A stretch of 64,000 nucleotides of DNA from Terriglobia bacterium (GTDB lineage: Bacteria; Acidobacteriota; Terriglobia; 20CM-2-55-15): the NCBI GenBank assembly GCA_965218585.1, contig CBDCLE010000024.1:64001-128000 (forward strand). The letters are read 5' to 3'. Below the pieces are notes generated by a model that worked only from the letters and a program-made list of their open reading frames with translations, was not told the DNA's origin and ran no database searches. Of this stretch, positions 1 through 64,000 are shown piece by piece; position 1 is the stretch's first letter, and every line of letters begins with the position of its first letter. The translations under genes were made by a program, and so were the position numbers.

Positions 1-145
1 CGGGGACGGGTTCATCCCCTTCGTCAACAGGTGTGCAGTGATCAGCCGGCATGGCCTGTGCACTCACTGGCAAACAGCACTCGCCAATCGCCGCAGTCAC
101 CAGTCCCAGCGAGACGACCGATGCCAATAGGATTGATTTCCTCAT
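1..145 (-). CDS. N-terminal part of a secreted Cys-containing protein (runs off the window)
   Basis: Own translation from ATG at 145: MRKSILLASVVSLGLVTAAIGECCLPVSAQAMPADHCTP..., open to the window edge, with a signal-peptide-like start. Not in the ORF track. Confidence 0.5.
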   Translation of the reverse strand, partial: MRKSILLASVVSLGLVTAAIGECCLPVSAQAMPADHCTPVDEGDEPVP

Positions 146-324
146 GGTCCTGTACTTAGACGCTACTATAGTTTCAGCCCGTCAATCAACTTTCTTGCAC
201 TTCGAATCCAGGCCTTGCTGGCCGCGGTCGCCTTCCGGCAATCAGGTGTTGATGCCATGGGCGTTGATAGGCGCGTTGATTTACGTTCCCGACGTACGAT
301 ATAAACATTCGGCGAGTTGCGCTT

Positions 325-1770
325 ATGCTCCTGCATATCAACCATTTCCGGAAAGGTCGGGCCAGTGTCGCAAGCGACGTCGTGTCGACGCTGCTCTCCC
401 TGTTTGAAGACGAGCAACTCGACAGAAAAATCCTGCCGCATTTGAACGTTCATCTGGACTGGGTCCAGTACAAGAACAACTTCCGAGAAGCAGTCGACCT
501 TCGGAAAGCGGTGCGTGACGGGCAGGATCTGCCGCTCGTCGAACTCGTCATTGACGAGCGTCAGGTCTGCAAGGACACCTTGAGAGCAGACATGACCAGA
601 GTTCTCGGCGAGGTTCGGTCCGATCCCGTAGAGGATGGCCGGCACGTCGCCCTCGAAACCTTTGGTCCGGGACGAGAGAGTATCATCTGGAATTTCGACA
701 TGTTGTACTGGCACTACCTCGCCCAGTGGGAACAATTTTCAGGTCGGGAATATGAGAAGGCGCTACCGTCCGGGTCATCAGACGGTCACAACCCGGTTGC
801 CATCAAGGACTCCGTGGATGAATTCTGGAAACTGCTCCAGGATATGGAGAGTAAGAATCAGCTTCCTGAGGAGTTCTTCGTCATGGAAATCGGTGTGGGT
901 ACCGCCTCTCGCGCACACCAGTGGCTCGACCTTTTAAAAGAGTTGGATGAAGAACGGGGCAGTCAGTACTATCCAAAAATCCGCTTCCTGCTTGCCGATT
1001 ACGCTATGGCGACTCTGGATCGAGCTCGGGAGAAGCTCAAGGACCATAGCGAGGTCACTAGCTTCATTGTCGTTGACGCTATCGACCCCTTCAAATCGCT
1101 TTCGTTCCTCCGCTACAAGGTGCTGTATATCCACCTGACGAATGTCTACGACAACCTGCAGACAGACGAGATCGTTCTCAGGGATGGCCGCTATTTTTTT
1201 GTAGAAGTCCGGGCCTACATCAAGGCCTCAGCGGTTGAAGCGATTTCGGGCAAATACGGAGTGGGATCAGGCGATCTGGTCAGAACAGTCAATCGTCTGT
1301 TAGACGTGGGGCCGGATCATTTTTCCGAAGTCGATGACGGCGCTGCTTTCTGGCAGGAGGTTTGGGCTGCTGTTCACCTTGAGGAAAGACTTGTCGCGGT
1401 TGACAGCCTTTCGGAAGCTCAATTACCGTCAGGTATGAGGGCGTCGCATCTGGAGGAGCTTGTCGGGGATGGATCGACGAACATTCGGTTCCACCTGAGT
1501 TCGGGTGCGGTTGAGAGTTTCGCCAATACGATTCCTCTCTTACATCCGCAGGGTTACCTGCAGGTGCAGGACATCTTTGTCACCGATTTGGCCGACTATC
1601 TCCAGGGTTTTCGAGGGCCCGGGAAGATGGACGGTTCCATCGTCAATTGGGTCAACGGGGCGCTGCTGGCCGAGGTCGGAGAGCAGGCCGGATACGACGT
1701 CCACTTTGCGCCTTTCCGTTACAGAGAAGGTTCGAGGACGTCGATTCTCTACACGACTCAAAGGGAGTAG
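325..1770 (+). CDS. Class I SAM-dependent methyltransferase-fold protein (MidA/NDUFAF7-like), function unknown
   Basis: 481 aa. Motif I-like VMEIGVGTA, acidic residue after beta2 (LLADY), VVDA, and TNVYDNL resembling the MidA-family NE..DAL motif. Confidence 0.65.
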   Translation: MLLHINHFRKGRASVASDVVSTLLSLFEDEQLDRKILPHLNVHLDWVQYKNNFREAVDLRKAVRDGQDLPLVELVIDERQVCKDTLRADMTRVLGEVRSDPVEDGRHVALETFGPGRESIIWNFDMLYWHYLAQWEQFSGREYEKALPSGSSDGHNPVAIKDSVDEFWKLLQDMESKNQLPEEFFVMEIGVGTASRAHQWLDLLKELDEERGSQYYPKIRFLLADYAMATLDRAREKLKDHSEVTSFIVVDAIDPFKSLSFLRYKVLYIHLTNVYDNLQTDEIVLRDGRYFFVEVRAYIKASAVEAISGKYGVGSGDLVRTVNRLLDVGPDHFSEVDDGAAFWQEVWAAVHLEERLVAVDSLSEAQLPSGMRASHLEELVGDGSTNIRFHLSSGAVESFANTIPLLHPQGYLQVQDIFVTDLADYLQGFRGPGKMDGSIVNWVNGALLAEVGEQAGYDVHFAPFRYREGSRTSILYTTQRE

Positions 1771-1799
1771 TGGCTCCTGTCGGCTACTAATACGGAATA

Positions 1800-2801
1800 A
1801 TGAAATTACCAATCTTACCCACAGCAGTTGTCGGAAGCTATTCAATGCCCGGTTGGCTGGAACGACTCAAGACCGAATACTCTCTCCGGAAGATCAGTCG
1901 TCAGGAGCTGGACGAAATCCATGATGCGGCTCTTAAGGCGGCTATCAAGGATCAGGAGAATGCCGGAGTCGACATCATCAGTGATGGGGAACTCCGACGG
2001 GACAACATGATCGACTATTTCGCCGAGCGCCTGCCCGGCGTGCAGATCGACCATGCTTCAAAGAAGTTTTATTACGACTACTACGACAGTGTCGTCAGGG
2101 GAAAGATCCCCGTGTCGTCCCTTGGCCTGGTCGATGACTTCAAGTTCCTGGCCGCCAATACAGTTCGGGAAACGAAGTTCTGTGTCACCGGTCCACATTC
2201 ATTAGTGAAACGCATTCGCAACGAGTATTACCCAAGCGAAGAAGAGTTCGCCCTCGATCTGGCCCGCGTAATGAATCTCGAATTGAAGGAGTTGGCGAAG
2301 GCCGGAGCTAAGCGTATTCAGGTTGATGAGCCGTACTATTCTGGCTTTCCGACTGATCTGACGTGGGGCGTTAAGGCGTTGAACACTCTGGTCGACGGTG
2401 TGGACGCCGAGATCGGGTTGCACATCTGCTATGGCAACCGGTATGGGAAGCCTTCGTGGGCGGGAAACTACCGATACCTGTTCCCGACGATTCTCGAAGC
2501 CCAGGTGCATGAACTCACGTTGGAATTCGCCTGGCGAGGTGGCGAAGACCTGGAGCTCTTCCAGGAATTTCCGAATTCGTTCAGACTGGGTGTTGGTGTC
2601 ATCGATGTGAAGAGTGACGCGCCAGAAACCCCGGACATTGTCGCTGAGCGCATCCGACATGCGCTCAAGTTTGTGCCAGCGGAAAGGGCCGTTGTCCTTC
2701 CTGATTGCGGCTGCCACCATCTGGCGCAGCCTGTCGCGTTTGCCAAGCTTCGCGCCATGGTCGAGGGGGCCGAGATCGTCCGACGATCGCTGGAAGGCTG
2801 A
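1800..2801 (+). CDS. Core (single-barrel) cobalamin-independent methionine synthase family protein
   Basis: 333 aa. TAVVGSY, AGVDIISDGELRR, TGP, IQVDEP; Zn ligands HIC, LEF, PDCG. No N-terminal MetE barrel. Confidence 0.9.
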   Translation: MKLPILPTAVVGSYSMPGWLERLKTEYSLRKISRQELDEIHDAALKAAIKDQENAGVDIISDGELRRDNMIDYFAERLPGVQIDHASKKFYYDYYDSVVRGKIPVSSLGLVDDFKFLAANTVRETKFCVTGPHSLVKRIRNEYYPSEEEFALDLARVMNLELKELAKAGAKRIQVDEPYYSGFPTDLTWGVKALNTLVDGVDAEIGLHICYGNRYGKPSWAGNYRYLFPTILEAQVHELTLEFAWRGGEDLELFQEFPNSFRLGVGVIDVKSDAPETPDIVAERIRHALKFVPAERAVVLPDCGCHHLAQPVAFAKLRAMVEGAEIVRRSLEG

Positions 2802-2933
2802 TTCGCTTTCAACGAATCGGCTACGCAAAGTTTTCGCCAAAGCTCCCATTTTTTCCTGCACGCACACAGACTCTGCTCCCAGTTTCATTGGTATAATTGC
2901 GACACCCTTTCCTTTCCATAGGAAACGCCTCGC

Positions 2934-3395
2934 ATGCCTCAGAAAAAGAAAAATATTACCCTCCAACTGTTCTATGAAGAGTTTCAAAGCCGCATGGGTG
3001 CGCTTGAAAGCGGTATGGGTGGGGTTGAAGGCCGTATGGGTGGCCTGGAAAACGAAATGACCGGTCTCAAAGACGAAATGAGTGGGCTCGATGGCCGAAT
3101 GGGCAGCCTCGAATCCTCCCAGCGCTCGGTTCTGGCCCAGCTGGCGACGATCAACAGGCGCCTGGTATCGCTTGAAGAGATTACGTCGCGTCTGGGCGAT
3201 CGTCTCGATACGCTCCATAGCCTGTGTGAGGGTCTGGGCAAGGGATTTGAGAACCTTACAGATGAGTACCATGCGATTACCGCCGGCTTGAAGCGGCTCG
3301 AAGAGCGGTTCGACCAGTTTGAAGCGGACCGGATTACCGAACGTATCGCGTCTCTTGAACGTAAGGTCGAAGCTCTGGAACGAGGCCGGAATTAG
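2934..3395 (+). CDS. Heptad-repeat coiled-coil protein
   Basis: Repeats RMGALES/GMGGVEG/RMGGLEN/EMTGLKD/EMSGLDG/RMGSLES. TGGTATAAT extended -10 lies upstream (~2889-2897). Confidence 0.7.
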   Translation: MPQKKKNITLQLFYEEFQSRMGALESGMGGVEGRMGGLENEMTGLKDEMSGLDGRMGSLESSQRSVLAQLATINRRLVSLEEITSRLGDRLDTLHSLCEGLGKGFENLTDEYHAITAGLKRLEERFDQFEADRITERIASLERKVEALERGRN

Positions 3396-3428
3396 CCACA
3401 CCGATAGGGTCCTTCGTAATAGCTCTTC

Positions 3429-4361
3429 CTACCTAAGAAACGCCACGACAAGCGCCAGCGTAATCAGCGAGGCTGCCGTGGAAAGGACGACGGTGGCGCC
3501 GACCGTGGAGGAGAGTATCTCGGAGTCCTCGGCGAAGAGGTATGCGTTGACGCCGGTTGGCTGAGCTGCGACAAGGACACCAACCCCGGCCCAAAGAGGG
3601 CTGAGATCGAAGACGAGAAAAGCGAGGACGAACACGGCCAGCGGATGAACGATGTTCTTGAGGAGGACCAGACTGAGAGCTTCTCGCAATTCGCCACGAA
3701 GCGAATAGCGCGAAAGGGAAGCCCCGAGAGTGAAAAGGGCACACCCGGGGGCTGCAGAACTCAGCATCTCTGCAATTGAGTTAAAGGGTTCGACGATACC
3801 GAGACCCGCCAGGTTAATCGTGAGTCCTAGGAGCAGTCCCAAGATCACGGGGTTCGCGGCGTGGGTTTTGAGAACTGAAACGAGGAGACCACCCGGCCCT
3901 TGGTTCATTCCGCCCGCGATGCCTTCAATGGATTTTGCCAGGAAAAACAGAACAGCCGCGTTACAGGAAAGAATCATGTACATCGGCAGTTCGCCCGCCT
4001 CGCCATAGACCAGAAGCACGATAGGAATCCCCATAACAACTATGTTGGAGTAAGAGGACCCCAGGCCAAAGACAGACAGTTTTTCCAAAGGATGGCCGAA
4101 GAACAACCCTCCGATCCCCGCACCGGCGCCGTAGGCAACGAGGGTGCCGCCGTAGTATGCACCCATCAGTGGCCACTCAATGACTTCAGAGAAAGAGACG
4201 TTTGCCATGGCCTGAACCAGCATGACGGGTATGGCGATTCGGAATGTGAAGCGGGAGAGTCCACGGATTCCTTCTTTATCGATCACCCGGATCCATCCAA
4301 CGAGGTAACGCACAAGAATGAGTCCGAAAACGGGAGAGGACGATTGTATGAGATTTCCCAA
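3429..4361 (-). CDS. AEC (auxin efflux carrier) family transporter
   Basis: Multi-TM protein with SYSNIVVMGIP, NPVILG, ALFTLGASL, AAQPTGVNAY. Start probably TTG 4361 (ORF is open to 4400). Confidence 0.85.
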   Translation of the reverse strand: MGNLIQSSSPVFGLILVRYLVGWIRVIDKEGIRGLSRFTFRIAIPVMLVQAMANVSFSEVIEWPLMGAYYGGTLVAYGAGAGIGGLFFGHPLEKLSVFGLGSSYSNIVVMGIPIVLLVYGEAGELPMYMILSCNAAVLFFLAKSIEGIAGGMNQGPGGLLVSVLKTHAANPVILGLLLGLTINLAGLGIVEPFNSIAEMLSSAAPGCALFTLGASLSRYSLRGELREALSLVLLKNIVHPLAVFVLAFLVFDLSPLWAGVGVLVAAQPTGVNAYLFAEDSEILSSTVGATVVLSTAASLITLALVVAFLR

Positions 4362-4611
4362 AGTACCTTTCTTGCGCCACGGGGTTTTTCCCGGCCTCAA
4401 AGATCTCGCGCAGGATAGCGCATACGGCTGCGGTCACGCCATCGTCCGGTCGAGGGGCGAGTATGTGGTCGCGAGTGCAAGTTTCAGCGAATAAATGATC
4501 CAGTCGGACTTAAATCAGCTAAATACATTAATTACTCTTTTAGTGGGTGCCGATTCAAGGAGTATTAAGTTATCAGTGAACTATTTTTCAGATCTTTAGG
4601 CTTGATTAAAC

Positions 4612-4631
4612 ATATAAAGATATATTTATAT
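4612..4631. promoter_or_regulatory. Palindromic operator, probable SahR site overlapping the promoter
   Basis: ATATAAAGATATATTTATAT (ATATAAA-N6-TTTATAT), directly upstream of the ArsR-MTase gene, with TTGATT at 4602-4607. Resembles the described SahR motif. Confidence 0.7.
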
Positions 4632-4638
4632 AGACTCT

Positions 4639-5661
4639 ATGGTTTTAGCGTCCGATCTTCCCCTGTTGAGTGCCGTGCATCACTTGCGAGCGATCGCCGA
4701 ACCTACACGTCTGCGATTGATCCATCTTCTGGCGCACGGAGAATTGACCGTTACTGAGATCTGCCAGGTACTGGGCCAGAGCCAACCCCGAGTCAGCCGA
4801 CATCTGAAACTGCTCTTGGACGGTGGCTTTGTAACGCGATTTCCAGAAGGTGCGTGGGTTTTTTACCGTCTGGCCGACGGCAGGGAACGAGGGGCTCCCG
4901 GGGATCTGGCGAGCATGCTCATCGAAAGGCTCGACGAAAGGGATCCTGTGATTGCGGGCGACCTGGAACGATTGACAGAGGTCAAAGCTGTCCGTGCCGG
5001 GGAAGCTGCCGCTTACTTTGAAGCCCATGCGGGGGAATGGATCCGGGTCCGCGCTCTCTATCAGCCCGTAGCCGAAGTCGAGACTGCCATGCTCGACCTT
5101 CTCGGGTCCGAGCCGATCGAATTTCTGGTCGACTTCGGAACCGGTACGGGACGCGTCCTGGAACTTCTCAGTGGTCTGTATCAACGCGCCGTAGGGTTCG
5201 ATACAAATCACGCGATGCTCGGTGCGGCCCGTGTGAATCTGGATCAAGCTCGGATACGCCATGCGCATGTCCAGCACGGAAACCTCCTTTCTCTGCCACG
5301 TGTGTTAGATGTGCCCGACGCTGTTGTCATCCATCAGGTTCTGCACTACCTCGACAATCCCGCGGCAGCTGTTCTTTCCGCTGGAAGGCTCCTGCAGCCC
5401 GGTGGCCGACTCCTGATCGTCGATTTTGCACCGCACCAGCTTGAATTCTTGCGTACCGATCACGCTCACCGCCGATTGGGCTTTTCTGATGACGAGGTTT
5501 TCGAGTGGTGCCGGGCCGCGGGCCTTGAAGCAAAAGAAGTACGTCAGGTGAGGCCGCTGCCTGAGAAGTCCGGTGAGGTGGCGTCACCTGCCGTCTCGTT
5601 GTGGCTTGCCACAAAATCGATGCACGCACATTCGTTCGATGATCTGGAGAGGGCCGGATGA
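4639..5661 (+). CDS. sahR: ArsR-family HTH plus SAM-binding methyltransferase domain regulator (SahR-type)
   Basis: AIAEPTRLRL...QSQPRVSRHLKLL HTH; VDFGTGTG, HQVLHY, PGGRLLIVDF. Translationally coupled to metF. Confidence 0.85.
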   Translation: MVLASDLPLLSAVHHLRAIAEPTRLRLIHLLAHGELTVTEICQVLGQSQPRVSRHLKLLLDGGFVTRFPEGAWVFYRLADGRERGAPGDLASMLIERLDERDPVIAGDLERLTEVKAVRAGEAAAYFEAHAGEWIRVRALYQPVAEVETAMLDLLGSEPIEFLVDFGTGTGRVLELLSGLYQRAVGFDTNHAMLGAARVNLDQARIRHAHVQHGNLLSLPRVLDVPDAVVIHQVLHYLDNPAAAVLSAGRLLQPGGRLLIVDFAPHQLEFLRTDHAHRRLGFSDDEVFEWCRAAGLEAKEVRQVRPLPEKSGEVASPAVSLWLATKSMHAHSFDDLERAG

Positions 5662-6632
5662 GCCGGGTTCATGCCGATACCGCCTCCCCGCCCCGCGTGT
5701 CGTTTGAGTTTTTCCCTCCCAAAACGCCCCAGATGAAAACTAACCTTTGGCATTCGGTTCAGCGACTCGAGCCACTCGGGCCTTCGTTTGTTTCGGTGAC
5801 TTACGGTGCCGGGGGGAGTACCCGGGAACGGACCCACGACACGGTGAAGCGGATCGTTCGGGAAACCTCATTGGATGTTGCCGGACACCTGACATGCGTG
5901 GCCGCTTCGCGAGAGGAAGTAAATGCGGTAGCCCAGGATTACTGGGACGTCGGTGTGCGACACATCGTGGCCCTCCGTGGCGATCCACCGGCCGGAGCGG
6001 GCAACACGTATGAACCCCATCCGGAAGGCTACGCCACGAGTGCCGACCTGGTCGCGGGCATCAAACAGTGCGCAGCTTTCGAGGTCAGCGTTGGTTGCTA
6101 CCCTGAAGTCCATCCCGAAGCAACCAGCCCTCAGGTCGACCTGGATGTGCTCAAACGCAAAGTGGATGCGGGTGCCGACCGCGCAATCACGCAGTTCTTC
6201 TTCGATCCGGAAATTTTCTTGCGGTTTCTGGACAGGGTCCGAGCCGCAGGCATCACGATCCCCGTTGTCCCGGGTGTAATGCCGATCGCAAACTTCAAGA
6301 ACATCCAAAAGTTCGCTGCTAAGGTCGGAACGCACATCCCGAAACGGTTGACTCAAGTGTTCGAGGGTCTCGACGATGAGCCGACAACCCAACCGCTGGT
6401 GGCTGCCAGCTGCGCCGCCGAGCTCTGCCTCGATCTTCGCGAACAGGGCGTCGATGATTTCCATTTCTATACTCTGAACCGGCCCGAACTGACTGCCGCA
6501 ACATGTCGAATCCTTGGTATTAAAGCCGCCGCCGCTAGTATCAAGGCCGCCGGCCCCGGTGTTAAGGCCGCTGGCCCGGAAGTCAAGCCCGCCGCCGACG
6601 GGTCAGTTCCGACCCAGGCCCAGGAATCATGA
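5658..6632 (+). CDS. metF: 5,10-methylenetetrahydrofolate reductase
   Basis: [44 protein letters not shown]. Confidence 0.97.
6519..6599 (+). repeat. About four imperfect 21-bp tandem repeats forming the MetF C-terminal tail
   Basis: Encodes [27 protein letters not shown]. Confidence 0.7.
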
Positions 6633-9600
6633 CGCACAGCGAGCGCGTCGTACTGCTTCACAGGGAGGCTGCTTCGCGCATCCTGGTCCTTGACGGTGCG
6701 ATGGGGACGATGATTCAGCAGCACAAGCTGACTGAGGCAGATTTCCGTGGCGATCGCTTCGGCGAGCACGGTAAGGACATATGCGGTAATAACGATATCG
6801 TCGCCCTGTCTCAGCCCGAACTGTTGCGCGAAATCCATACCGAGTACTTCAGGGCCGGTGCCGACATCGGCAAGACGAATACCTTCAACGCGAACCCGAT
6901 ATCCCAATCGGATTACGGCATGGTGGATCTGGTGTATGAGCTCAACCATGCCGCCGCCACGATTGCCAGGGAAGCTGCATACGAGATAGAGGTCGAAGAC
7001 GGCCGTCCCCGTTTTGTCGCGGGTGTGATGGGGCCGACGAACCGGACAGCCTCGATGTCTCCAGATGTTCGTGATCCTGGATTTAGGAACGTCACCTTCC
7101 AAGATTTGCGGGAGGCATATGGCGCTCAGGCACGCGCACTTGTGGATGGGGATGTCGACATCCTGCTGTTGGAGACAATTTTCGATACGCTCAATGCCAA
7201 GGCCGCCTTGTTTGCAATCGACGAGCTTTTCGAGGAACTGGGCACGACCTTGCCGGTCATGATTTCGGGAACGATCACGGACCGGTCGGGCCGGATCCTC
7301 TCCGGGCAGACAGTCGAAGGTTTTTGGAACTCCGTGCGTCACGTTGAGCCGTTTTCAATCGGTCTCAACTGCGCCCTCGGGGCCAAAGAACTCCGCCAAT
7401 ACGTCGAAGAGTTGTCTGAGTTGGCCGATTGTCTGGTCAGTGCCCATCCGAACCTGGGTCTACCCAATGAACTGGGTGGTTACGACGAACCTCCTGAAAC
7501 GATGGCAGCTCTGGTCAGCGAATTTGCGGATTCCGGTCTCGCCAACATCGTCGGAGGATGTTGCGGAACGACCCCGGGCCACATCGCCCAGGTCGCAAGA
7601 GCAGTTGCCGGCGTCACGCCGCGTGTGCCTACGGCACCGAAGAACATGTTGCGTCTTTCCGGTCTCGAACCCCTCAACCATGATCCCGATCGAGCCGCTG
7701 AACGGACTGCGACGTTCATCAACATCGGGGAGCGCGCGAACGTCACCGGTTCGGCGAAGTTCAGAAAGCTTATTGAGGCCGACGATTTTGAAGCAGCTCT
7801 GGAGGTGGCCCGCCAGCAGGTTCAGAACGGAGCCCAGATCATCGATGTCAACATGGATGAAGGCATGCTCGATTCGGAGGCGGTCATGGTGAGGTTTCTC
7901 AATCTCATCGCCGGTGAACCGGACATCGCTCGGGTTCCGGTCATGATCGACTCGTCAAAATGGTCGGTTATCGAAGCCGGACTCCGAGCCGTACAGGGTA
8001 AGGCGATCGTAAACTCGATCAGCCTCAAGGAAGGCGAAGCGCCGTTCCTTCGGCAGGCGCGGCTGGCGAAGCGTTACGGAGCCGCCGTAGTCGTGATGGC
8101 GTTCGACGAAAACGGCCAGGCCGGCTCGGCGGACGGTAAGGTCGAGATCTGCACCCGTTCCTACAAGCTGCTGACCGAGGAAGTCGGCATACCTCCTGAA
8201 GACATCATTTTCGATCCGAACATCTTTGCGGTGGCGACGGGAATCGAGGAACACAACGAATACGCGATTGCTTATATCGAAGCGGCCCGCCGTATCAAAG
8301 CGACGTTGCCACATGCTCATGTTTCAGGTGGTCTTTCGAACCTCTCGTTTTCCTTCCGTGGCAATAACCGGGTCCGCGAAGCCATGCATTCGGTGTTTCT
8401 CTATTACGCGATTGATGCAGGCATGGACATGGGGATCGTCAATGCCGGCCAGTTGGGGATCTATGAGGACCTCGACCCCGAACTTCGGGAGCAGATCGAA
8501 GACGTCATTCTGAACCGAAAGCCGGACGCCACTGATCGACTCGTCGAAAGTGCCGAAAGTTTGAAGGGGCAGGCGAGCGCGGATACCGGTCCGGATCTTG
8601 CCTGGCGCGACCAGCTCGTCGAAGCGCGCATCGAACACGCCCTTGTCCACGGGATCGCCGAGTTCGTTGTCGAAGACACCGAGGAAGCTCGAAAGGAAAT
8701 AGGCAGCCCCCTGGAAGTCCTGGAAGGTCCGTTGATGGACGGTATGAACACGGTCGGCGATCTCTTTGGCGCAGGAAAAATGTTTCTTCCCCAGGTCGTC
8801 AAGAGCGCGCGCGTGATGAAAAAAGCCGTTGCCCATCTGGTCCCTTTCATGGAGCAGGAAAAACTGGAAAAGGGGGACACATCGGAAACGGCGGGACGCA
8901 TCGTGCTGGCCACGGTCAAGGGAGATGTTCACGACATCGGCAAGAACATCGTCGGCGTCGTCCTTCAGTGCAACAACTTCGAAGTTGTGGATCTGGGTGC
9001 GATGGTTCCGGCCGCGGAGATTCTCGAAACAGCACGCGATGTTGGGGCGGACCTGATAGGCCTGTCCGGTTTGATTACTCCGAGTTTGGAGGAGATGGGT
9101 CATGTCGCTGCGGAAATGGAAAGGCAAGGTTTTGACATTCCGCTGCTGATCGGTGGTGCGACAACCAGTCGCCTCCACACGGCCGTTAAAATCAGTCCGA
9201 ATTATTCAAAGGGCCCGACGATTCACGTGTCCGACGCCTCGCGGGCTGTGGGAGCCGTCCAGAACCTGGTGTCCCCCGAGCAGCGCGGCCGATACCTCGG
9301 TGAAGTCAGCGAGGAGTACAGCCGGATCCGGGATCAACACTACGCGAAAGACGCGGGGCAGGGCACTCTGACTCTGGCCCAGGCACGAGCCAACGGGTTG
9401 CACGCCGATTGGTCCGGATACACCCCGCCGCGCCCCCGCTTCACGGGACTCAAGGACTTTCCAGACTACGACCTCAAGGAACTGGTCGACTACATCGACT
9501 GGGGACCGTTCTTCCACGCCTGGGAATTGTCGGGACGTTACCCCGAGATCTTGAAGGACCCGAAGAAAGGAAAAGCGGCCCATGCGCTGTTCGACGATGC

Positions 9601-10360
9601 ACAGGCCATGCTCGAGCGGATCGTCGAGGAAGGTTGGATTTCCCCGCGCGGCGTGATCGGTTTCTGGCCGGCGAACAGTTCAGGGGACGACATCGTTGTC
9701 TACACAGACGATGAACGCACCACATCGCGGGGTGCCTTCCACACGTTGCGACAGCAGTTGGTTAAGGCGTCCGGTCACAGGAACGTCGCGCTTGCGGATT
9801 ACATTGCCCCTGAAGGATCAGGAGCTGCTGATCATGTCGGTGGTTTTGCTGTAACGGCAGGGCATGGTGAGACCGCACGCGTGGAGGGCTTCAAAAGCGA
9901 ACACGACGACTATTCCGCTCTCATGCTGCAGGCCCTTACAGACCGGTTTGCCGAAGCCCTGGCCGAACGGATGCACGAGCGGGTCCGCCGCGAGTTTTGG
10001 GGTTATTCACCTGAAGAAAACTTCAATGCCGGAGAACTCCTTGCCGAGGGCTATCGCGGCATTCGACCGGCGCCGGGCTATCCCGCACAACCCGACCACA
10101 CGGAAAAGGGCTTCCTCTTCGACATCCTGGAGGCCGAATCCAGGACGGGAATAAAACTAACAGAAAGCTACGCTATGTGGCCCGGTGCGTCGGTCAGCGG
10201 GCTCTACTTCAGCCATCCCGAAAGCCGGTACCTCAGCGTGGGTAAGATCGCAGCCGACCAGGTGGAAGATTACGCGAAACGCAAGGGCATGAGCCGTCCG
10301 GACGTCGAACGCTGGTTGGCCCCGATACTTGCATACGTGCCCGCGCGTGACGTGGCCTAG
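6629..10360 (+). CDS. metH: Cobalamin-dependent methionine synthase
   Basis: 1243 aa. [37 protein letters not shown] (B12-binding), RPAPGYPA. Confidence 0.98.
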
Positions 10361-12097
10361 CCCGCATATTTCACCGATAGGACCAGAAAAGGCCGCCCTG
10401 TCTGGCATAAAGCGTTTTGAAATAAACGCTTAACAAGCCAAACGGAGACGGCCCTTATGAGAACAGAGTGTAACCAAACGACGTTCGAATTTCACGGACT
10501 TCTTCAACGAAAAGTGAAGGCGCGTTTTGACGGCGGAAAGATCACCTCCGACGCTGGGGTTCTGCTGTTGAGGGAAGTGGAAAAGCGAACGGGTCTGATC
10601 GCCGGACTGGCCGAGTGTTTCAGGGATTACCGGGACGCGAGGTTGATCGAACACACGGTGAGCGAGTTATTGGGGCAGCGCGTCTACGGACTCTGTCTGG
10701 GCTACGAGGATCTGAACGATCATGACCAACTGCGGACCGATCCGATGCTGGCCGTGGCGGTGGATAAGGCCGATCCACTGGGGGAGAAGCGGCGGCAGGC
10801 CCGAGACCGGGGAAAAGCGTTGGCGGGCAAGTGTACGCTGAACCGGTTGGAACTGACCGGGGAGCAAGTCGATGGGAAGGAACGGTACAAGAAGATTGCC
10901 ATGGACCCGGACAAGATCGACCGCTGGATGGTGGATGCATTTGTGGCGGCTCACGGATCGGCGCCCGAGGAGATTGTTCTGGACCTGGATGCGACCGATG
11001 ATCCGATCCATGGCCATCAGGAAGGACGGTTCTTTCACGGCTACTACGGCAACTACTGTTATCTGCCGCTCTACATCTTTTCGGGAGAGCATCTGCTATG
11101 CGCCCGGTTGCGGTGCTCCAATGTCGACGGTGCGGACGGCGCCGTCGAGGAATTGAACCGCATCATCGGCCAGATCCGGCAGAGCTGGCCGGAGGTGTCG
11201 ATTATCATCCGGGCCGACTCGGGCTTTTGCCGGGATGAATTGCTGAGTTGGTGCGAGGCCCACCAGGTCGATTACGTGGTGGGTCTGGCCAAGAACGATC
11301 GGCTCAAGCGCGAGATCGCTGAATCGATGAGTCAGGCCGAAGCCGAGTTTAACGACACCGGGAAACCGGCGCGGGTGTTTAACGATTTCCGGTATCGCAC
11401 TCGGAAGAGCTGGACCTGCACCCGACGCGTCATCGGCAAGGCCGAGTTCCTGGAGAAAGGCGCCAATCCTCGATTCGTTGTGACCTCACTGTCGCCGGAA
11501 CGCCTGGACGCCCGCGCCCTCTATGAAGACTTTTACTGTGCGCGGGGCGACATGGAAAATCGCATCAAGGAACAGCAGTTGGATCTATTCGCCGACCGGA
11601 CCAGCGCGGCAACCATGCGCGCCAATCAACTCCGGCTCTATCTGTCCTCGGCCGCCTACATGCTCCTGCACGCGTTACGCCGTCTGGGACTGAAGAATAC
11701 CGATCTGGCCCGCGCTCAGTGCCAGACGATCCGCTTGAAGCTCCTCAAGATCGGAGCTCAAGTCCGTCTGACGGTTCGCAACATCTGGATCTCCATGTCG
11801 GAAGCCTATCCCTACGCCGAGGTCTTTGCCCTCGTCCATCGAAACCTGCAGGCGCTTCCTCTGCGCTGCTGAGAACCGACCCGATCCCCTGCGCCAAAAT
11901 CGACTCGCTCTTTTCGGCTCCGCCGAGGTTTGTCTCAGTGCGTTTCGTCACCCTCTTCTGAACCCGAAAACGCAGCAACTCCCGCTTGTCGACACCGCCG
12001 AGTCACGCCACACATGCCCAATTCGAACCCAGATCCTCCCGAATCCGATTCTTACTGCCCAAATCCCCCTGATCGCCGGACTGGTGAAACATGCGGG
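10361..12097 (+). mobile_element. IS1380-family element, complete copy 1 (1737 bp)
   Basis: IRs CCCGCATATTTCACC / GGTGAAACATGCGGG. CTAG duplicated at 10357-10360 and 12098-12101. Confidence 0.93.
10457..11872 (+). CDS. IS1380-family DDE transposase
   Basis: FDGGKITSDAG, GYEDLNDHD, LDLDATDD, RADSGF, YCARGDMENRIKE. Confidence 0.95.
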   Translation: MRTECNQTTFEFHGLLQRKVKARFDGGKITSDAGVLLLREVEKRTGLIAGLAECFRDYRDARLIEHTVSELLGQRVYGLCLGYEDLNDHDQLRTDPMLAVAVDKADPLGEKRRQARDRGKALAGKCTLNRLELTGEQVDGKERYKKIAMDPDKIDRWMVDAFVAAHGSAPEEIVLDLDATDDPIHGHQEGRFFHGYYGNYCYLPLYIFSGEHLLCARLRCSNVDGADGAVEELNRIIGQIRQSWPEVSIIIRADSGFCRDELLSWCEAHQVDYVVGLAKNDRLKREIAESMSQAEAEFNDTGKPARVFNDFRYRTRKSWTCTRRVIGKAEFLEKGANPRFVVTSLSPERLDARALYEDFYCARGDMENRIKEQQLDLFADRTSAATMRANQLRLYLSSAAYMLLHALRRLGLKNTDLARAQCQTIRLKLLKIGAQVRLTVRNIWISMSEAYPYAEVFALVHRNLQALPLRC

Positions 12098-14701
12098 CTA
12101 GGTAAGAAGCGGGTCGGCGATGATCTCTACCAGCGAGGGAGTGTTGCTGGCAAGTGCTTCATCCAGGGCTGAACGAAGCTCGGCAGCGTTCTCGACCCGG
12201 AAGCCGGCGCCTCCACAAAGCACCGCGTAGTCGGCAAAGTTCACGTTGTGCAGGCCCGTTTGCCACACCTCCCATTCGCCGTCTCTTTGTTCCTTGGAGA
12301 TTTTTCCCAGTTCGGAATTGTTCAGCAGAACGTGCGTAATGTTCATGCCGTACTTTACAGCGGTCATGAATTCGCCCATGTACTGTCCAAACCCTCCGTC
12401 TCCACTGACGGAAACGACTTTGCGGTCGGGGGCCGCAGTCCAGGCGCCCATGGCGGCAGGAAAGCCGAACCCGATCGAACCCAGGTAACCCGACATCAGG
12501 ACCGACTGCTGTTTGCATTCGAAATAACGGCCGAATGAATAGGTGTTGTTGCCGACATCGACGCTCAAGATAGCGTCCTCAGGAACTGCCTCGCTGAGCT
12601 GGGAGAAAATCACTGCCGAATTGATGCCCTCTCCGTTGTCTTTCCCCGCCCGGGCATGTTTTTCTTCCCTCCAGAGCTGCCATCGTTCGGCGAGTTCGTC
12701 ACGTTGGATAGACTCGGTCCTCGATTCTCCGAGCCGGTCGAGAAGAAGATGTGCCGTTGTGCCGATGTCGCCCCATACAGGTTCGTCCACACTGTGGAAT
12801 TTACCCAGAGCCATCCGGTCGAAATCCACCTGGATGATGGGTTTGTTCGTCGCGATGCCTGTGTGTGCCGCAAACGATGCGCCAAAAGTGATGAGTAGAT
12901 CTGCCTCGTTCATGAACCAACTGGCAACAGGGGTTCCGCTACGTCCCAAGACGTCGGCACCGAGCGGGTGCGAATCGCTGATCAGTCCCTTTGCTTTGAA
13001 CGTGGTCAGAACCGGACAAGCGAGAGCTTCGGCCAGTGCTACGACGTCGGAGATGCCACTGGAGGCGCCATGCCCGACGATGATGACTGGACGTTTGGCG
13101 CGCCAGATCCGATATAGCGCGTAATCAATTGCCTGCGGTGGTGGGGTGATGTCGACACCGCTGACGCGTCCTTCCCTGGGCGCCGGACCCTGGGCCCCTG
13201 CATCGAGTGTCTGGACTTCGTCGGGAAATATAAGGTGGGCGACGTCGCGTTCGACGATAGCGGTTTTTAGTGCAAGCGCTGCCAGTTCGGCATGATTGCT
13301 TCCGGGAAGGATGGTCTGGCTGAAGCGGGCGACGGCTTCAAATGCGGAGGCCAGGTCGATTTCCTGAAACGCACCCGGCCCCATCACCTAGGTGTTGATC
13401 TGTCCCGTTAAAGCAATCACCGGAGCGCGGTCGACCTTGGCATCCCAAAGACCCGTCAGCAGGTTGGTCGCTCCCGGGCCGGCGATAGCCAGGCATGCCG
13501 CGGGTCTTCCCGAAACCTTGGCGTATCCCGAGCATGCGAATGCGGCCGCACCCTCGTGCCGGACACCGATGTAGCGCATCTTTCCGTGGCCTTCCTGAAT
13601 TCGTATGGCTTCAGCGAGTCCGAGGTTTGAATGGCCTACCATTCCAAAGACCGTGTCCACGCCCCATTCCACCAGGGTTTCTGCAATCACATGGCTGACG
13701 GTCCATGCCGAGCGAGTCGGCTTTCCCGCTTTGACCTCGACCTCGCCCTCGGTTTCGCGGGCGTCGAGCACTTCGACTTCATATTCGTTGCCGACTCCTT
13801 TGCCGGTCGTGAGAGAGAAATCGTAACCGTGCCAGGGACACCGGACGGCTCCGTCACATAGGAGGCCTTCACCGAGCGGTCCTCCCTGGTGCGGGCAGAG
13901 CCCGTCCACTGCATGCCATTCCCCGGTCTTCACCAGTGCTACTGATTTTTCATTGACCGACACGGCATGAACCTGCTCAGGGTCGAAATCAGCCGCCTTA
14001 CCGACTCCGACCCAGCCTTCTTCTTGTTCGCCTCCGGATCGGCTGGCTTCCGATATCGTCAGTCCCTCGTCATCCTTGAATCCGCTATACCAATGGCTGC
14101 CGTCACAGAAAGGCTTGTTCCGCGACGCGCCGCAGCGGCACAAGGCGTAGTGCTCTTCGGTTGCCCCCTCGCCGAGAGCTGCGCCCTCTAGCCGGACCCC
14201 GCCCCGCACGTGGTACGGCCCGTTGCGTACAACCTGGACCTCTGGCGTGTCCGAATAGGAGAGATGAACGTCGCCATCCTGTTCGTAACCAAGCGCCCCC
14301 GAGGGGCATTTCCGGATGATTCGGATCGCTTCTTCAGGAGAGGCTCCGTCGGGGTCGATCCAGGGCTCGACGCCGGTGCGCCAGACCTTGGGCAACTCGT
14401 CGCTGCAGTACGCAGCGTGCGAACAGACCCCGCGGTTGTCGCGGATGCGTATTCCCTTTCCTTCGTAGATCTCCAGCTTGTCTGGAACCCGTTCGCCCGA
14501 TACCTCGTCACGCCAGCCAGTTGTCAGGTGTGTCCGGTCGCAGTAAGGCTTCTTCCCAGAGTCGCCGCAGCGGCACAGGGAGAGCACCTTGCGCGGCGCG
14601 ATGGGTTCTCTTCTCGAATTCAGGAAACGGTCGAGGCCGTGGATCAGCAGGGATCCATCCTTTTCAAAATCGATGAATGGCTTGGATGGGTTGTCGCTCA
14701 A
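12098..14701 (-). pseudogene. CDGSH-ferredoxin-CDGSH-Rieske-TPP enzyme (pyruvate oxidase-like) fusion, interrupted by an in-frame TAG at 13388-13390
   Basis: ORFs 13388-14701 and 12098-13387 are contiguous in frame (GQINT*VMGPGAFQE). Motifs: CRCGDSGKKPYCDRTH, CSHAAYC..CPSGAL, CRCGASRNKPFCDGSH, CPHQ..CPWHG, RHEGAAAF, GPGATN, GDGGF..NN. Confidence 0.85.
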
Positions 14702-14950
14702 GGTTCTCCTCTTAACCCTGATCTGTGGAAATGGTGGCAGCTATTGTAGCAGCTGGAAGGCTTGAATTCGGCAGCGTGGACTGCGGTTCCTAACTGGGGC
14801 GTGTGCGCCGAATCTTGTCTTTTAGGGGGGACTCGCTTCCTCCGCCAACTGCTGGAATCTTCAGAATTCTCAAAGTGTCACGTTCGCTGGTGTCTATTCG
14901 ATAGGCGGAGGTCTCCTAAGGAGTAGCAGGCCTGCCGGGGAACGGGGGGC

Positions 14951-16216
14951 TTACCTCAAATACGGAATCGTCTGTGGGCCCTGCGGCAAGACACACAGCG
15001 TAGGCTTCGGTCCAGCCTTGGCCAGGGCTGTCCGTGTGGCTTGACCGACGTCGGCGATGGGTTCGAAGTGGGCCGACCGGATCTTAGCGTCCGAGAGGGC
15101 ATCGGATTTGACCATCACGTTTGCCTTGAGCTGGATCTGTGCCTGGACCTGCACCTGCCATTGGTCCGGTCTGCGATATCCGGGTGCGGTAATCTTGTCG
15201 AGCATGTCCTCGGGAGAATTGCAGGACGCGAGGATCTCTCCATATGCACCGTGGTCGGGAACGCCGTCCCGGCACTCAGCCGCACAGATAATAGTTCCAC
15301 CCTGCCTTACAATTTTTGCCGCAGCAGACATTCCTTTGACTGATTGGTAGAGGTTTTGATCGAGGGGATAGCCGGAGTTTGTCGTCACGACGACGTCGAA
15401 CGGAGCATCGACTGCCTGCATCGCATTCGTTTGGGCATGGAGACACGCCGCTGCGTGTTCGGCGAATAGTTCTCCGGCAAAAGCTGCGGTGATTTCCTGT
15501 CGGCGATTAAGCGTGACGTCCACGGCGAAATCCACGCCCGTCATCCGTGAGATTTCCCGCACGTCGTCGTGAATCGGATTACCCTCGGTAACGCCCCAGG
15601 TAGCCCGTGGATCCCCAATCCTGCGGGAATCGTGCAGGTGCATTACCGTATCGAGGCCGGCCAATCCCGGCGCCACCATCTTGGGGCCTCCGCTGAATCC
15701 TGCAAAGAAATGCGGTTCGACGAAACCTGTCGTGATCTTGAAGTCCGACCGGGCCCATTCCCTGTTCAATAAAATCGGAACGCCCGTGGCGGTTTCTCCA
15801 ACCCAGGTCAGGGATGAGTCGTCCCGTGCATCGTGGCAGACGATGCGATAGTTCGTCGCGATGTCATCTCCCAGCATTTCCTGGAGCTCATCGGGAGTAT
15901 TGGCGCGATGGGTTCCGGTTGCGATGAACAGCGTAATGTCTGAAGGTCTCACATCCGGCATTTCCGAAAACAGGGCTTCCAGCATCAATTGCCGGGGCTG
16001 TGCCCGCGTGATGTCACAAACAGAAATGCCGATCCTCTGTCCGGAACGGATCAGGTCAGAAAGAGGGCGGCTTGACGTGGGTGTCCGAAAGACATCTCTC
16101 AACATGTCCCTGGGGTTGTCGGCCCCTGGCTGGTCTTTCGGTTCGATGACGGTGGTTTGTGCGTCGGGTAAGTCGACCTCCAGCCCTGTTGTGCCGTAGT
16201 CCAGGTTGACTATCAA
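14951..16216 (-). CDS. larA: LarA-family nickel-pincer racemase/epimerase
   Basis: DITR, ATGTHR, HD, TGFVEPHFFAGFSGGPK, GYPLDQNLYQSVKG. Confidence 0.9.
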   Translation of the reverse strand: MIVNLDYGTTGLEVDLPDAQTTVIEPKDQPGADNPRDMLRDVFRTPTSSRPLSDLIRSGQRIGISVCDITRAQPRQLMLEALFSEMPDVRPSDITLFIATGTHRANTPDELQEMLGDDIATNYRIVCHDARDDSSLTWVGETATGVPILLNREWARSDFKITTGFVEPHFFAGFSGGPKMVAPGLAGLDTVMHLHDSRRIGDPRATWGVTEGNPIHDDVREISRMTGVDFAVDVTLNRRQEITAAFAGELFAEHAAACLHAQTNAMQAVDAPFDVVVTTNSGYPLDQNLYQSVKGMSAAAKIVRQGGTIICAAECRDGVPDHGAYGEILASCNSPEDMLDKITAPGYRRPDQWQVQVQAQIQLKANVMVKSDALSDAKIRSAHFEPIADVGQATRTALAKAGPKPTLCVLPQGPQTIPYLR

Positions 16217-16308
16217 GCTCCAGTCTCCAAATACGGGGAGAGACTACTCAATCCCTGTTCCCTCGGGATGTTGGAGTTCGGGGATTCGGCAGTCTGTCCC
16301 CACGATTC

Positions 16309-17763
16309 CTAAATGAGGCCAACGAGAGGGGCGATGATCATCATGGCTGCCGTCATCACGATGACCCAGACGAAGCTGATGATGGCGCCAGGGATGAACA
16401 TGTCCATCATCTTGTAGTAACCCTTGCTGAAAGTAATCAACGGCACGGCATCCAGCGGCAAGAGGAACGCGCAGGAAGTCGTGAATGCGATCGGAAGCGC
16501 GTAGAGAACAGGATTCGTCCCGGCGGCCTCTGCGAGGAGCATGATGGGAGGAATCATGACGGCGACGATGACCGGGTTGATCGGCAGCATGAGGTGAATC
16601 ACGACCGTGAAAGCGCTGATCAGAATCAGAATCAAGAGTGTGTTCACGTCAGCCAGACCGCCGAGAAGTGAGTCAACTAGCCATCGCGCCAAACCCGAGC
16701 TGGACGATGCCGCCCCCAGTGTCGTCACGCCGCCTAGCATGATGAGGATGTCCCAGCCCACTGCGTTCTGAGCCTCCTGCCAGGAAAAGAGTCGGATTCC
16801 GGGTAAGAACATTGCGCATCCGCCGCACATCGCGACCAGCGTGACGTCAAGAGCCGGCACCCACGTGCTCAGAATCCATAGCACCATCAGGGTTCCAACG
16901 ATAACGATGACCTTCCATTCGGCCGAACTGATCGGTCCGAGCCCTCGACGCTCTTCCTCAATTTCTTCCGCCGTGCCGATCGACTCGATCTCGGGCGGAA
17001 ATGCCTTTCCCAGGATATAGGCCGCGATCGGAAGTAGTACGATCACCATCGGAATCCCGATCGCCATCCATGAAAGAAAAGGTATCCGGGGGCCGCCGTT
17101 TTGCTCGATCACGACGATACCGAGAATATTGATTGCACTCCCGGCCGGAGTGCCGATGCCCCCAATCAGCGCGCCGATGGGTATTCCCACCATGATCGAT
17201 TTAGCAAACTGTGATCCCGGTTTCAGACCCAACTTCGCGAAGATGCCGAGCGCGATAGCCATGAACACGGCCGTGCTCGGCACGTCCGACATCGTCAAAG
17301 AAATCATCCCGCTGCCGAAGATGAATACGTAAAGCACCCGTTTCGAATCCGTACCTGCTTTGGAAATCATCCAGAGCGCAAACCTGCGTGCGAGTCCTGT
17401 CTTGAGCCAGGCCAGAGAGATCAAAAACATCACCAGGACGAAGAAGAAGACAGGACTGATGAAATTGCCGAAGGCCATGCCAAGCGTGCTGAGTCCGAAG
17501 ATGGGTTGGAAAATCAGCGCGATCAGCGCTGTTGTTGCAATCGGCAACGCTTCGGTCGCCCACAAGACGAGTATTCCGACCAACAGGGCTCCCAGCCTCT
17601 GACCCTCAGCGGACAGACCCTCGGGGGTGGGCAGGCTCAACACGACTGCTGTTGCCACGATCGCCCCTGCGATTCCCCATATTGCTGAATTGCCGTTCGA
17701 AATGTCGGGAGTCCGCCCCATCCTTCGCTCCTTTGTTGTCCTTGAGAAGCGGTACTCTACCAT
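16309..17763 (-). CDS. DASS/SLC13 sodium:dicarboxylate/anion symporter
   Basis: Multi-TM protein with LWATEALP, KTGLARRFA, IGGIGTPAGS, SCAFLLP. Confidence 0.88.
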   Translation of the reverse strand: MVEYRFSRTTKERRMGRTPDISNGNSAIWGIAGAIVATAVVLSLPTPEGLSAEGQRLGALLVGILVLWATEALPIATTALIALIFQPIFGLSTLGMAFGNFISPVFFFVLVMFLISLAWLKTGLARRFALWMISKAGTDSKRVLYVFIFGSGMISLTMSDVPSTAVFMAIALGIFAKLGLKPGSQFAKSIMVGIPIGALIGGIGTPAGSAINILGIVVIEQNGGPRIPFLSWMAIGIPMVIVLLPIAAYILGKAFPPEIESIGTAEEIEEERRGLGPISSAEWKVIVIVGTLMVLWILSTWVPALDVTLVAMCGGCAMFLPGIRLFSWQEAQNAVGWDILIMLGGVTTLGAASSSSGLARWLVDSLLGGLADVNTLLILILISAFTVVIHLMLPINPVIVAVMIPPIMLLAEAAGTNPVLYALPIAFTTSCAFLLPLDAVPLITFSKGYYKMMDMFIPGAIISFVWVIVMTAAMMIIAPLVGLI

Positions 17764-17866
17764 GTCTGGACAGCCATAGCATCAACTCGAGGCACGCGGC
17801 GAGCATCCCATTTCCAGGAACTCTGGGCCCCGGGGTTACGAAACAGATTGAACAGCGCGGTGAGGT

Positions 17867-18256
17867 TTATTCTTCGTCCAGGATGGCCATGATTTCACAC
17901 TGAACGAGATAATTTTGCGGAAGATCCTGATTCTGAAACGTATGGCGGGCGGGTTGCGATTCCGGATCCGGAAACATTGCAATCCATTCTTCGTTGAGGT
18001 GGGTCTTGTCTTCGCCTCTGAGCCATACCGAGAGCTTGAGGATGTCATCGATCGATCCGCCGGCCGCTTCCATGATGCGAGGGATGTTTCGAAACATTAG
18101 CGCGCACTGGCTCTTGAGATCGTCCCCTGTCTGACCGGTCTGTGGATCTTTTCCGGGGATGGCCCCGGTCACGAGCAGGGAACCGATTCGCGTCACAAGC
18201 GGAATCGGGTTCATGTGTTCGAGACCCTCTACTTTGATAACAGTTCTTCTGTTCAT
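17867..18256 (-). CDS. RidA/YjgF/UK114 family protein
   Basis: AAGGSIDDILKL, LNEEW..FPDPESQPARHT, VQCEIMA. Start at ATG 18256 chosen over 18280. Confidence 0.85.
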   Translation of the reverse strand: MNRRTVIKVEGLEHMNPIPLVTRIGSLLVTGAIPGKDPQTGQTGDDLKSQCALMFRNIPRIMEAAGGSIDDILKLSVWLRGEDKTHLNEEWIAMFPDPESQPARHTFQNQDLPQNYLVQCEIMAILDEE

Positions 18257-18339
18257 GGCAGCCGAGGGGGCACCGCACACCCGTTCATGAAGTGGTAGTC
18301 CCGCTCTTGAATTCGCGGATCAGAGCCTCCTGGGAGCGC

Positions 18340-18426
18340 ACCCCGAGTTTCGATGTTCAGGTCTGTGGAAACACGGATGATCGCGTCCGGAGACTCGTCG
18401 ACGATCTGGGCCAGTTGTTCGGCCAT
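18340..18426 (-). pseudogene. Short PAS-domain-like remnant
   Basis: MAEQLAQIVDESPDAIIRVSTDLNIET resembles a PAS N-terminus, then the similarity is lost. Confidence 0.35.
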
Positions 18427-18670
18427 TGTCTTGTTATTGCTCGTCACAGTTGTTCGGTACGGACTCGACTCAAATGAACGAAAGGAGGTACCCCTTGCGA
18501 ATGGAAAGGCGCATTGTAGCCCGATGAGTTCCGACATCCAAGTTTCTGGTCGTCGGGCAGAGGCTATCGGATGGACATGTCATTTCGCAAATGGAAGATA
18601 GTCCGGGGAAAGAGATACCAGGTGAAGAGTAGATCCCGCTGACTGATACACTTGCCCGAGGGGCAATCGC

Positions 18671-20071
18671 ATGATGTGGCATCGTTCAACGGTAGGCGTC
18701 GGCCTTCTCCTGTTCTGGCTGGGCCTGGCGACTTCACCAGTCGCAGCGCAGGTAGGCGTTGCCGATCCCGAAGTCCTCGATGCATGCGATTCCCTAGCTG
18801 CAGTCCTGGAGTCGGAGGGTGGATTCGGCAACCTCGTCAACCCGGTCCTGACAAACCCGGCCCAGATCGAGTCGACGGTAGAAGGCTATAGAGAAATGTT
18901 GTCCTGCCTTGACTCCGTTCCCATAGCGACCACATCAGTGGATTGGTCGCGGAACCTGAGGTATCACCTTCGTCTATTTCTTTCGTTCGCCGAGCCCGGC
19001 GGAATCAGTGCCCAAAACTCCCGTCTCGAATTGGTGGATCTGGAGACGAGCCAGGATACTGCCGTGCGTCGACTTATAGAAGAGGTTGGCCTCGCACCGC
19101 CGGAAGGTCTCGTTCTTGTTCGGTATTTCCGAAGCAGGGAGCAGATGCCGGAAAACATCCGGAGAGCCTTTGAAAACCCCCAGACACAAGCAGTGACGAT
19201 GTCCTCCCGTTACGTTGCCGTTTTGACCTCGTCGGGAGGTTTCATCGAGGGCCGGATTGGAAATGATGCTTTGGCGGCGACGTTTTCCCACGAACTCGTC
19301 CACGCCTTTTTGAGCGCGCGCCTGAATCCGGAGCTTTCGCCGGTAGGGTTTCCCCGATGGTTTCACGAAGCAATGGCGATCCACTACAGTGACGGCGGGC
19401 GGGCGCACACCAGCATCGATCCTGTAACAGGGGGCCTGCTGACTACCGAGCCCACCGTCCAGTATGAGCAATACGAAAGAGTGTTTCGTTATCTGGAGTC
19501 CGAACTGGGCTCTGACCGGTTTAGCAGAGAAGTGCGACGCTCGGTGGAGGACGTTGATCCATCCGTTCTATATGCTGCGCTCGAGCTCGCTTCCTACGAA
19601 GAGCTCGTGATAGATGCAGAGCTGTGGTGGCGATGGTGGCCGGTGCCACTTGTGTTCGTCCGCGGTCCCAACGCCTGGTTGTACGGCGGACTGATGGTCG
19701 CTTTGGCCATCGGTGCTTTCGCCGCCTGGCGTCGATGGCAACCCGCCGTTCCCGGATCTGCGTTAGAGGTCGGTGTCGACAGCGATCTGATTGAGTCCGT
19801 AAAACTGGGCGACGTTCAGGGTATGGGTTATATGCTTCGATCGGGTGCAAATCCTGAGGCCTCCGACGAGGCGGGTTGGTCTGCTCTGGCTTGGGCTGTT
19901 TGGGTCAATAATGCCAAGGCTGTTGAGTTGCTGCTGAACAGCGGGGCAGAGGTAACCCATGAGGTTCGCACTCTCGTTGAATCGCGTGATTGTTCTCCAG
20001 AAATCGTCAGCGCAATCGCCGATGCTCTGACGCGGGAGGATGAGGACTCCGTTGAAATGGATCGAGGCTGA
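18671..20071 (+). CDS. Exported gluzincin-like metallopeptidase domain + TM helix + C-terminal ankyrin repeats
   Basis: Signal peptide; HELVH and PRWFHEAMA; TM WLYGGLMVALAIGAFAAW; GANPE..DEAGWSALAWA..AVELLLNSGAEV. Confidence 0.7.
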   Translation: MMWHRSTVGVGLLLFWLGLATSPVAAQVGVADPEVLDACDSLAAVLESEGGFGNLVNPVLTNPAQIESTVEGYREMLSCLDSVPIATTSVDWSRNLRYHLRLFLSFAEPGGISAQNSRLELVDLETSQDTAVRRLIEEVGLAPPEGLVLVRYFRSREQMPENIRRAFENPQTQAVTMSSRYVAVLTSSGGFIEGRIGNDALAATFSHELVHAFLSARLNPELSPVGFPRWFHEAMAIHYSDGGRAHTSIDPVTGGLLTTEPTVQYEQYERVFRYLESELGSDRFSREVRRSVEDVDPSVLYAALELASYEELVIDAELWWRWWPVPLVFVRGPNAWLYGGLMVALAIGAFAAWRRWQPAVPGSALEVGVDSDLIESVKLGDVQGMGYMLRSGANPEASDEAGWSALAWAVWVNNAKAVELLLNSGAEVTHEVRTLVESRDCSPEIVSAIADALTREDEDSVEMDRG

Positions 20072-20088
20072 ATGAGCTTCGAATATAG

Positions 20089-21540
<1,452 letters not shown>

Positions 21541-21585
21541 AACTCTTGAGGAACCAACCTGCCAACAGACCAACCAGGAGGACGT

Positions 21586-22764
21586 ATGAACCTGAACACG
21601 ATTATCCCTGATGAACCCTCGTCTCGATTTAGAACCCTCTTTCGTCTCGCGGGGTGTCTGGCCCTCGTGTCGGCTCTGGCGTGCATTGCGCCGGGGAGCG
21701 TCCTCGGACAGGATGACGCCGATCACTTCGTTCCTTCACGGCCTGAAACAGTCTCTTGGGGATGGTTCCCCATAGACAAAGACCCGGTTCTGACGATCCA
21801 ATCAGGGGAAACGGTTCGCGTCGACACGCTGACGCACGCAGGGAGCACGCAGAACGCCGAGCCCGTGGAATACTTGTCGGGGCTGGGCGTTGGACGCGAA
21901 GACATACACGAGGACGTGCTGGATTTCTGGGCGTCGAGAGAGGGGAGGCCCAGGGAAGGTCGTAGCGGACATGTCATCACAGGTCCGATCTATATCGATG
22001 GAGCCGAGCCCGGCGATATGCTCGAAGTGGAGATCCTCGACATCGAGACCCGTGCAGGGTGGGGGATCAACAATACCAGTGCGACGGGCGGCGTCTTCTC
22101 GACCGGATATCCGGGCGTTCGTGAGGACGATCGGTTGCTGGCCATGGAACCCCAGAGGCATCTGATTCGAACAGGTGAGGTGGATGGCCGTGAGGTTGCT
22201 CTTTTTGCCCCGAACATCCAGGTGCCGCTGGCTCCTTTCATGGGCATCATGGCCGTGGCGCCCGCGCCGGTAGTCGGCCAACCCGGGGTCACGGTGCCCG
22301 GAGTGCAGAGCTCGAGGCCGCCCGGTGCATTCGGCGGTAACCTGGACGTCAAGGACCTGAAGACTGGAGCGACGCTCTACCTCCCGGTTTTCCATCCCGG
22401 CGCGCTGTTCTATGTGGGAGATCCGCACTCTGCCCAGGGTGATGGCGAGGTGAGTGGCACTGCGATCGAGCAGTCGCTGACGGGCGTATTCCGATTTGTC
22501 CTGCACAAGGGAGCTACGATTTCGGGACCCCGCGCGGAGACCGACACCCACCACTTGATAATGGGGATCGATCTCGATCTCGATCGAGCCATGCGAAACG
22601 CAACATTTGAGGTTGTGAATTTTCTTGTCGAGGAGAAAGGCCTCACGCCAGCTAAGGCTCTCTCGCTTGCCAGTGTTGCTGTTGACTTCCGTGTCGGCGA
22701 GGCCGTGGATCTGACGCAGGTCGTTGTCGGGTACATCCCCAAGGATATCTTTCTCGAGGAGTAA
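21586..22764 (+). CDS. Acetamidase/formamidase (FmdA_AmdA) family protein, exported
   Basis: HVITGPIYIDGAEPGD, PFMGIM, GGNLD, GDPHSAQGDGEV. Confidence 0.9.
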   Translation: MNLNTIIPDEPSSRFRTLFRLAGCLALVSALACIAPGSVLGQDDADHFVPSRPETVSWGWFPIDKDPVLTIQSGETVRVDTLTHAGSTQNAEPVEYLSGLGVGREDIHEDVLDFWASREGRPREGRSGHVITGPIYIDGAEPGDMLEVEILDIETRAGWGINNTSATGGVFSTGYPGVREDDRLLAMEPQRHLIRTGEVDGREVALFAPNIQVPLAPFMGIMAVAPAPVVGQPGVTVPGVQSSRPPGAFGGNLDVKDLKTGATLYLPVFHPGALFYVGDPHSAQGDGEVSGTAIEQSLTGVFRFVLHKGATISGPRAETDTHHLIMGIDLDLDRAMRNATFEVVNFLVEEKGLTPAKALSLASVAVDFRVGEAVDLTQVVVGYIPKDIFLEE

Positions 22765-22767
22765 AAG

Positions 22768-22846
22768 GTGGGGACAGACACCCTTTTTGTCTGCGGTTTT
22801 TCTTTCCCGCACGAATCAGCTCACGAAAAAGGGTGTCTGTCCCCAC
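22768..22846. repeat. 21-bp perfect inverted repeat (REP/MITE-like; may also terminate transcription)
   Basis: GTGGGGACAGACACCCTTTTT (22768-22788) and AAAAAGGGTGTCTGTCCCCAC (22826-22846). Confidence 0.8.
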
Positions 22847-22957
22847 TTTTTCCAGCTGGCGGAAATTAGCCCCGGCTCTCCCATTTTCCTATGCACAGGA
22901 GCCGTGTCTGAATCATACTAATCGCTTCAACTTATAGCTCTAGAGGAGGAACCCCCT

Positions 22958-24184
22958 ATGAAGACGATAGTTATTGGTGTAGCCCTGCTGTTCGCGGCCA
23001 GCGCTCCCATGTTGGAGGCCGCCGAATACAACCTCCAGGAAGGTCGAGTCACTCTCGAATCCGCATCGACGTTGTCATGGGGACCGGACGATGTCCTGTT
23101 CATCGGCGATTCGACTGCGGCGACAGTGTACGCGGTCCAGGTGGACGGCCTGACGCCTGCGGAATCACAACCGATCAACATCGTTGGTTTCGACAGAGAG
23201 TTGGCGTCTTACCTTGGAGTCCCCAGCACCGACTTTGTCGTCAACGACATGCTGGTGCATGGGTCGTCTCAGACGACTTTCTTCGCCCTGACCCGAGGTC
23301 TGGGCGACGGTTCCCAGGCGTTGGTTCTTTCCATGGACAACCAGGGACAACTGGAAACCCTTAATCTGAACAATATTCCGCACTCGAAGTTCGAAATCGG
23401 CGACGTTCCGGAGGCGGAAAAAGCTTTTGTCGAGCGAGGGCTTGGCGGACCGGCAACAGAACTGGACATCCTCAAGTCCAAGACACCTCAACGGACGTTT
23501 GCCATCACCGATATCGACTATTACGAGGGCGAAATTTTCGTGGCAGGCTTGAGTAACGAGGATTTTTCATCAGTACTGCGCCGAATTCCGTTTCCTTTCG
23601 AGGGCACATTGTCGGTGAGCAACATCGAGATCTATCATGGAGCTCACGGTCAGTACGAGACACGCGCGCCGATCCGGACACAGGTCATCCAGGAGTTTGA
23701 GGGTGTCCCTTATCTTGTCGCCGCCTACACCTGTACGCCGCTGGTTGTTATTCCCCTGGAGGCTCTCAAGGACGGTGAGAAGGTCTTCGGGAGAACGGTT
23801 GCCGAAGTGGGTTTCGGCAATACGCCGATAGATCTGGTCGGGTACCGGCAGAACGAAACGGACATGGTGCTTCTCACGAACACGAACTACAGTGCCTCGC
23901 TGATGCAGTTGGGGAATATTGTTCACGGGGAACAGCTCTCAGAACGGGTGGCAAATGCCGAGACCGCGGGTATCGACTTCGTTCCCATGCCGTTGACAGG
24001 TGCCCTGCAGCTGGACAATCTGAACGACGGTTTTTTTCTCGGTCTGATACGGGACCCTGTCTCCAGCGCGCTCAACCTGTATTCGATCGGCAGACGCACA
24101 CCGTTCAAGCTGAATGAGTTCTACGTTGAGTATGATTTTCCGGGCTTCGACCGTGAGGCAGCGAGACAGCGCAGTTTTAACTAG
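22958..24184 (+). CDS. Secreted hypothetical protein (beta-propeller-like)
   Basis: Signal peptide and GAGGAGG RBS; WGPDDVLFIGDS, VAGLSNE, YHGAHGQYET, YTCTPLV. Confidence 0.8.
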   Translation: MKTIVIGVALLFAASAPMLEAAEYNLQEGRVTLESASTLSWGPDDVLFIGDSTAATVYAVQVDGLTPAESQPINIVGFDRELASYLGVPSTDFVVNDMLVHGSSQTTFFALTRGLGDGSQALVLSMDNQGQLETLNLNNIPHSKFEIGDVPEAEKAFVERGLGGPATELDILKSKTPQRTFAITDIDYYEGEIFVAGLSNEDFSSVLRRIPFPFEGTLSVSNIEIYHGAHGQYETRAPIRTQVIQEFEGVPYLVAAYTCTPLVVIPLEALKDGEKVFGRTVAEVGFGNTPIDLVGYRQNETDMVLLTNTNYSASLMQLGNIVHGEQLSERVANAETAGIDFVPMPLTGALQLDNLNDGFFLGLIRDPVSSALNLYSIGRRTPFKLNEFYVEYDFPGFDREAARQRSFN

Positions 24185-25325
24185 GGCCATCGTTCAAACG
24201 GTCCTGGTCGCGTTTCTGCTGGCGCATCCTTTATATGGGGCTTGCCTGGACTCTCGGATCACGTACGATCAGGCCGAGGGTCGAGTGTTCTTCGAGCTGG
24301 AGGACGATGGCGGGCAGGTTTCTGTAGACCCGGCAGGGTTCGGTGAAGCCTTCCCCGTATTTGTCCAAGAGGGTTCCGAGTCCGTCCAGATCAGAGGCAG
24401 TTACGTGAGGGATGGAGCGAACATCGTCTTCATCCCTCAGTTTCCGTTTATTCCGGGTGTGGGCCGCTATCTGGCCGAAATCCGATGGGACAAGCTTGGG
24501 GAGTACGGACTGGAATGCGCCCGGTTGGGTACCTCCCAGACCTCTGTTGCCTTTGAGCCCACCCTGGATGGTCCCGTTCCCACGACCGAGGTCCTCGGCG
24601 TCTATCCTGATACCAGAGACATTCCAGAAAACGTTCTACGGTTCTATGTGACATTCAGCCAGCCGATGGCGCTGGGAAGTTTGAGCGGTCAGGTTCGCAT
24701 CGAGTCCGCCGACGGCACAGACGTCGAAGCCTTCTTTCTCGAAAGCACGCAGCCGTTGTGGAATGGCGACCGGACACGTCTGACTCTGCTACTCGATCCC
24801 GGCCGGATCAAGAGGGGTGTGGGTCCGAACCTGGAGATGGGGCCCGCTCTTCGAGAGGGTGAGACCTATCGTCTCGTGATCGAGTCCGGGATCCGAGACT
24901 CTCGGGGGAACCTTCTTTCCGACGACTTTATTCATAGATTTACAGTGACCCCTCCAGTTTATGAAGCATTGACGATTGATGACGTGGTGGCCTCCGAAAT
25001 AGAGGCAGGAACGAGGAATCCACTTCGAATATCCTTTCCCCACATAATGGACGTTTTCCAGCTCTCGCGGCTCCTCGCCGTTCGGACTGAGGCAGGTGTC
25101 CGGGTGGAGGGAGTCATCGAACGCGTGGAGGATCCTTATTCCATAGTGTTCGTTCCCAGCACCCCCTGGTCCGACCCCGGGTACACCCTCGAGATCGCGA
25201 GTAACGTCGAAGACGTAGCCGGGAACACTTTCCTGGCTGCGTTTGACGAGTCGTCGGGTTCGAGTCGCGTGACGTCTTCTGAAGCAGTGCAGGTCAGACC
25301 ACTGACCGTAACGGGAATTCGCTGA
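24114..25325 (+). CDS. Exported Ig-like-domain hypothetical protein
   Basis: PENVLRFYVTFSQPM, LLDPGRIKRG, EDVAGN. Overlaps the upstream gene; start uncertain (GTG 24153 possible). Confidence 0.75.
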   Translation: MSSTLSMIFRASTVRQRDSAVLTRAIVQTVLVAFLLAHPLYGACLDSRITYDQAEGRVFFELEDDGGQVSVDPAGFGEAFPVFVQEGSESVQIRGSYVRDGANIVFIPQFPFIPGVGRYLAEIRWDKLGEYGLECARLGTSQTSVAFEPTLDGPVPTTEVLGVYPDTRDIPENVLRFYVTFSQPMALGSLSGQVRIESADGTDVEAFFLESTQPLWNGDRTRLTLLLDPGRIKRGVGPNLEMGPALREGETYRLVIESGIRDSRGNLLSDDFIHRFTVTPPVYEALTIDDVVASEIEAGTRNPLRISFPHIMDVFQLSRLLAVRTEAGVRVEGVIERVEDPYSIVFVPSTPWSDPGYTLEIASNVEDVAGNTFLAAFDESSGSSRVTSSEAVQVRPLTVTGIR

Positions 25326-25368
25326 TTTCAAACTTAAAACAGTCTTTGTTTTTCAAAAGGGGAGTTTC

Positions 25369-26379
25369 ATGAAGTTGCAAGCAATCCGAGTGTTAATGTT
25401 CGTTGCCGTCGCCCTCTTGCTGACCTCGGGGCAGGGCTTTGCGGTGCAGCTGCTGGACGGTGAACGAGAGGTCGATGTCACGGCGATCCCCGGGGTTATC
25501 GACGGCGGCGCCGAGTGGGAGAGAGTCTGGGCCAGTTTCTATACGGCTGACGGGCTGGTGTCGGCGCCCGGTGGTGGTGTTGTATTTGGTCAGGAGCAGA
25601 CCGACAGGATCATCAAGCTGGGCGTGGACAACCAGGAATACACGGTTGTTGAGAACACAAACGGCTCCGGATCGGTTTCGGTGGATACCCAGGGACGGAT
25701 CTTTGCCGTCCAGCGGACCTGCACCGAGCCGTTGAATCCGGAATTGGCGATGTGTAACGAACTGACGATGGTCAGCCAGATGTTCCCCGAATACAGGATC
25801 CTGGCCAACAGTTTTCCTGACGGCACCCCGCTTGGACGTTTGAACGATCTGGTCGCCGACGGCCGAGGCGGAGCGTACTTTACAAGGGGCGGCCTCTACT
25901 ACGTCAGCCCCGACGGCGTCGTCAGCACGGTGGCCGATCAGGACATCCGCACAAACGGCCTGGCCCTGAGCCGGGACGGAGAGACTCTCTACGTGACCAA
26001 CAGTACGGTCGTTGTGGCCTTCGACGTGGCGTCGAACGGGTCGACCTCCAACCGGCGTGATTTCGGGACGCTCGATGGTGACAACGGTGGTGACGGCATG
26101 ACGGTCGACACCGAGGGCCGTGTGTATGTGACCGGGAACGCCGGTGTGCATGTGCTTTCACCCGACGGCGAACACCTCGGAATGATCCCCACACCGCGGC
26201 GCGCGATTACGGTTGCGTTTGGAGGACCGGACAACCGGACGCTTTACGCGCCCTCGATGGGTGCGATCGGGCCGGACGGAAAACAGTACGTGACGCCTGA
26301 CGGCATTCGAAACATTGCGATGACGATCTATACGATCCCCGTGGTTTCGGAGGGATTTGTAGGCACCGTCGTAGAGTAA
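25369..26379 (+). CDS. SMP-30/gluconolactonase/LRE family protein
   Basis: NDLVAD..GGAYFT, NGLALS.DG, DGMTVD.EG.VYV, VAFGGPD. Confidence 0.9.
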   Translation: MKLQAIRVLMFVAVALLLTSGQGFAVQLLDGEREVDVTAIPGVIDGGAEWERVWASFYTADGLVSAPGGGVVFGQEQTDRIIKLGVDNQEYTVVENTNGSGSVSVDTQGRIFAVQRTCTEPLNPELAMCNELTMVSQMFPEYRILANSFPDGTPLGRLNDLVADGRGGAYFTRGGLYYVSPDGVVSTVADQDIRTNGLALSRDGETLYVTNSTVVVAFDVASNGSTSNRRDFGTLDGDNGGDGMTVDTEGRVYVTGNAGVHVLSPDGEHLGMIPTPRRAITVAFGGPDNRTLYAPSMGAIGPDGKQYVTPDGIRNIAMTIYTIPVVSEGFVGTVVE

Positions 26380-26464
26380 GAACAGACCCGCTTCTGGTCC
26401 GGTGACCCGGAGCGGATTGACCCGGTACTCCAGACGTTAGACTCTCTGCCGAAAGAGACTGCTT

Positions 26465-26647
26465 ATGCCCACGATTGCCATTGCCCTGTGGCTGATCACA
26501 GGAGGACTGTGTTTCGTAATCGGTATCTATTTCCTCTGGAAGATCGAACAGTCCGGGGTCGAGCGCTGGGGTGCGTCGGGCAAGCTGTTCGGACTCGGCC
26601 CGGCGTCTCCCGCGAGTGAGAGTAAGAAGGGGGAAGAGGAAGAATGA
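26465..26647 (+). CDS. Small membrane protein, probable symporter accessory subunit
   Basis: 60 aa with one TM; overlaps the start of the SSS gene (ATGA). Confidence 0.65.
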   Translation: MPTIAIALWLITGGLCFVIGIYFLWKIEQSGVERWGASGKLFGLGPASPASESKKGEEEE

Positions 26648-28248
26648 GCGTCGGGCTCATGGCGACCGTTCTCGTCGTCTACCTGATCCTGCTCTCCTAC
26701 TGTGGCCGGCTGGGATACAAAGCCTCCCGGTCCTTTTCTGATTACGTGGCCGGCAGCTGGAACATGGGCCTGTGGCTGCTGGCGGGAACATTTTCCGCCA
26801 CCTGGATCAGCGCTGTTTCGGTGATGGGATTTCCGGGAATGCTGTTCGGAGTGGGGCTCGCCGCCCTGGCGGCCGTTTACGCCGGGTACTTCATGGCGAA
26901 TACGCTGATGCCGATCCTGGCATACAAGCTGCGGCGCCCCAAACACCCGCCTGCGACGATACCCGAATACCTGAGACTCCGTTTCGAACCCTTCGAGAAA
27001 AGGAGCGGCCTTCAGGTGCTGGGCGGTGTTGCGATGGTCCTGGGTTACGCCGTGTTCGTCATGATCCAGGTGAGTGCATTCGGAATCCTGTTCTCGACCA
27101 TCACGGGCTGGCCCTATCTGGTCTGCATCTTCATCTTCGCAGCCTTTGTGCTTTACATAGCGGCCGGAGGAACGCTTTCGGTTGCCATTTCAGACCTGTT
27201 CAATGCATGCGTGATTGTCGTCGGCGTGGTCATCTGCGCCGCGATCATCCTGCCCGAGGTCGGGGGATGGAGCGCGATGTGGGAGCAGTACGCCACGATG
27301 ACCCAGCCCGCACTTCCAGATGGCGATGCATTCGAACAAGGAGCCCTGCTGTCTCTGCTGGGCCCTTATTCGCTTTCGACGGTGATCGGCTTGTTCATTG
27401 CCGCGGCCCTTGGGGGATCGTTGGCGCCGCATTGGCCCTCGCGTATGTTGTATGCCAGAAACGTCAAGACTGCGATCGCCCTGCCAATGGTTTCGCAGGC
27501 GGTGATTTGTTTTGTGCTGTACGGCGCGCTTCTGGTGCTTGGCGTGGGCGGCCGGGTTCTGGTCGGAACACTGGATGCAGCCAACACGGACTGGATCATG
27601 CCGTTCCTGTTCATGAACCAGATCGGTGGTCTGCTCGGCGCCGTCGGGATTGCCGGCCTTCTGGCGGCTTCGGTGTCGACCAGCAACTCCATGTTGTTCC
27701 ATGGCGCCCTGGCTATCGTCTTCGATGTGTTCCGGAATCTGAGCCCGAAGCGGCTTTCGGAGGAGTCCCTTCAGAAGTACACCCGTGTGACCGTTGTCGG
27801 GATGGGCCTGGTCTCCATTCTCCTGGCCGTCAACCCTCCCGCCTTTATTGCCGTCATGTCGGCCCGGGTTTTTGGATTCTGGTGTGCTGCGTTCTTTGTC
27901 CCAATGTATATCGGGCTTTACTGGAAAAGACTCAACCGGCAGGCCGTCTACTGGAGCATGACGGTTGCTCCGTTGATGTTCGTGGTGCTTGAATACCTCA
28001 TCGTTCAGGGGATCATCTCGGGCATCATCCCCGCCGTCGTGTGGGCTGTCTTTATCGGTGTTGGGGGGAGCGTCGTCCTTTCCTATGCTTTCAGTCCTGC
28101 ACCCCGGGAGGGCTGGGAGCCGTTTTTTGAGGCCGAGATCAGCCCATCGACCGTCAAGGCCTGGGAGCAATCCCGTATCGACATGGAATCGGGGGCCGAC
28201 GAGCCTCCAGGGGCAGGGGAAACGGTAGTTCTCGCCGAGAGAGGCTGA
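26644..28248 (+). CDS. Sodium:solute symporter (SSS) family protein
   Basis: DYVAG, SATWISA..GFPG, TIPEYL..RF, GLLAASVST, GLYWKR. Confidence 0.92.
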   Translation: MSVGLMATVLVVYLILLSYCGRLGYKASRSFSDYVAGSWNMGLWLLAGTFSATWISAVSVMGFPGMLFGVGLAALAAVYAGYFMANTLMPILAYKLRRPKHPPATIPEYLRLRFEPFEKRSGLQVLGGVAMVLGYAVFVMIQVSAFGILFSTITGWPYLVCIFIFAAFVLYIAAGGTLSVAISDLFNACVIVVGVVICAAIILPEVGGWSAMWEQYATMTQPALPDGDAFEQGALLSLLGPYSLSTVIGLFIAAALGGSLAPHWPSRMLYARNVKTAIALPMVSQAVICFVLYGALLVLGVGGRVLVGTLDAANTDWIMPFLFMNQIGGLLGAVGIAGLLAASVSTSNSMLFHGALAIVFDVFRNLSPKRLSEESLQKYTRVTVVGMGLVSILLAVNPPAFIAVMSARVFGFWCAAFFVPMYIGLYWKRLNRQAVYWSMTVAPLMFVVLEYLIVQGIISGIIPAVVWAVFIGVGGSVVLSYAFSPAPREGWEPFFEAEISPSTVKAWEQSRIDMESGADEPPGAGETVVLAERG

Positions 28249-28273
28249 CCCCCGTTGTTACGTGTGAACACTG

Positions 28274-28507
28274 TTACCCGTTGTCATAGGTGAACAAGCC
28301 GATCTTGCATTTAGTACAACGGCTGGCAATCAGAGTGGGGGCATTCCAAATAGCGCGCTTCTTTCTCAACGGTGTTCCTGCGAATATTGACTTCGTTTTT
28401 TCTGTTTCACACCATCGCAACCTTGTGTGTTGACCAGTAACGTATCCAAACTCCATATCTGATCCACAGTTAGGACACTTGAATTTAGAGATCTCCTCGT
28501 GAGTCAT
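28274..28507 (-). CDS. Small Zn-ribbon protein (DUF6487/PF20097-like)
   Basis: KCPNCGSDMEFGYV...RCTKCKI; locally AT-rich. Confidence 0.7.
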   Translation of the reverse strand: MTHEEISKFKCPNCGSDMEFGYVTGQHTRLRWCETEKTKSIFAGTPLRKKRAIWNAPTLIASRCTKCKIGLFTYDNG

Positions 28508-28559
28508 CCTATTCCCTACTTCGCCTGGTGAAGTGCAGCCGTTTTGAGAAGGCCTTTGT

Positions 28560-29765
28560 TCAACGAGAGACGCAGTTGTCGGCAGCTGCTTCCTCGCCGA
28601 AGCTCGAGTCGAACCAGTCAGGCAACAGCGCCGCCATCGGCCCGACAGCGCCAAAATGATCTACCTCGGCCAGCTCCACATATTCGACGCTCAAACCCCG
28701 CTCACACAGGTCTGACCGGACATCCCGCGTCAGTTCGACGGGCACATCGATGTCCACGTCCCCCTGGATCAACAGGATTGGAATCGACTCCGCGATAGGC
28801 AGGAACTGATCATTGGCTTCCAACCAGGTCCGCCAGGGCGTGCCCGGTTCCAAGGCTTCCGGCTTCGCGTAGGGTTCGTCCAGACCCGCCGCCTCACCGA
28901 AGATGTCAAAGCATCCCCAGGCTTGGGATGCAAGCAATTCCAGACCGGCCTCAGTCAGGATGTCGCGCAGACGGAGATCCGGTTTTCCAACCGCGAGTCC
29001 CGCCATTCTTGCCGCGAAATACCCTGCGTTCTGAGGTATTCCCAAATCGTACAGGGAGAGTTCCACGTGTCGCGAGGCGGGCGCTGCTGGTGCGATGCCG
29101 GCCAACTCGAGTTCCGGCGCGTACTCGTTCGCGATATGAGCCGCCCAGAGAACGGTCTGACCACCCAGGGAAAACCCGTACATTCCGACTTCTGTACCAG
29201 CCCCGGCCCGGGCAAACCGGATTGCGGCGCGGGCGGCATCCCAAGCCGACTGAGCCTGGGCGCGCCCATTGGCAAACGGCATCCCGCCGGGTGTGCCGAG
29301 TCCCTCGTAGTCGGTCGCCGCCACCACAGATCCCCGTGCCAATAGTTCCGCCAGCCCGGGGATTCGTGGCGTGGACTGGCCGATGCCGTAAAGATTCCCC
29401 CGCGATGGTGCGCAGGAGTCCTCAAAGCCCACGGTGCCACTGGCCCACACCAGTAACCGTCGGGGAGTCTCGGATTCGGTTCTCGGTATGTAGATCTCGC
29501 CGGAGACATATCTCAGCTGGCCGGTCACACCTTCGGTTACGTAGATGACGTTCCAGCCACGGCCACCCGGAGGCGCATCGTCGCGCTCCCGCACCCAATA
29601 GATGTCTCCCTGGCTGAGGCCATCGCCGATCCTGGTCGGAACGGCATCCCAGAATGCGTTTCCGACGGGTCCTTCCCGGACACTCGACAGGTCCTGAGCG
29701 CGAAGTGGTCCTCCCGACAGCAATAGCCCACCGACAAGTACACAGAATCTCAACCCATACTTCAT
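28560..29765 (-). CDS. Secretory lipase (LIP) family alpha/beta hydrolase
   Basis: Signal peptide from MKYGLRF; CAPS, TDYEGLG, GFSLGG nucleophile, QGDVD, DH. The longer ORF start lies inside IS5. Confidence 0.85.
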   Translation of the reverse strand: MKYGLRFCVLVGGLLLSGGPLRAQDLSSVREGPVGNAFWDAVPTRIGDGLSQGDIYWVRERDDAPPGGRGWNVIYVTEGVTGQLRYVSGEIYIPRTESETPRRLLVWASGTVGFEDSCAPSRGNLYGIGQSTPRIPGLAELLARGSVVAATDYEGLGTPGGMPFANGRAQAQSAWDAARAAIRFARAGAGTEVGMYGFSLGGQTVLWAAHIANEYAPELELAGIAPAAPASRHVELSLYDLGIPQNAGYFAARMAGLAVGKPDLRLRDILTEAGLELLASQAWGCFDIFGEAAGLDEPYAKPEALEPGTPWRTWLEANDQFLPIAESIPILLIQGDVDIDVPVELTRDVRSDLCERGLSVEYVELAEVDHFGAVGPMAALLPDWFDSSFGEEAAADNCVSR

Positions 29766-29833
29766 ATTGCTCCCCTTTAATACAAACCCTTGAATGGTCC
29801 CGATGGCATCACCTCGACATGAGGACAATCTAG

Positions 29834-30645
29834 GGCGTGTTAACACTAACGTAGTGCCTCGACGATGAGTGCGAAGTGAAGGAAGGCGAGGAACATGACG
29901 TCGAGTTTATCGAAACGGGAGAAGATACGCCGAAAACCCTTGAGTCGGCGGAAGAGCCTCTCGACTTCGTTCCTGCGGCGGTAGAGCACGCGGTCGTATT
30001 CCCACGGCTCCAGGCGGTTGCGCTTGGGCGGCACGACGGGAATCCACCCAAAATCCAGAGCCAATTGGCGGGTCTGGTCGTCCTGGTAGGCACGGTCCAT
30101 CAGCAGCGGCAGCGGCGCGGGCAACGGCCCCAGGCCGGCGAGCAGATCGCGGCCCTGCGGGGCGTCGTGCGCTTGGCCGGGCGAGAGCGCAAACGTTATC
30201 GCCGTTCGAGCATTCGCGGCAACCAGATGAATCTTGGTGGTCCATCCACCGCGGGATTTGCCGATCGCTTGCGGACCGTTTTTTTTAACGCTCCCGTGCC
30301 GTCGGGATGCACCTTCACAATGGTCGAGTCCATCGAAACGGCTTCCACCCGGATGCGCACCAGTTGCTCGCGCTGGAGTTTTTCGAAGACGGCGTCGAGC
30401 ACCCCGTTCTTGGACCAGCGGTTCATCCGGGTGTAGATGGTGTGCCAGTTGCCAAAGCGCTTGGGCAGACCGCGCCACTTGCAGCCCTGCTCAGCCACAT
30501 ACAAAATGGCGTTCAAGACCGTCAGGTTCGAAAGACTGACGTTGCCCCGCTGACGCGGCAGTTCCGGCTCGATGCGACAATACTGCTCCTGTGTGATCTC
30601 CATGCCTGATTATAAAACATTCATGCTCATTAGTGTTAACACATC
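29834..30645 (-). mobile_element. IS5-family element (IS427-like group), two ORFs joined by a -1 frameshift
   Basis: IRs GGCGTGTTAACACTAA / TTAGTGTTAACACATCC; flanking CTAG at 29830-29833 and 30646-30649; A8 run at 30279-30286. Confidence 0.9.
29846..30603 (-). CDS. IS5 transposase (orfA 30603-~30280 plus orfB ~30280-29846, programmed frameshift)
   Basis: GCKWRGLP..FGNWHT, MDSTIVKVH, GKSRGGWTTKIH, MDRAY, YRRRNEVERLF..LK. Confidence 0.9.
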
Positions 30646-30750
30646 CTAGCTGAACTTGCCACTGTCATAGCAGTGTAACCACACTTGATGACGGAAGCAC
30701 CCTGCCCTATAATCCTCTCCGTTTGGACATTTTTCAATGGGGAGAAAGCC

Positions 30751-31656
30751 ATGAACAGAGCACTGATCTTAACCGTGCTGGTCGTGTCGGTGTCGGTAGG
30801 GTCAGCTTCGGCGCAGTATCCGGTGCCGCAGCAGACTTCCTATGCCATGAACGCCGACGAGAGAGCGAACCTGGGGCTCGTCCACGATTGGTGGCGTGAC
30901 ATCATGCAGGGGGGCAACCTGGACATCGCCACCCATTACATGCCGGCCGACTTCATCTCACGGAACCCGAACGTAGGGGCCGGACGGGATGCGTTCGTCC
31001 AAACCCTCGGACGAAGGCCGGACCTGCTGCAGAATCGCCAGCAGAACGTGCCCGAGGTGCAGTTCGCCAAGAACGACTATGTCTTTCTGATGTGGGCGAA
31101 CTTCGTCATCGACCCCATGGAGTCGGCTCACGTTTACAAGTACAACACGATGGACCTGTTCCGGATCGTTGACGGCAAGATCGTCGAACACTGGGACGGT
31201 GCGCGCAAGACGGTCGAGACCGACTTCGGCGAGAAGAGCATGGGCGGCGGCGTCTACGACGATTCCACCAACCTGTCGGCGCGCGAACGGGACACGCTCG
31301 AGCTCGGGATCGTCGAGTTCAAGGACATCCTCCAGTACGGCCATACCGAGCTTGCTATGGAGGTCATGGCGCCAGGCTACATGCAGCACAACCCTAACGT
31401 GCCGGGCGGCCGCGACAATTTCATTCAGGCGTTCAGTGGCCGCGATCAGTTGCCGCTCCGAGATCAGTGGAGGACTCCGCCGACGCTGACGTTGGTCAGT
31501 GGAAACTTCTACCTCAAGTTCGACGAGCGGTTCGAGGACGATCCAGCCAACCCGTCCCGGCAGACTGCGTACTACCGCTTCGACATGGTGCGGGTGGACG
31601 ACGACCTGATCCAGGAGCATTGGGACGTGGCTTTCCCGAACGGCATCGAGCGTTAG
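30751..31656 (+). CDS. Secreted tandem SnoaL/NTF2-like protein
   Basis: Signal peptide; two domains, each with NPNV..GRD.F and a D..R....I.EHWD ending. Confidence 0.85.
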   Translation: MNRALILTVLVVSVSVGSASAQYPVPQQTSYAMNADERANLGLVHDWWRDIMQGGNLDIATHYMPADFISRNPNVGAGRDAFVQTLGRRPDLLQNRQQNVPEVQFAKNDYVFLMWANFVIDPMESAHVYKYNTMDLFRIVDGKIVEHWDGARKTVETDFGEKSMGGGVYDDSTNLSARERDTLELGIVEFKDILQYGHTELAMEVMAPGYMQHNPNVPGGRDNFIQAFSGRDQLPLRDQWRTPPTLTLVSGNFYLKFDERFEDDPANPSRQTAYYRFDMVRVDDDLIQEHWDVAFPNGIER

Positions 31657-31743
31657 GACGAACCGGCCCGTACCAGCTTACTTTTGAGTATCTAACCAGG
31701 CTGCGCTCAGTTGCGAACCCTGCGGTGGTGCGTCATGTGCGCA

Positions 31744-32169
31744 TTATCTATTTGCTACGATCCTTCTCAGTACTTCGAGTTCGCCCCGGCTATCCACATT
31801 GAGCCAATCAAGCTTCCGATACAGTCCTGGGACATTCGTATAGACGAACAGTTCTTCTGCTTCAATACCTGCGGCTTCAGCTTCTGCTGCCTGGACAAGC
31901 TCGGAGCCTATGCCGACGCCCCGAGATTCTGGTGTAACGAACAGCGCATTGATCCAAAGCCCGGTTTCTTTGCTTCCGGGTTTTGGATACTTTGAAAAAA
32001 CGAGACCACCTAACAACTTCTGGCCGTCGATTGCGAGTAGTGGAGAAGGCACGATAAAGCCGTCTTTTGTGGCTTCAAATGGGTCAACTTCTCCCCACTC
32101 TTCCACAAGCCATTCACGCAGTTGCTTCAAGTGATGCGGCCGAGAAGTGGAACTAACGATAGAAAACAT
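31744..32169 (-). CDS. GNAT family N-acetyltransferase
   Basis: LWINALFVTPESRGVGIGSEL, LYRKLDW; lower GC than its neighbours. Confidence 0.85.
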   Translation of the reverse strand: MFSIVSSTSRPHHLKQLREWLVEEWGEVDPFEATKDGFIVPSPLLAIDGQKLLGGLVFSKYPKPGSKETGLWINALFVTPESRGVGIGSELVQAAEAEAAGIEAEELFVYTNVPGLYRKLDWLNVDSRGELEVLRRIVANR

Positions 32170-32330
32170 TTGCCTGGATTCTAGAGCACATAACTAGAAT
32201 TGCCCCGAGCTCGTTAACAACACTCGCCGGACGTTCCAAAGATAGGCCCTCTGACAACTCTGCAGGGTGTACACTGCCACGACCGGTCATTCGTTGCCCC
32301 AACATTCGAGTTTCCGAGGAGGTTTTGGCT

Positions 32331-32850
32331 ATGCGCAGCAGCATCAAAATGGTTTGCCTTTTGGTAGTTCTCACCGTCATGTGTGGTCAGAGTCTTGGAC
32401 AGTCCAACGCGATGGACGTGGTCGAGCGTGCCGCCGAGGCGCTCGGAGGCCGGGACCGGATTCTGTCTGTCGGGACTTTGAAAATCGAAGGCTACGGTCA
32501 ACAGGCCGGGCAGAACGGAGGGGGGAATCCTTCGGCGTCACCCGATGCGCCTCAGGTGTGGAACAACATTCAGGCCTACGAAAAGACGATCGATGTAAAC
32601 AACGAAAGGATGCGTGTCCGCTGGCGGCGCCAGGCCTTCCAGCAGACTGCGACGCTCAGCCGCGGCTTGGGCAACATCGTGCTGACCAATGTTCTGGACG
32701 GGAATATTGCCTATAGCGTGAGCGAGGACGGAGAAACCCAGCGCAGCAATGGTGCAGATAGTTTGAGAATCGAAATGCTGACCCACCCGGTTGTTCTGGT
32801 CCGCAAGGCGTTGGACTCCGCAACCCAGGTCAACAACCTGCGCGAGCGAT
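32331..32850 (+). pseudogene. 5' fragment of a large secreted protein (resembles N-termini of MBL-fold hydrolases)
   Basis: Signal peptide, AAEALGGRDRI, HPVVLVRKAL; then runs into an opposite-strand fragment. Confidence 0.55.
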
Positions 32851-33310
32851 TCGTCGATACAACTAAGGTGTTACCTTCCCAGTGACCAACCGAATATCCC
32901 AGCGGCGTTGGTAGAAAATTCTCAGTGCTGTCTGGTGTGTTCATCTGAATCCGACGAACTCCGTCCCACTCTTCCATCCGGATAACGATGATGTCGTCAC
33001 TTTCTTGTGCTAGCTCTATCGGATAAGGGGACGCCATAGCATCGACCATGCCAGGTGCTATACACCGCAACCTTGGATCATCGCTGGACGCATCCCACGC
33101 GATACTGGCGGCCTCTGCCGTCTCGGTACGCGCTACGGTCCATTGCTGAGGCTCGGAGTTACTCCAGACTCGAAAGATCCCATCGGCGTCTTCTTCAGCA
33201 GCTCTCACGCTGGCAAGTTCCAATGGATTTCGGTCCTCGAAATCGATGGTTTCATTTGACCAGCGGGCCGTTACGTTTCCTCCCATTAGTACTTCTCTTC
33301 CATCCGGCTG
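32845..33310 (-). pseudogene. Internal fragment of a DUF6152-fusion/companion protein
   Basis: PDGREVLMGG..RWS...DDPRLRCIAPG..PYPIE...SVGHWEGNTLVVST; both ends missing. Confidence 0.6.
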
Positions 33311-33528
33311 GGACCCGGACCGTCATGTTGCGCCGGGGATGGACAGAGGACATGATCAAAGTGGGGACCCAGGTGAGGATTAACGGCAATCCCGCTCGGG
33401 ACGGGTCGAATCTTATACATAGCCTGGAAATTATCCTTCAGGATGGCACTAGTCTGGACGGCGAGGACGTGGATCCACGGGCCAACGCTGACCGGTTTCG
33501 GAGGCGAATCCAAGGGAACCCTGACTGA
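33310..33528 (+). pseudogene. 3' fragment of a DUF6152-family gene
   Basis: MLRRGWTEDMIKVGTQVRINGNPARDGS..LQDGT; no 5' part. Confidence 0.6.
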
Positions 33529-33722
33529 CACAGGTCCGGAATGTACGCTAATTGGCCGCCTGCAGCCCGGAAGCGTGCGTGGGCTGGGGAAGGCGAACAC
33601 TCCCCTCGGGTCATAAACATTCATCCCCATCAACCCGACCAACTGCTTCACGTCCAATCGAAGCGCAGAAAACAACCGAGTGCCGTCACTGGACCACATC
33701 GGCCAAGGCTGTTTTTAAGGGA

Positions 33723-34112
33723 TCACTGACCCGACGTCAGGGTCAGCTTCGATGCAGGGCATTGTAATCCTTGATACATCGCACGCGCCGCAGGATTTCT
33801 CGCCGGACAGCCGACAGCTGTAATGGTTCGTCCCTCTTCCCAGCCCGGCTCATCGGTCATCTGATTACGGTTGCCACCGTACACGGTCCAGACCACTTTC
33901 TCGCCGCTCGGTTCTGTGACTTCAACCCGCATATAGGAGTGCGGGTTGACCAACCTCAACTCTATCACTGTCCCCGATATCTCAAACTGCTCCTCCACGA
34001 GATAGAACGCCGTGGTTGAATGGTGCGCGTGCACCGGAATTGTCAGGATCAGGACGAGACCCGCTAATACGACTGAAATAACTACTTTCATTTTTCTAAA
34101 CCTCCTTGGCAT
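33723..34112 (-). CDS. DUF6152-family secreted protein (C-terminus possibly aberrant)
   Basis: Signal peptide ending VHA-HHS, GTV..L.LVNPH, W, G..ITAVG.PAR. Confidence 0.75.
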   Translation of the reverse strand: MPRRFRKMKVVISVVLAGLVLILTIPVHAHHSTTAFYLVEEQFEISGTVIELRLVNPHSYMRVEVTEPSGEKVVWTVYGGNRNQMTDEPGWEEGRTITAVGCPARNPAARAMYQGLQCPASKLTLTSGQ

Positions 34113-34145
34113 GTTCTCAATTCCTCTCGTCAAAAGCGCCTCCGC

Positions 34146-34952
34146 CTATTCATCCGGATATTTCGGCAGAATCACCTGCAGCGGAAAGGCGGCGGACACC
34201 AGGTCGCAGTCAGTGATCCAGGTGATCTCCTGATCCGTCCGTTCGTATTCGAGGGTTTCTGTATAGGGCCGCGTCAGAAACACAGGATCCTCGACGGTCA
34301 GCACCATTCTCAGACGGTTGGGCTCGATGAGCGAATAACGCTCGGTGACACGCTTGGCCCACGAAGAGGGAACCTGCAACTGATAGTCCAGTCCATTGGG
34401 ATCAAACGTGAAGTTTGCCGTCTGAACGATGAAATCATTCCCTTCGTACCGGCCGACCGCATGTCCGTAGTAAGCGACATCGCCCGGCGGTGGTAACGGA
34501 CGGCCGTCTGTCCAAATGGTCCGGTCGATCGTAGACGCATTGCTCGCCTCAGACTCCCAAATGACGCGGTCCCCTCGCTGCACGATCCGTATGGGGTTGT
34601 TCCACCCAATCGTGCTGGGAATGGACTCGGGAACACAATAGAACTTGCCTTCAAGCGGCTCGTCATAAAATGTCCGCCACGCCCGGGTCCTCGCGTTGAT
34701 GTGATCGGACCAGTCAAACCTGCAGCCGAAACGAGGCAACTGTTGCTCGTCCTCTGGGATTACGAAGGAAGGACCGCACTCCGGCGGATTGGATCGGCTC
34801 ACCCGATCCCAGGTCCCGCTGATATCCGGTAAGTCGCCAATTTCTGCCGGCGACTGGGCCGCGAGATTCGTCGTACCGGATGTCAGAACGACTATTAGGA
34901 AACAGATCGCCAAGGTTCCCTTCCACACCGCGGGGTTCGATTCATTCAACAT
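34146..34952 (-). CDS. Secreted hypothetical protein, DUF6152 companion type
   Basis: PDISGTW, CVP, RTIWTDGR, YYGHAVGRYEG, VTERY, TVEDP..LTRP, C-terminal Cys. Confidence 0.8.
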   Translation of the reverse strand: MLNESNPAVWKGTLAICFLIVVLTSGTTNLAAQSPAEIGDLPDISGTWDRVSRSNPPECGPSFVIPEDEQQLPRFGCRFDWSDHINARTRAWRTFYDEPLEGKFYCVPESIPSTIGWNNPIRIVQRGDRVIWESEASNASTIDRTIWTDGRPLPPPGDVAYYGHAVGRYEGNDFIVQTANFTFDPNGLDYQLQVPSSWAKRVTERYSLIEPNRLRMVLTVEDPVFLTRPYTETLEYERTDQEITWITDCDLVSAAFPLQVILPKYPDE

Positions 34953-35062
34953 TATCTTGCTTTACCTCCGTTATAAAAACTCCTGTCAATCCATTCTTAT
35001 CTTTGAGCTTCAGACATGGCCGTACCAGTTCTGAACGAAGCGCGCCGCGCCCACCTCGGCGA

Positions 35063-36481
35063 CTACTGCGAACCGACCTTACCTCGGCCCGCCTCCCGCA
35101 GCCGTTCCGAGTCGTAGCCGACGCCGCCCTTGAACACGGTTACGACGTTGTAGATGTCGCTGGGCGTCTCGATCGGGTTCCCCCGTATGACCACGAGGTC
35201 CGCGAGCTTACCCGGCGCGATCGAGCCGAGCCGCTCGTCCTCGCCCAGGATGCGCGCGCCGTTGAGTGTGACGATCTGGACGGCCCGTTCCGGATCGAAG
35301 CCGGCTTCGAGCAGCAGCTCGTAGTTGCGCAAGTTGCCGAGACCTGGGAGGAAGCCCGTGCCCCAAGGGTCCGATCCGGCTCCCAACAATCCGCCGGCGG
35401 CGACGAACGCGCGCTCCCACTCCATCATCTTTTGGAAGAGTCGCCCGGGGACGGTGAAGTCACTTTCCGACAGGGCGGCGTGGTTCTCCTCAACCTCGCT
35501 GCGCACCTCGGGATCGAGTAACTCGAGTCCGCGGGGGTCGAGCTGCGCCCGGCCTGGAACGAACGTCTCGTACACGCCGAGCGTGGATACCACCGCCGAC
35601 CCGCCGGCGACGATCTCACGGATACTCTGTCCGACCGCGGCGTCATGCACATCGATGTCGGCTTGGATGCTCATGTTCTCGGGCGGGCACACGTCCGGTT
35701 GCTTATTCGGGACGTAGTCGCTGTTGGTGATGAAGCCGTGCTGCAGCGCGTCCAACCCGAGCGCGGCGGCCTCGGTGAATGTCACCGAGCACAGGTGCCC
35801 GGTCACACGAAGCCCGCGAGCGTGTGCCTCGTCGATCCCAGCGGCCAGCATCTCGCGAGAGACATTGCCCTGGAACTTGAACCAGGTCGCACCCTCGGTT
35901 CCCCAATACGCGATGACGCGCCGCACCTCCTCCGGCGTGGTCACGAGGCGGGCCCTGGACGCGCGCCACGGGCCGCCGTTCAGGTACGGGCCGGTGATGC
36001 GGAACCGCGGTCCGGGCAGTGCGCCAGCGTCAACGGCGCGCTTGAGGTTCAACTCTTCGTAGGGGAACATGCTACCCCCCGTCATCGCCGTGGTCACACC
36101 GAACGCGAGGTAGAGCAAAGGCCCGCTGGTGCTCATCTGGGTCATCTGCCGCACGCCGCCGAAATAAGTGTGCTCGTGAAGGCCGACGAGTCCGGGCAGC
36201 AGCGTATGATTCGTGAGATCCAGGACCTCGGCGCCCTCCGGAATCGGCGTGCTGGCGGCGGGGCCCACCGCATCGATGCGGTCACCGCGCACGATCGCCG
36301 TGTGATCGTCCAGCGCTGGACTGCCTGTGCCGTCTACCAGTCGCACATGGGTCAGCGCTACGACCGGCGCGTCGACTGACACAAACGGAGCGACGCCTGC
36401 GGGGAGCGGGGGCTCCTGCGCGACCAGGGGCGCGGTCGCTAGCAGCAATACAGCGATCTGTACCTGTGCAAACCGTGTCAT
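35063..36481 (-). CDS. Amidohydrolase family protein (secreted)
   Basis: LPGLVGLHEH, VTGH, LQHG, GSD, GSIAPGKLADLVV..GNP. Confidence 0.9.
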   Translation of the reverse strand: MTRFAQVQIAVLLLATAPLVAQEPPLPAGVAPFVSVDAPVVALTHVRLVDGTGSPALDDHTAIVRGDRIDAVGPAASTPIPEGAEVLDLTNHTLLPGLVGLHEHTYFGGVRQMTQMSTSGPLLYLAFGVTTAMTGGSMFPYEELNLKRAVDAGALPGPRFRITGPYLNGGPWRASRARLVTTPEEVRRVIAYWGTEGATWFKFQGNVSREMLAAGIDEAHARGLRVTGHLCSVTFTEAAALGLDALQHGFITNSDYVPNKQPDVCPPENMSIQADIDVHDAAVGQSIREIVAGGSAVVSTLGVYETFVPGRAQLDPRGLELLDPEVRSEVEENHAALSESDFTVPGRLFQKMMEWERAFVAAGGLLGAGSDPWGTGFLPGLGNLRNYELLLEAGFDPERAVQIVTLNGARILGEDERLGSIAPGKLADLVVIRGNPIETPSDIYNVVTVFKGGVGYDSERLREAGRGKVGSQ

Positions 36482-36615
36482 CGTGGGGCTCCTACCTTGA
36501 TGTTGGCCGAACTCTGAAGCGAACGCCACACCTCTCCCATTCCACCCCTACCGATGGCGGACAGGATCGTGTAGTGGCCTAGCTGAGTGGCAGATTCCAT
36601 TGTTTTAGAAGCGTT

Positions 36616-36638
36616 GTGCGGTCATAGACCGCACCTAC
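36616..36638 (-). repeat. GTAG-type REP palindrome
   Basis: Minus strand reads GTAG-GTGCGGTC-TAT-GACCGCAC. Confidence 0.65.
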
Positions 36639-37222
36639 AGAAAAACTCGGTAAAGAATACTAAGAGAGGGAGTTAGGTGCTATCAAATTCTCAAGTCTCG
36701 AGAAACGACATTGTTCGGACGTTGAAAAACCCCAGTAATTTGCACATTGCTTGTCCACCGGTCGGGAAACGATGGTGATGACAGACGATTGTTGCCAGGA
36801 GGTCCATCCTCCAGATTGTTGTCCGATCACCGTGTCACTTGGGAAGGAGCTCGGAGAAAGCCGACCACCCGAGCAAGAATATTCGCTCACGGCATGAACC
36901 GCGCCGAGGCTCTGTTTTGTAACGCTCTGTCGGTAAAGCTGTCCAACATTCGGCGAGTCGTGTGTTTTAGATTTTTGGCAAAACGACAATCTGATTTCTC
37001 CCAGACCCAGCAACCTCTAACTCGCTCCAGCGACACTCAGTTGACATAGCTCTCAGGTCACTTCCTGTGGCCCGAGCGAAACGCCGGTTCGCTTTCCTGA
37101 AAAATAGGGTGTAAGAAATGCCCCGTTCGGATCACTCATAAACGAAACGGAAAATGGGTTACCTGCAAGGCAGAGACACTCTGATCTAAAACATCAACGG
37201 CAAAAAAAGGAGAACTATTGCC

Positions 37223-37546
37223 ATGAAACGAATTTTCACAGTTTTTGCGACTCTGAGTCTGTTTGCTTTTCTCGGTGCAACTTCGCTTGATGCATCGATC
37301 TGGTTTGGCACTCGGTCGGTTCAACTAGACATCCCTGTCGATTTTCACATTGGCGATCAAGCGTTTCCGGCCGGTCAGTACAAACTGGACCGAGTACAGG
37401 GCGAACCCAGATTGGTCCAGATCTGGAGCGCTGACGGCAAGCGCAGTGCGTTCGCTTTCGTAACACCCGCTTCAGACGCAAAAGGAACACATGTCGTTTT
37501 CAGTTACAACGGTGAATCATACGACCTGTCGTCTTACGCCCGATAG
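37223..37546 (+). CDS. Small secreted beta-sandwich protein
   Basis: AGGAG RBS, signal peptide, DIPVDFHIGDQAFPAGQY, VVF...GESY.L. Confidence 0.8.
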   Translation: MKRIFTVFATLSLFAFLGATSLDASIWFGTRSVQLDIPVDFHIGDQAFPAGQYKLDRVQGEPRLVQIWSADGKRSAFAFVTPASDAKGTHVVFSYNGESYDLSSYAR

Positions 37547-37806
37547 TTGACCGCTCCGACATGTTTACTTTGCGGGCTCCGAAGGAACCTCCTGGAATTG
37601 GCAGTTCCATGGTGCTCCGGCGGATCTCGTGAAGTATCCGTGCCCTACCTCCTGTGCACAGACAAAAGGTAGGTCTTACAAGTCACTGACAAGCTCACTG
37701 ACTTGGCGATACGGAATTTCGCAGATCACCATCTCTTCCTCCCTCAGAAAATCCTTGTGATGAGATTCAGTACGGGTTCCCGGCTGACGCCGGAGTTCCC
37801 GAGTCT

Positions 37807-38850
37807 TCAAGCAGCCCAAGGAAGTAGCACGATGTTGCCGGCAACTTCGTTAGCGGCGATCACGCGGTGGGCTTCAGAAGCTTGGCTCAGATGGAGAACA
37901 CGGTCGAGTACCGGCCCGATCCGCCCTTCGCGAACCCGTTCCAGTCCCCATTTAAGATCTTTCAGGTCACTGGCCATGGAGCCCACCAGTCGTTTCTGGC
38001 TGAAGAACAGGCTGCGGATATCGAATCGGACCTTGGGGCCGGCGGCGAAACCGAACGCCACGATCGTTCCCAGGGGTTTTGCAGCTTCGATGCTCTTGGC
38101 CAAGACCTCGCCACCCAGATTGTCGATAACCACGTCTGCACCCCGACCGTCGGTCCAGTCCTGGATCTTCTTGCCGAGATCCTCGCCTCGTGTGTTGATG
38201 ACGAGGTCGGCGCCGAGCGAACGGGCAAGATCACCTTTTGCGTCGCTGCGCACAGTTGTTGCAACCTCTGCGCCCAGCGCTTTGGCGACCTGAATCTGCA
38301 TGCTGCCGGAACCGGATGCGCCGGCCTGAACCAGCACCTTGTCGCCCGTCTGGACGCCCCCCACCTCTCTGCCCCCCCGAACAGCAGTGGCGAGTGCGAC
38401 TGGAAGCGTTGCCACTTCTTCAGGCCGCAAGCCGGTCCGGTCCTTGATGAGCCATCGTGCGGGGATTTCGAAATACTGGGCATACGTGCCCGGAATGGCT
38501 AAACCTGGAAGCGCAAAACTGGATGCCGTGGCTGCCGGACTGACGTCATACTCTTCCACCTTCTGCGGATAACCGGGGGCCGGGATGACTCGTTCGCCGA
38601 CCGTGAAACCCTGGACGCCCTCTCCCAGTTCGGCTACCTCACCAGCGGCCTCGGAACCCAGGATGTGGGGGAATGGGAGTTCGGGCGCGATCGAACCTTC
38701 TCGAATGTAATGGTCCAAGCGCTGGATGCCTGCGGCGAGCACTTTGATCAGGACATGTCCTGGTCTCGGTTGCGGCGTCTGGATGTCTTCGTACTTCAAT
38801 ACGGTGGGGTCACCGAACTTGTGAATTACTGCTGCTTTCATTTTGGTCAC
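37807..38850 (-). CDS. MDR-superfamily (quinone oxidoreductase-like) NAD(P)H oxidoreductase
   Basis: PHILGSEAAG.V..LGEGV, AGASGSG, GADLVIN, GRGADVVID..G. Confidence 0.9.
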   Translation of the reverse strand: MTKMKAAVIHKFGDPTVLKYEDIQTPQPRPGHVLIKVLAAGIQRLDHYIREGSIAPELPFPHILGSEAAGEVAELGEGVQGFTVGERVIPAPGYPQKVEEYDVSPAATASSFALPGLAIPGTYAQYFEIPARWLIKDRTGLRPEEVATLPVALATAVRGGREVGGVQTGDKVLVQAGASGSGSMQIQVAKALGAEVATTVRSDAKGDLARSLGADLVINTRGEDLGKKIQDWTDGRGADVVIDNLGGEVLAKSIEAAKPLGTIVAFGFAAGPKVRFDIRSLFFSQKRLVGSMASDLKDLKWGLERVREGRIGPVLDRVLHLSQASEAHRVIAANEVAGNIVLLPWAA

Positions 38851-38953
38851 CTCGTTTAGTTGGGTTTCTGTCTCTTAGTGTTGTGATACCCGAAGGCGGC
38901 TAACTGCCTGCTCGGTGCGATTTGTTTTTCTTTCATACATTGCCTTGGTAAAG

Positions 38954-39078
38954 GCAACACGAGGACCATTTGCACTTCCTCAGTAACTGACTGATTTCAT
39001 TTGAATACCTAGCCTTGATGACCAACGATAAATCGTGATTCAACGAAATAGTAGGTGGACAAAACACGACATATCGTG
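38954..39078 (-). promoter_or_regulatory. Sigma54-type promoter with IHF site and two palindromic upstream activator sites
   Basis: Minus strand TGG-TCCTCGTG-TTGC (38968-38954, GG-N10-GC); AATCAGTCAGTTA (38996-38984); ACGATAAATCGT (39025-39036); CACGACATATCGTG (39065-39078). Confidence 0.65.
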
Positions 39079-39103
39079 ATATCAGCGCCGTTGAGGTGCT
39101 TCC

Positions 39104-39536
39104 ATGCGAGAGGGCGCACTGACACCCGACTTGATCAATGAGTTGACCCAGTACCGTCGCATTCTCAACAACATTCCAGCCGAGATCGGCGTATTCGACC
39201 CTGAGGGACGATTCCTGTTCAACACGCCGTCAGGAATCCGCAACCCTTCCGTTCGGGAGTGGGTGCTGGGGAAGACGCATCATGATTGGTGCCGGGAGCG
39301 CAACCACCCCATCGGGATTGCGGACAAGCGGCAGGCGATGATCGAGCACTGCGTTAATGAGAAGGAAACACAGACCAACGAGGAGGTGTGGACGGACAAG
39401 AACGGACGGGAGCTATTTTATGTGCGCACGTTCAGTCCGGTCGTTGACGAGCAAGGCAACGTAACGCACGTGCTGGGATATGGGCAGGAGATCACGGAAT
39501 TGAAGAAGGCCGAGGATGAACTCCGCAAGGCGCTAG
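39104..39536 (+). pseudogene. PAS/PAC-domain regulator truncated by IS1380
   Basis: ILNNIPAEIGVFDPEGRFLF...PVVDEQGNV..VLGYGQEITELKKAE; native sequence ends at CTAG 39533-39536. Confidence 0.8.
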
Positions 39537-41149
39537 CCCGCATGTTTCACCAGTCCGGCGATCAGGGGGATTTGGGCAGTAAGAATCGGATTCGGGAGGA
39601 TCTGGGTTCGAATTGGGCATGTGTGGCGTGACTCGGCGGTGTCGACAAGCGGGAGTTGCTGCGTTTTCGGGTTCAGAAGAGGGTGACGAAACGCACTGAG
39701 ACAAACCTCGGCGGAGCCGAAAAGAGCGAGTCGATTTTGGCGCAGGGGATCGGGTCGGTTCTCAGCAGCGCAGAGGAAGCGCCTGCAGGTTTCGATGGAC
39801 GAGGGCAAAGACCTCGGCGTAGGGATAGGCTTCCGACATGGAGATCCAGATGTTGCGAACCGTCAGACGGACTTGAGCTCCGATCTTGAGGAGCTTCAAG
39901 CGGATCGTCTGGCACTGAGCGCGGGCCAGATCGGTATTCTTCAGTCCCAGACGGCGTAACGCGTGCAGGAGCATGTAGGCGGCCGAGGACAGATAGAGCC
40001 GGAGTTGATTGGCGCGCATGGTTGCCGCGCTGGTCCGGTCGGCGAATAGATCCAACTGCTGTTCCTTGATGCGATTTTCCATGTCGCCCCGCGCACAGTA
40101 AAAGTCTTCATAGAGGGCGCGGGCGTCCAGGCGTTCCGGCGACAGTGAGGTCACAACGAATCGAGGATTGGCGCCTTTCTCCAGGAACTCGGCCTTGCCG
40201 ATGACGCGTCGGGTGCAGGTCCAGCTCTTCCGAGTGCGATACCGGAAATCGTTAAACACCCGCGCCGGTTTCCCGGTGTCGTTAAACTCGGCTTCGGCCT
40301 GACTCATCGATTCAGCGATCTCGCGCTTGAGCCGATCGTTCTTGGCCAGACCCACCACGTAATCGACCTGGTGGGCCTCGCACCAACTCAGCAATTCATC
40401 CCGGCAAAAGCCCGAGTCGGCCCGGATGATAATCGACACCTCCGGCCAGCTCTGCCGGATCTGGCCGATGATGCGGTTCAATTCCTCGACGGCGCCGTCC
40501 GCACCGTCGACATTGGAGCACCGCAACCGGGCGCATAGCAGATGCTCTCCCGAAAAGATGTAGAGCGGCAGATAACAGTAGTTGCCGTAGTAGCCGTGAA
40601 AGAACCGTCCTTCCTGATGGCCATGGATCGGATCATCGGTCGCATCCAGGTCCAGAACAATCTCCTCGGGCGCCGATCCGTGAGCCGCCACAAATGCATC
40701 CACCATCCAGCGGTCGATCTTGTCCGGGTCCATGGCCATCTTCTTGTACCGCTCCTTCCCATCGACTTGCTCCCCGGTCAGTTCCAACCGGTTCAGCGTA
40801 CACTTGCCCGCCAACGCTTTTCCCCGGTCTCGGGCCTGCCGCCGCTTCTCCCCCAGTGGATCGGCCTTATCCACCGCCACGGCCAGCATCGGATCGGTCC
40901 GCAGTTGGTCATGATCGTTCAGATCCTCGTAGCCCAGACAGAGTCCGTAGACGCGCTGCCCCAATAACTCGCTCACCGTGTGTTCGATCAACCTCGCGTC
41001 CCGGTAATCCCTGAAACACTCGGCCAGTCCGGCGATCAGACCCGTTCGCTTTTCCACTTCCCTCAACAGCAGAACCCCAGCGTCGGAGGTGATCTTTCCG
41101 CCGTCAAAACGCGCCTTCACTTTTCGTTGAAGAAGTCCGTGAAATTCGA
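39537..41149 (-). mobile_element. IS1380 copy 2, 5' end and left IR missing
   Basis: Near-identical to copy 1 from the right IR to ...GTGAAATTCGA, where an IS256 end begins. Confidence 0.92.
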
Positions 41150-41275
41150 GAGGTCATTACAAAAGGTGTGTAAAAGTCATCAGGCGGCGGCCTTCGATTT
41201 CATCACGACTCTGATGCCGTCAGCGAATTGCTGACCATCATAGACCTCTTGTAAGAGTTCGGATCCTTTTAAGTG
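41150..41275 (-). mobile_element. Right end (~126 bp) of IS256 type A
   Basis: Matches the sequence from 47603 (GAGGTCATTACAAAAGGTGTGTAAAAG...TTTTAAGTG). Confidence 0.88.
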
Positions 41276-43646
41276 CCTTCTCGGCGTCTGCCTGTGTCTG
41301 AGCCCGCCAGATCGCGTGCAAAGCCTGTTTCGCCTTCGCCTGGGCCGACTTCGGGAGCCCGTTCAGTACGTTCATGGTCTTGTGCATCCAGCAACGTTGG
41401 TGACGTGTCTCGGGATAGATTTCCTCCAGTGCGGCCCAGAATCCCATCGCACCGTCTCCGATGGCCAACTTCGGGATATTCATCCCACGCGACTTCAGCT
41501 TTAACAAGACCTCGCGCCAACTCTGTGTCGATTCCCGGACACCGTCTTCGATTGCCAGAAAACGTTTCTCTCCGCGTTGATTCGCGCCGATCACCACCAG
41601 TGCGCACAACTTGGTTTCTTCGGCCCGCAGTCCGCTGTAGATACCGTCGGCCCAGACATAGACCCAGCGATCGGCATCCAATCGCTCCTCGCATCCCCGG
41701 CGGTACTGCTCGGCCCAGACCTGTTTCAACCGCGATACCGTGCTCGCCGACAGGCCCTGCGCCTGGGGTCCGACAAGAACTTTTAGAGCGTCACCCATCT
41801 CGCCGCTGGAGACGCCTTTCAAATACAACCACGGCACCGCTGCTTCCAGCGATTTCGTTTTCCGAATGTAGGGAGGTACCAGGGCCGACCGGAACGTTAC
41901 CGGGTCGCCAGTCTTCGCTCGGACTTTCGGGATCTGGACCGTTACCGGCCCCAAACCGGTCTGCAGTTCACGTTCAGGCAGATAACCGTTGCGCACCACC
42001 CCGGCGTTGCCCGTCTCGGTTCTCCGATCGCCGTGGTGGGATAGCAGTTCCGCCAATTCGGTTTCCACCGCGCGTTGGATCAGTTGCTGAGCTCCAAGAG
42101 GTCGTTCCAATCGGTGTGTAAAAAGAGAAGGCGGTGTACGCTTTCGGTGAATTCGAAACCGTAAGCAATCCCGGCAGCAATCGGGAGAAAGGTACACCAC
42201 CCATGAAGAAGAAGAACATACCGGCATCAGTGGCGTCAACGAACGCGTATGAAGGTTTGGAGGACTGGGCGCGATCCCGGGTCCAAGTCTGGCTACAGGA
42301 GCTGCTCGAGGACGAAGTCACTCAATTTCTGGGTCGGGAAAAGTCGGAGCGGAGTCCGAATCGACGAGGATACCGGAACGGTCACGGGAAACCGCGACGC
42401 TTCGCAATGATGAACGGTACGATGGAGGTTCGACGACCTCGGGTTCGAAACACCGCCGAGCGGTTCGAGAGTCAGATCCTGCCGTATTTTCGACGGAAAT
42501 CGAAACAGCTGGGCGAGCTACTTCCCGATCTCTACCTCCACGGTCTGGCCACAGGGGACTTCGAGCAGGCCATGCGCGGACTGCTTGGCGCTGGCGCTCC
42601 GTTGTCGCGAGCATCGATCCAACGACTGAAATCGACCTGGCAGTTGGAGTATGACGAGTGGGTCCAGCAGGACCTGTCCGGCCTCGAGGTCGTGTACCAG
42701 TGGGCAGACGGCTTGTACGTGAAAGCGGGGATCGCGAAAGAGCGAGCGGCATTGCTGGTGATCATCGGAGCCTTGTCAGACGGGCGCAAAGTGGTGTTGG
42801 CCTGTGAGAGCGGGCAGCGGAAAAACAAGGAGTCCTGGAGCCGCATTCTGCGCAATCTCCAGAGACGGGGCCTGAAGCTGGGACGGCTGACTGTCGCGGA
42901 CGGTCACCTGGGCATCTGGTCCGCGCTGGCCGAGCAACAGCCCCAGGGCCAGGAACAACGCTGCTGGAACCACAAGTCGATCAACGTGGTCGATCATCTG
43001 CCGAAGACCGAGCAGCCCGCGGCCAGACAGCTGCTTCATGGGATGGCCTTCGCGAACTCCCGCGCGGCCTGCGAACGAAAGCGGGATCAGTTCGTCCGCC
43101 GATATGAGAAGAACTATCCCAAAGCGGGTGAGACGCTGTTGCGGGACTGGGACCGGATGATTACTTTCTATGAGTTCCCGAAACAACACTGGGTGCATCT
43201 GAGAACAACCAACATCGTCGAGTCGCCCTTCGACATGGTTCGCCTCCGCACCAACGCCGCTCGCCGATTCAAGCGTGTCGAGAATGCAACGGCAATGATC
43301 TGGAAGCTACTACGTGTCGCTGAGAAGGCTTGGCGACACTTAAAAGGATCCGAACTCTTACAAGAGGTCTATGATGGTCAGCAATTCGCTGACGGCATCA
43401 GAGTCGTGATGAAATCGAAGGCCGCCGCCTGATGACTTTTACACACCTTTTGTAATGACCTCAGCTCCAACTCGTAGTAGCTCTGTTATCGGATCCTCAA
43501 TCGTCTCTCGACCCTCCGGTCCATTCACGTTACTCTTGCTCATAGTGGCGTATCTCCCTTGGTTGCTTTGAAGTCTGGTAAACAACAAATCAACCAGATA
43601 CGCCGCTCTTCCTCAATCCCTTAAACACCAGATTCGGTTATAACTC
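41276..43646 (-). mobile_element. IS256 type B, 3'-truncated and interrupted by IS256 type A
   Basis: Reverse complement of 51308-~52306, split at 42097/43463; left IR ends at 43646. Confidence 0.88.
42098..43462 (+). mobile_element. IS256 type A, complete (1365 bp), transposase 42203-43432
   Basis: IRs GAGGTCGTTCCAATCGGTGTGTAAAAAG / GAGGTCATTACAAAAGGTGTGTAAAAG; 8-bp TSD AGCTCCAA; WADG, VADG, QRCWNH, RTTNIVES. Confidence 0.95.
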
Positions 43647-43765
43647 CCTCTTCTCCATAACCTGCCCCAAGCACCTCGGACACTGACCCAACCGATCCTT
43701 CTTCCCCGCTCTGAACAGGGCGGATACAATCCGTGCTACAGCCAACGAAGGAGAGGGGGAAGACT

Positions 43766-43960
43766 ATGCGCAATGTAGCGATAGCAGCAATCGGCGTTTC
43801 GGTATTGGCCTTTTTGCTAGCTGTAATCTTCGGTCTGGTCGGTGGTGCACCGATGGGTGTTACTCCAGAGGGATTTTCGCGGACATGCTCGAATCTCGCA
43901 CTCATCGCCATTGCATTAGGTGTGTGGTTTAAAGAGAGCAGCGTGAACGCCTCTGAGTAA
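43766..43960 (+). CDS. Small two-TM membrane protein
   Basis: MRNVAIAAIGVSVLAFLLAV...SNLALIAIAL; purine-rich RBS. Confidence 0.65.
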   Translation: MRNVAIAAIGVSVLAFLLAVIFGLVGGAPMGVTPEGFSRTCSNLALIAIALGVWFKESSVNASE

Positions 43961-43983
43961 AGCGCGGTATGCGGGGGTTTGAG

Positions 43984-44343
43984 CTACCTGTCTGGTGGTA
44001 ATACGCGACCCGTCCCCGGCACTTGGCCAGCAGTCTTGGCGGTGTCCTTGCCACTCTCAGCCAGGGCTTCGTTCTGCTTGCGAATTTCTTCCCTCAGGGC
44101 GTCCAGCTTGTCGTCAGTCATCTTCGCAAGGTCCCGCCGAAACATGTCTTTCCAACTATCCGCGCCGTCACCATCGAGGAACGCTTGCTCTACCTTGAGA
44201 CGTTCCTTCTGAAGTGTGACAAGTCGAGTCAAGCGATAGGCGATCACTAGGAGTGTTGCGGCTATTGGAATGGCGACGATCAGAATGACAATGGTGAGTG
44301 TGTCCACGGTGGATGGATTATCCACTGCGTTGTTGCTGGACAA
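43984..44343 (-). CDS. Hypothetical single-TM protein
   Basis: One hydrophobic helix followed by a charged coiled tail; start uncertain. Confidence 0.55.
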   Translation of the reverse strand: MSSNNAVDNPSTVDTLTIVILIVAIPIAATLLVIAYRLTRLVTLQKERLKVEQAFLDGDGADSWKDMFRRDLAKMTDDKLDALREEIRKQNEALAESGKDTAKTAGQVPGTGRVLPPDR

Positions 44344-44366
44344 GAAAGGAAAAGTGTCGGCTCGTG

Positions 44367-44570
44367 TCAGCGAGGTGGCTGCTCGCCGATCAGGCCCCTT
44401 TGCTCGGCTAATGTGGGATAGGTGCGCAGCAGCATGCGGATCAGGGCGCTTCGGCTGTCAAGGCCTCGTTCGGCGACCAGGGCTTCGAGCCTGGCAAAGT
44501 CGGCGGGTGACAACCAGCATTGGAGCAGCTTCGAGGCCTTGCGACTGTCGGGTTTTTTGGGACGGGCCAC
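44367..44570 (-). CDS. Ribbon-helix-helix (CopG-like) regulator
   Basis: MARPKK...LSPADFARLE....G.DSRSALIR. TATAAT lies 6 nt before the GTG and overlaps a CGCTAT/ATAGCG inverted repeat. Confidence 0.7.
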   Translation of the reverse strand: MARPKKPDSRKASKLLQCWLSPADFARLEALVAERGLDSRSALIRMLLRTYPTLAEQRGLIGEQPPR

Positions 44571-44703
44571 GTCGCTATTATACCTTTCATAGCGCTGTCA
44601 TGCCGGTAGTTCCCACGCTGGTTAGTTGCTGCGGTGAAAGGGAATATCTGGTTAAGACGACACTCTATCTAGGCCATTTGTAACGCTTGAGGGTGAGTAA
44701 GAC

Positions 44704-45393
44704 ATGGGTAAGCTTGGAGACGAAGCCCCTGGAGTCGATCAGGAGATGTTTGACAATGCGATTTTCGTTGTCAACCTCGTCTGGTTTACGGACACCGCGA
44801 AGAGCCCCCATCCTGAGTATCGGCTGTACCATGGCAAGAGTCCGTTATCTCTCCCGCCAAGTGAAGATGCCCATGTTCTAACGGCGCGTAAAGCTCTCAG
44901 GGTGTTAGTCAAGGCCGGTTGTGACGAGCAGCTGTTGCTCGCCGGAGTAGTCCTTATCGCCTGCCCTCACCGTTTATGGGATGAATGGAGAGCCGTCTTT
45001 GAACCTCCAGATCCCGACCGATTAGAACGTGATTTGAAGGAAGTATCGAAGACAGTACGTCGAGCCAATACCGCTCTGACGAATGCTGACATCCTTCACG
45101 GAGTCGAAGATCCTTTAGAGGGTTATTTCTACAAGCATTACAACCGTCTGTGGCGGACCATAGAAGAATACGCCGAACGGATTCCCCCGGTGCTTCGGGC
45201 GATAAAGAAATCCCGCCGAGCTAACTTCGAGCGAAACCAAGCCCTTCGCATGGTGGCCGATCACATCGAGAGCCTCACAGGTAAGCGTTATTGGAAAGAG
45301 TTGGCATCTCTTGCCGCAGCATTTGGCAGTGATGTGGATGTAGATGCCCTAAAACAGCTCTATCACGACAGCAAGCGGTTCTCTGCAGAGTAG
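44704..45393 (+). CDS. Hypothetical protein (mobile-element type)
   Basis: 229-aa ORF divergent from the RHH gene; no recognised motif. Confidence 0.6.
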   Translation: MGKLGDEAPGVDQEMFDNAIFVVNLVWFTDTAKSPHPEYRLYHGKSPLSLPPSEDAHVLTARKALRVLVKAGCDEQLLLAGVVLIACPHRLWDEWRAVFEPPDPDRLERDLKEVSKTVRRANTALTNADILHGVEDPLEGYFYKHYNRLWRTIEEYAERIPPVLRAIKKSRRANFERNQALRMVADHIESLTGKRYWKELASLAAAFGSDVDVDALKQLYHDSKRFSAE

Positions 45394-45479
45394 TTGCACG
45401 CCTTCACTCCTTGTAAGAAGAAACCTCCAAGAAAACAGAACTGATCTTACTGCTACCTCAGCTCCGCATCTGTACGCTC

Positions 45480-45706
45480 GTGGTTGAACCTAAAGACGAC
45501 GAGAGACCTCAGATGAATAAAACAACCGTGGCCTCCTCTCCACGATACGCAACCACCGACTTACCCCTCGCTGCATTCCTCAGCGCCCTGGGCCATCAAC
45601 TGATCGCAGTTCGCAGCGACCGTGGCCGGGGTGTCTTCGTGTTCGAGGACAGCCCTGAGCTTCAGGACGCCACACTGAACTGGAGCAACGACGAACCTGT
45701 GCGAAT
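45480..45706 (+). pseudogene. DUF5659-like small phage protein truncated by an IS
   Basis: YATTDLPLAAFL..LG..L....GRGVFVFE. Confidence 0.6.
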
Positions 45707-47275
45707 TGTCCAACGTCAATCAGAATTCCTTCTCGCATTGACTCATTGAAAATGTTACCGAACTGAGGGTTGTTGCCTCATTAGAAATGTTACCCAACTC
45801 TATGAGAACGGAGGTGGGAAGTGAGGACACACATGACTGTTGCGGCAAGGCGAGAATTAGCTCTACGAACGGCGGTTCGCTACAAGAATGCGGCGCGACC
45901 GGAGAAGAAGCGAATCCTGGATGAGTTCCTTGAATCGACCGGGTTCCATCGGAAGCACGCGACACGGCTTCTGAACGACATTCTGAGGGGCGAACGGCCC
46001 CGACGGCAACCGCGCGGCCGGGTCCGTCGATACGGCCCCGCGGTGCAGGCCGCCCTGATCGCGGCCTGGCGCACAGTCAATGATGTCTGTGGCAAACGGC
46101 TCGTTCCGTTTCTGCCGGAGCTGATCCCGACCATGGAGCGTCACGGGCATCTGTCATTGTCTGATAAAACGCGGGCGGATCTGCTTGAGCTGAGCGCCGC
46201 CACGGCTGATCGGATCTTCCGTCAATTCCGATTCGATCATCGACCGCACGGCAAGACCACCACCAAGTCCGGACAGTTACTCAAACACCGCGTTCCGATT
46301 CGCACATTCGCCGACTGGGCGGACACGCGGCCGGGATTCATGGAAGCGGACTTGGTTGCACACTGCGGCGGGAACTCGGAAGGCCCTTTCCTCCACACCC
46401 TGGTACTGACCGACGTGGCGACCGGCTGGACCGAATGTCTGGCGTTGCTACGGCGTACGGAGGCGGACATTCTGCAGGCGCTCACGACGGCACGGCAGAT
46501 CCTTCCGTTTCAGCTTGTCGGCCTGGACACGGATAACGGTTCCGAGTTCATGAACTACGGACTCCTCGCCTACTGCGAGCGTGAAACGATTCAATTCACC
46601 CGAGGCCGGGCGCGCCGGAAGAACGACCAGTGCTTCGTCGAACAGAAGAACGGCTCGATCGTCCGCCAATTGGTCGGCTACGACCGCTACGAAGGCTCAC
46701 TGGCATACAGGCAGCTTGCCGAGCTCTACCGAGTGGTCCGGCTCTACGTGAACTTCTTCCAGCCGTCCATGAAGCTCACGACGAAGACTCGCGATGGATC
46801 CCGGGTGACGAAACGCTACGATATCGCGCAAACACCCTATCAACGGCTCTCGAATTCGGATGCGCTCGACCCGGAGGTTCGCGTTCGCCTTGCTGCGATT
46901 TATGAACGTTCGGATCCGGTCGATCTCCTACGACAGCTTGAGAAACTCCAGGATGCATTCTGGAGACATGCGAAGGAACTGGCCTCTCCCACGCTAACGG
47001 ACGACATCGTGCGCGCCGCCCTTGTGTCCCCGAACTGCGACGCAGATGCAGACCGAGCCCCGATTGAGGCGGAACTCCCCGATCCCGGCTTCGAGCAACG
47101 AATCACGCGTCGGTATCGCAAAACACGGAAACAACCTGTGCCCCACACCTGGCGTACTCGCCCGGACCCGTTCGACGGCGTCTGGGAGGAGATGCGGTCA
47201 TGGCTTGAATCCGATCCCGGGCGAACATCAAAGTCGCTGTTGCTTGAGCTTCAGCAGCGGCGCCCGGGGCGGTTC
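45707..47275 (+). mobile_element. ISNCY/IS21-like rve-type transposase element, 3'-truncated (ORF 45821-47359)
   Basis: EADLVAHCG, TDVATGWTE, DTDNGSEF, KNDQCFVEQKN. Direct repeats CTCATT..AAATGTTACC.AACT at 45742-45764 and 45777-45799. Ends are approximate. Confidence 0.8.
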
Positions 47276-47355
47276 AGGCTTTTGGTTGCCCAACCAATGA
47301 CGCAGGTTACGCCCATGCCCTTGAACAGTGTGTTGGCAGTTCCTGCGCGGTCCAC

Positions 47356-47553
47356 GTGACGAAGGGCGGAGCCTGCCAACTCGACAACGGCAAGTGGTCG
47401 AACTACGACGCTGTGGACTTCGATGATCGACTTTCGATCACCGTGTTCAAGGACGGTGGAGCTATCTTGCGTGGTCGGAATGCCAGTAATCGACAAACTA
47501 AGGAGGTTTGGGCCCACGATAAGGTGACGCGGTGGTCACGTTGGGAAGGCTAG
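47356..47553 (+). CDS. Small hypothetical protein upstream of the excisionase
   Basis: 65-aa ORF whose stop abuts the excisionase start. Confidence 0.4.
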   Translation: MTKGGACQLDNGKWSNYDAVDFDDRLSITVFKDGGAILRGRNASNRQTKEVWAHDKVTRWSRWEG

Positions 47554-49145
47554 ATGATGAACCATGCAGACGGGTTGCTTAAGGTAGCTGAAGTTGCCGA
47601 CCGAGGTCATTACAAAAGGTGTGTAAAAGTCATCAGGCGGCGGCCTTCGATTTCATCACGACTCTGATGCCGTCAGCGAATTGCTGACCATCATAGACCT
47701 CTTGTAAGAGTTCGGATCCTTTTAAGTGTCGCCAAGCCTTCTCAGCGACACGTAGTAGCTTCCAGATCATTGCCGTTGCATTCTCGACACGCTTGAATCG
47801 GCGAGCGGCGTTGGTGCGGAGGCGAACCATGTCGAAGGGCGACTCGACGATGTTGGTCGTTCTCAGATGCACCCAGTGTTGTTTCGGGAACTCATAGAAA
47901 GTAATCATCCGGTCCCAGTCCCGCAACAGCGTCTCACCCGCTTTGGGATAGTTCTTCTCATATCGGCGGACGAACTGATCCCGCTTTCGTTCGCAGGCCG
48001 CGCGGGAGTTCGCGAAGGCCATTCCATGAAGCAGCTGTCTGGCCGCGGGCTGCTCGGTCTTCGGCAGATGATCGACCACGTTGATCGACTTGTGGTTCCA
48101 GCAGCGTTGTTCCTGGCCCTGGGGCTGTTGCTCGGCCAGCGCGGACCAGATGCCCAGGTGACCGTCCGCGACAGTCAGCCGTCCCAGCTTCAGGCCCCGT
48201 CTCTGGAGATTGCGCAGAATGCGGCTCCAGGACTCCTTGCTTTCCCGCTGCCCGCTCTCACAGGCCAACAGCACTTTGCGCCCGTCTGACAAGGCTCCGA
48301 TGATCACCAGCAATGCCGCTCGCTCTTTCGCGATCCCCGCTTTCACGTACAAGCCGTCTGCCCACTGGTACACGACCTCGAGGCCGGACAGGTCCTGCTG
48401 GACCCACTCGTCATACTCCAACTGCCAGGTCGATTTCAGTCGTTGGATCGATGCTCGCGACAACGGAGCGCCAGCGCCAAGCAGTCCGCGCATGGCCTGC
48501 TCGAAGTCCCCTGTGGCCAGACCGTGGAGGTAGAGATCGGGAAGTAGCTCGCCCAGCTGTTTCGATTTCCGTCGAAAATACGGCAGGATCTGACTCTCGA
48601 ACCGCTCGGCGGTGTTTCGAACCCGAGGTCGTCGAACCTCCATCGTACCGTTCATCATTGCGAAGCGTCGCGGTTTCCCGTGACCGTTCCGGTATCCTCG
48701 TCGATTCGGACTCCGCTCCGACTTTTCCCGACCCAGAAACTGCGTGACTTCGTCCTCGAGCAGCTCCTGTAGCCAGACTTGGACCCGGGATCGCGCCCAG
48801 TCCTCCAAACCTTCATACGCGTTCGTTGACGCCACTGATGCCGGTATGTTCTTCTTCTTCATGGGTGGTGTACCTTTCTCCCGATTGCTGCCGGGATTGC
48901 TTAGGGTTTCGGATTCACCGAAAGCGTACACCGCCTTCTCTTTTTACACACCGATTGGAACGACCTCTGCCGACCGACTCCGCGTTCCAAGGAGCTGGGT
49001 CTACAGCCACGCAGATGACCTAGGGGCTTACCGACTGGGCAAGTATCTGCGTTTCTCGTGGACGCGAGTTATCGAGCGGCTCGAACAGGCGGATTCGTTG
49101 GGTTCGCAAACCAACGACCGATTGCAAGGCATTGATAATGAGTGA
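47554..49145 (+). pseudogene. Excisionase-like HTH protein split by IS256 type A
   Basis: Rejoined sequence: MMNHADGLLKVAEVADRLRVPRSWVYSHADDLGAYRLGKYLRFSW... Confidence 0.8.
47603..48967 (-). mobile_element. IS256 type A, complete copy, transposase 47633-48862
   Basis: Same IRs as 42098-43462; 8-bp TSD TGCCGACC; a few substitutions relative to the other copy. Confidence 0.95.
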
Positions 49146-49283
49146 CTTCAAAAGCGTGGGGAACAATAAAGGAACAGTTTCCGCTCAAAGGAGTCGTGGC
49201 AGTGCCGACGTAACCGTGATGGTGAGCGTGTGTGTCGGGGATTATGACTTTGTGGTGCTAGATCGTGGCTGTAGGCTAGCCAG

Positions 49284-50102
49284 ATGGGGCAGTTCGAAAG
49301 ACCAAACCGATGGACCTACGCTAAAAAACGCACCAATAAGAAATACTCGCTCATGGAGGCTCTCGTGTCGGCGGGTATCTTTGGCATAGCCGCCTGGGGC
49401 GTATTGACGTTGTTCGGGCCTGATGACCTTCCTGAGATCCCTATAGGTGTCGCTACTGCCGTTGTCGGTTGCATCTTGACGTACATATTTCACTTGTTGG
49501 TGATCTTCGTGCGTGCGCCGCGTTTGATCGCGGAAGAAGCTGAAGGGTACTACCGGAACGAAACAGCTTTGTTGGATTCGGAGGTGCGGACTCTACAGCA
49601 GAAAGTAAGCGCCCTTGAAGCTGATATCCCAGTGGTTCTTCTCGAATGTCCGAGTGGATACTTGTCCCCTCAAGCCGAGCCTACACTCCGGACAACAAAG
49701 GGAAGTGTCTTAAACGTGCAGATACGGGATATATCAATTCCGAAGGAAGGCTGCAAGCTGATGTTTGAGAAGGTCCTGGAGGTGAATGAGACCGCGGTCT
49801 CCATCGATGTTTATCTGTATTCTGAAACTTCCTCCTCTGCCGAAAAAGTGCGCTCAATAGAGGCTGCGATCAAGGCGCTGATTGAAGACAAGGACGATTT
49901 TGACTTCATCGAATTGATGGCCATCATCGACTACGACGTTCCAGGTTTTGATACCAAGGTTATGACTGAACTCGGCTTGAAATTCACACGTATCGGAAGC
50001 AGCCTGAAAGCCGATGTCGAGTGGCAACAGACGAAACCCTTGGTGTGGCTCGAAGAGTTCGTACAGCCAGCACAGCAGCCTCCACCTGACCAGAAAGCGT
50101 GA
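49284..50102 (+). CDS. Hypothetical 2-TM plus coiled-coil cargo protein
   Basis: Two N-terminal TMs, a short coiled coil and a beta-rich C-terminus; lower GC. Confidence 0.7.
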   Translation: MGQFERPNRWTYAKKRTNKKYSLMEALVSAGIFGIAAWGVLTLFGPDDLPEIPIGVATAVVGCILTYIFHLLVIFVRAPRLIAEEAEGYYRNETALLDSEVRTLQQKVSALEADIPVVLLECPSGYLSPQAEPTLRTTKGSVLNVQIRDISIPKEGCKLMFEKVLEVNETAVSIDVYLYSETSSSAEKVRSIEAAIKALIEDKDDFDFIELMAIIDYDVPGFDTKVMTELGLKFTRIGSSLKADVEWQQTKPLVWLEEFVQPAQQPPPDQKA

Positions 50103-50109
50103 AAACCAG

Positions 50110-50138
50110 TTGTCCCTAGCTGTTAACGTATATACAAT
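50110..50138 (+). promoter_or_regulatory. Sigma70-type promoter, probably leaderless
   Basis: TTGTCC-N17-TACAAT with ATG 7 nt downstream. Confidence 0.55.
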
Positions 50139-50145
50139 AATGCTG

Positions 50146-50346
50146 ATGGCACGACCTCCTAAACCAGAGCATCTGAGACGAAGCAAGATGCTGCCAATCC
50201 GCTTCACAGTGGCCGAGTATCAGGCGCTGGAAAGTGGAGCGAAGCGGCTCGACGTTACCGTGTCGGATGTTTTGCGTGAAGGGGCTGTGCTGTTCATGAA
50301 GACGAAAAGCAAAGGCGGGTCACGAAAAAAGGAGAAAAGCTTATGA
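50146..50346 (+). CDS. MobC/RHH-like small DNA-binding protein
   Basis: MARPPKPEHLRRSKMLPIRFTVAEY..L...A......VSDVLR; coupled to the integrase (ATGA). Confidence 0.75.
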   Translation: MARPPKPEHLRRSKMLPIRFTVAEYQALESGAKRLDVTVSDVLREGAVLFMKTKSKGGSRKKEKSL

Positions 50347-51307
50347 CCCGTCAATCTGACCAAAAAGGTTGGGTGTCGGATGCCATCCGAACGAAGCGTG
50401 GCGTTGCTTACAAGATTCGCTGGCGCATTCGGGCGGCTGAAGGCAAGTGGAAGCATAAATCCGAGACACTTTACGGCTTGTCTGGAAAGAAGGAAGCCCG
50501 TAGGGAACTGCGAAAGCGCCTCGACGATTCATCGCCGGGGACGCCCCTTTCTGAGATCGCCCTGCGGGAATTCATGGATGAGCAATGGCGGCCTTACCTC
50601 GACAGAAAGAGAATGAAGGCCTCGACGATTCACGGCTACGAATGCATCCTCAACAAACACATCTTGCCCGTGCTTGGAGATCATCAACTTCAACAGATAT
50701 CGCCAGTGCACGTTGAGGAGTTCGTCCAATCAGTCGAGGCTGGGATGTCCCCACGGACCCTGAGAAACGTTCTGATGGTGTTATCTGGAATGTTCTCTCT
50801 AGCGGTAGATAAGGATCTGATCCAGAGGTCGCCGATTCGCGACAGTCACAAGCCTGACGTTCCAGAGTTTGAGAAGGAAGCTTGGACCGCCGAGCAGGTG
50901 AAGACGATCATCGACAACGTTCCTGAGAACTATCGAACCCTGTTCGTGACCGTTGCCTTTTCAGGTGTAAGGCTGGGTGAGTTACTGGCTCTACAGTGGC
51001 GTCACGTTAACTTTGAAGAACGGACGCTTCAGATTGATCAGAGCTTGTGGCACGGCCAGATTGTTCCACCAAAAACTCGGGAAAGTAAGAGGACGATTCC
51101 GTTTGGTGATGCTCTCGCGTCAAGTCTGAACGGACACCTAAGGAACTCTGCGTTCATCGGTCAACAGGACTTTGTTTTCTGCAAGGCAGACGGTTCAACA
51201 CTGAATCCCGATGTGCTGCGGAAGGACGTTCTGTATCCGACACTGGATCGGGCCGGTATTAGGCGTAGTTCTCGTGCTTCTGGATTTCATGCTTTCAGAC
51301 ACTCAGC
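50343..51307 (+). pseudogene. Tyrosine integrase, C-terminus removed at IS256 type B
   Basis: SGVRLGELLALQW, PKT, FHAFRHS. Ends before the LGH box and the catalytic Tyr. Confidence 0.9.
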
Positions 51308-52693
51308 GAGTTATAACCGAATCTGGTGTTTAAGGGATTGAGGAAGAGCGGCGTATCTGGTTGATTTGTTGTTTACCAGACTTCAAAGCAACCAAGGGAG
51401 ATACGCCACTATGAGCAAGAGTAACGTGAATGGACCGGAGGGTCGAGAGACGATTGAGGATCCGATAACAGAGCTACTACGAGTTGGAGCTCAGCAACTG
51501 ATCCAACGCGCGGTGGAAACCGAATTGGCGGAACTGCTATCCCACCACGGCGATCGGAGAACCGAGACGGGCAACGCCGGGGTGGTGCGCAACGGTTATC
51601 TGCCTGAACGTGAACTGCAGACCGGTTTGGGGCCGGTAACGGTCCAGATCCCGAAAGTCCGAGCGAAGACTGGCGACCCGGTAACGTTCCGGTCGGCCCT
51701 GGTACCTCCCTACATTCGGAAAACGAAATCGCTGGAAGCAGCGGTGCCGTGGTTGTATTTGAAAGGCGTCTCCAGCGGCGAGATGGGTGACGCTCTAAAA
51801 GTTCTTGTCGGACCCCAGGCGCAGGGCCTGTCGGCGAGCACGGTATCGCGGTTGAAACAGGTCTGGGCCGAGCAGTACCGCCGGGGATGCGAGGAGCGAT
51901 TGGATGCCGATCGCTGGGTCTATGTCTGGGCCGACGGTATCTACAGCGGACTGCGGGCCGAAGAAACCAAGTTGTGCGCACTGGTGGTGATCGGCGCGAA
52001 TCAACGCGGAGAGAAACGTTTTCTGGCAATCGAAGACGGTGTCCGGGAATCGACACAGAGTTGGCGCGAGGTCTTGTTAAAGCTGAAGTCGCGTGGGATG
52101 AATATCCCGAAGTTGGCCATCGGAGACGGTGCGATGGGATTCTGGGCCGCACTGGAGGAAATCTATCCCGAGACACGTCACCAACGTTGCTGGATGCACA
52201 AGACCATGAACGTACTGAACGGGCTCCCGAAGTCGGCCCAGGCGAAGGCGAAACAGGCTTTGCACGCGATCTGGCGGGCTCAGACACAGGCAGACGCCGA
52301 GAAGGCATTCGATCTGTTCATTGAAACCTATGAGCCGAAGTATCCGAAAGCCACTCGCTGCCTCCAGAAAGACAAAGAAGAACTGCTGGCCTTCTTCAAC
52401 TTCCCGGCCAAGCACTGGCAGAGCATCCGAACGACCAATCCCATTGAGTCGACCTTTGCTACCATTCGCCACCGAACCAAGCGATCCAGGGGTTGCCTGA
52501 CGCGGGTTGGCATGCTGCACATGATGTTCAAACTGGGACAGTGCGCTCAGAAGAACTGGCGACGATTACGAGGATTCGATGATCTGCCCAAGGTGATTAC
52601 TGGAGTGAAATTCAACGATGGAATCGAAGTGACCCACGTCGATCAGGCCGCCGCTTGAGTCAATCGGCAAAACACCACTTTTGACAATAACTC
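51308..52693 (+). mobile_element. IS256 type B, complete (1386 bp), transposase 51411-52658, no TSD
   Basis: IRs GAGTTATAACCGAATCTGGTGTTT / GAGTTATTGTCAAAAGTGGTGTTT; WADG, IGDG, QRCWMH, RTTNPIES. Flanks differ. Confidence 0.95.
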
Positions 52694-53392
52694 AGTGCCG
52701 GATGCCCAATGTCATAGGTGAGCCACTGATGGTGTCGCGCCTTGCGGGCTCCGCGCTCTGTCTTCGGGTTCAGTTGCTCAAGCTCCTCACGGACGCCAGG
52801 GGCCAGCCGGTCCCACACTATATCGTTTGTGTAGATTCCCACTACCTGTGGCCGATTGATTTTCATGCCTTGCCATTCCCAACCGCGAAGTCTGAAAATC
52901 TTCTTGTAGAACACGTCAGGGAATCGCTTGGCCCATTTTGCCTGCTCAGCCAAAAGATACTTATCGAGGATCTCTTGCAGGGCCCGACGGTCCCTGATCT
53001 CTTGGTAGCCAGTCGCTTCATCAATAAGGGCGGCGATTCCGACATGAGCAAGACCACGAATCAAAAGGTGCGCCTGGACCGCAACATGGAGTTGGTTCTT
53101 TGTAAGAACCCCGGCTTCTTCGGCGTCTATGAAGACGTTGCATACTGCGGGCAATAATTTGTCGGCGTACCCATAGGCCGAACCACCTTTTAACCTGTTG
53201 AATTCTATCTGACTCGACGTCACGCTTAACTTGCCTGGAATGAACGGGCTTAGGTTCTTTGCCGTCAGGAATGCGGGCATGTTGACGTCAGCGTCATAAT
53301 ACTTTCGCCCCTTAGCCTGTCTCGCCCTCCCCAGGGCCCTCATAAATCCGCTCTGAGTTATCAATCTCCGGCCGTCTTCCAGCACAGCGCAT
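52694..53392 (-). pseudogene. P63C-domain phage protein, truncated at both ends
   Basis: CAVLEDGRR, VGIAALIDEATGYQE.R, W.KRFP..FY, HHQWLT..IGHPAL. Confidence 0.85.
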
Positions 53393-53660
53393 TGTTGGAA
53401 CCACAAGGCGATGAACGTGGTTGACCATTTACCGAAGACCGAGCAGCCGGCCGGCAGACAACTCCTGCACGGGATGGCCTTCGCCGACTCCCGGGCTCAG
53501 TGTGAACGCAAGCGGGATCAGTTCATCCGGCGGTATCACAAGAACTATCCCAAAGCGGGTGAGACGCTGCTGCGGGACTGGGACCGGATGACCACCTTCT
53601 ACGACTTTCCAAAGGAGCACTGGACGCATCTGAGAACGACCAACATCGTCGAGTCGCCCT
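53393..53660 (+). mobile_element. Internal fragment of a diverged IS256 type A relative
   Basis: CWNHK..NVVDHLPKTEQP...RTTNIVESP, with many substitutions relative to type A. Confidence 0.85.
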
Positions 53661-53821
53661 AGTTCACTTGGCTGTACAACCGGCTATACAGAGAAGTGCC
53701 CTTCACGAAAGCTGCGATTCAGCAACCTGAGATAACGTGACCGGAATTTCTCTCGGCGATATTCTTTGCAGTATAGAAAGAGCAAGGGCGGGTGTGCGAA
53801 GGGCCAATACCCCCACCCGCC

Positions 53822-53842
53822 ACTTTGCCCATGACTTTGCCC
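53822..53842. repeat. Direct repeat ACTTTGCCC x2, possible integrase arm sites
   Basis: 12-bp spacing, about 150 bp from the tRNA fragment. Confidence 0.4.
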
Positions 53843-53990
53843 GTGCCGAACGGCCACGACCCAAACTCAACCAACTCCAGCCTAAGTACAGTCAACTTCA
53901 GCATCCGTAGAGGACTACCTGCTGCGCTATAATGTATTCTTGTGGTTATAGATACGCGGATAACCTGTGAAGAGAGAACCCACAACCCTG

Positions 53991-54036
53991 GGATTGTGGC
54001 TCCAGTGGTCGTGGGTTCAAGGCCCATCGCTCACCC
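53991..54036 (+). other. 3' half of tRNA-His(GUG), probable att site
   Basis: GGA-TTGTGGC-TCCAG, T-arm GTGGG-TTCAAGG-CCCAT, acceptor strand CGCTCACC. No D-arm or 5' acceptor strand upstream. Confidence 0.8.
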
Positions 54037-54043
54037 TTCCCAC

Positions 54044-56317
54044 ATGCACAATCTAAGAAGTCGCAGCGCTGCTTTGTTGATGGCCCTTCTGTTCGTGCAA
54101 GTCGCTTCGCTCGCTCAGGGTTCGGTATCGGATACCCTCAACATCCCGCGCTTGAATCGACCTCCGGAACTTGCCGAGTTCCTCGACATGCGTCCGCCCG
54201 CAGATCTTGCCCGGCAAATGGCGATGGTGTCGGATTTCATTCAACGCGAGCCAAGTGATGGAGAACCTGCCACTCAGCCGACGGAGGTCTACGTTGGCTA
54301 CGACGATGTGAACCTCTATGCGGTGTTTCTGGCCTTTGACAGCGACCCGGACGGCATTCGCGCCCGTATGAGTCCCCGGGAAGATACGGGCAGCGACGAC
54401 TGGGTCCACATCGTCCTGGATACGTTCAACGATCAACGGAACGGGTACATGTTTGGCGCATCACCGTTGGGCATTCAGTGGGACGCGCTGTGGACAGAAG
54501 GCCAGGGATCGGACGCTGCGTTCGATACCGTCTACGATTCTCAAGGTGCGCTGACCGATGAAGGATACGTTGTATCGATCGCCATTCCCTTTAAGAGCCT
54601 GCGGTTTTCGGCGGACGAGGTACAGACCTGGGGGCTGCTGTTCGGACGCAGCATTCCGCGCCTGAACGAGCAGTCCTACTGGCCGCAGTATTCCAGCCGT
54701 GTAGAAGGCCGCCTGAATCAGGCGGCCAGGGTCGACGGTCTTGAAGACGTCTCCTCTGGCCGCAATATCCAGTTGCTACCCTTTTTCGGATTTCGTTCTT
54801 TTCGGGCGATCGACCGGCGAGATCCGTCGCAGCCGTTCTTTTCTACGGACCGGGCGGCGACAGATGCGGGACTGGACGCAAAGTTCGTTATCCAGGACAG
54901 TCTGGTCGCTGATATCGCTGTCAACCCGGACTTCAGCCAGGTGGAGTCAGACGAACCACAGGTCACCGCCAATGAGCGCTTTGAAGTCTTCTTTCCGGAG
55001 AAACGCCCGTTCTTCCTCGAAAACGCCAGCTTTTTTCAGACGCCGATCAACCTGGTCTTCACGCGCCGCATTGCAGACCCTCAGTTCGGTGCGAGGCTCA
55101 CCGGTAAGGCGGGACCCTATTCGATCGGAGCGCTGGTGACCGATGACGAATCGCCGGGAAAGCGCGTGGCTACCGATCACCCCCAGTCCGGCAAGCGAGC
55201 GCGCTTCAGTATCGTTCGCCTCAACAGGGATATCCTGGATCAATCCAGTATCGGGATGATCTTCACCGAGCGCCGTTTCGATTCGACTTTTAACCGGGTC
55301 GGTGGCGTGGATACCCGCCTAAAGCTGAACGAAAACTGGGTGGCCGAGCTCCAGGCCGTCACGAGCACGACCCAGTTTGCCGACGGGTCCCGACGGTCCG
55401 GTCCTGCATACGAAGTGCTTTTGAATCGAAGCGGCCGTCAGTTCAATCTCAACGCCCTCTATTCGGACAGAAGCGCGGGCTTTGTCACCGAGGCCGGATT
55501 CAACCCGCGAGGGGATATCCGAACCGCCCAGATCGGTGGGTCGTACTCGTTCCGGCCGGAAGGGCGTTATTGGATCTCGACCACGCCCGGTATTACGCTG
55601 ATTCACACCATGGATCGGGAAGGGAAACGGCTGGAACAACTCTACACACCCGGAATCGATTGGGAGTTTGTAGGTCAGACGTTCGTGAGTGTTTATTACA
55701 AACCGGAGCGCCTGAGGCTGCGACCTTCCGAAGCGGCTGTTATCCAGGATCGTGAATTCACGCGTGGTGTTTTCGGTTTTAACTTCAGCACCAGTCTCGT
55801 TTCCGAGTTCGAAATCGACGGGGCCTACGAAAAGGGAGGAGCGGTCAATTTCAGACCGGTTGCCGGACAGGAGGCATCGATGGAGAATCGGTCCTGGACT
55901 AACGTGGGCGTCACGTTGAAACCGGGACGCCAGCTGAGCATTTCGAACCGCTATCTGTTCACGAAACTCGGGGACCGCGAAAGCGATGCGACGATTTTCA
56001 ATGATCACATCATCCGTTCCCGCTGGAACTGGCAGTTTACGCGTGAGTTGTCGGTCCGTGTCATCCTGCAATACGAAGCGTTGCTGGCCAACTCGGAATT
56101 CACGAGTCTCGACACCCGAAAAAACTTCAACACCGACTTTCTGTTCGTGTACCAGCTCAACGCCTGGACCGCCCTGTATGCCGGTTACAACAGTAATCTA
56201 CAGAACATCGACATCGTCCCAACCGCAACAGGTTCTGAAATCATCCGAACGCCGAATGATTTGATCAACGATTCCCACCAGTTGTTCGCCAAGTTCTCCT
56301 ACCTGATCCGCTTCTAA
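54044..56317 (+). CDS. CBM9-like plus DUF5916 outer-membrane protein
   Basis: FIQREP..GEPA..TEV..YD, IPFKSLRF, NPDFSQVESD, FPEKRPFFLE; C-terminal Phe. Confidence 0.88.
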   Translation: MHNLRSRSAALLMALLFVQVASLAQGSVSDTLNIPRLNRPPELAEFLDMRPPADLARQMAMVSDFIQREPSDGEPATQPTEVYVGYDDVNLYAVFLAFDSDPDGIRARMSPREDTGSDDWVHIVLDTFNDQRNGYMFGASPLGIQWDALWTEGQGSDAAFDTVYDSQGALTDEGYVVSIAIPFKSLRFSADEVQTWGLLFGRSIPRLNEQSYWPQYSSRVEGRLNQAARVDGLEDVSSGRNIQLLPFFGFRSFRAIDRRDPSQPFFSTDRAATDAGLDAKFVIQDSLVADIAVNPDFSQVESDEPQVTANERFEVFFPEKRPFFLENASFFQTPINLVFTRRIADPQFGARLTGKAGPYSIGALVTDDESPGKRVATDHPQSGKRARFSIVRLNRDILDQSSIGMIFTERRFDSTFNRVGGVDTRLKLNENWVAELQAVTSTTQFADGSRRSGPAYEVLLNRSGRQFNLNALYSDRSAGFVTEAGFNPRGDIRTAQIGGSYSFRPEGRYWISTTPGITLIHTMDREGKRLEQLYTPGIDWEFVGQTFVSVYYKPERLRLRPSEAAVIQDREFTRGVFGFNFSTSLVSEFEIDGAYEKGGAVNFRPVAGQEASMENRSWTNVGVTLKPGRQLSISNRYLFTKLGDRESDATIFNDHIIRSRWNWQFTRELSVRVILQYEALLANSEFTSLDTRKNFNTDFLFVYQLNAWTALYAGYNSNLQNIDIVPTATGSEIIRTPNDLINDSHQLFAKFSYLIRF

Positions 56318-56620
56318 CGCACGAGTCTGACCGCAGGTGCAACCTATGAAACTGTAGCCCGTTGGAAACTACACCGACAGCAGTTCGTGCGAGTCCAGAC
56401 AGTCCGCTCAAAACAAAAGGTTTTCTGGCTGCTGACAACACCGTGTGCCGGGGATCTGAGACTTTGTTTGCGTCTAACCCCCTGCCCGAGTATTCTTTAC
56501 CGAGTTTTCATGATCCGTTTCGAGATCGTTAATAATCGTTAATAGATGATGGCATCGCGCACTCAGATGCCGGCGACCCTAGACAGCCGTAACGTTCCCG
56601 ACCGAGAGAAGGAGAAGAAG

Positions 56621-58666
56621 ATGAATGGAAACCCGACACGCCTTCGGCGACGGCCCGAGCTTTGTATCGTTCTGGCGGTGGTCGTTCTGTTGGCCATACC
56701 GACACTGGGCTTAACGCAGGAGCGTGGCAATCCGTTTGGGGAGTGGCGCTTTCAGAGTGCGGACGCCTGGGGTACCCGCTTCTCGCCCGTTGACCAGATC
56801 AACGGAGAGAACTTTGAGGACCTCGAAGTAGCGTGGATCTTCCGTGGGGACAATTTCGGTCCCACACCGGAGATCACCTCTCGCTCGACCCCAACCTACA
56901 TCGACGGAGTCCTTTATACAGTCGTCGGAAAACGACGTACGGTCGTGGCGATGGATCCGGCCACCGGAGAAACGCTCTGGACTTTCCGCGAACCCAGCAC
57001 AACGCGGTGGGAGCGATCCATGCGGGCCGGCTACGGGAAGGGAGTCGCTTACGGAGAATTGGACGGCCGTGGGGTGATTTACATCACTACGCCTGCCTTC
57101 TTCCTCCACGCGATCGACGCAAAGACGGGTGAGCATCTGGAGAACTGGGGCACCCAGGTCCCGCTGGACGGCTTTCCCGAGACCGGAGTCGTGGACTTGC
57201 TCGGAGACCTCCTGCCGGGTTGGGGGCCCTACGAGGATTACGGCCGCCCCTACGATCCGGACTACGGGATCCCGGAGGAGCTGGGATACATCACCAACTC
57301 GTCGCCCCCGATCGTCGTGAACGGCGTCGTGGTGGTAGGGAGTTCCGCTGAGCAGGGCTACAACCAGACCCGTATCGAAAACGTTCCGAACGACATCCTG
57401 GCTTATGACGCCCAGACCGGGGAGCACCTGTGGAAGTTCAACGTGATCCCCCGGCCCGGCGAGTTCGGGAACGAGACCTGGTTGAACGATGCCTGGTCGT
57501 ACACAGGAGACGTCTCCTCGTGGGCCCCGCTGTCCGCCGATGAAGAACTCGGCATTGTCTACATCCCGACCAATCCGCCCACCGTCGACTACTTCGGCGG
57601 ATTCCGCCCCGGCGAAAACTTGTTCGGTACCAGCGTCATCGCTCTGGACGTCCAGACCGGAGAGCGCGTGTGGCACTTCCAGACGGTTCACAACGATCAG
57701 TGGAACTACGACCTTCCGAATGTGCCGATGCTTGTGGACATCACCGTGGACGGGGAAGAAATCCCGGCGGTGATTCAGACCACCAAACAAGGGATGATCT
57801 TTACGTTCAACAGGGAAACCGGCGAACCAGTGTGGCCGATCGAAGAGCGCGCGGTGCCCCAGACGGTGGTCCCTGGTAACTGGACTTCGCCCACCCAACC
57901 CTTCCCGACCAGGCCGGAGCCATTCGAGCCGCTCGGGCTTTCCGAGGACCGCCTGATCGACTTCACTCCCGAGCTCAAGGAAGAAGCTCTGGGAATCATG
58001 AGCGAATTCCAGATCGGCGGCCCGTACTCGCCAAGGGTTCACGTGGGTTATGACGGGCTGGCAAATGTCACCTGCACAGGCGGGCTGAACATCACACATC
58101 CGGCCGCGATGGATCCAACGACAGGAATCATGTACGTGTCGCACGGGCCGAATTGCAATGGGGGCAGGGTGGCGCCCGGCGTCGAAATGGACGTCCCCGA
58201 CGTCCGTTCCACCACCGGAACGACAATCGCCGAGTGGGTGGCCGGTCCGGGTCTGGGCTTCTCGGGTCCCGAAGATCTTCCAATCTTCAAGGATCCGTAC
58301 AACAGGGCCTCGGCTTACGACATGAACACGGGCGAGCGGCTCTACTGGGTTCCTATCGGGGAGCCGACGGATGCGATGAAGAACAATGCGGCCCTCGAAG
58401 GAGTGGACCTGTCGGGCGCCGGCGGCGGCAGCCGGGCTATCCTGATGGTCACGGGCAGCCTGCTCCTCACTGCCGAGGTCATGGGCGACGGGCCGGTCCT
58501 CAACGCCCGGGACAAGAGGACCGGTGAGCTGCTCGGAACAGTCGAGCTTCCGACGCGCGCACAGTACGGCATGATGACCTACCTGCACGAGGGCAAACAG
58601 TACATAGCTGTCCAGATTGGCGGTCGGGATTATCCGAGCTCACTGGTGGTGCTCCGACTGCCGTAA
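56621..58666 (+). CDS. PQQ-dependent dehydrogenase (quinoprotein glucose dehydrogenase-like)
   Basis: Trp-docking repeats (DPATGETLW, DAQTGEHLW, DVQTGERVWHFQ), WNYD, MTY..EGKQYI. Confidence 0.9.
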   Translation: MNGNPTRLRRRPELCIVLAVVVLLAIPTLGLTQERGNPFGEWRFQSADAWGTRFSPVDQINGENFEDLEVAWIFRGDNFGPTPEITSRSTPTYIDGVLYTVVGKRRTVVAMDPATGETLWTFREPSTTRWERSMRAGYGKGVAYGELDGRGVIYITTPAFFLHAIDAKTGEHLENWGTQVPLDGFPETGVVDLLGDLLPGWGPYEDYGRPYDPDYGIPEELGYITNSSPPIVVNGVVVVGSSAEQGYNQTRIENVPNDILAYDAQTGEHLWKFNVIPRPGEFGNETWLNDAWSYTGDVSSWAPLSADEELGIVYIPTNPPTVDYFGGFRPGENLFGTSVIALDVQTGERVWHFQTVHNDQWNYDLPNVPMLVDITVDGEEIPAVIQTTKQGMIFTFNRETGEPVWPIEERAVPQTVVPGNWTSPTQPFPTRPEPFEPLGLSEDRLIDFTPELKEEALGIMSEFQIGGPYSPRVHVGYDGLANVTCTGGLNITHPAAMDPTTGIMYVSHGPNCNGGRVAPGVEMDVPDVRSTTGTTIAEWVAGPGLGFSGPEDLPIFKDPYNRASAYDMNTGERLYWVPIGEPTDAMKNNAALEGVDLSGAGGGSRAILMVTGSLLLTAEVMGDGPVLNARDKRTGELLGTVELPTRAQYGMMTYLHEGKQYIAVQIGGRDYPSSLVVLRLP

Positions 58667-58684
58667 CCAAGCCGATGACTCTAA

Positions 58685-58712
58685 GCCTGCCCTGGTGTAG
58701 ACCGGGGCAGGC
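58685..58712 (+). terminator. Stem-loop after the PQQ dehydrogenase gene
   Basis: GCCTGCCCTGGT-GTAG-ACCGGGGCAGGC; weak U-tract. Confidence 0.5.
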
Positions 58713-58849
58713 AATCTCTTCCTCAGTTCGGCCACATTTGTTGACCCCGCCTTCCCTTGCGGCTAGTCTTGACCCAGAAACCCGTCAAGACCCGTTGGAG
58801 TCCAACTATTCTTGTGCTCGGAAGCTGCTGCGGGCTGAAGGAGAACGCA

Positions 58850-59257
58850 ATGTTGAAATGGACTATCAGTGCTTTCTTGGTCGTGTTCGCTCTGTTCCTC
58901 TCTGTAACTCCAGCTCTACCTCATCATTCGTTTGCAGCCATATTCGATAAGGAACAACCGTTCACCGTGACTGGGTTGCTCAATAGGGTGGAATGGAAAA
59001 ATCCACACATGTTCTTCCACGTGGACGTTACAGGAGAAGATGGACAGGTTGTGACGTGGGCATTTGAAGGTTATCCACCAACCATGATGATTCGGCAGGG
59101 ATGGTCACGCGATTCGGTGAACCCTGGGGACAGGGTGACGGTAACAGGATGGCGAGCACACAGGGGATCGCGACCCGTGGCTGGAGGAAATCGGATGACC
59201 TTACCTGACGGGCGCATCCTGCCCATAGGTGCCAGTTCCGAAGCAGAAAACCGCTAG
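58850..59257 (+). CDS. DUF6152-family secreted protein
   Basis: AAGGAG RBS, signal peptide, HHSFAA.FD, EWKNPH, GW..DSVNPGD.VTVTG, LPDGR. Confidence 0.88.
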   Translation: MLKWTISAFLVVFALFLSVTPALPHHSFAAIFDKEQPFTVTGLLNRVEWKNPHMFFHVDVTGEDGQVVTWAFEGYPPTMMIRQGWSRDSVNPGDRVTVTGWRAHRGSRPVAGGNRMTLPDGRILPIGASSEAENR

Positions 59258-60994
59258 CCCGCATGTTTCACCAGTCCGGCGATCAGGGGGATTTGGGCAG
59301 TAAGAATCGGATTCGGGAGGATCTGGGTTCGAATTGGGCATGTGTGGCGTGACTCGGCGGTGTCGACAAGCGGGAGTTGCTGCGTTTTCGGGTTCAGAAG
59401 AGGGTGACGAAACGCACTGAGACAAACCTCGGCGGAGCCGAAAAGAGCGAGTCGATTTTGGCGCAGGGGATCGGGTCGGTTCTCAGCAGCGCAGAGGAAG
59501 CGCCTGCAGGTTTCGATGGACGAGGGCAAAGACCTCGGCGTAGGGATAGGCTTCCGACATGGAGATCCAGATGTTGCGAACCGTCAGACGGACTTGAGCT
59601 CCGATCTTGAGGAGCTTCAAGCGGATCGTCTGGCACTGAGCGCGGGCCAGATCGGTATTCTTCAGTCCCAGACGGCGTAACGCGTGCAGGAGCATGTAGG
59701 CGGCCGAGGACAGATAGAGCCGGAGTTGATTGGCGCGCATGGTTGCCGCGCTGGTCCGGTCGGCGAATAGATCCAACTGCTGTTCCTTGATGCGATTTTC
59801 CATGTCGCCCCGCGCACAGTAAAAGTCTTCATAGAGGGCGCGGGCGTCCAGGCGTTCCGGCGACAGTGAGGTCACAACGAATCGAGGATTGGCGCCTTTC
59901 TCCAGGAACTCGGCCTTGCCGATGACGCGTCGGGTGCAGGTCCAGCTCTTCCGAGTGCGATACCGGAAATCGTTAAACACCCGCGCCGGTTTCCCGGTGT
60001 CGTTAAACTCGGCTTCGGCCTGACTCATCGATTCAGCGATCTCGCGCTTGAGCCGATCGTTCTTGGCCAGACCCACCACGTAATCGACCTGGTGGGCCTC
60101 GCACCAACTCAGCAATTCATCCCGGCAAAAGCCCGAGTCGGCCCGGATGATAATCGACACCTCCGGCCAGCTCTGCCGGATCTGGCCGATGATGCGGTTC
60201 AATTCCTCGACGGCGCCGTCCGCACCGTCGACATTGGAGCACCGCAACCGGGCGCATAGCAGATGCTCTCCCGAAAAGATGTAGAGCGGCAGATAACAGT
60301 AGTTGCCGTAGTAGCCGTGAAAGAACCGTCCTTCCTGATGGCCATGGATCGGATCATCGGTCGCATCCAGGTCCAGAACAATCTCCTCGGGCGCCGATCC
60401 GTGAGCCGCCACAAATGCATCCACCATCCAGCGGTCGATCTTGTCCGGGTCCATGGCAATCTTCTTGTACCGCTCCTTCCCATCGACTTGCTCCCCGGTC
60501 AGTTCCAACCGGTTCAGCGTACACTTGCCCGCCAACGCTTTTCCCCGGTCTCGGGCCTGCCGCCGCTTCTCCCCCAGTGGATCGGCCTTATCCACCGCCA
60601 CGGCCAGCATCGGATCGGTCCGCAGTTGGTCATGATCGTTCAGATCCTCGTAGCCCAGACAGAGTCCGTAGACGCGCTGCCCCAATAACTCGCTCACCGT
60701 GTGTTCGATCAACCTCGCGTCCCGGTAATCCCTGAAACACTCGGCCAGTCCGGCGATCAGACCCGTTCGCTTTTCCACTTCCCTCAACAGCAGAACCCCA
60801 GCGTCGGAGATGATCTTTCCGCCGTCAAAACGCGCCTTCACTTTTCGTTGAAGAAGTCCGTGAAATTCGAACGTCGTTTGGTTACACTCTGTTCTCATAA
60901 GGGCCGTCTCCGTTTGGCTTGTTAAACGTTTATTTCAAAACGCTTTATGCCAGACAGGGCGGCCTTTTCTGGTCCTATTGGTGAAATATGCGGG
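59258..60994 (-). mobile_element. IS1380 copy 3, complete, transposase 59483-60898
   Basis: 1737 bp, same IRs as copy 1; CTAG at 59254-59257 and 60995-60998. Confidence 0.95.
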
Positions 60995-61132
60995 CTAGGT
61001 CGAATTTGATCGGGTTGGCAACCAACTTCTTGAGAACCCATAGTCGATACGATATCTTCGCCGCCTGAAGACCTCTGCGTCTCAGCGTTGAAAACCAACT
61101 GTCGGTTAGATATGGCGTGCGAGCGTAGGATG

Positions 61133-62050
61133 CTATTTGGAGTCAATCACGAGTTCGGGTTCGGAGATGATCACCCGGGTATGGGGTGGAACCGAACGGA
61201 TCAGCCAGACGTTACCGCCGATGACTGAGCCCTTCCCGATGACCGTGTCCCCACCCAGAATGGTCGCGCCGGCGTAAATCACCACGTCGTCTTCGATGGT
61301 GGGGTGTCGCTTCTTTCCCCTCACGATCTGGCCTTCTTCGTCCTTGGCAAAGCTCAACGCGCCGATCGTGACACCCTGGTATATCTTTACCCTGTCGCCG
61401 ATCAGCGTAGTCTCGCCAATGACGACTCCCGTTCCGTGGTCGATAAAGAATCCCCTTCCAAGAGTTGCGCCTGGATGAATATCGATGCCGGTTCGCGAAT
61501 GCGCGTGTTCAGTCATGATACGGGGAAGCAAGGGGACACCGATCCGGGTGAGTTCGTGTGCGATGCGGTAGACGCTGATCGCATAGATCGCCGGATAGGC
61601 GACGATGACTTCATCTGTGCTCTTTGCTGCGGGGTCGCCATCGTAACCCGCCTGAACGTCTTCAGAGAGCTGTCGGCGCAGGCCCGGAATCCTTTGGAGA
61701 AGGTCCAGTGACTGGTCCTCGGCAATGGAATAGCAGTGCGTGCAGACATCCCCTGAAAGTTCGCATTCCGGCCGCACGCTGCGGTAAACCTCTTCTGTCA
61801 ACCTGGCGTAGATCGAATCGAGCAGCGCCTCGACGTGCTCGTCGATATTCGATTCTTCGACGTGTTTTTGACGGTGGTATCCCGGATAAATCACTTCTAG
61901 GAGGTCGTCGAGAATCTGGATGATCGCAGCTTTGTCGGGAAGCGGGACGATGTCCAGGTGTTGAAGTTTGGGTTCTAGCCTCCCGTAGGTGTCCAGAACG
62001 GCCCGCGCAATATCGCGAACCTCGCCGCGCTTCTTGAGATGTTCGCTCAT
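61133..62050 (-). CDS. cysE: Serine O-acetyltransferase (EpsC/CysE type)
   Basis: GDPAA, YRIAH, TGIDIHPGA, FFIDHGTG, YQGVT.GA, KRHPT. Confidence 0.92.
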   Translation of the reverse strand: MSEHLKKRGEVRDIARAVLDTYGRLEPKLQHLDIVPLPDKAAIIQILDDLLEVIYPGYHRQKHVEESNIDEHVEALLDSIYARLTEEVYRSVRPECELSGDVCTHCYSIAEDQSLDLLQRIPGLRRQLSEDVQAGYDGDPAAKSTDEVIVAYPAIYAISVYRIAHELTRIGVPLLPRIMTEHAHSRTGIDIHPGATLGRGFFIDHGTGVVIGETTLIGDRVKIYQGVTIGALSFAKDEEGQIVRGKKRHPTIEDDVVIYAGATILGGDTVIGKGSVIGGNVWLIRSVPPHTRVIISEPELVIDSK

Positions 62051-62080
62051 GATTCTGACGCTCGAGGGCTGATTGCCGAC

Positions 62081-63271
62081 TCAGGGCTTCCAGTTCTCGA
62101 GCGCGTTCTTGACGTTTGCCATGAACTGGTCCGCGACCACTCCGTCGATGATTCGATGGTCGAACGACAGCACAATGTAGGCCCGCGGCCTTACCGCTAT
62201 TGCGTCATCGACGACCACGGGGCGACGTTCGATGCTGCCGACTTCCAGTATAGCAACCTGAGGTTGGTTGATGATGGCGATTCCAAACAGGCCTCCGAGG
62301 TTCCCCGGGTTGGTAACTGTGAATGTTCCGCCGCCCACTTCGTCGGGGAGGAGTTTCTTGGTGCGGGCCCGTTCTCCAAAGTCGGAGACTGCGCGGGCCA
62401 CATCGAGCAGATTCAGTTCGTCAGCCTTTCGGATGACCGGTACGATCAGGCCGTCATCGAGAGCGACAGCTACGCCTACGCTGATGGTCTTCTTGTAGAC
62501 GACACTGTTACCGTCGACGATCGAGTTGATTACGGGAAATTTCCGAAGAGCCCGTGCGGCTGCATGAATGAAGAACGGCGTAATTGTCAACTTGACGCCC
62601 GCACGTTCAAACTCCGCTTTGAGGGCTGTCCGTGCACTGAGGATCGCGGAGCAATCCACCTCAAATACTGTCGCCGCATGGGCCGAGGTGCGTTTGCTTG
62701 CGGTCATATGTTCCGCAATGGACTTCCGCATCGCGGTCATCGGTACGCGTTCGCCCGTTTCTTCCGTTCCAGCTGATTTTTCTTCTACGCGCTGTTCCAT
62801 AAAGCTCTGGATGTCCCGCTTTGTAATGCGGCCGCCTTCTCCGGTCCCCTTGCCTTCCAGCTCGCCCAGATCGATGCCATGCTCCCGCGCCATTCGGCGG
62901 ACCATCGGAGATGATGGAGTCACTGCACCTTCCTGAGGTTTGGAAGCTTGGGCAGATGCAGGTTTCGGTTCGTCAGGCTTTTCGGTCCTGGGTTTCCCTG
63001 ACTCGGTGGACGAGGAGACCTCATCACTTCCCGAGCCCGCAATTACCGCGACGATCGTGTTTATTTCGACCGTCTCACCTTCCTCAATGAGGATTTCTTT
63101 AAGCGTTCCCGCGGCGGGAGAGGGAATCTCGGAGTCGATCTTGTCGGTCGAAATTTCGAAAAGCGGTTCGTCGCGCTGGATCGTGTCGCCGGCTTCCTTA
63201 AGCCACTTTGTAATGGTGCCTTCAAAGATGCTTTCGCCCATCTGGGGCATGATCACGTTAGTTTCTGGCAT
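62081..63271 (-). CDS. 2-oxoacid dehydrogenase E2 (dihydrolipoamide acyltransferase)
   Basis: Lipoyl motif STDKI, E3-binding GTGEGGRIT, catalytic FDHRIIDG. Confidence 0.95.
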   Translation of the reverse strand: MPETNVIMPQMGESIFEGTITKWLKEAGDTIQRDEPLFEISTDKIDSEIPSPAAGTLKEILIEEGETVEINTIVAVIAGSGSDEVSSSTESGKPRTEKPDEPKPASAQASKPQEGAVTPSSPMVRRMAREHGIDLGELEGKGTGEGGRITKRDIQSFMEQRVEEKSAGTEETGERVPMTAMRKSIAEHMTASKRTSAHAATVFEVDCSAILSARTALKAEFERAGVKLTITPFFIHAAARALRKFPVINSIVDGNSVVYKKTISVGVAVALDDGLIVPVIRKADELNLLDVARAVSDFGERARTKKLLPDEVGGGTFTVTNPGNLGGLFGIAIINQPQVAILEVGSIERRPVVVDDAIAVRPRAYIVLSFDHRIIDGVVADQFMANVKNALENWKP

Positions 63272-63301
63272 GAAATCCAGGTCCTCTTACCTTTTAGGAG
63301 T

Positions 63302-64000
63302 TCAGTACGCGTTCAGTTCTCGAGCGACCCGAACTACGTCGGACACTTTTGGCAGGAAGAACTCTTCCAGAGGCGGACTGTAGGGTACGGGAGTATCGGG
63401 TGCTGTGATCCGGCGGATAGGTCCATCCAGATGGTCAAAGGCCTCTTCAGAGATTGCGGCGGCGAGTTCACCGGAAAACCCACCCGTTTTCGTGTCCTCG
63501 TGGAGCAGGATAACTTTATTCGTTCTCTTAACGGATTCCAGTACCGTGCCTCGATCGTAAGGGAGCAGGGAACGCAGATCCACAACCTCGACGTCGATGC
63601 CTTCCTTTTCCAGTTCCTTGGCGGCATCCAGTGCCACGAAAACCATGGCGCCGTAGGTGATCACCGAAACATCCGACCCGGTGCGACGCACGGCTGCTTT
63701 TCCGATTGGAACGGTGTAGTCTTCCTCGGGCAATTCCTCCTTGATCCGTCGATACAGGAACTTGTGCTCGAAGAAAATGACGGGATCGGGATCGCGAATG
63801 GCCGCTTTCATCAGCCCCTTTGCATCGTACGCCGTTGCCGGACAGACGACTTTAAGGCCCGGAGTATGCACGAAGTACATTTCCGGGTTCTGGGAGTGGA
63901 ACGGGCCGCCGTGAACGCCACCTCCGCTAGGTCCGCGTACGACAATAGGAACGCCCGCGCCCCAACGGTAGCGGCATTTCGCCGCGAAATTCGTGATCTG
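63302..64000 (-). CDS. 2-oxoacid dehydrogenase E1 beta subunit (5' end outside the window)
   Basis: GGPFHSQNPE, PGLKVV.P, DAKGL, FFEHK.LY, VVDLRSL.P. Confidence 0.95.
   Translation of the reverse strand, partial: QITNFAAKCRYRWGAGVPIVVRGPSGGGVHGGPFHSQNPEMYFVHTPGLKVVCPATAYDAKGLMKAAIRDPDPVIFFEHKFLYRRIKEELPEEDYTVPIGKAAVRRTGSDVSVITYGAMVFVALDAAKELEKEGIDVEVVDLRSLLPYDRGTVLESVKRTNKVILLHEDTKTGGFSGELAAAISEEAFDHLDGPIRRITAPDTPVPYSPPLEEFFLPKVSDVVRVARELNAY

Follow-up and report, generated by a model that had tools for sequence, protein, structure and literature searches.

The locus described here raises the question of where a methionine synthase that appears to be reduced to a single barrel would obtain its methyl group. 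Methionine synthase links folate one-carbon metabolism to all SAM-dependent methylation and sets the microbial need for B12; to our knowledge, the methyl source of the so-called "core" enzymes has been unclear since 1999, corrinoid proteins and MesX, itself unexplained, being the sole proposals. In the window (the whole 64,000-nucleotide stretch of a Terriglobia bacterium contig that was analysed), such a core is encoded behind a 481-residue protein, referred to here as X481 (Table 1). The initial annotation had described a 333-aa MetE-like single barrel with zinc ligands lying 29 nt behind a 481-aa protein with class I methyltransferase motifs, about 2 kb from sahR-metF-metH, and had proposed that the two genes form a folate-independent system of a new partner type. 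The open reading frames, Pfam and the alignment agree with the description of the pair, and the distance from the core stop to the start of the SahR-like gene, after which metF and metH follow, was measured as 1.84 kb; the proposed source of the methyl group is revised below.

Table 1. Coordinates of the X481-core pair and of the neighbouring methionine-cycle genes in the window
Feature	Position	Strand	Description
X481	325..1770	+	481 aa, ATG start; class I methyltransferase fold (predicted), MidA-like; proposed methyl-donor-side partner
Intergenic spacer X481/core	1771..1799	+	29 nt, read from sequence
Core methionine synthase (putative)	1800..2801	+	333 aa, ATG start; single zinc/homocysteine barrel, Meth_synt_2
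SahR-like regulator (context)	4639..5661	+	Pfam HTH_5 (ArsR-type HTH) and Methyltransf_11
Canonical MetF, E. coli-type MTHFR (context)	5658..6632	+	PF02219 318.3 bits; TIGR00676 330.4 bits, over cut-off
MetH, cobalamin-dependent (context)	6629..10360	+	1243 aa; ORF holds B12-binding and Met_synt_B12 matches

Conservation and genomic context of the gene pair

The neighbourhood survey bears out the reading of X481 and the core as a conserved unit: the core follows X481 immediately, and on the same strand, in 25 of the 30 assessable genome loci and in all 74 assessable metagenome loci (99/104 when pooled). These loci span the Acidobacteriota, Actinomycetota, Chloroflexota and Eremiobacterota. The spacing is tight: measured in related loci from where the X481 match ends to where the core match begins, the median distance is 8 nt in metagenome loci and 37 nt in genome loci, and no terminator-like site was found in the 29-nt gap of the window. 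A same-strand methylene-THF reductase of the MetF/MetV type flanks the pair in 26/30 genome loci and 42/53 metagenome loci, or 68/83 together, the arrangement being MetV-MetF-X481-core-MetK in the Actinomycetota and X481-core-MetF::MetV(-Fhs) in the Acidobacteriota. MetK, Fhs, PurU or LigM frequently follows the pair, and in six actinomycetotal loci (L017, L018, L019, L021, L024 and L026) MetK stands directly behind the core. Five loci of the Bryobacterales depart from this pattern in that X481 is followed by MetF::MetV without an orthologous core, those genomes holding only paralogues of 36-40% identity in catabolic contexts. Neither the genome nor the metagenome loci revealed a conserved candidate substrate gene beside X481, and no paper describing an X481-core system was found.

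Domain fusions connect X481-like sequences to both kinds of neighbour. Among the 150 representatives listed, an X481-like domain is fused to MTHFR in 13, in both domain orders but mostly with the catalytic domain placed ahead of X481, and of the 10 fusion proteins that were looked up by name, 5 belong to bacterial MAGs (Planctomycetota, Elusimicrobiota, Binataceae and Omnitrophica) and the other 5 bear no taxon name. These fusions tie X481-like domains to MTHFR without revealing any core. A clean fusion of X481 to the core was found only once, as the single member P0241; the apparent run-ons P0257, P0273, P0285, P0375 and P0389 proved on reading to be frameshift-ridden gene calls. The AF2 model of P0241, built with a block alignment, reached a pLDDT of 80.4 and a pTM of 0.57, with the C-terminal part of X481 below 50, and its domains are not confidently packed against each other. 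Prediction of the X481 and core complex, each entered as an alignment, gave a score of 0.00, which points neither way.

No corrinoid protein adjoins the pair according to the Pfam and NCBIfam matches of the window neighbours and of related loci, the closest B12-binding domain being that of MetH itself. The source genome encodes MetH and a canonical MetF, and a MetF::MetV gene is present on a different contig. The name SahR, taken from the initial annotation, is kept as an assumption, and no search named this gene. No B12 or SAM riboswitch exceeded the gathering score ahead of X481, either in the window or in the 11 loci searched; the search of window positions 1-12000 gave two chance-level matches only, with just 324 nt upstream of X481 lying inside the window. 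An AT-rich near-palindrome precedes the SahR-like gene and has, by eye only, no counterpart before X481.

The core barrel

The core matches the Pfam family Meth_synt_2 (PF01717) over profile positions 1-323 of 324 (E 1.2e-42, 146.9 bits, the gathering cut-off being 21) and consists of this one barrel only, the weak match to Meth_synt_1 (34.5 bits) being the kind of cross-reaction that the two barrels of MetE ordinarily give. It falls under the cut-off of every NCBIfam methionine-synthase model, the top match being PRK04326 (293.5 bits, cut-off 406). PRK09121, which we guess to be the MesD model, scored 198 bits (cut-off 392), and PRK00957 (156.8 bits) and PRK06052 (19.9 bits), both only tentatively assigned to Mes families, are far under their cut-offs. 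A second barrel of the Meth_synt_1 type (PF08267) was searched for in the source genome, which is 95.5% complete, and the sole match was the core itself at 25-35 bits; no PF08267 partner barrel was found in 8 related X481-positive genomes or in 5 from other phyla.

Across 20 aligned X481-linked cores, the zinc residues H208, C210, E242 and C303 and the homocysteine residues S13, E64 and D176 are invariant, their equivalence to those of MetE being based on a HMMER pairwise alignment and on the residue list of Price et al. 2021 (PMC7857596). The folate side differs. The MetE hairpin "GWVxSYGSRC" is missing, as the initial annotation had correctly remarked for its GWVQSYG-type motif, and the core reads KKFYYDYYDS at that place in the pairwise alignment with T. 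maritima MetE. The folate-contact residues of the latter, for which Trp539, Glu583, Arg493 and Arg496 are given by Pejchal and Ludwig (PMC539065), are likewise replaced or missing in the HMMER pairwise alignment of the sequences: Trp539 corresponds to an invariant Arg138, Glu583 sits within a stretch of 8 residues that is inserted in MetE and missing from the core, Arg493 falls into a gap, and Arg496 corresponds to Tyr95. As judged from these alignments, the core cannot bind folate in the way that MetE does.

A quick tree that included catalytic subunits of split MetE from three relatives, but no named MesA-D sequences, placed the X481-linked cores in one group (22 rows, SH-aLRT 92), and split MetE together with MetE in a separate one (SH-aLRT 99). 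Within this sampling, the phylogeny called for at the outset sets the core outside the split-MetE/MetE clade.

X481 and its predicted methyltransferase fold

X481 has no Pfam or NCBIfam match at E <= 0.01; at E <= 10 the sole Pfam match is Methyltransf_12 (E 0.12), and PF02636 (Methyltransf_28) does not match at all. Among 8000 candidates scored, 1594 are homologues of about 481 aa, and X481 represents a family of 1054 clusters at 50% identity that is separate from MidA/COG1565. A canonical motif I (E188-x-G190-V191-G192), the acidic D225, D251-A252 and the segment N273-x-Y275-D276-N277-L278 show little or no variation among 27 homologues, E188, G190, G192 and D225 being strictly invariant. 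The motif-IV-like NVYDNLP does not vary between phyla and is retained in the MTHFR-fused relatives, in which the second and third glycines of motif I are Ala or Ser.

The AF2 model of X481 (pLDDT 87.5, pTM 0.87) gave 409 Foldseek matches at E <= 0.001, and the structure search returned 477 PDB chains at Z >= 8, of which the best 50 are all of the methyltransferase fold (Z 14.7-17.6). The top matches, which also have the longest aligned stretches, belong to MidA/COG1565 (Z 17.6, rmsd 3.3 A, 274-284 residues), and hhalign of X481 against canonical MidA over residues 158-319 gave 85% and an E of 6.4e-6; residues 1-107 form an extra N-terminal domain outside the structural matches. Searched by sequence, X481 has chance-level matches only among PDB chains. 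The nearest ESM Atlas clusters are named "putative SAM-dependent methyltransferase", with PF02636 on 15-18% of their members. The model gives X481 a class I methyltransferase fold, with SAM binding and methyl transfer being predicted from its motifs, and X481 and MidA are likely to be remotely homologous. The earlier description as a MidA-like protein is borne out by fold and by profile. The one folate link noticed among the structural matches, row 22, is 3thr, a glycine N-methyltransferase solved with 5-methyl-THF, in which the folate presumably acts as a regulator; we know of no class I methyltransferase that uses methyl-THF as methyl donor.

Relation to known methionine synthase systems

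The pair is reminiscent of MesD/MesX, in which a single-barrel MetE-type enzyme of aerobic bacteria is encoded next to a partner protein without known activity, and which, according to Price et al. 2021 (PMC7857596), usually occurs alongside MetH and is sometimes the sole methionine synthase. The closest solved relative of the core, 3rpd, is treated there as a MesD. Its score of 175.6 HMMER bits can be set only for scale beside the MesD criterion of the same text (PMC7857596), at least 390 BLASTP bits to ACIAD3523, about 55% identity, being of another score type and for a MesD other than ACIAD3523; together with the 198 bits to PRK09121, it suggests that the core falls outside the MesD family. 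X481, in contrast to MesX, is not a DUF1852 (PF08908) protein, has no Pfam match and has a predicted methyltransferase fold, and whereas MesD/MesX dispenses with MetF (PMC7857596), X481-core is linked to MTHFR. No PF08908 gene was found among the neighbours of the pair in the window and related loci; the genome-wide search was also empty, the profile being likewise silent in all 156 genomes and the controls and thus uninformative.

Split MetE of archaea and some bacteria is likewise a two-gene, B12-independent and presumably pterin-dependent methionine synthase, and of 14 control genomes, 2 have matches above the cut-off of PRK04326, the model that scores best with the core. In contrast to split MetE, no Meth_synt_1 partner was found in the genome of the window, X481 does not have the TIM-barrel fold, and the X481-linked cores are separate from the split-MetE catalytic subunits of the three relatives in the quick tree. 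With canonical MetE the core shares the zinc ligands and homocysteine residues, and the net reaction is probably the same, but the core is half the size and the four folate contacts are missing or replaced in the pairwise alignment. MesA, MesB and MesC resemble the proposed X481-core synthase in that a core barrel is methylated from a separate protein, and differ from it in the corrinoid protein, which does not adjoin X481-core. As for X481 itself, MidA/NDUFAF7/COG1565 (Methyltransf_28) is its closest structural relative and is matched by hhalign across the methyltransferase core; yet identity is only about 10%, PF02636 is blind to X481, and the extra N-terminal domain and the gene context differ. 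A search of the genome with PF02636 found only one different gene, on contig C9, which is the canonical MidA. X481 thus lies outside MesX, the corrinoid proteins and the N-barrel of MetE, as expected for the new type of partner that had been suggested. Two further candidates, the Phaeocystis MetE-fusion with PKS/CzcO domains (PMC10861871) and MtgBCD (PMC12478193), are different systems as those papers describe them.

Methionine synthases and MTHFR in the taxonomic family

The 25 genomes of the taxonomic family of the window, 9 X481-positive and 16 X481-negative, served as the comparison set. Of the 9 X481-positive genomes 5 lack MetH (PF02965), as against 1 of the 16 X481-negative ones, the full MetH protein used as a query having no match in the five X481-positive genomes concerned, and the N-barrel of MetE was found in none of the 25. 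DUF5981-type MTHFR occurs in 5/9 X481-positive vs 0/16 X481-negative genomes. In one genus, three genomes with completeness values of 100, 98 and 99% each show just one MTHFR match, located beside X481-core, and neither MetH nor MetE; X481-core seems to be the only candidate for a methionine synthase in certain near-complete genomes. Another genus devoid of MetH, represented by genomes of 94% and 68% completeness, gave only weak MTHFR matches of 27-29 bits.

Proposed mechanism and alternative explanations

Because X481 lies almost always ahead of the core and a folate reductase is found nearby, these results point to an undescribed B12-free methionine route that draws on folate. In the model that we favour, with a probability of roughly 40%, X481 and the core would together constitute a cobalamin-independent methionine synthase, X481 being the methyl-donor side and methyl-THF the source. 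The core barrel would hold zinc and homocysteine, while X481 would stand in for the second barrel of MetE and for the folate-contact loops missing in the core, holding or activating the methyl donor, which would be 5-methyl-THF supplied by the MetF/MetV-type reductase that is usually encoded alongside X481 or fused to X481-like domains. We infer that X481 binds the core, that it binds methyl-THF and that methyl-THF is the donor. A further-reaching form of the model, which is possible but rather doubtful, is that a methyltransferase-fold protein has been re-used for 5-methyl-THF and docked on a bare barrel, to form with MetF/MetV a channelled machine leading from methylene-THF to methionine; methionine synthesis would then have been solved independently for a third time, next to MetH and MetE, and the class I methyltransferase fold would have its first member that uses folate. 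It has to be noted that several observations count against the favoured model: X481 retains the SAM-type motifs (motif I, D225, D251, NVYDNLP); the five X481 loci of the Bryobacterales and the MTHFR fusions are without a core; one genus without MetH has only MTHFR matches of 27-29 bits; the clean X481-core fusion is a lone one; the source genome has its own MetH and MetF, with MetF::MetV on another contig; and no B12 or SAM riboswitch turned up ahead of X481 in the window or the 11 other loci.

An unlikely, though by no means negligible, explanation is that X481 serves the MetF/MetV-type reductase, and not the core, as an accessory subunit, either a SAM-sensing feedback domain, for which the C-terminal regulatory domain of eukaryotic MTHFR is an analogue, or another input module, with the core being methylated otherwise. 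Such a role would agree with the MTHFR fusions (13 among the 150 representatives listed), with the five loci in which X481 and MetF::MetV occur without a core, with the conserved SAM-type binding motifs and with the restriction of DUF5981-type MTHFR to X481-positive genomes of the family (5/9 vs 0/16). The core, however, is the steadier neighbour of X481 (99/104 vs 68/83 loci for MTHFR) and, devoid of the MetE folate contacts, would be left donorless; no MetF::MetV lies beside the pair of the window, and NVYDNLP is invariant across phyla and in the fused family, whereas sensor pseudo-enzymes usually lose motif IV. It is improbable that X481 is instead a conventional SAM-dependent methyltransferase acting on a substrate of its own, the operon of MTHFR, methionine synthase and MetK being a methyl-supply cassette that feeds it. 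The class I fold with complete SAM-type motifs, the position of MetK directly behind the core in the six actinomycetotal loci and the naming of the ESM Atlas neighbours are what such an enzyme would show, but the core would then have to use methyl-THF alone, yet without the MetE folate contacts, a fusion of MTHFR to an enzyme three steps off is not expected, and a conserved adjoining substrate gene is missing.

The relationship to MidA suggests yet another role, that of a protein methyltransferase which modifies the core or MetF post-translationally as a maturation factor. This is in keeping with MidA/COG1565 providing the top structural matches (Z 17.6 over 274-284 residues) and with the alignment of the MidA motif NEFxDALP with NVYDNLP of X481; we nevertheless consider it very improbable, as a separate canonical MidA is present in the source genome and in 34 of 41 relatives, the Glu of the MidA NEF is a valine in X481, and tight spacing and fusion to the presumed substrate would be unusual for a modifying enzyme. 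The folate-independent system of the initial annotation, in which X481 would make or activate a non-folate donor such as SAM or another sulfonium for the core in a MesD/MesX-like manner, is more improbable still. The core without folate contacts, the MesD-type 3rpd as its closest solved relative (175.6 bits) and the one genus without MetH whose MTHFR matches are weak only would all fit with it. Against these stand the MTHFR adjacency, the 13 MTHFR fusions among the 150 representatives listed and the location of the sole MTHFR within the operon in three near-complete genomes without MetH and MetE, which together contradict the claim of folate independence; moreover, a methyl group derived from SAM or another sulfonium cannot, on the argument given in PMC7857596, yield net synthesis of methionine.

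Implications

In abundant soil phyla, one clade of core enzymes is accompanied almost constantly by a large unnamed protein family of 1054 clusters at 50% identity, and in other phyla X481-like domains are physically joined to MTHFR. If the favoured model of a methionine synthase composed of X481 and the core is true, it would add a new donor-side module for methyl-THF chemistry, and the predictions of B12-dependence and methionine auxotrophy for MAGs of the Acidobacteriota and Actinomycetota would change.

The Catalytic Barrel

The Pfam catalytic-barrel family Meth_synt_2 covers the 333-aa core end to end (146.9 bits), and the core falls under the cut-off of all NCBIfam methionine-synthase models, the best being PRK04326 with 293.5 bits versus 406. 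Its closest solved structure is 3rpd (175.6 bits), with the C-terminal barrels of MetE at about 105 bits. The zinc ligands (H208, C210, E242, and C303) and the homocysteine contacts (S13, E64, and D176) are invariant in 20 core homologues linked to X481, the 481-aa protein encoded in front of the core. On these residues the core looks like an active homocysteine-activating enzyme. The folate contacts of T. maritima MetE named in the available text of PMC539065 were transferred to the core by pairwise alignment (chain numbers being the paper's numbers plus 32, as checked on His618 and Cys620). Trp539 corresponds to the invariant Arg138 and Arg496 to Tyr95, Arg493 lies opposite a gap, and Glu583 falls inside an insertion of 8 residues that is absent from the core. 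Since these contacts are replaced or missing, the core, judged by this alignment, cannot bind methyl-THF in the manner of MetE.

A quick maximum-likelihood tree with 46 rows places the 22 X481-linked cores together on one side of a branch (SH-aLRT 92), separate from the split-MetE catalytic subunits and the MetE C-terminal barrel (99) and also from a PRK06520-like clade and a clade of Bryobacterales and own-genome paralogues (100). The comparison covers split MetE and MetE and includes no named MesA–D or EaCoMT sequences. Six more Meth_synt_2 paralogues of 372–409 aa are encoded on contigs C1, C2, C3, C7, and C26 of the same genome (G000, loci L031–L036), next to genes for a PQQ dehydrogenase, OsmC, an NmrA-like protein, a TPMT-like methyltransferase, and transposases; none of the six has an X481 homologue beside it.

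The X481 Family and Its Fold

No Pfam or NCBIfam family matches X481. Among 8000 candidates scored, 1594 are homologues at E ≤ 0.001, and the 120 listed measure 410–526 aa, have no precomputed Pfam domain and, where named, are called “hypothetical”. Searching 1.84 billion representatives with a profile returned 1054 at E ≤ 0.001, 596 at ≤ 1e-10, and 224 at ≤ 1e-30; by these searches the family is large and well conserved. The AF2 model is confident (pLDDT 87.5, pTM 0.87), and its top Foldseek matches are MidA (5zu0, 5ztz) and COG1565 proteins (1zkd, 4f3n, 4g67) at E of about 1e-8. VIA-align superposes 274–284 residues on 1zkd_B and 5ztz_A (Z 17.6, rmsd 3.3 Å), followed by many class I methyltransferases at Z 15–17, with residues 1–107 lying outside the structural matches. 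The ESM Atlas neighbours are clusters of “putative SAM-dependent methyltransferase”, with PF02636 on 15–18% of members. In a profile–profile comparison, X481 matches a set of ten canonical MidA proteins of relatives with 85% probability (E 6.4e-6); motif I and the acidic residue that follows strand 2 line up, and NVYDNLP stands opposite NEFxDALP of MidA. Because the window's genome and 34 of 41 relatives hold a separate canonical MidA, X481 is, on this comparison, a family distinct from MidA. Its alignment contains no invariant Cys or His, which argues against a metal or iron–sulfur site.

Conservation and Layout of the Locus

The pairing described in the initial annotation recurs in other genomes. 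The genome set comprised 32 loci (28 plus four) and excludes both the locus of the window itself and a duplicate of locus L002. Of these, 30 have 150 nt or more of downstream DNA, and X481 is directly followed by the core in 25 of the 30, as it is in 74/74 assessable metagenome loci out of 80. From the X481 match to the core match, the median distance (end to start) is 37 nt in genome loci and 8 nt in metagenome loci, and in one locus the two ORFs overlap. The five exceptions (L008, L009, L010, L012, and L025) are all from Bryobacterales, where X481, in one case a broken copy, is immediately followed by a MetF::MetV fusion; core paralogues in these genomes are only 36–40% identical and adjoin IclR or GntR regulators and tannase-like and GcvT-like genes. 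In the MAG contigs of L003, L012, L025, and L028, X481 (in L028 also the core) is spread over two or more frames, as pseudogenes or assembly errors.

Features in and next to the window
Feature	Position	Strand	Remark
CusCBA-type heavy-metal efflux operon (OEP; HlyD_D23 with HMBD; ACR_tran)	G000:C24:57710-63735		divergent from X481 and on the opposite strand, just upstream of the window
X481	325..1770	+	481-aa ORF
Core	1800..2801	+	333-aa ORF
Coiled-coil ORF	2934-3395	+	153 aa, directly 3′ of core
Mem_trans carrier	between coiled-coil ORF and regulator	-	
Candidate operator	4590-4635		just 5′ of SahR-like gene
ArsR-plus-methyltransferase (SahR-like) regulator, then metF, metH	start 1.84 kb past core		

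The 29-nt spacer between X481 and the core contains no terminator-like site. The 153-aa ORF consists almost entirely of coiled-coil heptads with a recurring G-x-x-E-x-x-M-x-G, matches many coiled-coil families weakly, and is found behind the core in none of the other loci. The AT-rich near-palindrome ATATAAAGATATATTTATAT, picked out by eye, may be the operator of the SahR-like gene; inspection by eye of the region before X481 found nothing resembling it.

Folate and Methyl-Cycle Neighbours

A same-strand gene of the methylene-THF reductase (MTHFR) type flanks the X481–core unit in 26/30 genome loci (L028 being counted as a miss, yet one precedes the degraded X481 there) and in 42/53 metagenome loci. 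In Actinomycetota and Eremiobacterota the order is a Cys-rich MetV-like ORF, MetF, X481, and core, with MetK after the core in six actinomycetotal loci. In Acidobacteriota, X481 and core are followed by a MetF::MetV fusion of about 500 aa (PF02219 + PF12225) and often by formate-THF ligase; individual loci also contain PurU-like, PabB/PabC-like, and PfkB genes. That the same pair stands in two independent arrangements speaks for selection and not for inheritance alone. Five actinomycetotal loci (L017, L018, L023, L024, and L026) are methionine and one-carbon islands, in which, within a few kb of the MetV–MetF–X481–core–MetK operon, a gene resembling the homocysteine-binding part of MetH adjoins a second, distant MTHFR-like gene.

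A distant Meth_synt_2 paralogue lies just upstream of X481 in 10/80 metagenome loci. In L112 (1835-4838), the one locus scanned among these ten, a LigM-type vanillate/3-O-methylgallate O-demethylase gene (778.5 bits) and then a PRK06520-like MetE paralogue (270.4 bits) directly precede the X481–core unit; this, together with the paralogue in the nine other loci, suggests that the module receives methyl-THF derived from the methoxy groups of lignin aromatics.

Among 150 listed representatives, 13 are fusions of 650–1600 aa in which the X481-like domain either follows or precedes an MTHFR or MTHFR-like barrel. Eight (P0292, P0313, P0314, P0316, P0319, P0347, P0366, and P0382) have an N-terminal MTHFR-like barrel and can be aligned with one another from end to end, PF02219 matching four; two are MTHFR–DUF5981–X481 (P0267, P0276) and three X481–MTHFR (P0337, P0344, P0387). 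Where a record names a taxon, it is a MAG from Planctomycetota, Elusimicrobiota, Binataceae, or Omnitrophica. The available text of an MTHFR review (PMC13001107) gives a regulatory domain as present only in eukaryotic MTHFR and does not mention bacterial fusions of this type, which are an undescribed protein family. One clean X481–core fusion was found (P0241, 865 aa, a single member); five other run-ons were dismissed as frameshift artefacts. In P0310 (2863 aa, Omnitrophica MAG), an X481-like domain (1787-2270) is accompanied by the regulatory and kinase domains of AceK and by an HMGL-like domain.

Distribution Relative to Other Methionine Synthases

X481 is present in 9/41 relatives, eight of which come from the window's own family (24 other genomes), and was found neither in the window's four congeners nor, with five candidates scored per genome, in 300 other genomes across the phylum. 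A MetE N-barrel is missing from every genome of the family; outside it, full MetE is present in one relative and bacterial split MetE (L170, L171, and L172) in three others of the same class (G331, G337, and G221), the adjoining N-barrel and catalytic-barrel genes encoding about 330 aa each. MetH (PF02965) is absent from 5/9 X481-positive genomes of the family, namely G310, G320, and G326 (100, 98, and 99% complete) and G316 and G324 (94 and 68%), versus 1/16 X481-negative ones (G313, 91%), counts that are not independent because the genomes are related. The full MetH protein as query likewise found no match in those five, and the sole PF02219 match in G310, G320, and G326 is the MetF::MetV gene beside X481–core. 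In five X481-positive genomes of other phyla, no strong Meth_synt_1 (N-barrel) match was found, and four have MetH.

Models of Function

The simplest account, to which we assign a probability of about 0.4, is that X481–core is a putative B12-independent methionine synthase drawing its methyl group from the folate pool. Against it, G316 and G324 show only 27–29-bit MTHFR matches, G328 has MetH with no MTHFR match, which suggests assembly gaps, and a DUF5981-type MTHFR also occurs in four relatives lacking X481. The account is weakest on X481 itself, which looks like a SAM-binding protein, and we know of no class I methyltransferase that uses methyl-THF as donor. The SAM-type motifs would suit X481 as an MTHFR accessory or SAM-sensing subunit, in keeping with the fusions, a reading we regard as rather unlikely given the core that accompanies X481 at most loci. 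Still less probable is an ordinary SAM-dependent methyltransferase supplied by the cassette, and a MidA-like maturation factor, for all its structural resemblance, is very doubtful beside the canonical MidA of the same genomes. The folate-independent scheme of the initial annotation, in which X481 provides or activates a methyl donor such as SAM or another sulfonium for the core, fits the altered folate contacts, and appears the least probable next to the recurrent MTHFR genes. No core methionine synthase with a MidA-like or methyltransferase-fold partner was found in the literature consulted, in main texts only (Price et al. 2021; GapMind 2026; the fast.genomics, annotation-tools, MetE-fusion, and MtgBCD papers).

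In the folate-linked model, MetF/MetV would produce 5-methyl-THF, X481 would provide the donor side missing from the bare barrel, and the core would methylate homocysteine, the product being turned into SAM by MetK in Actinomycetota.
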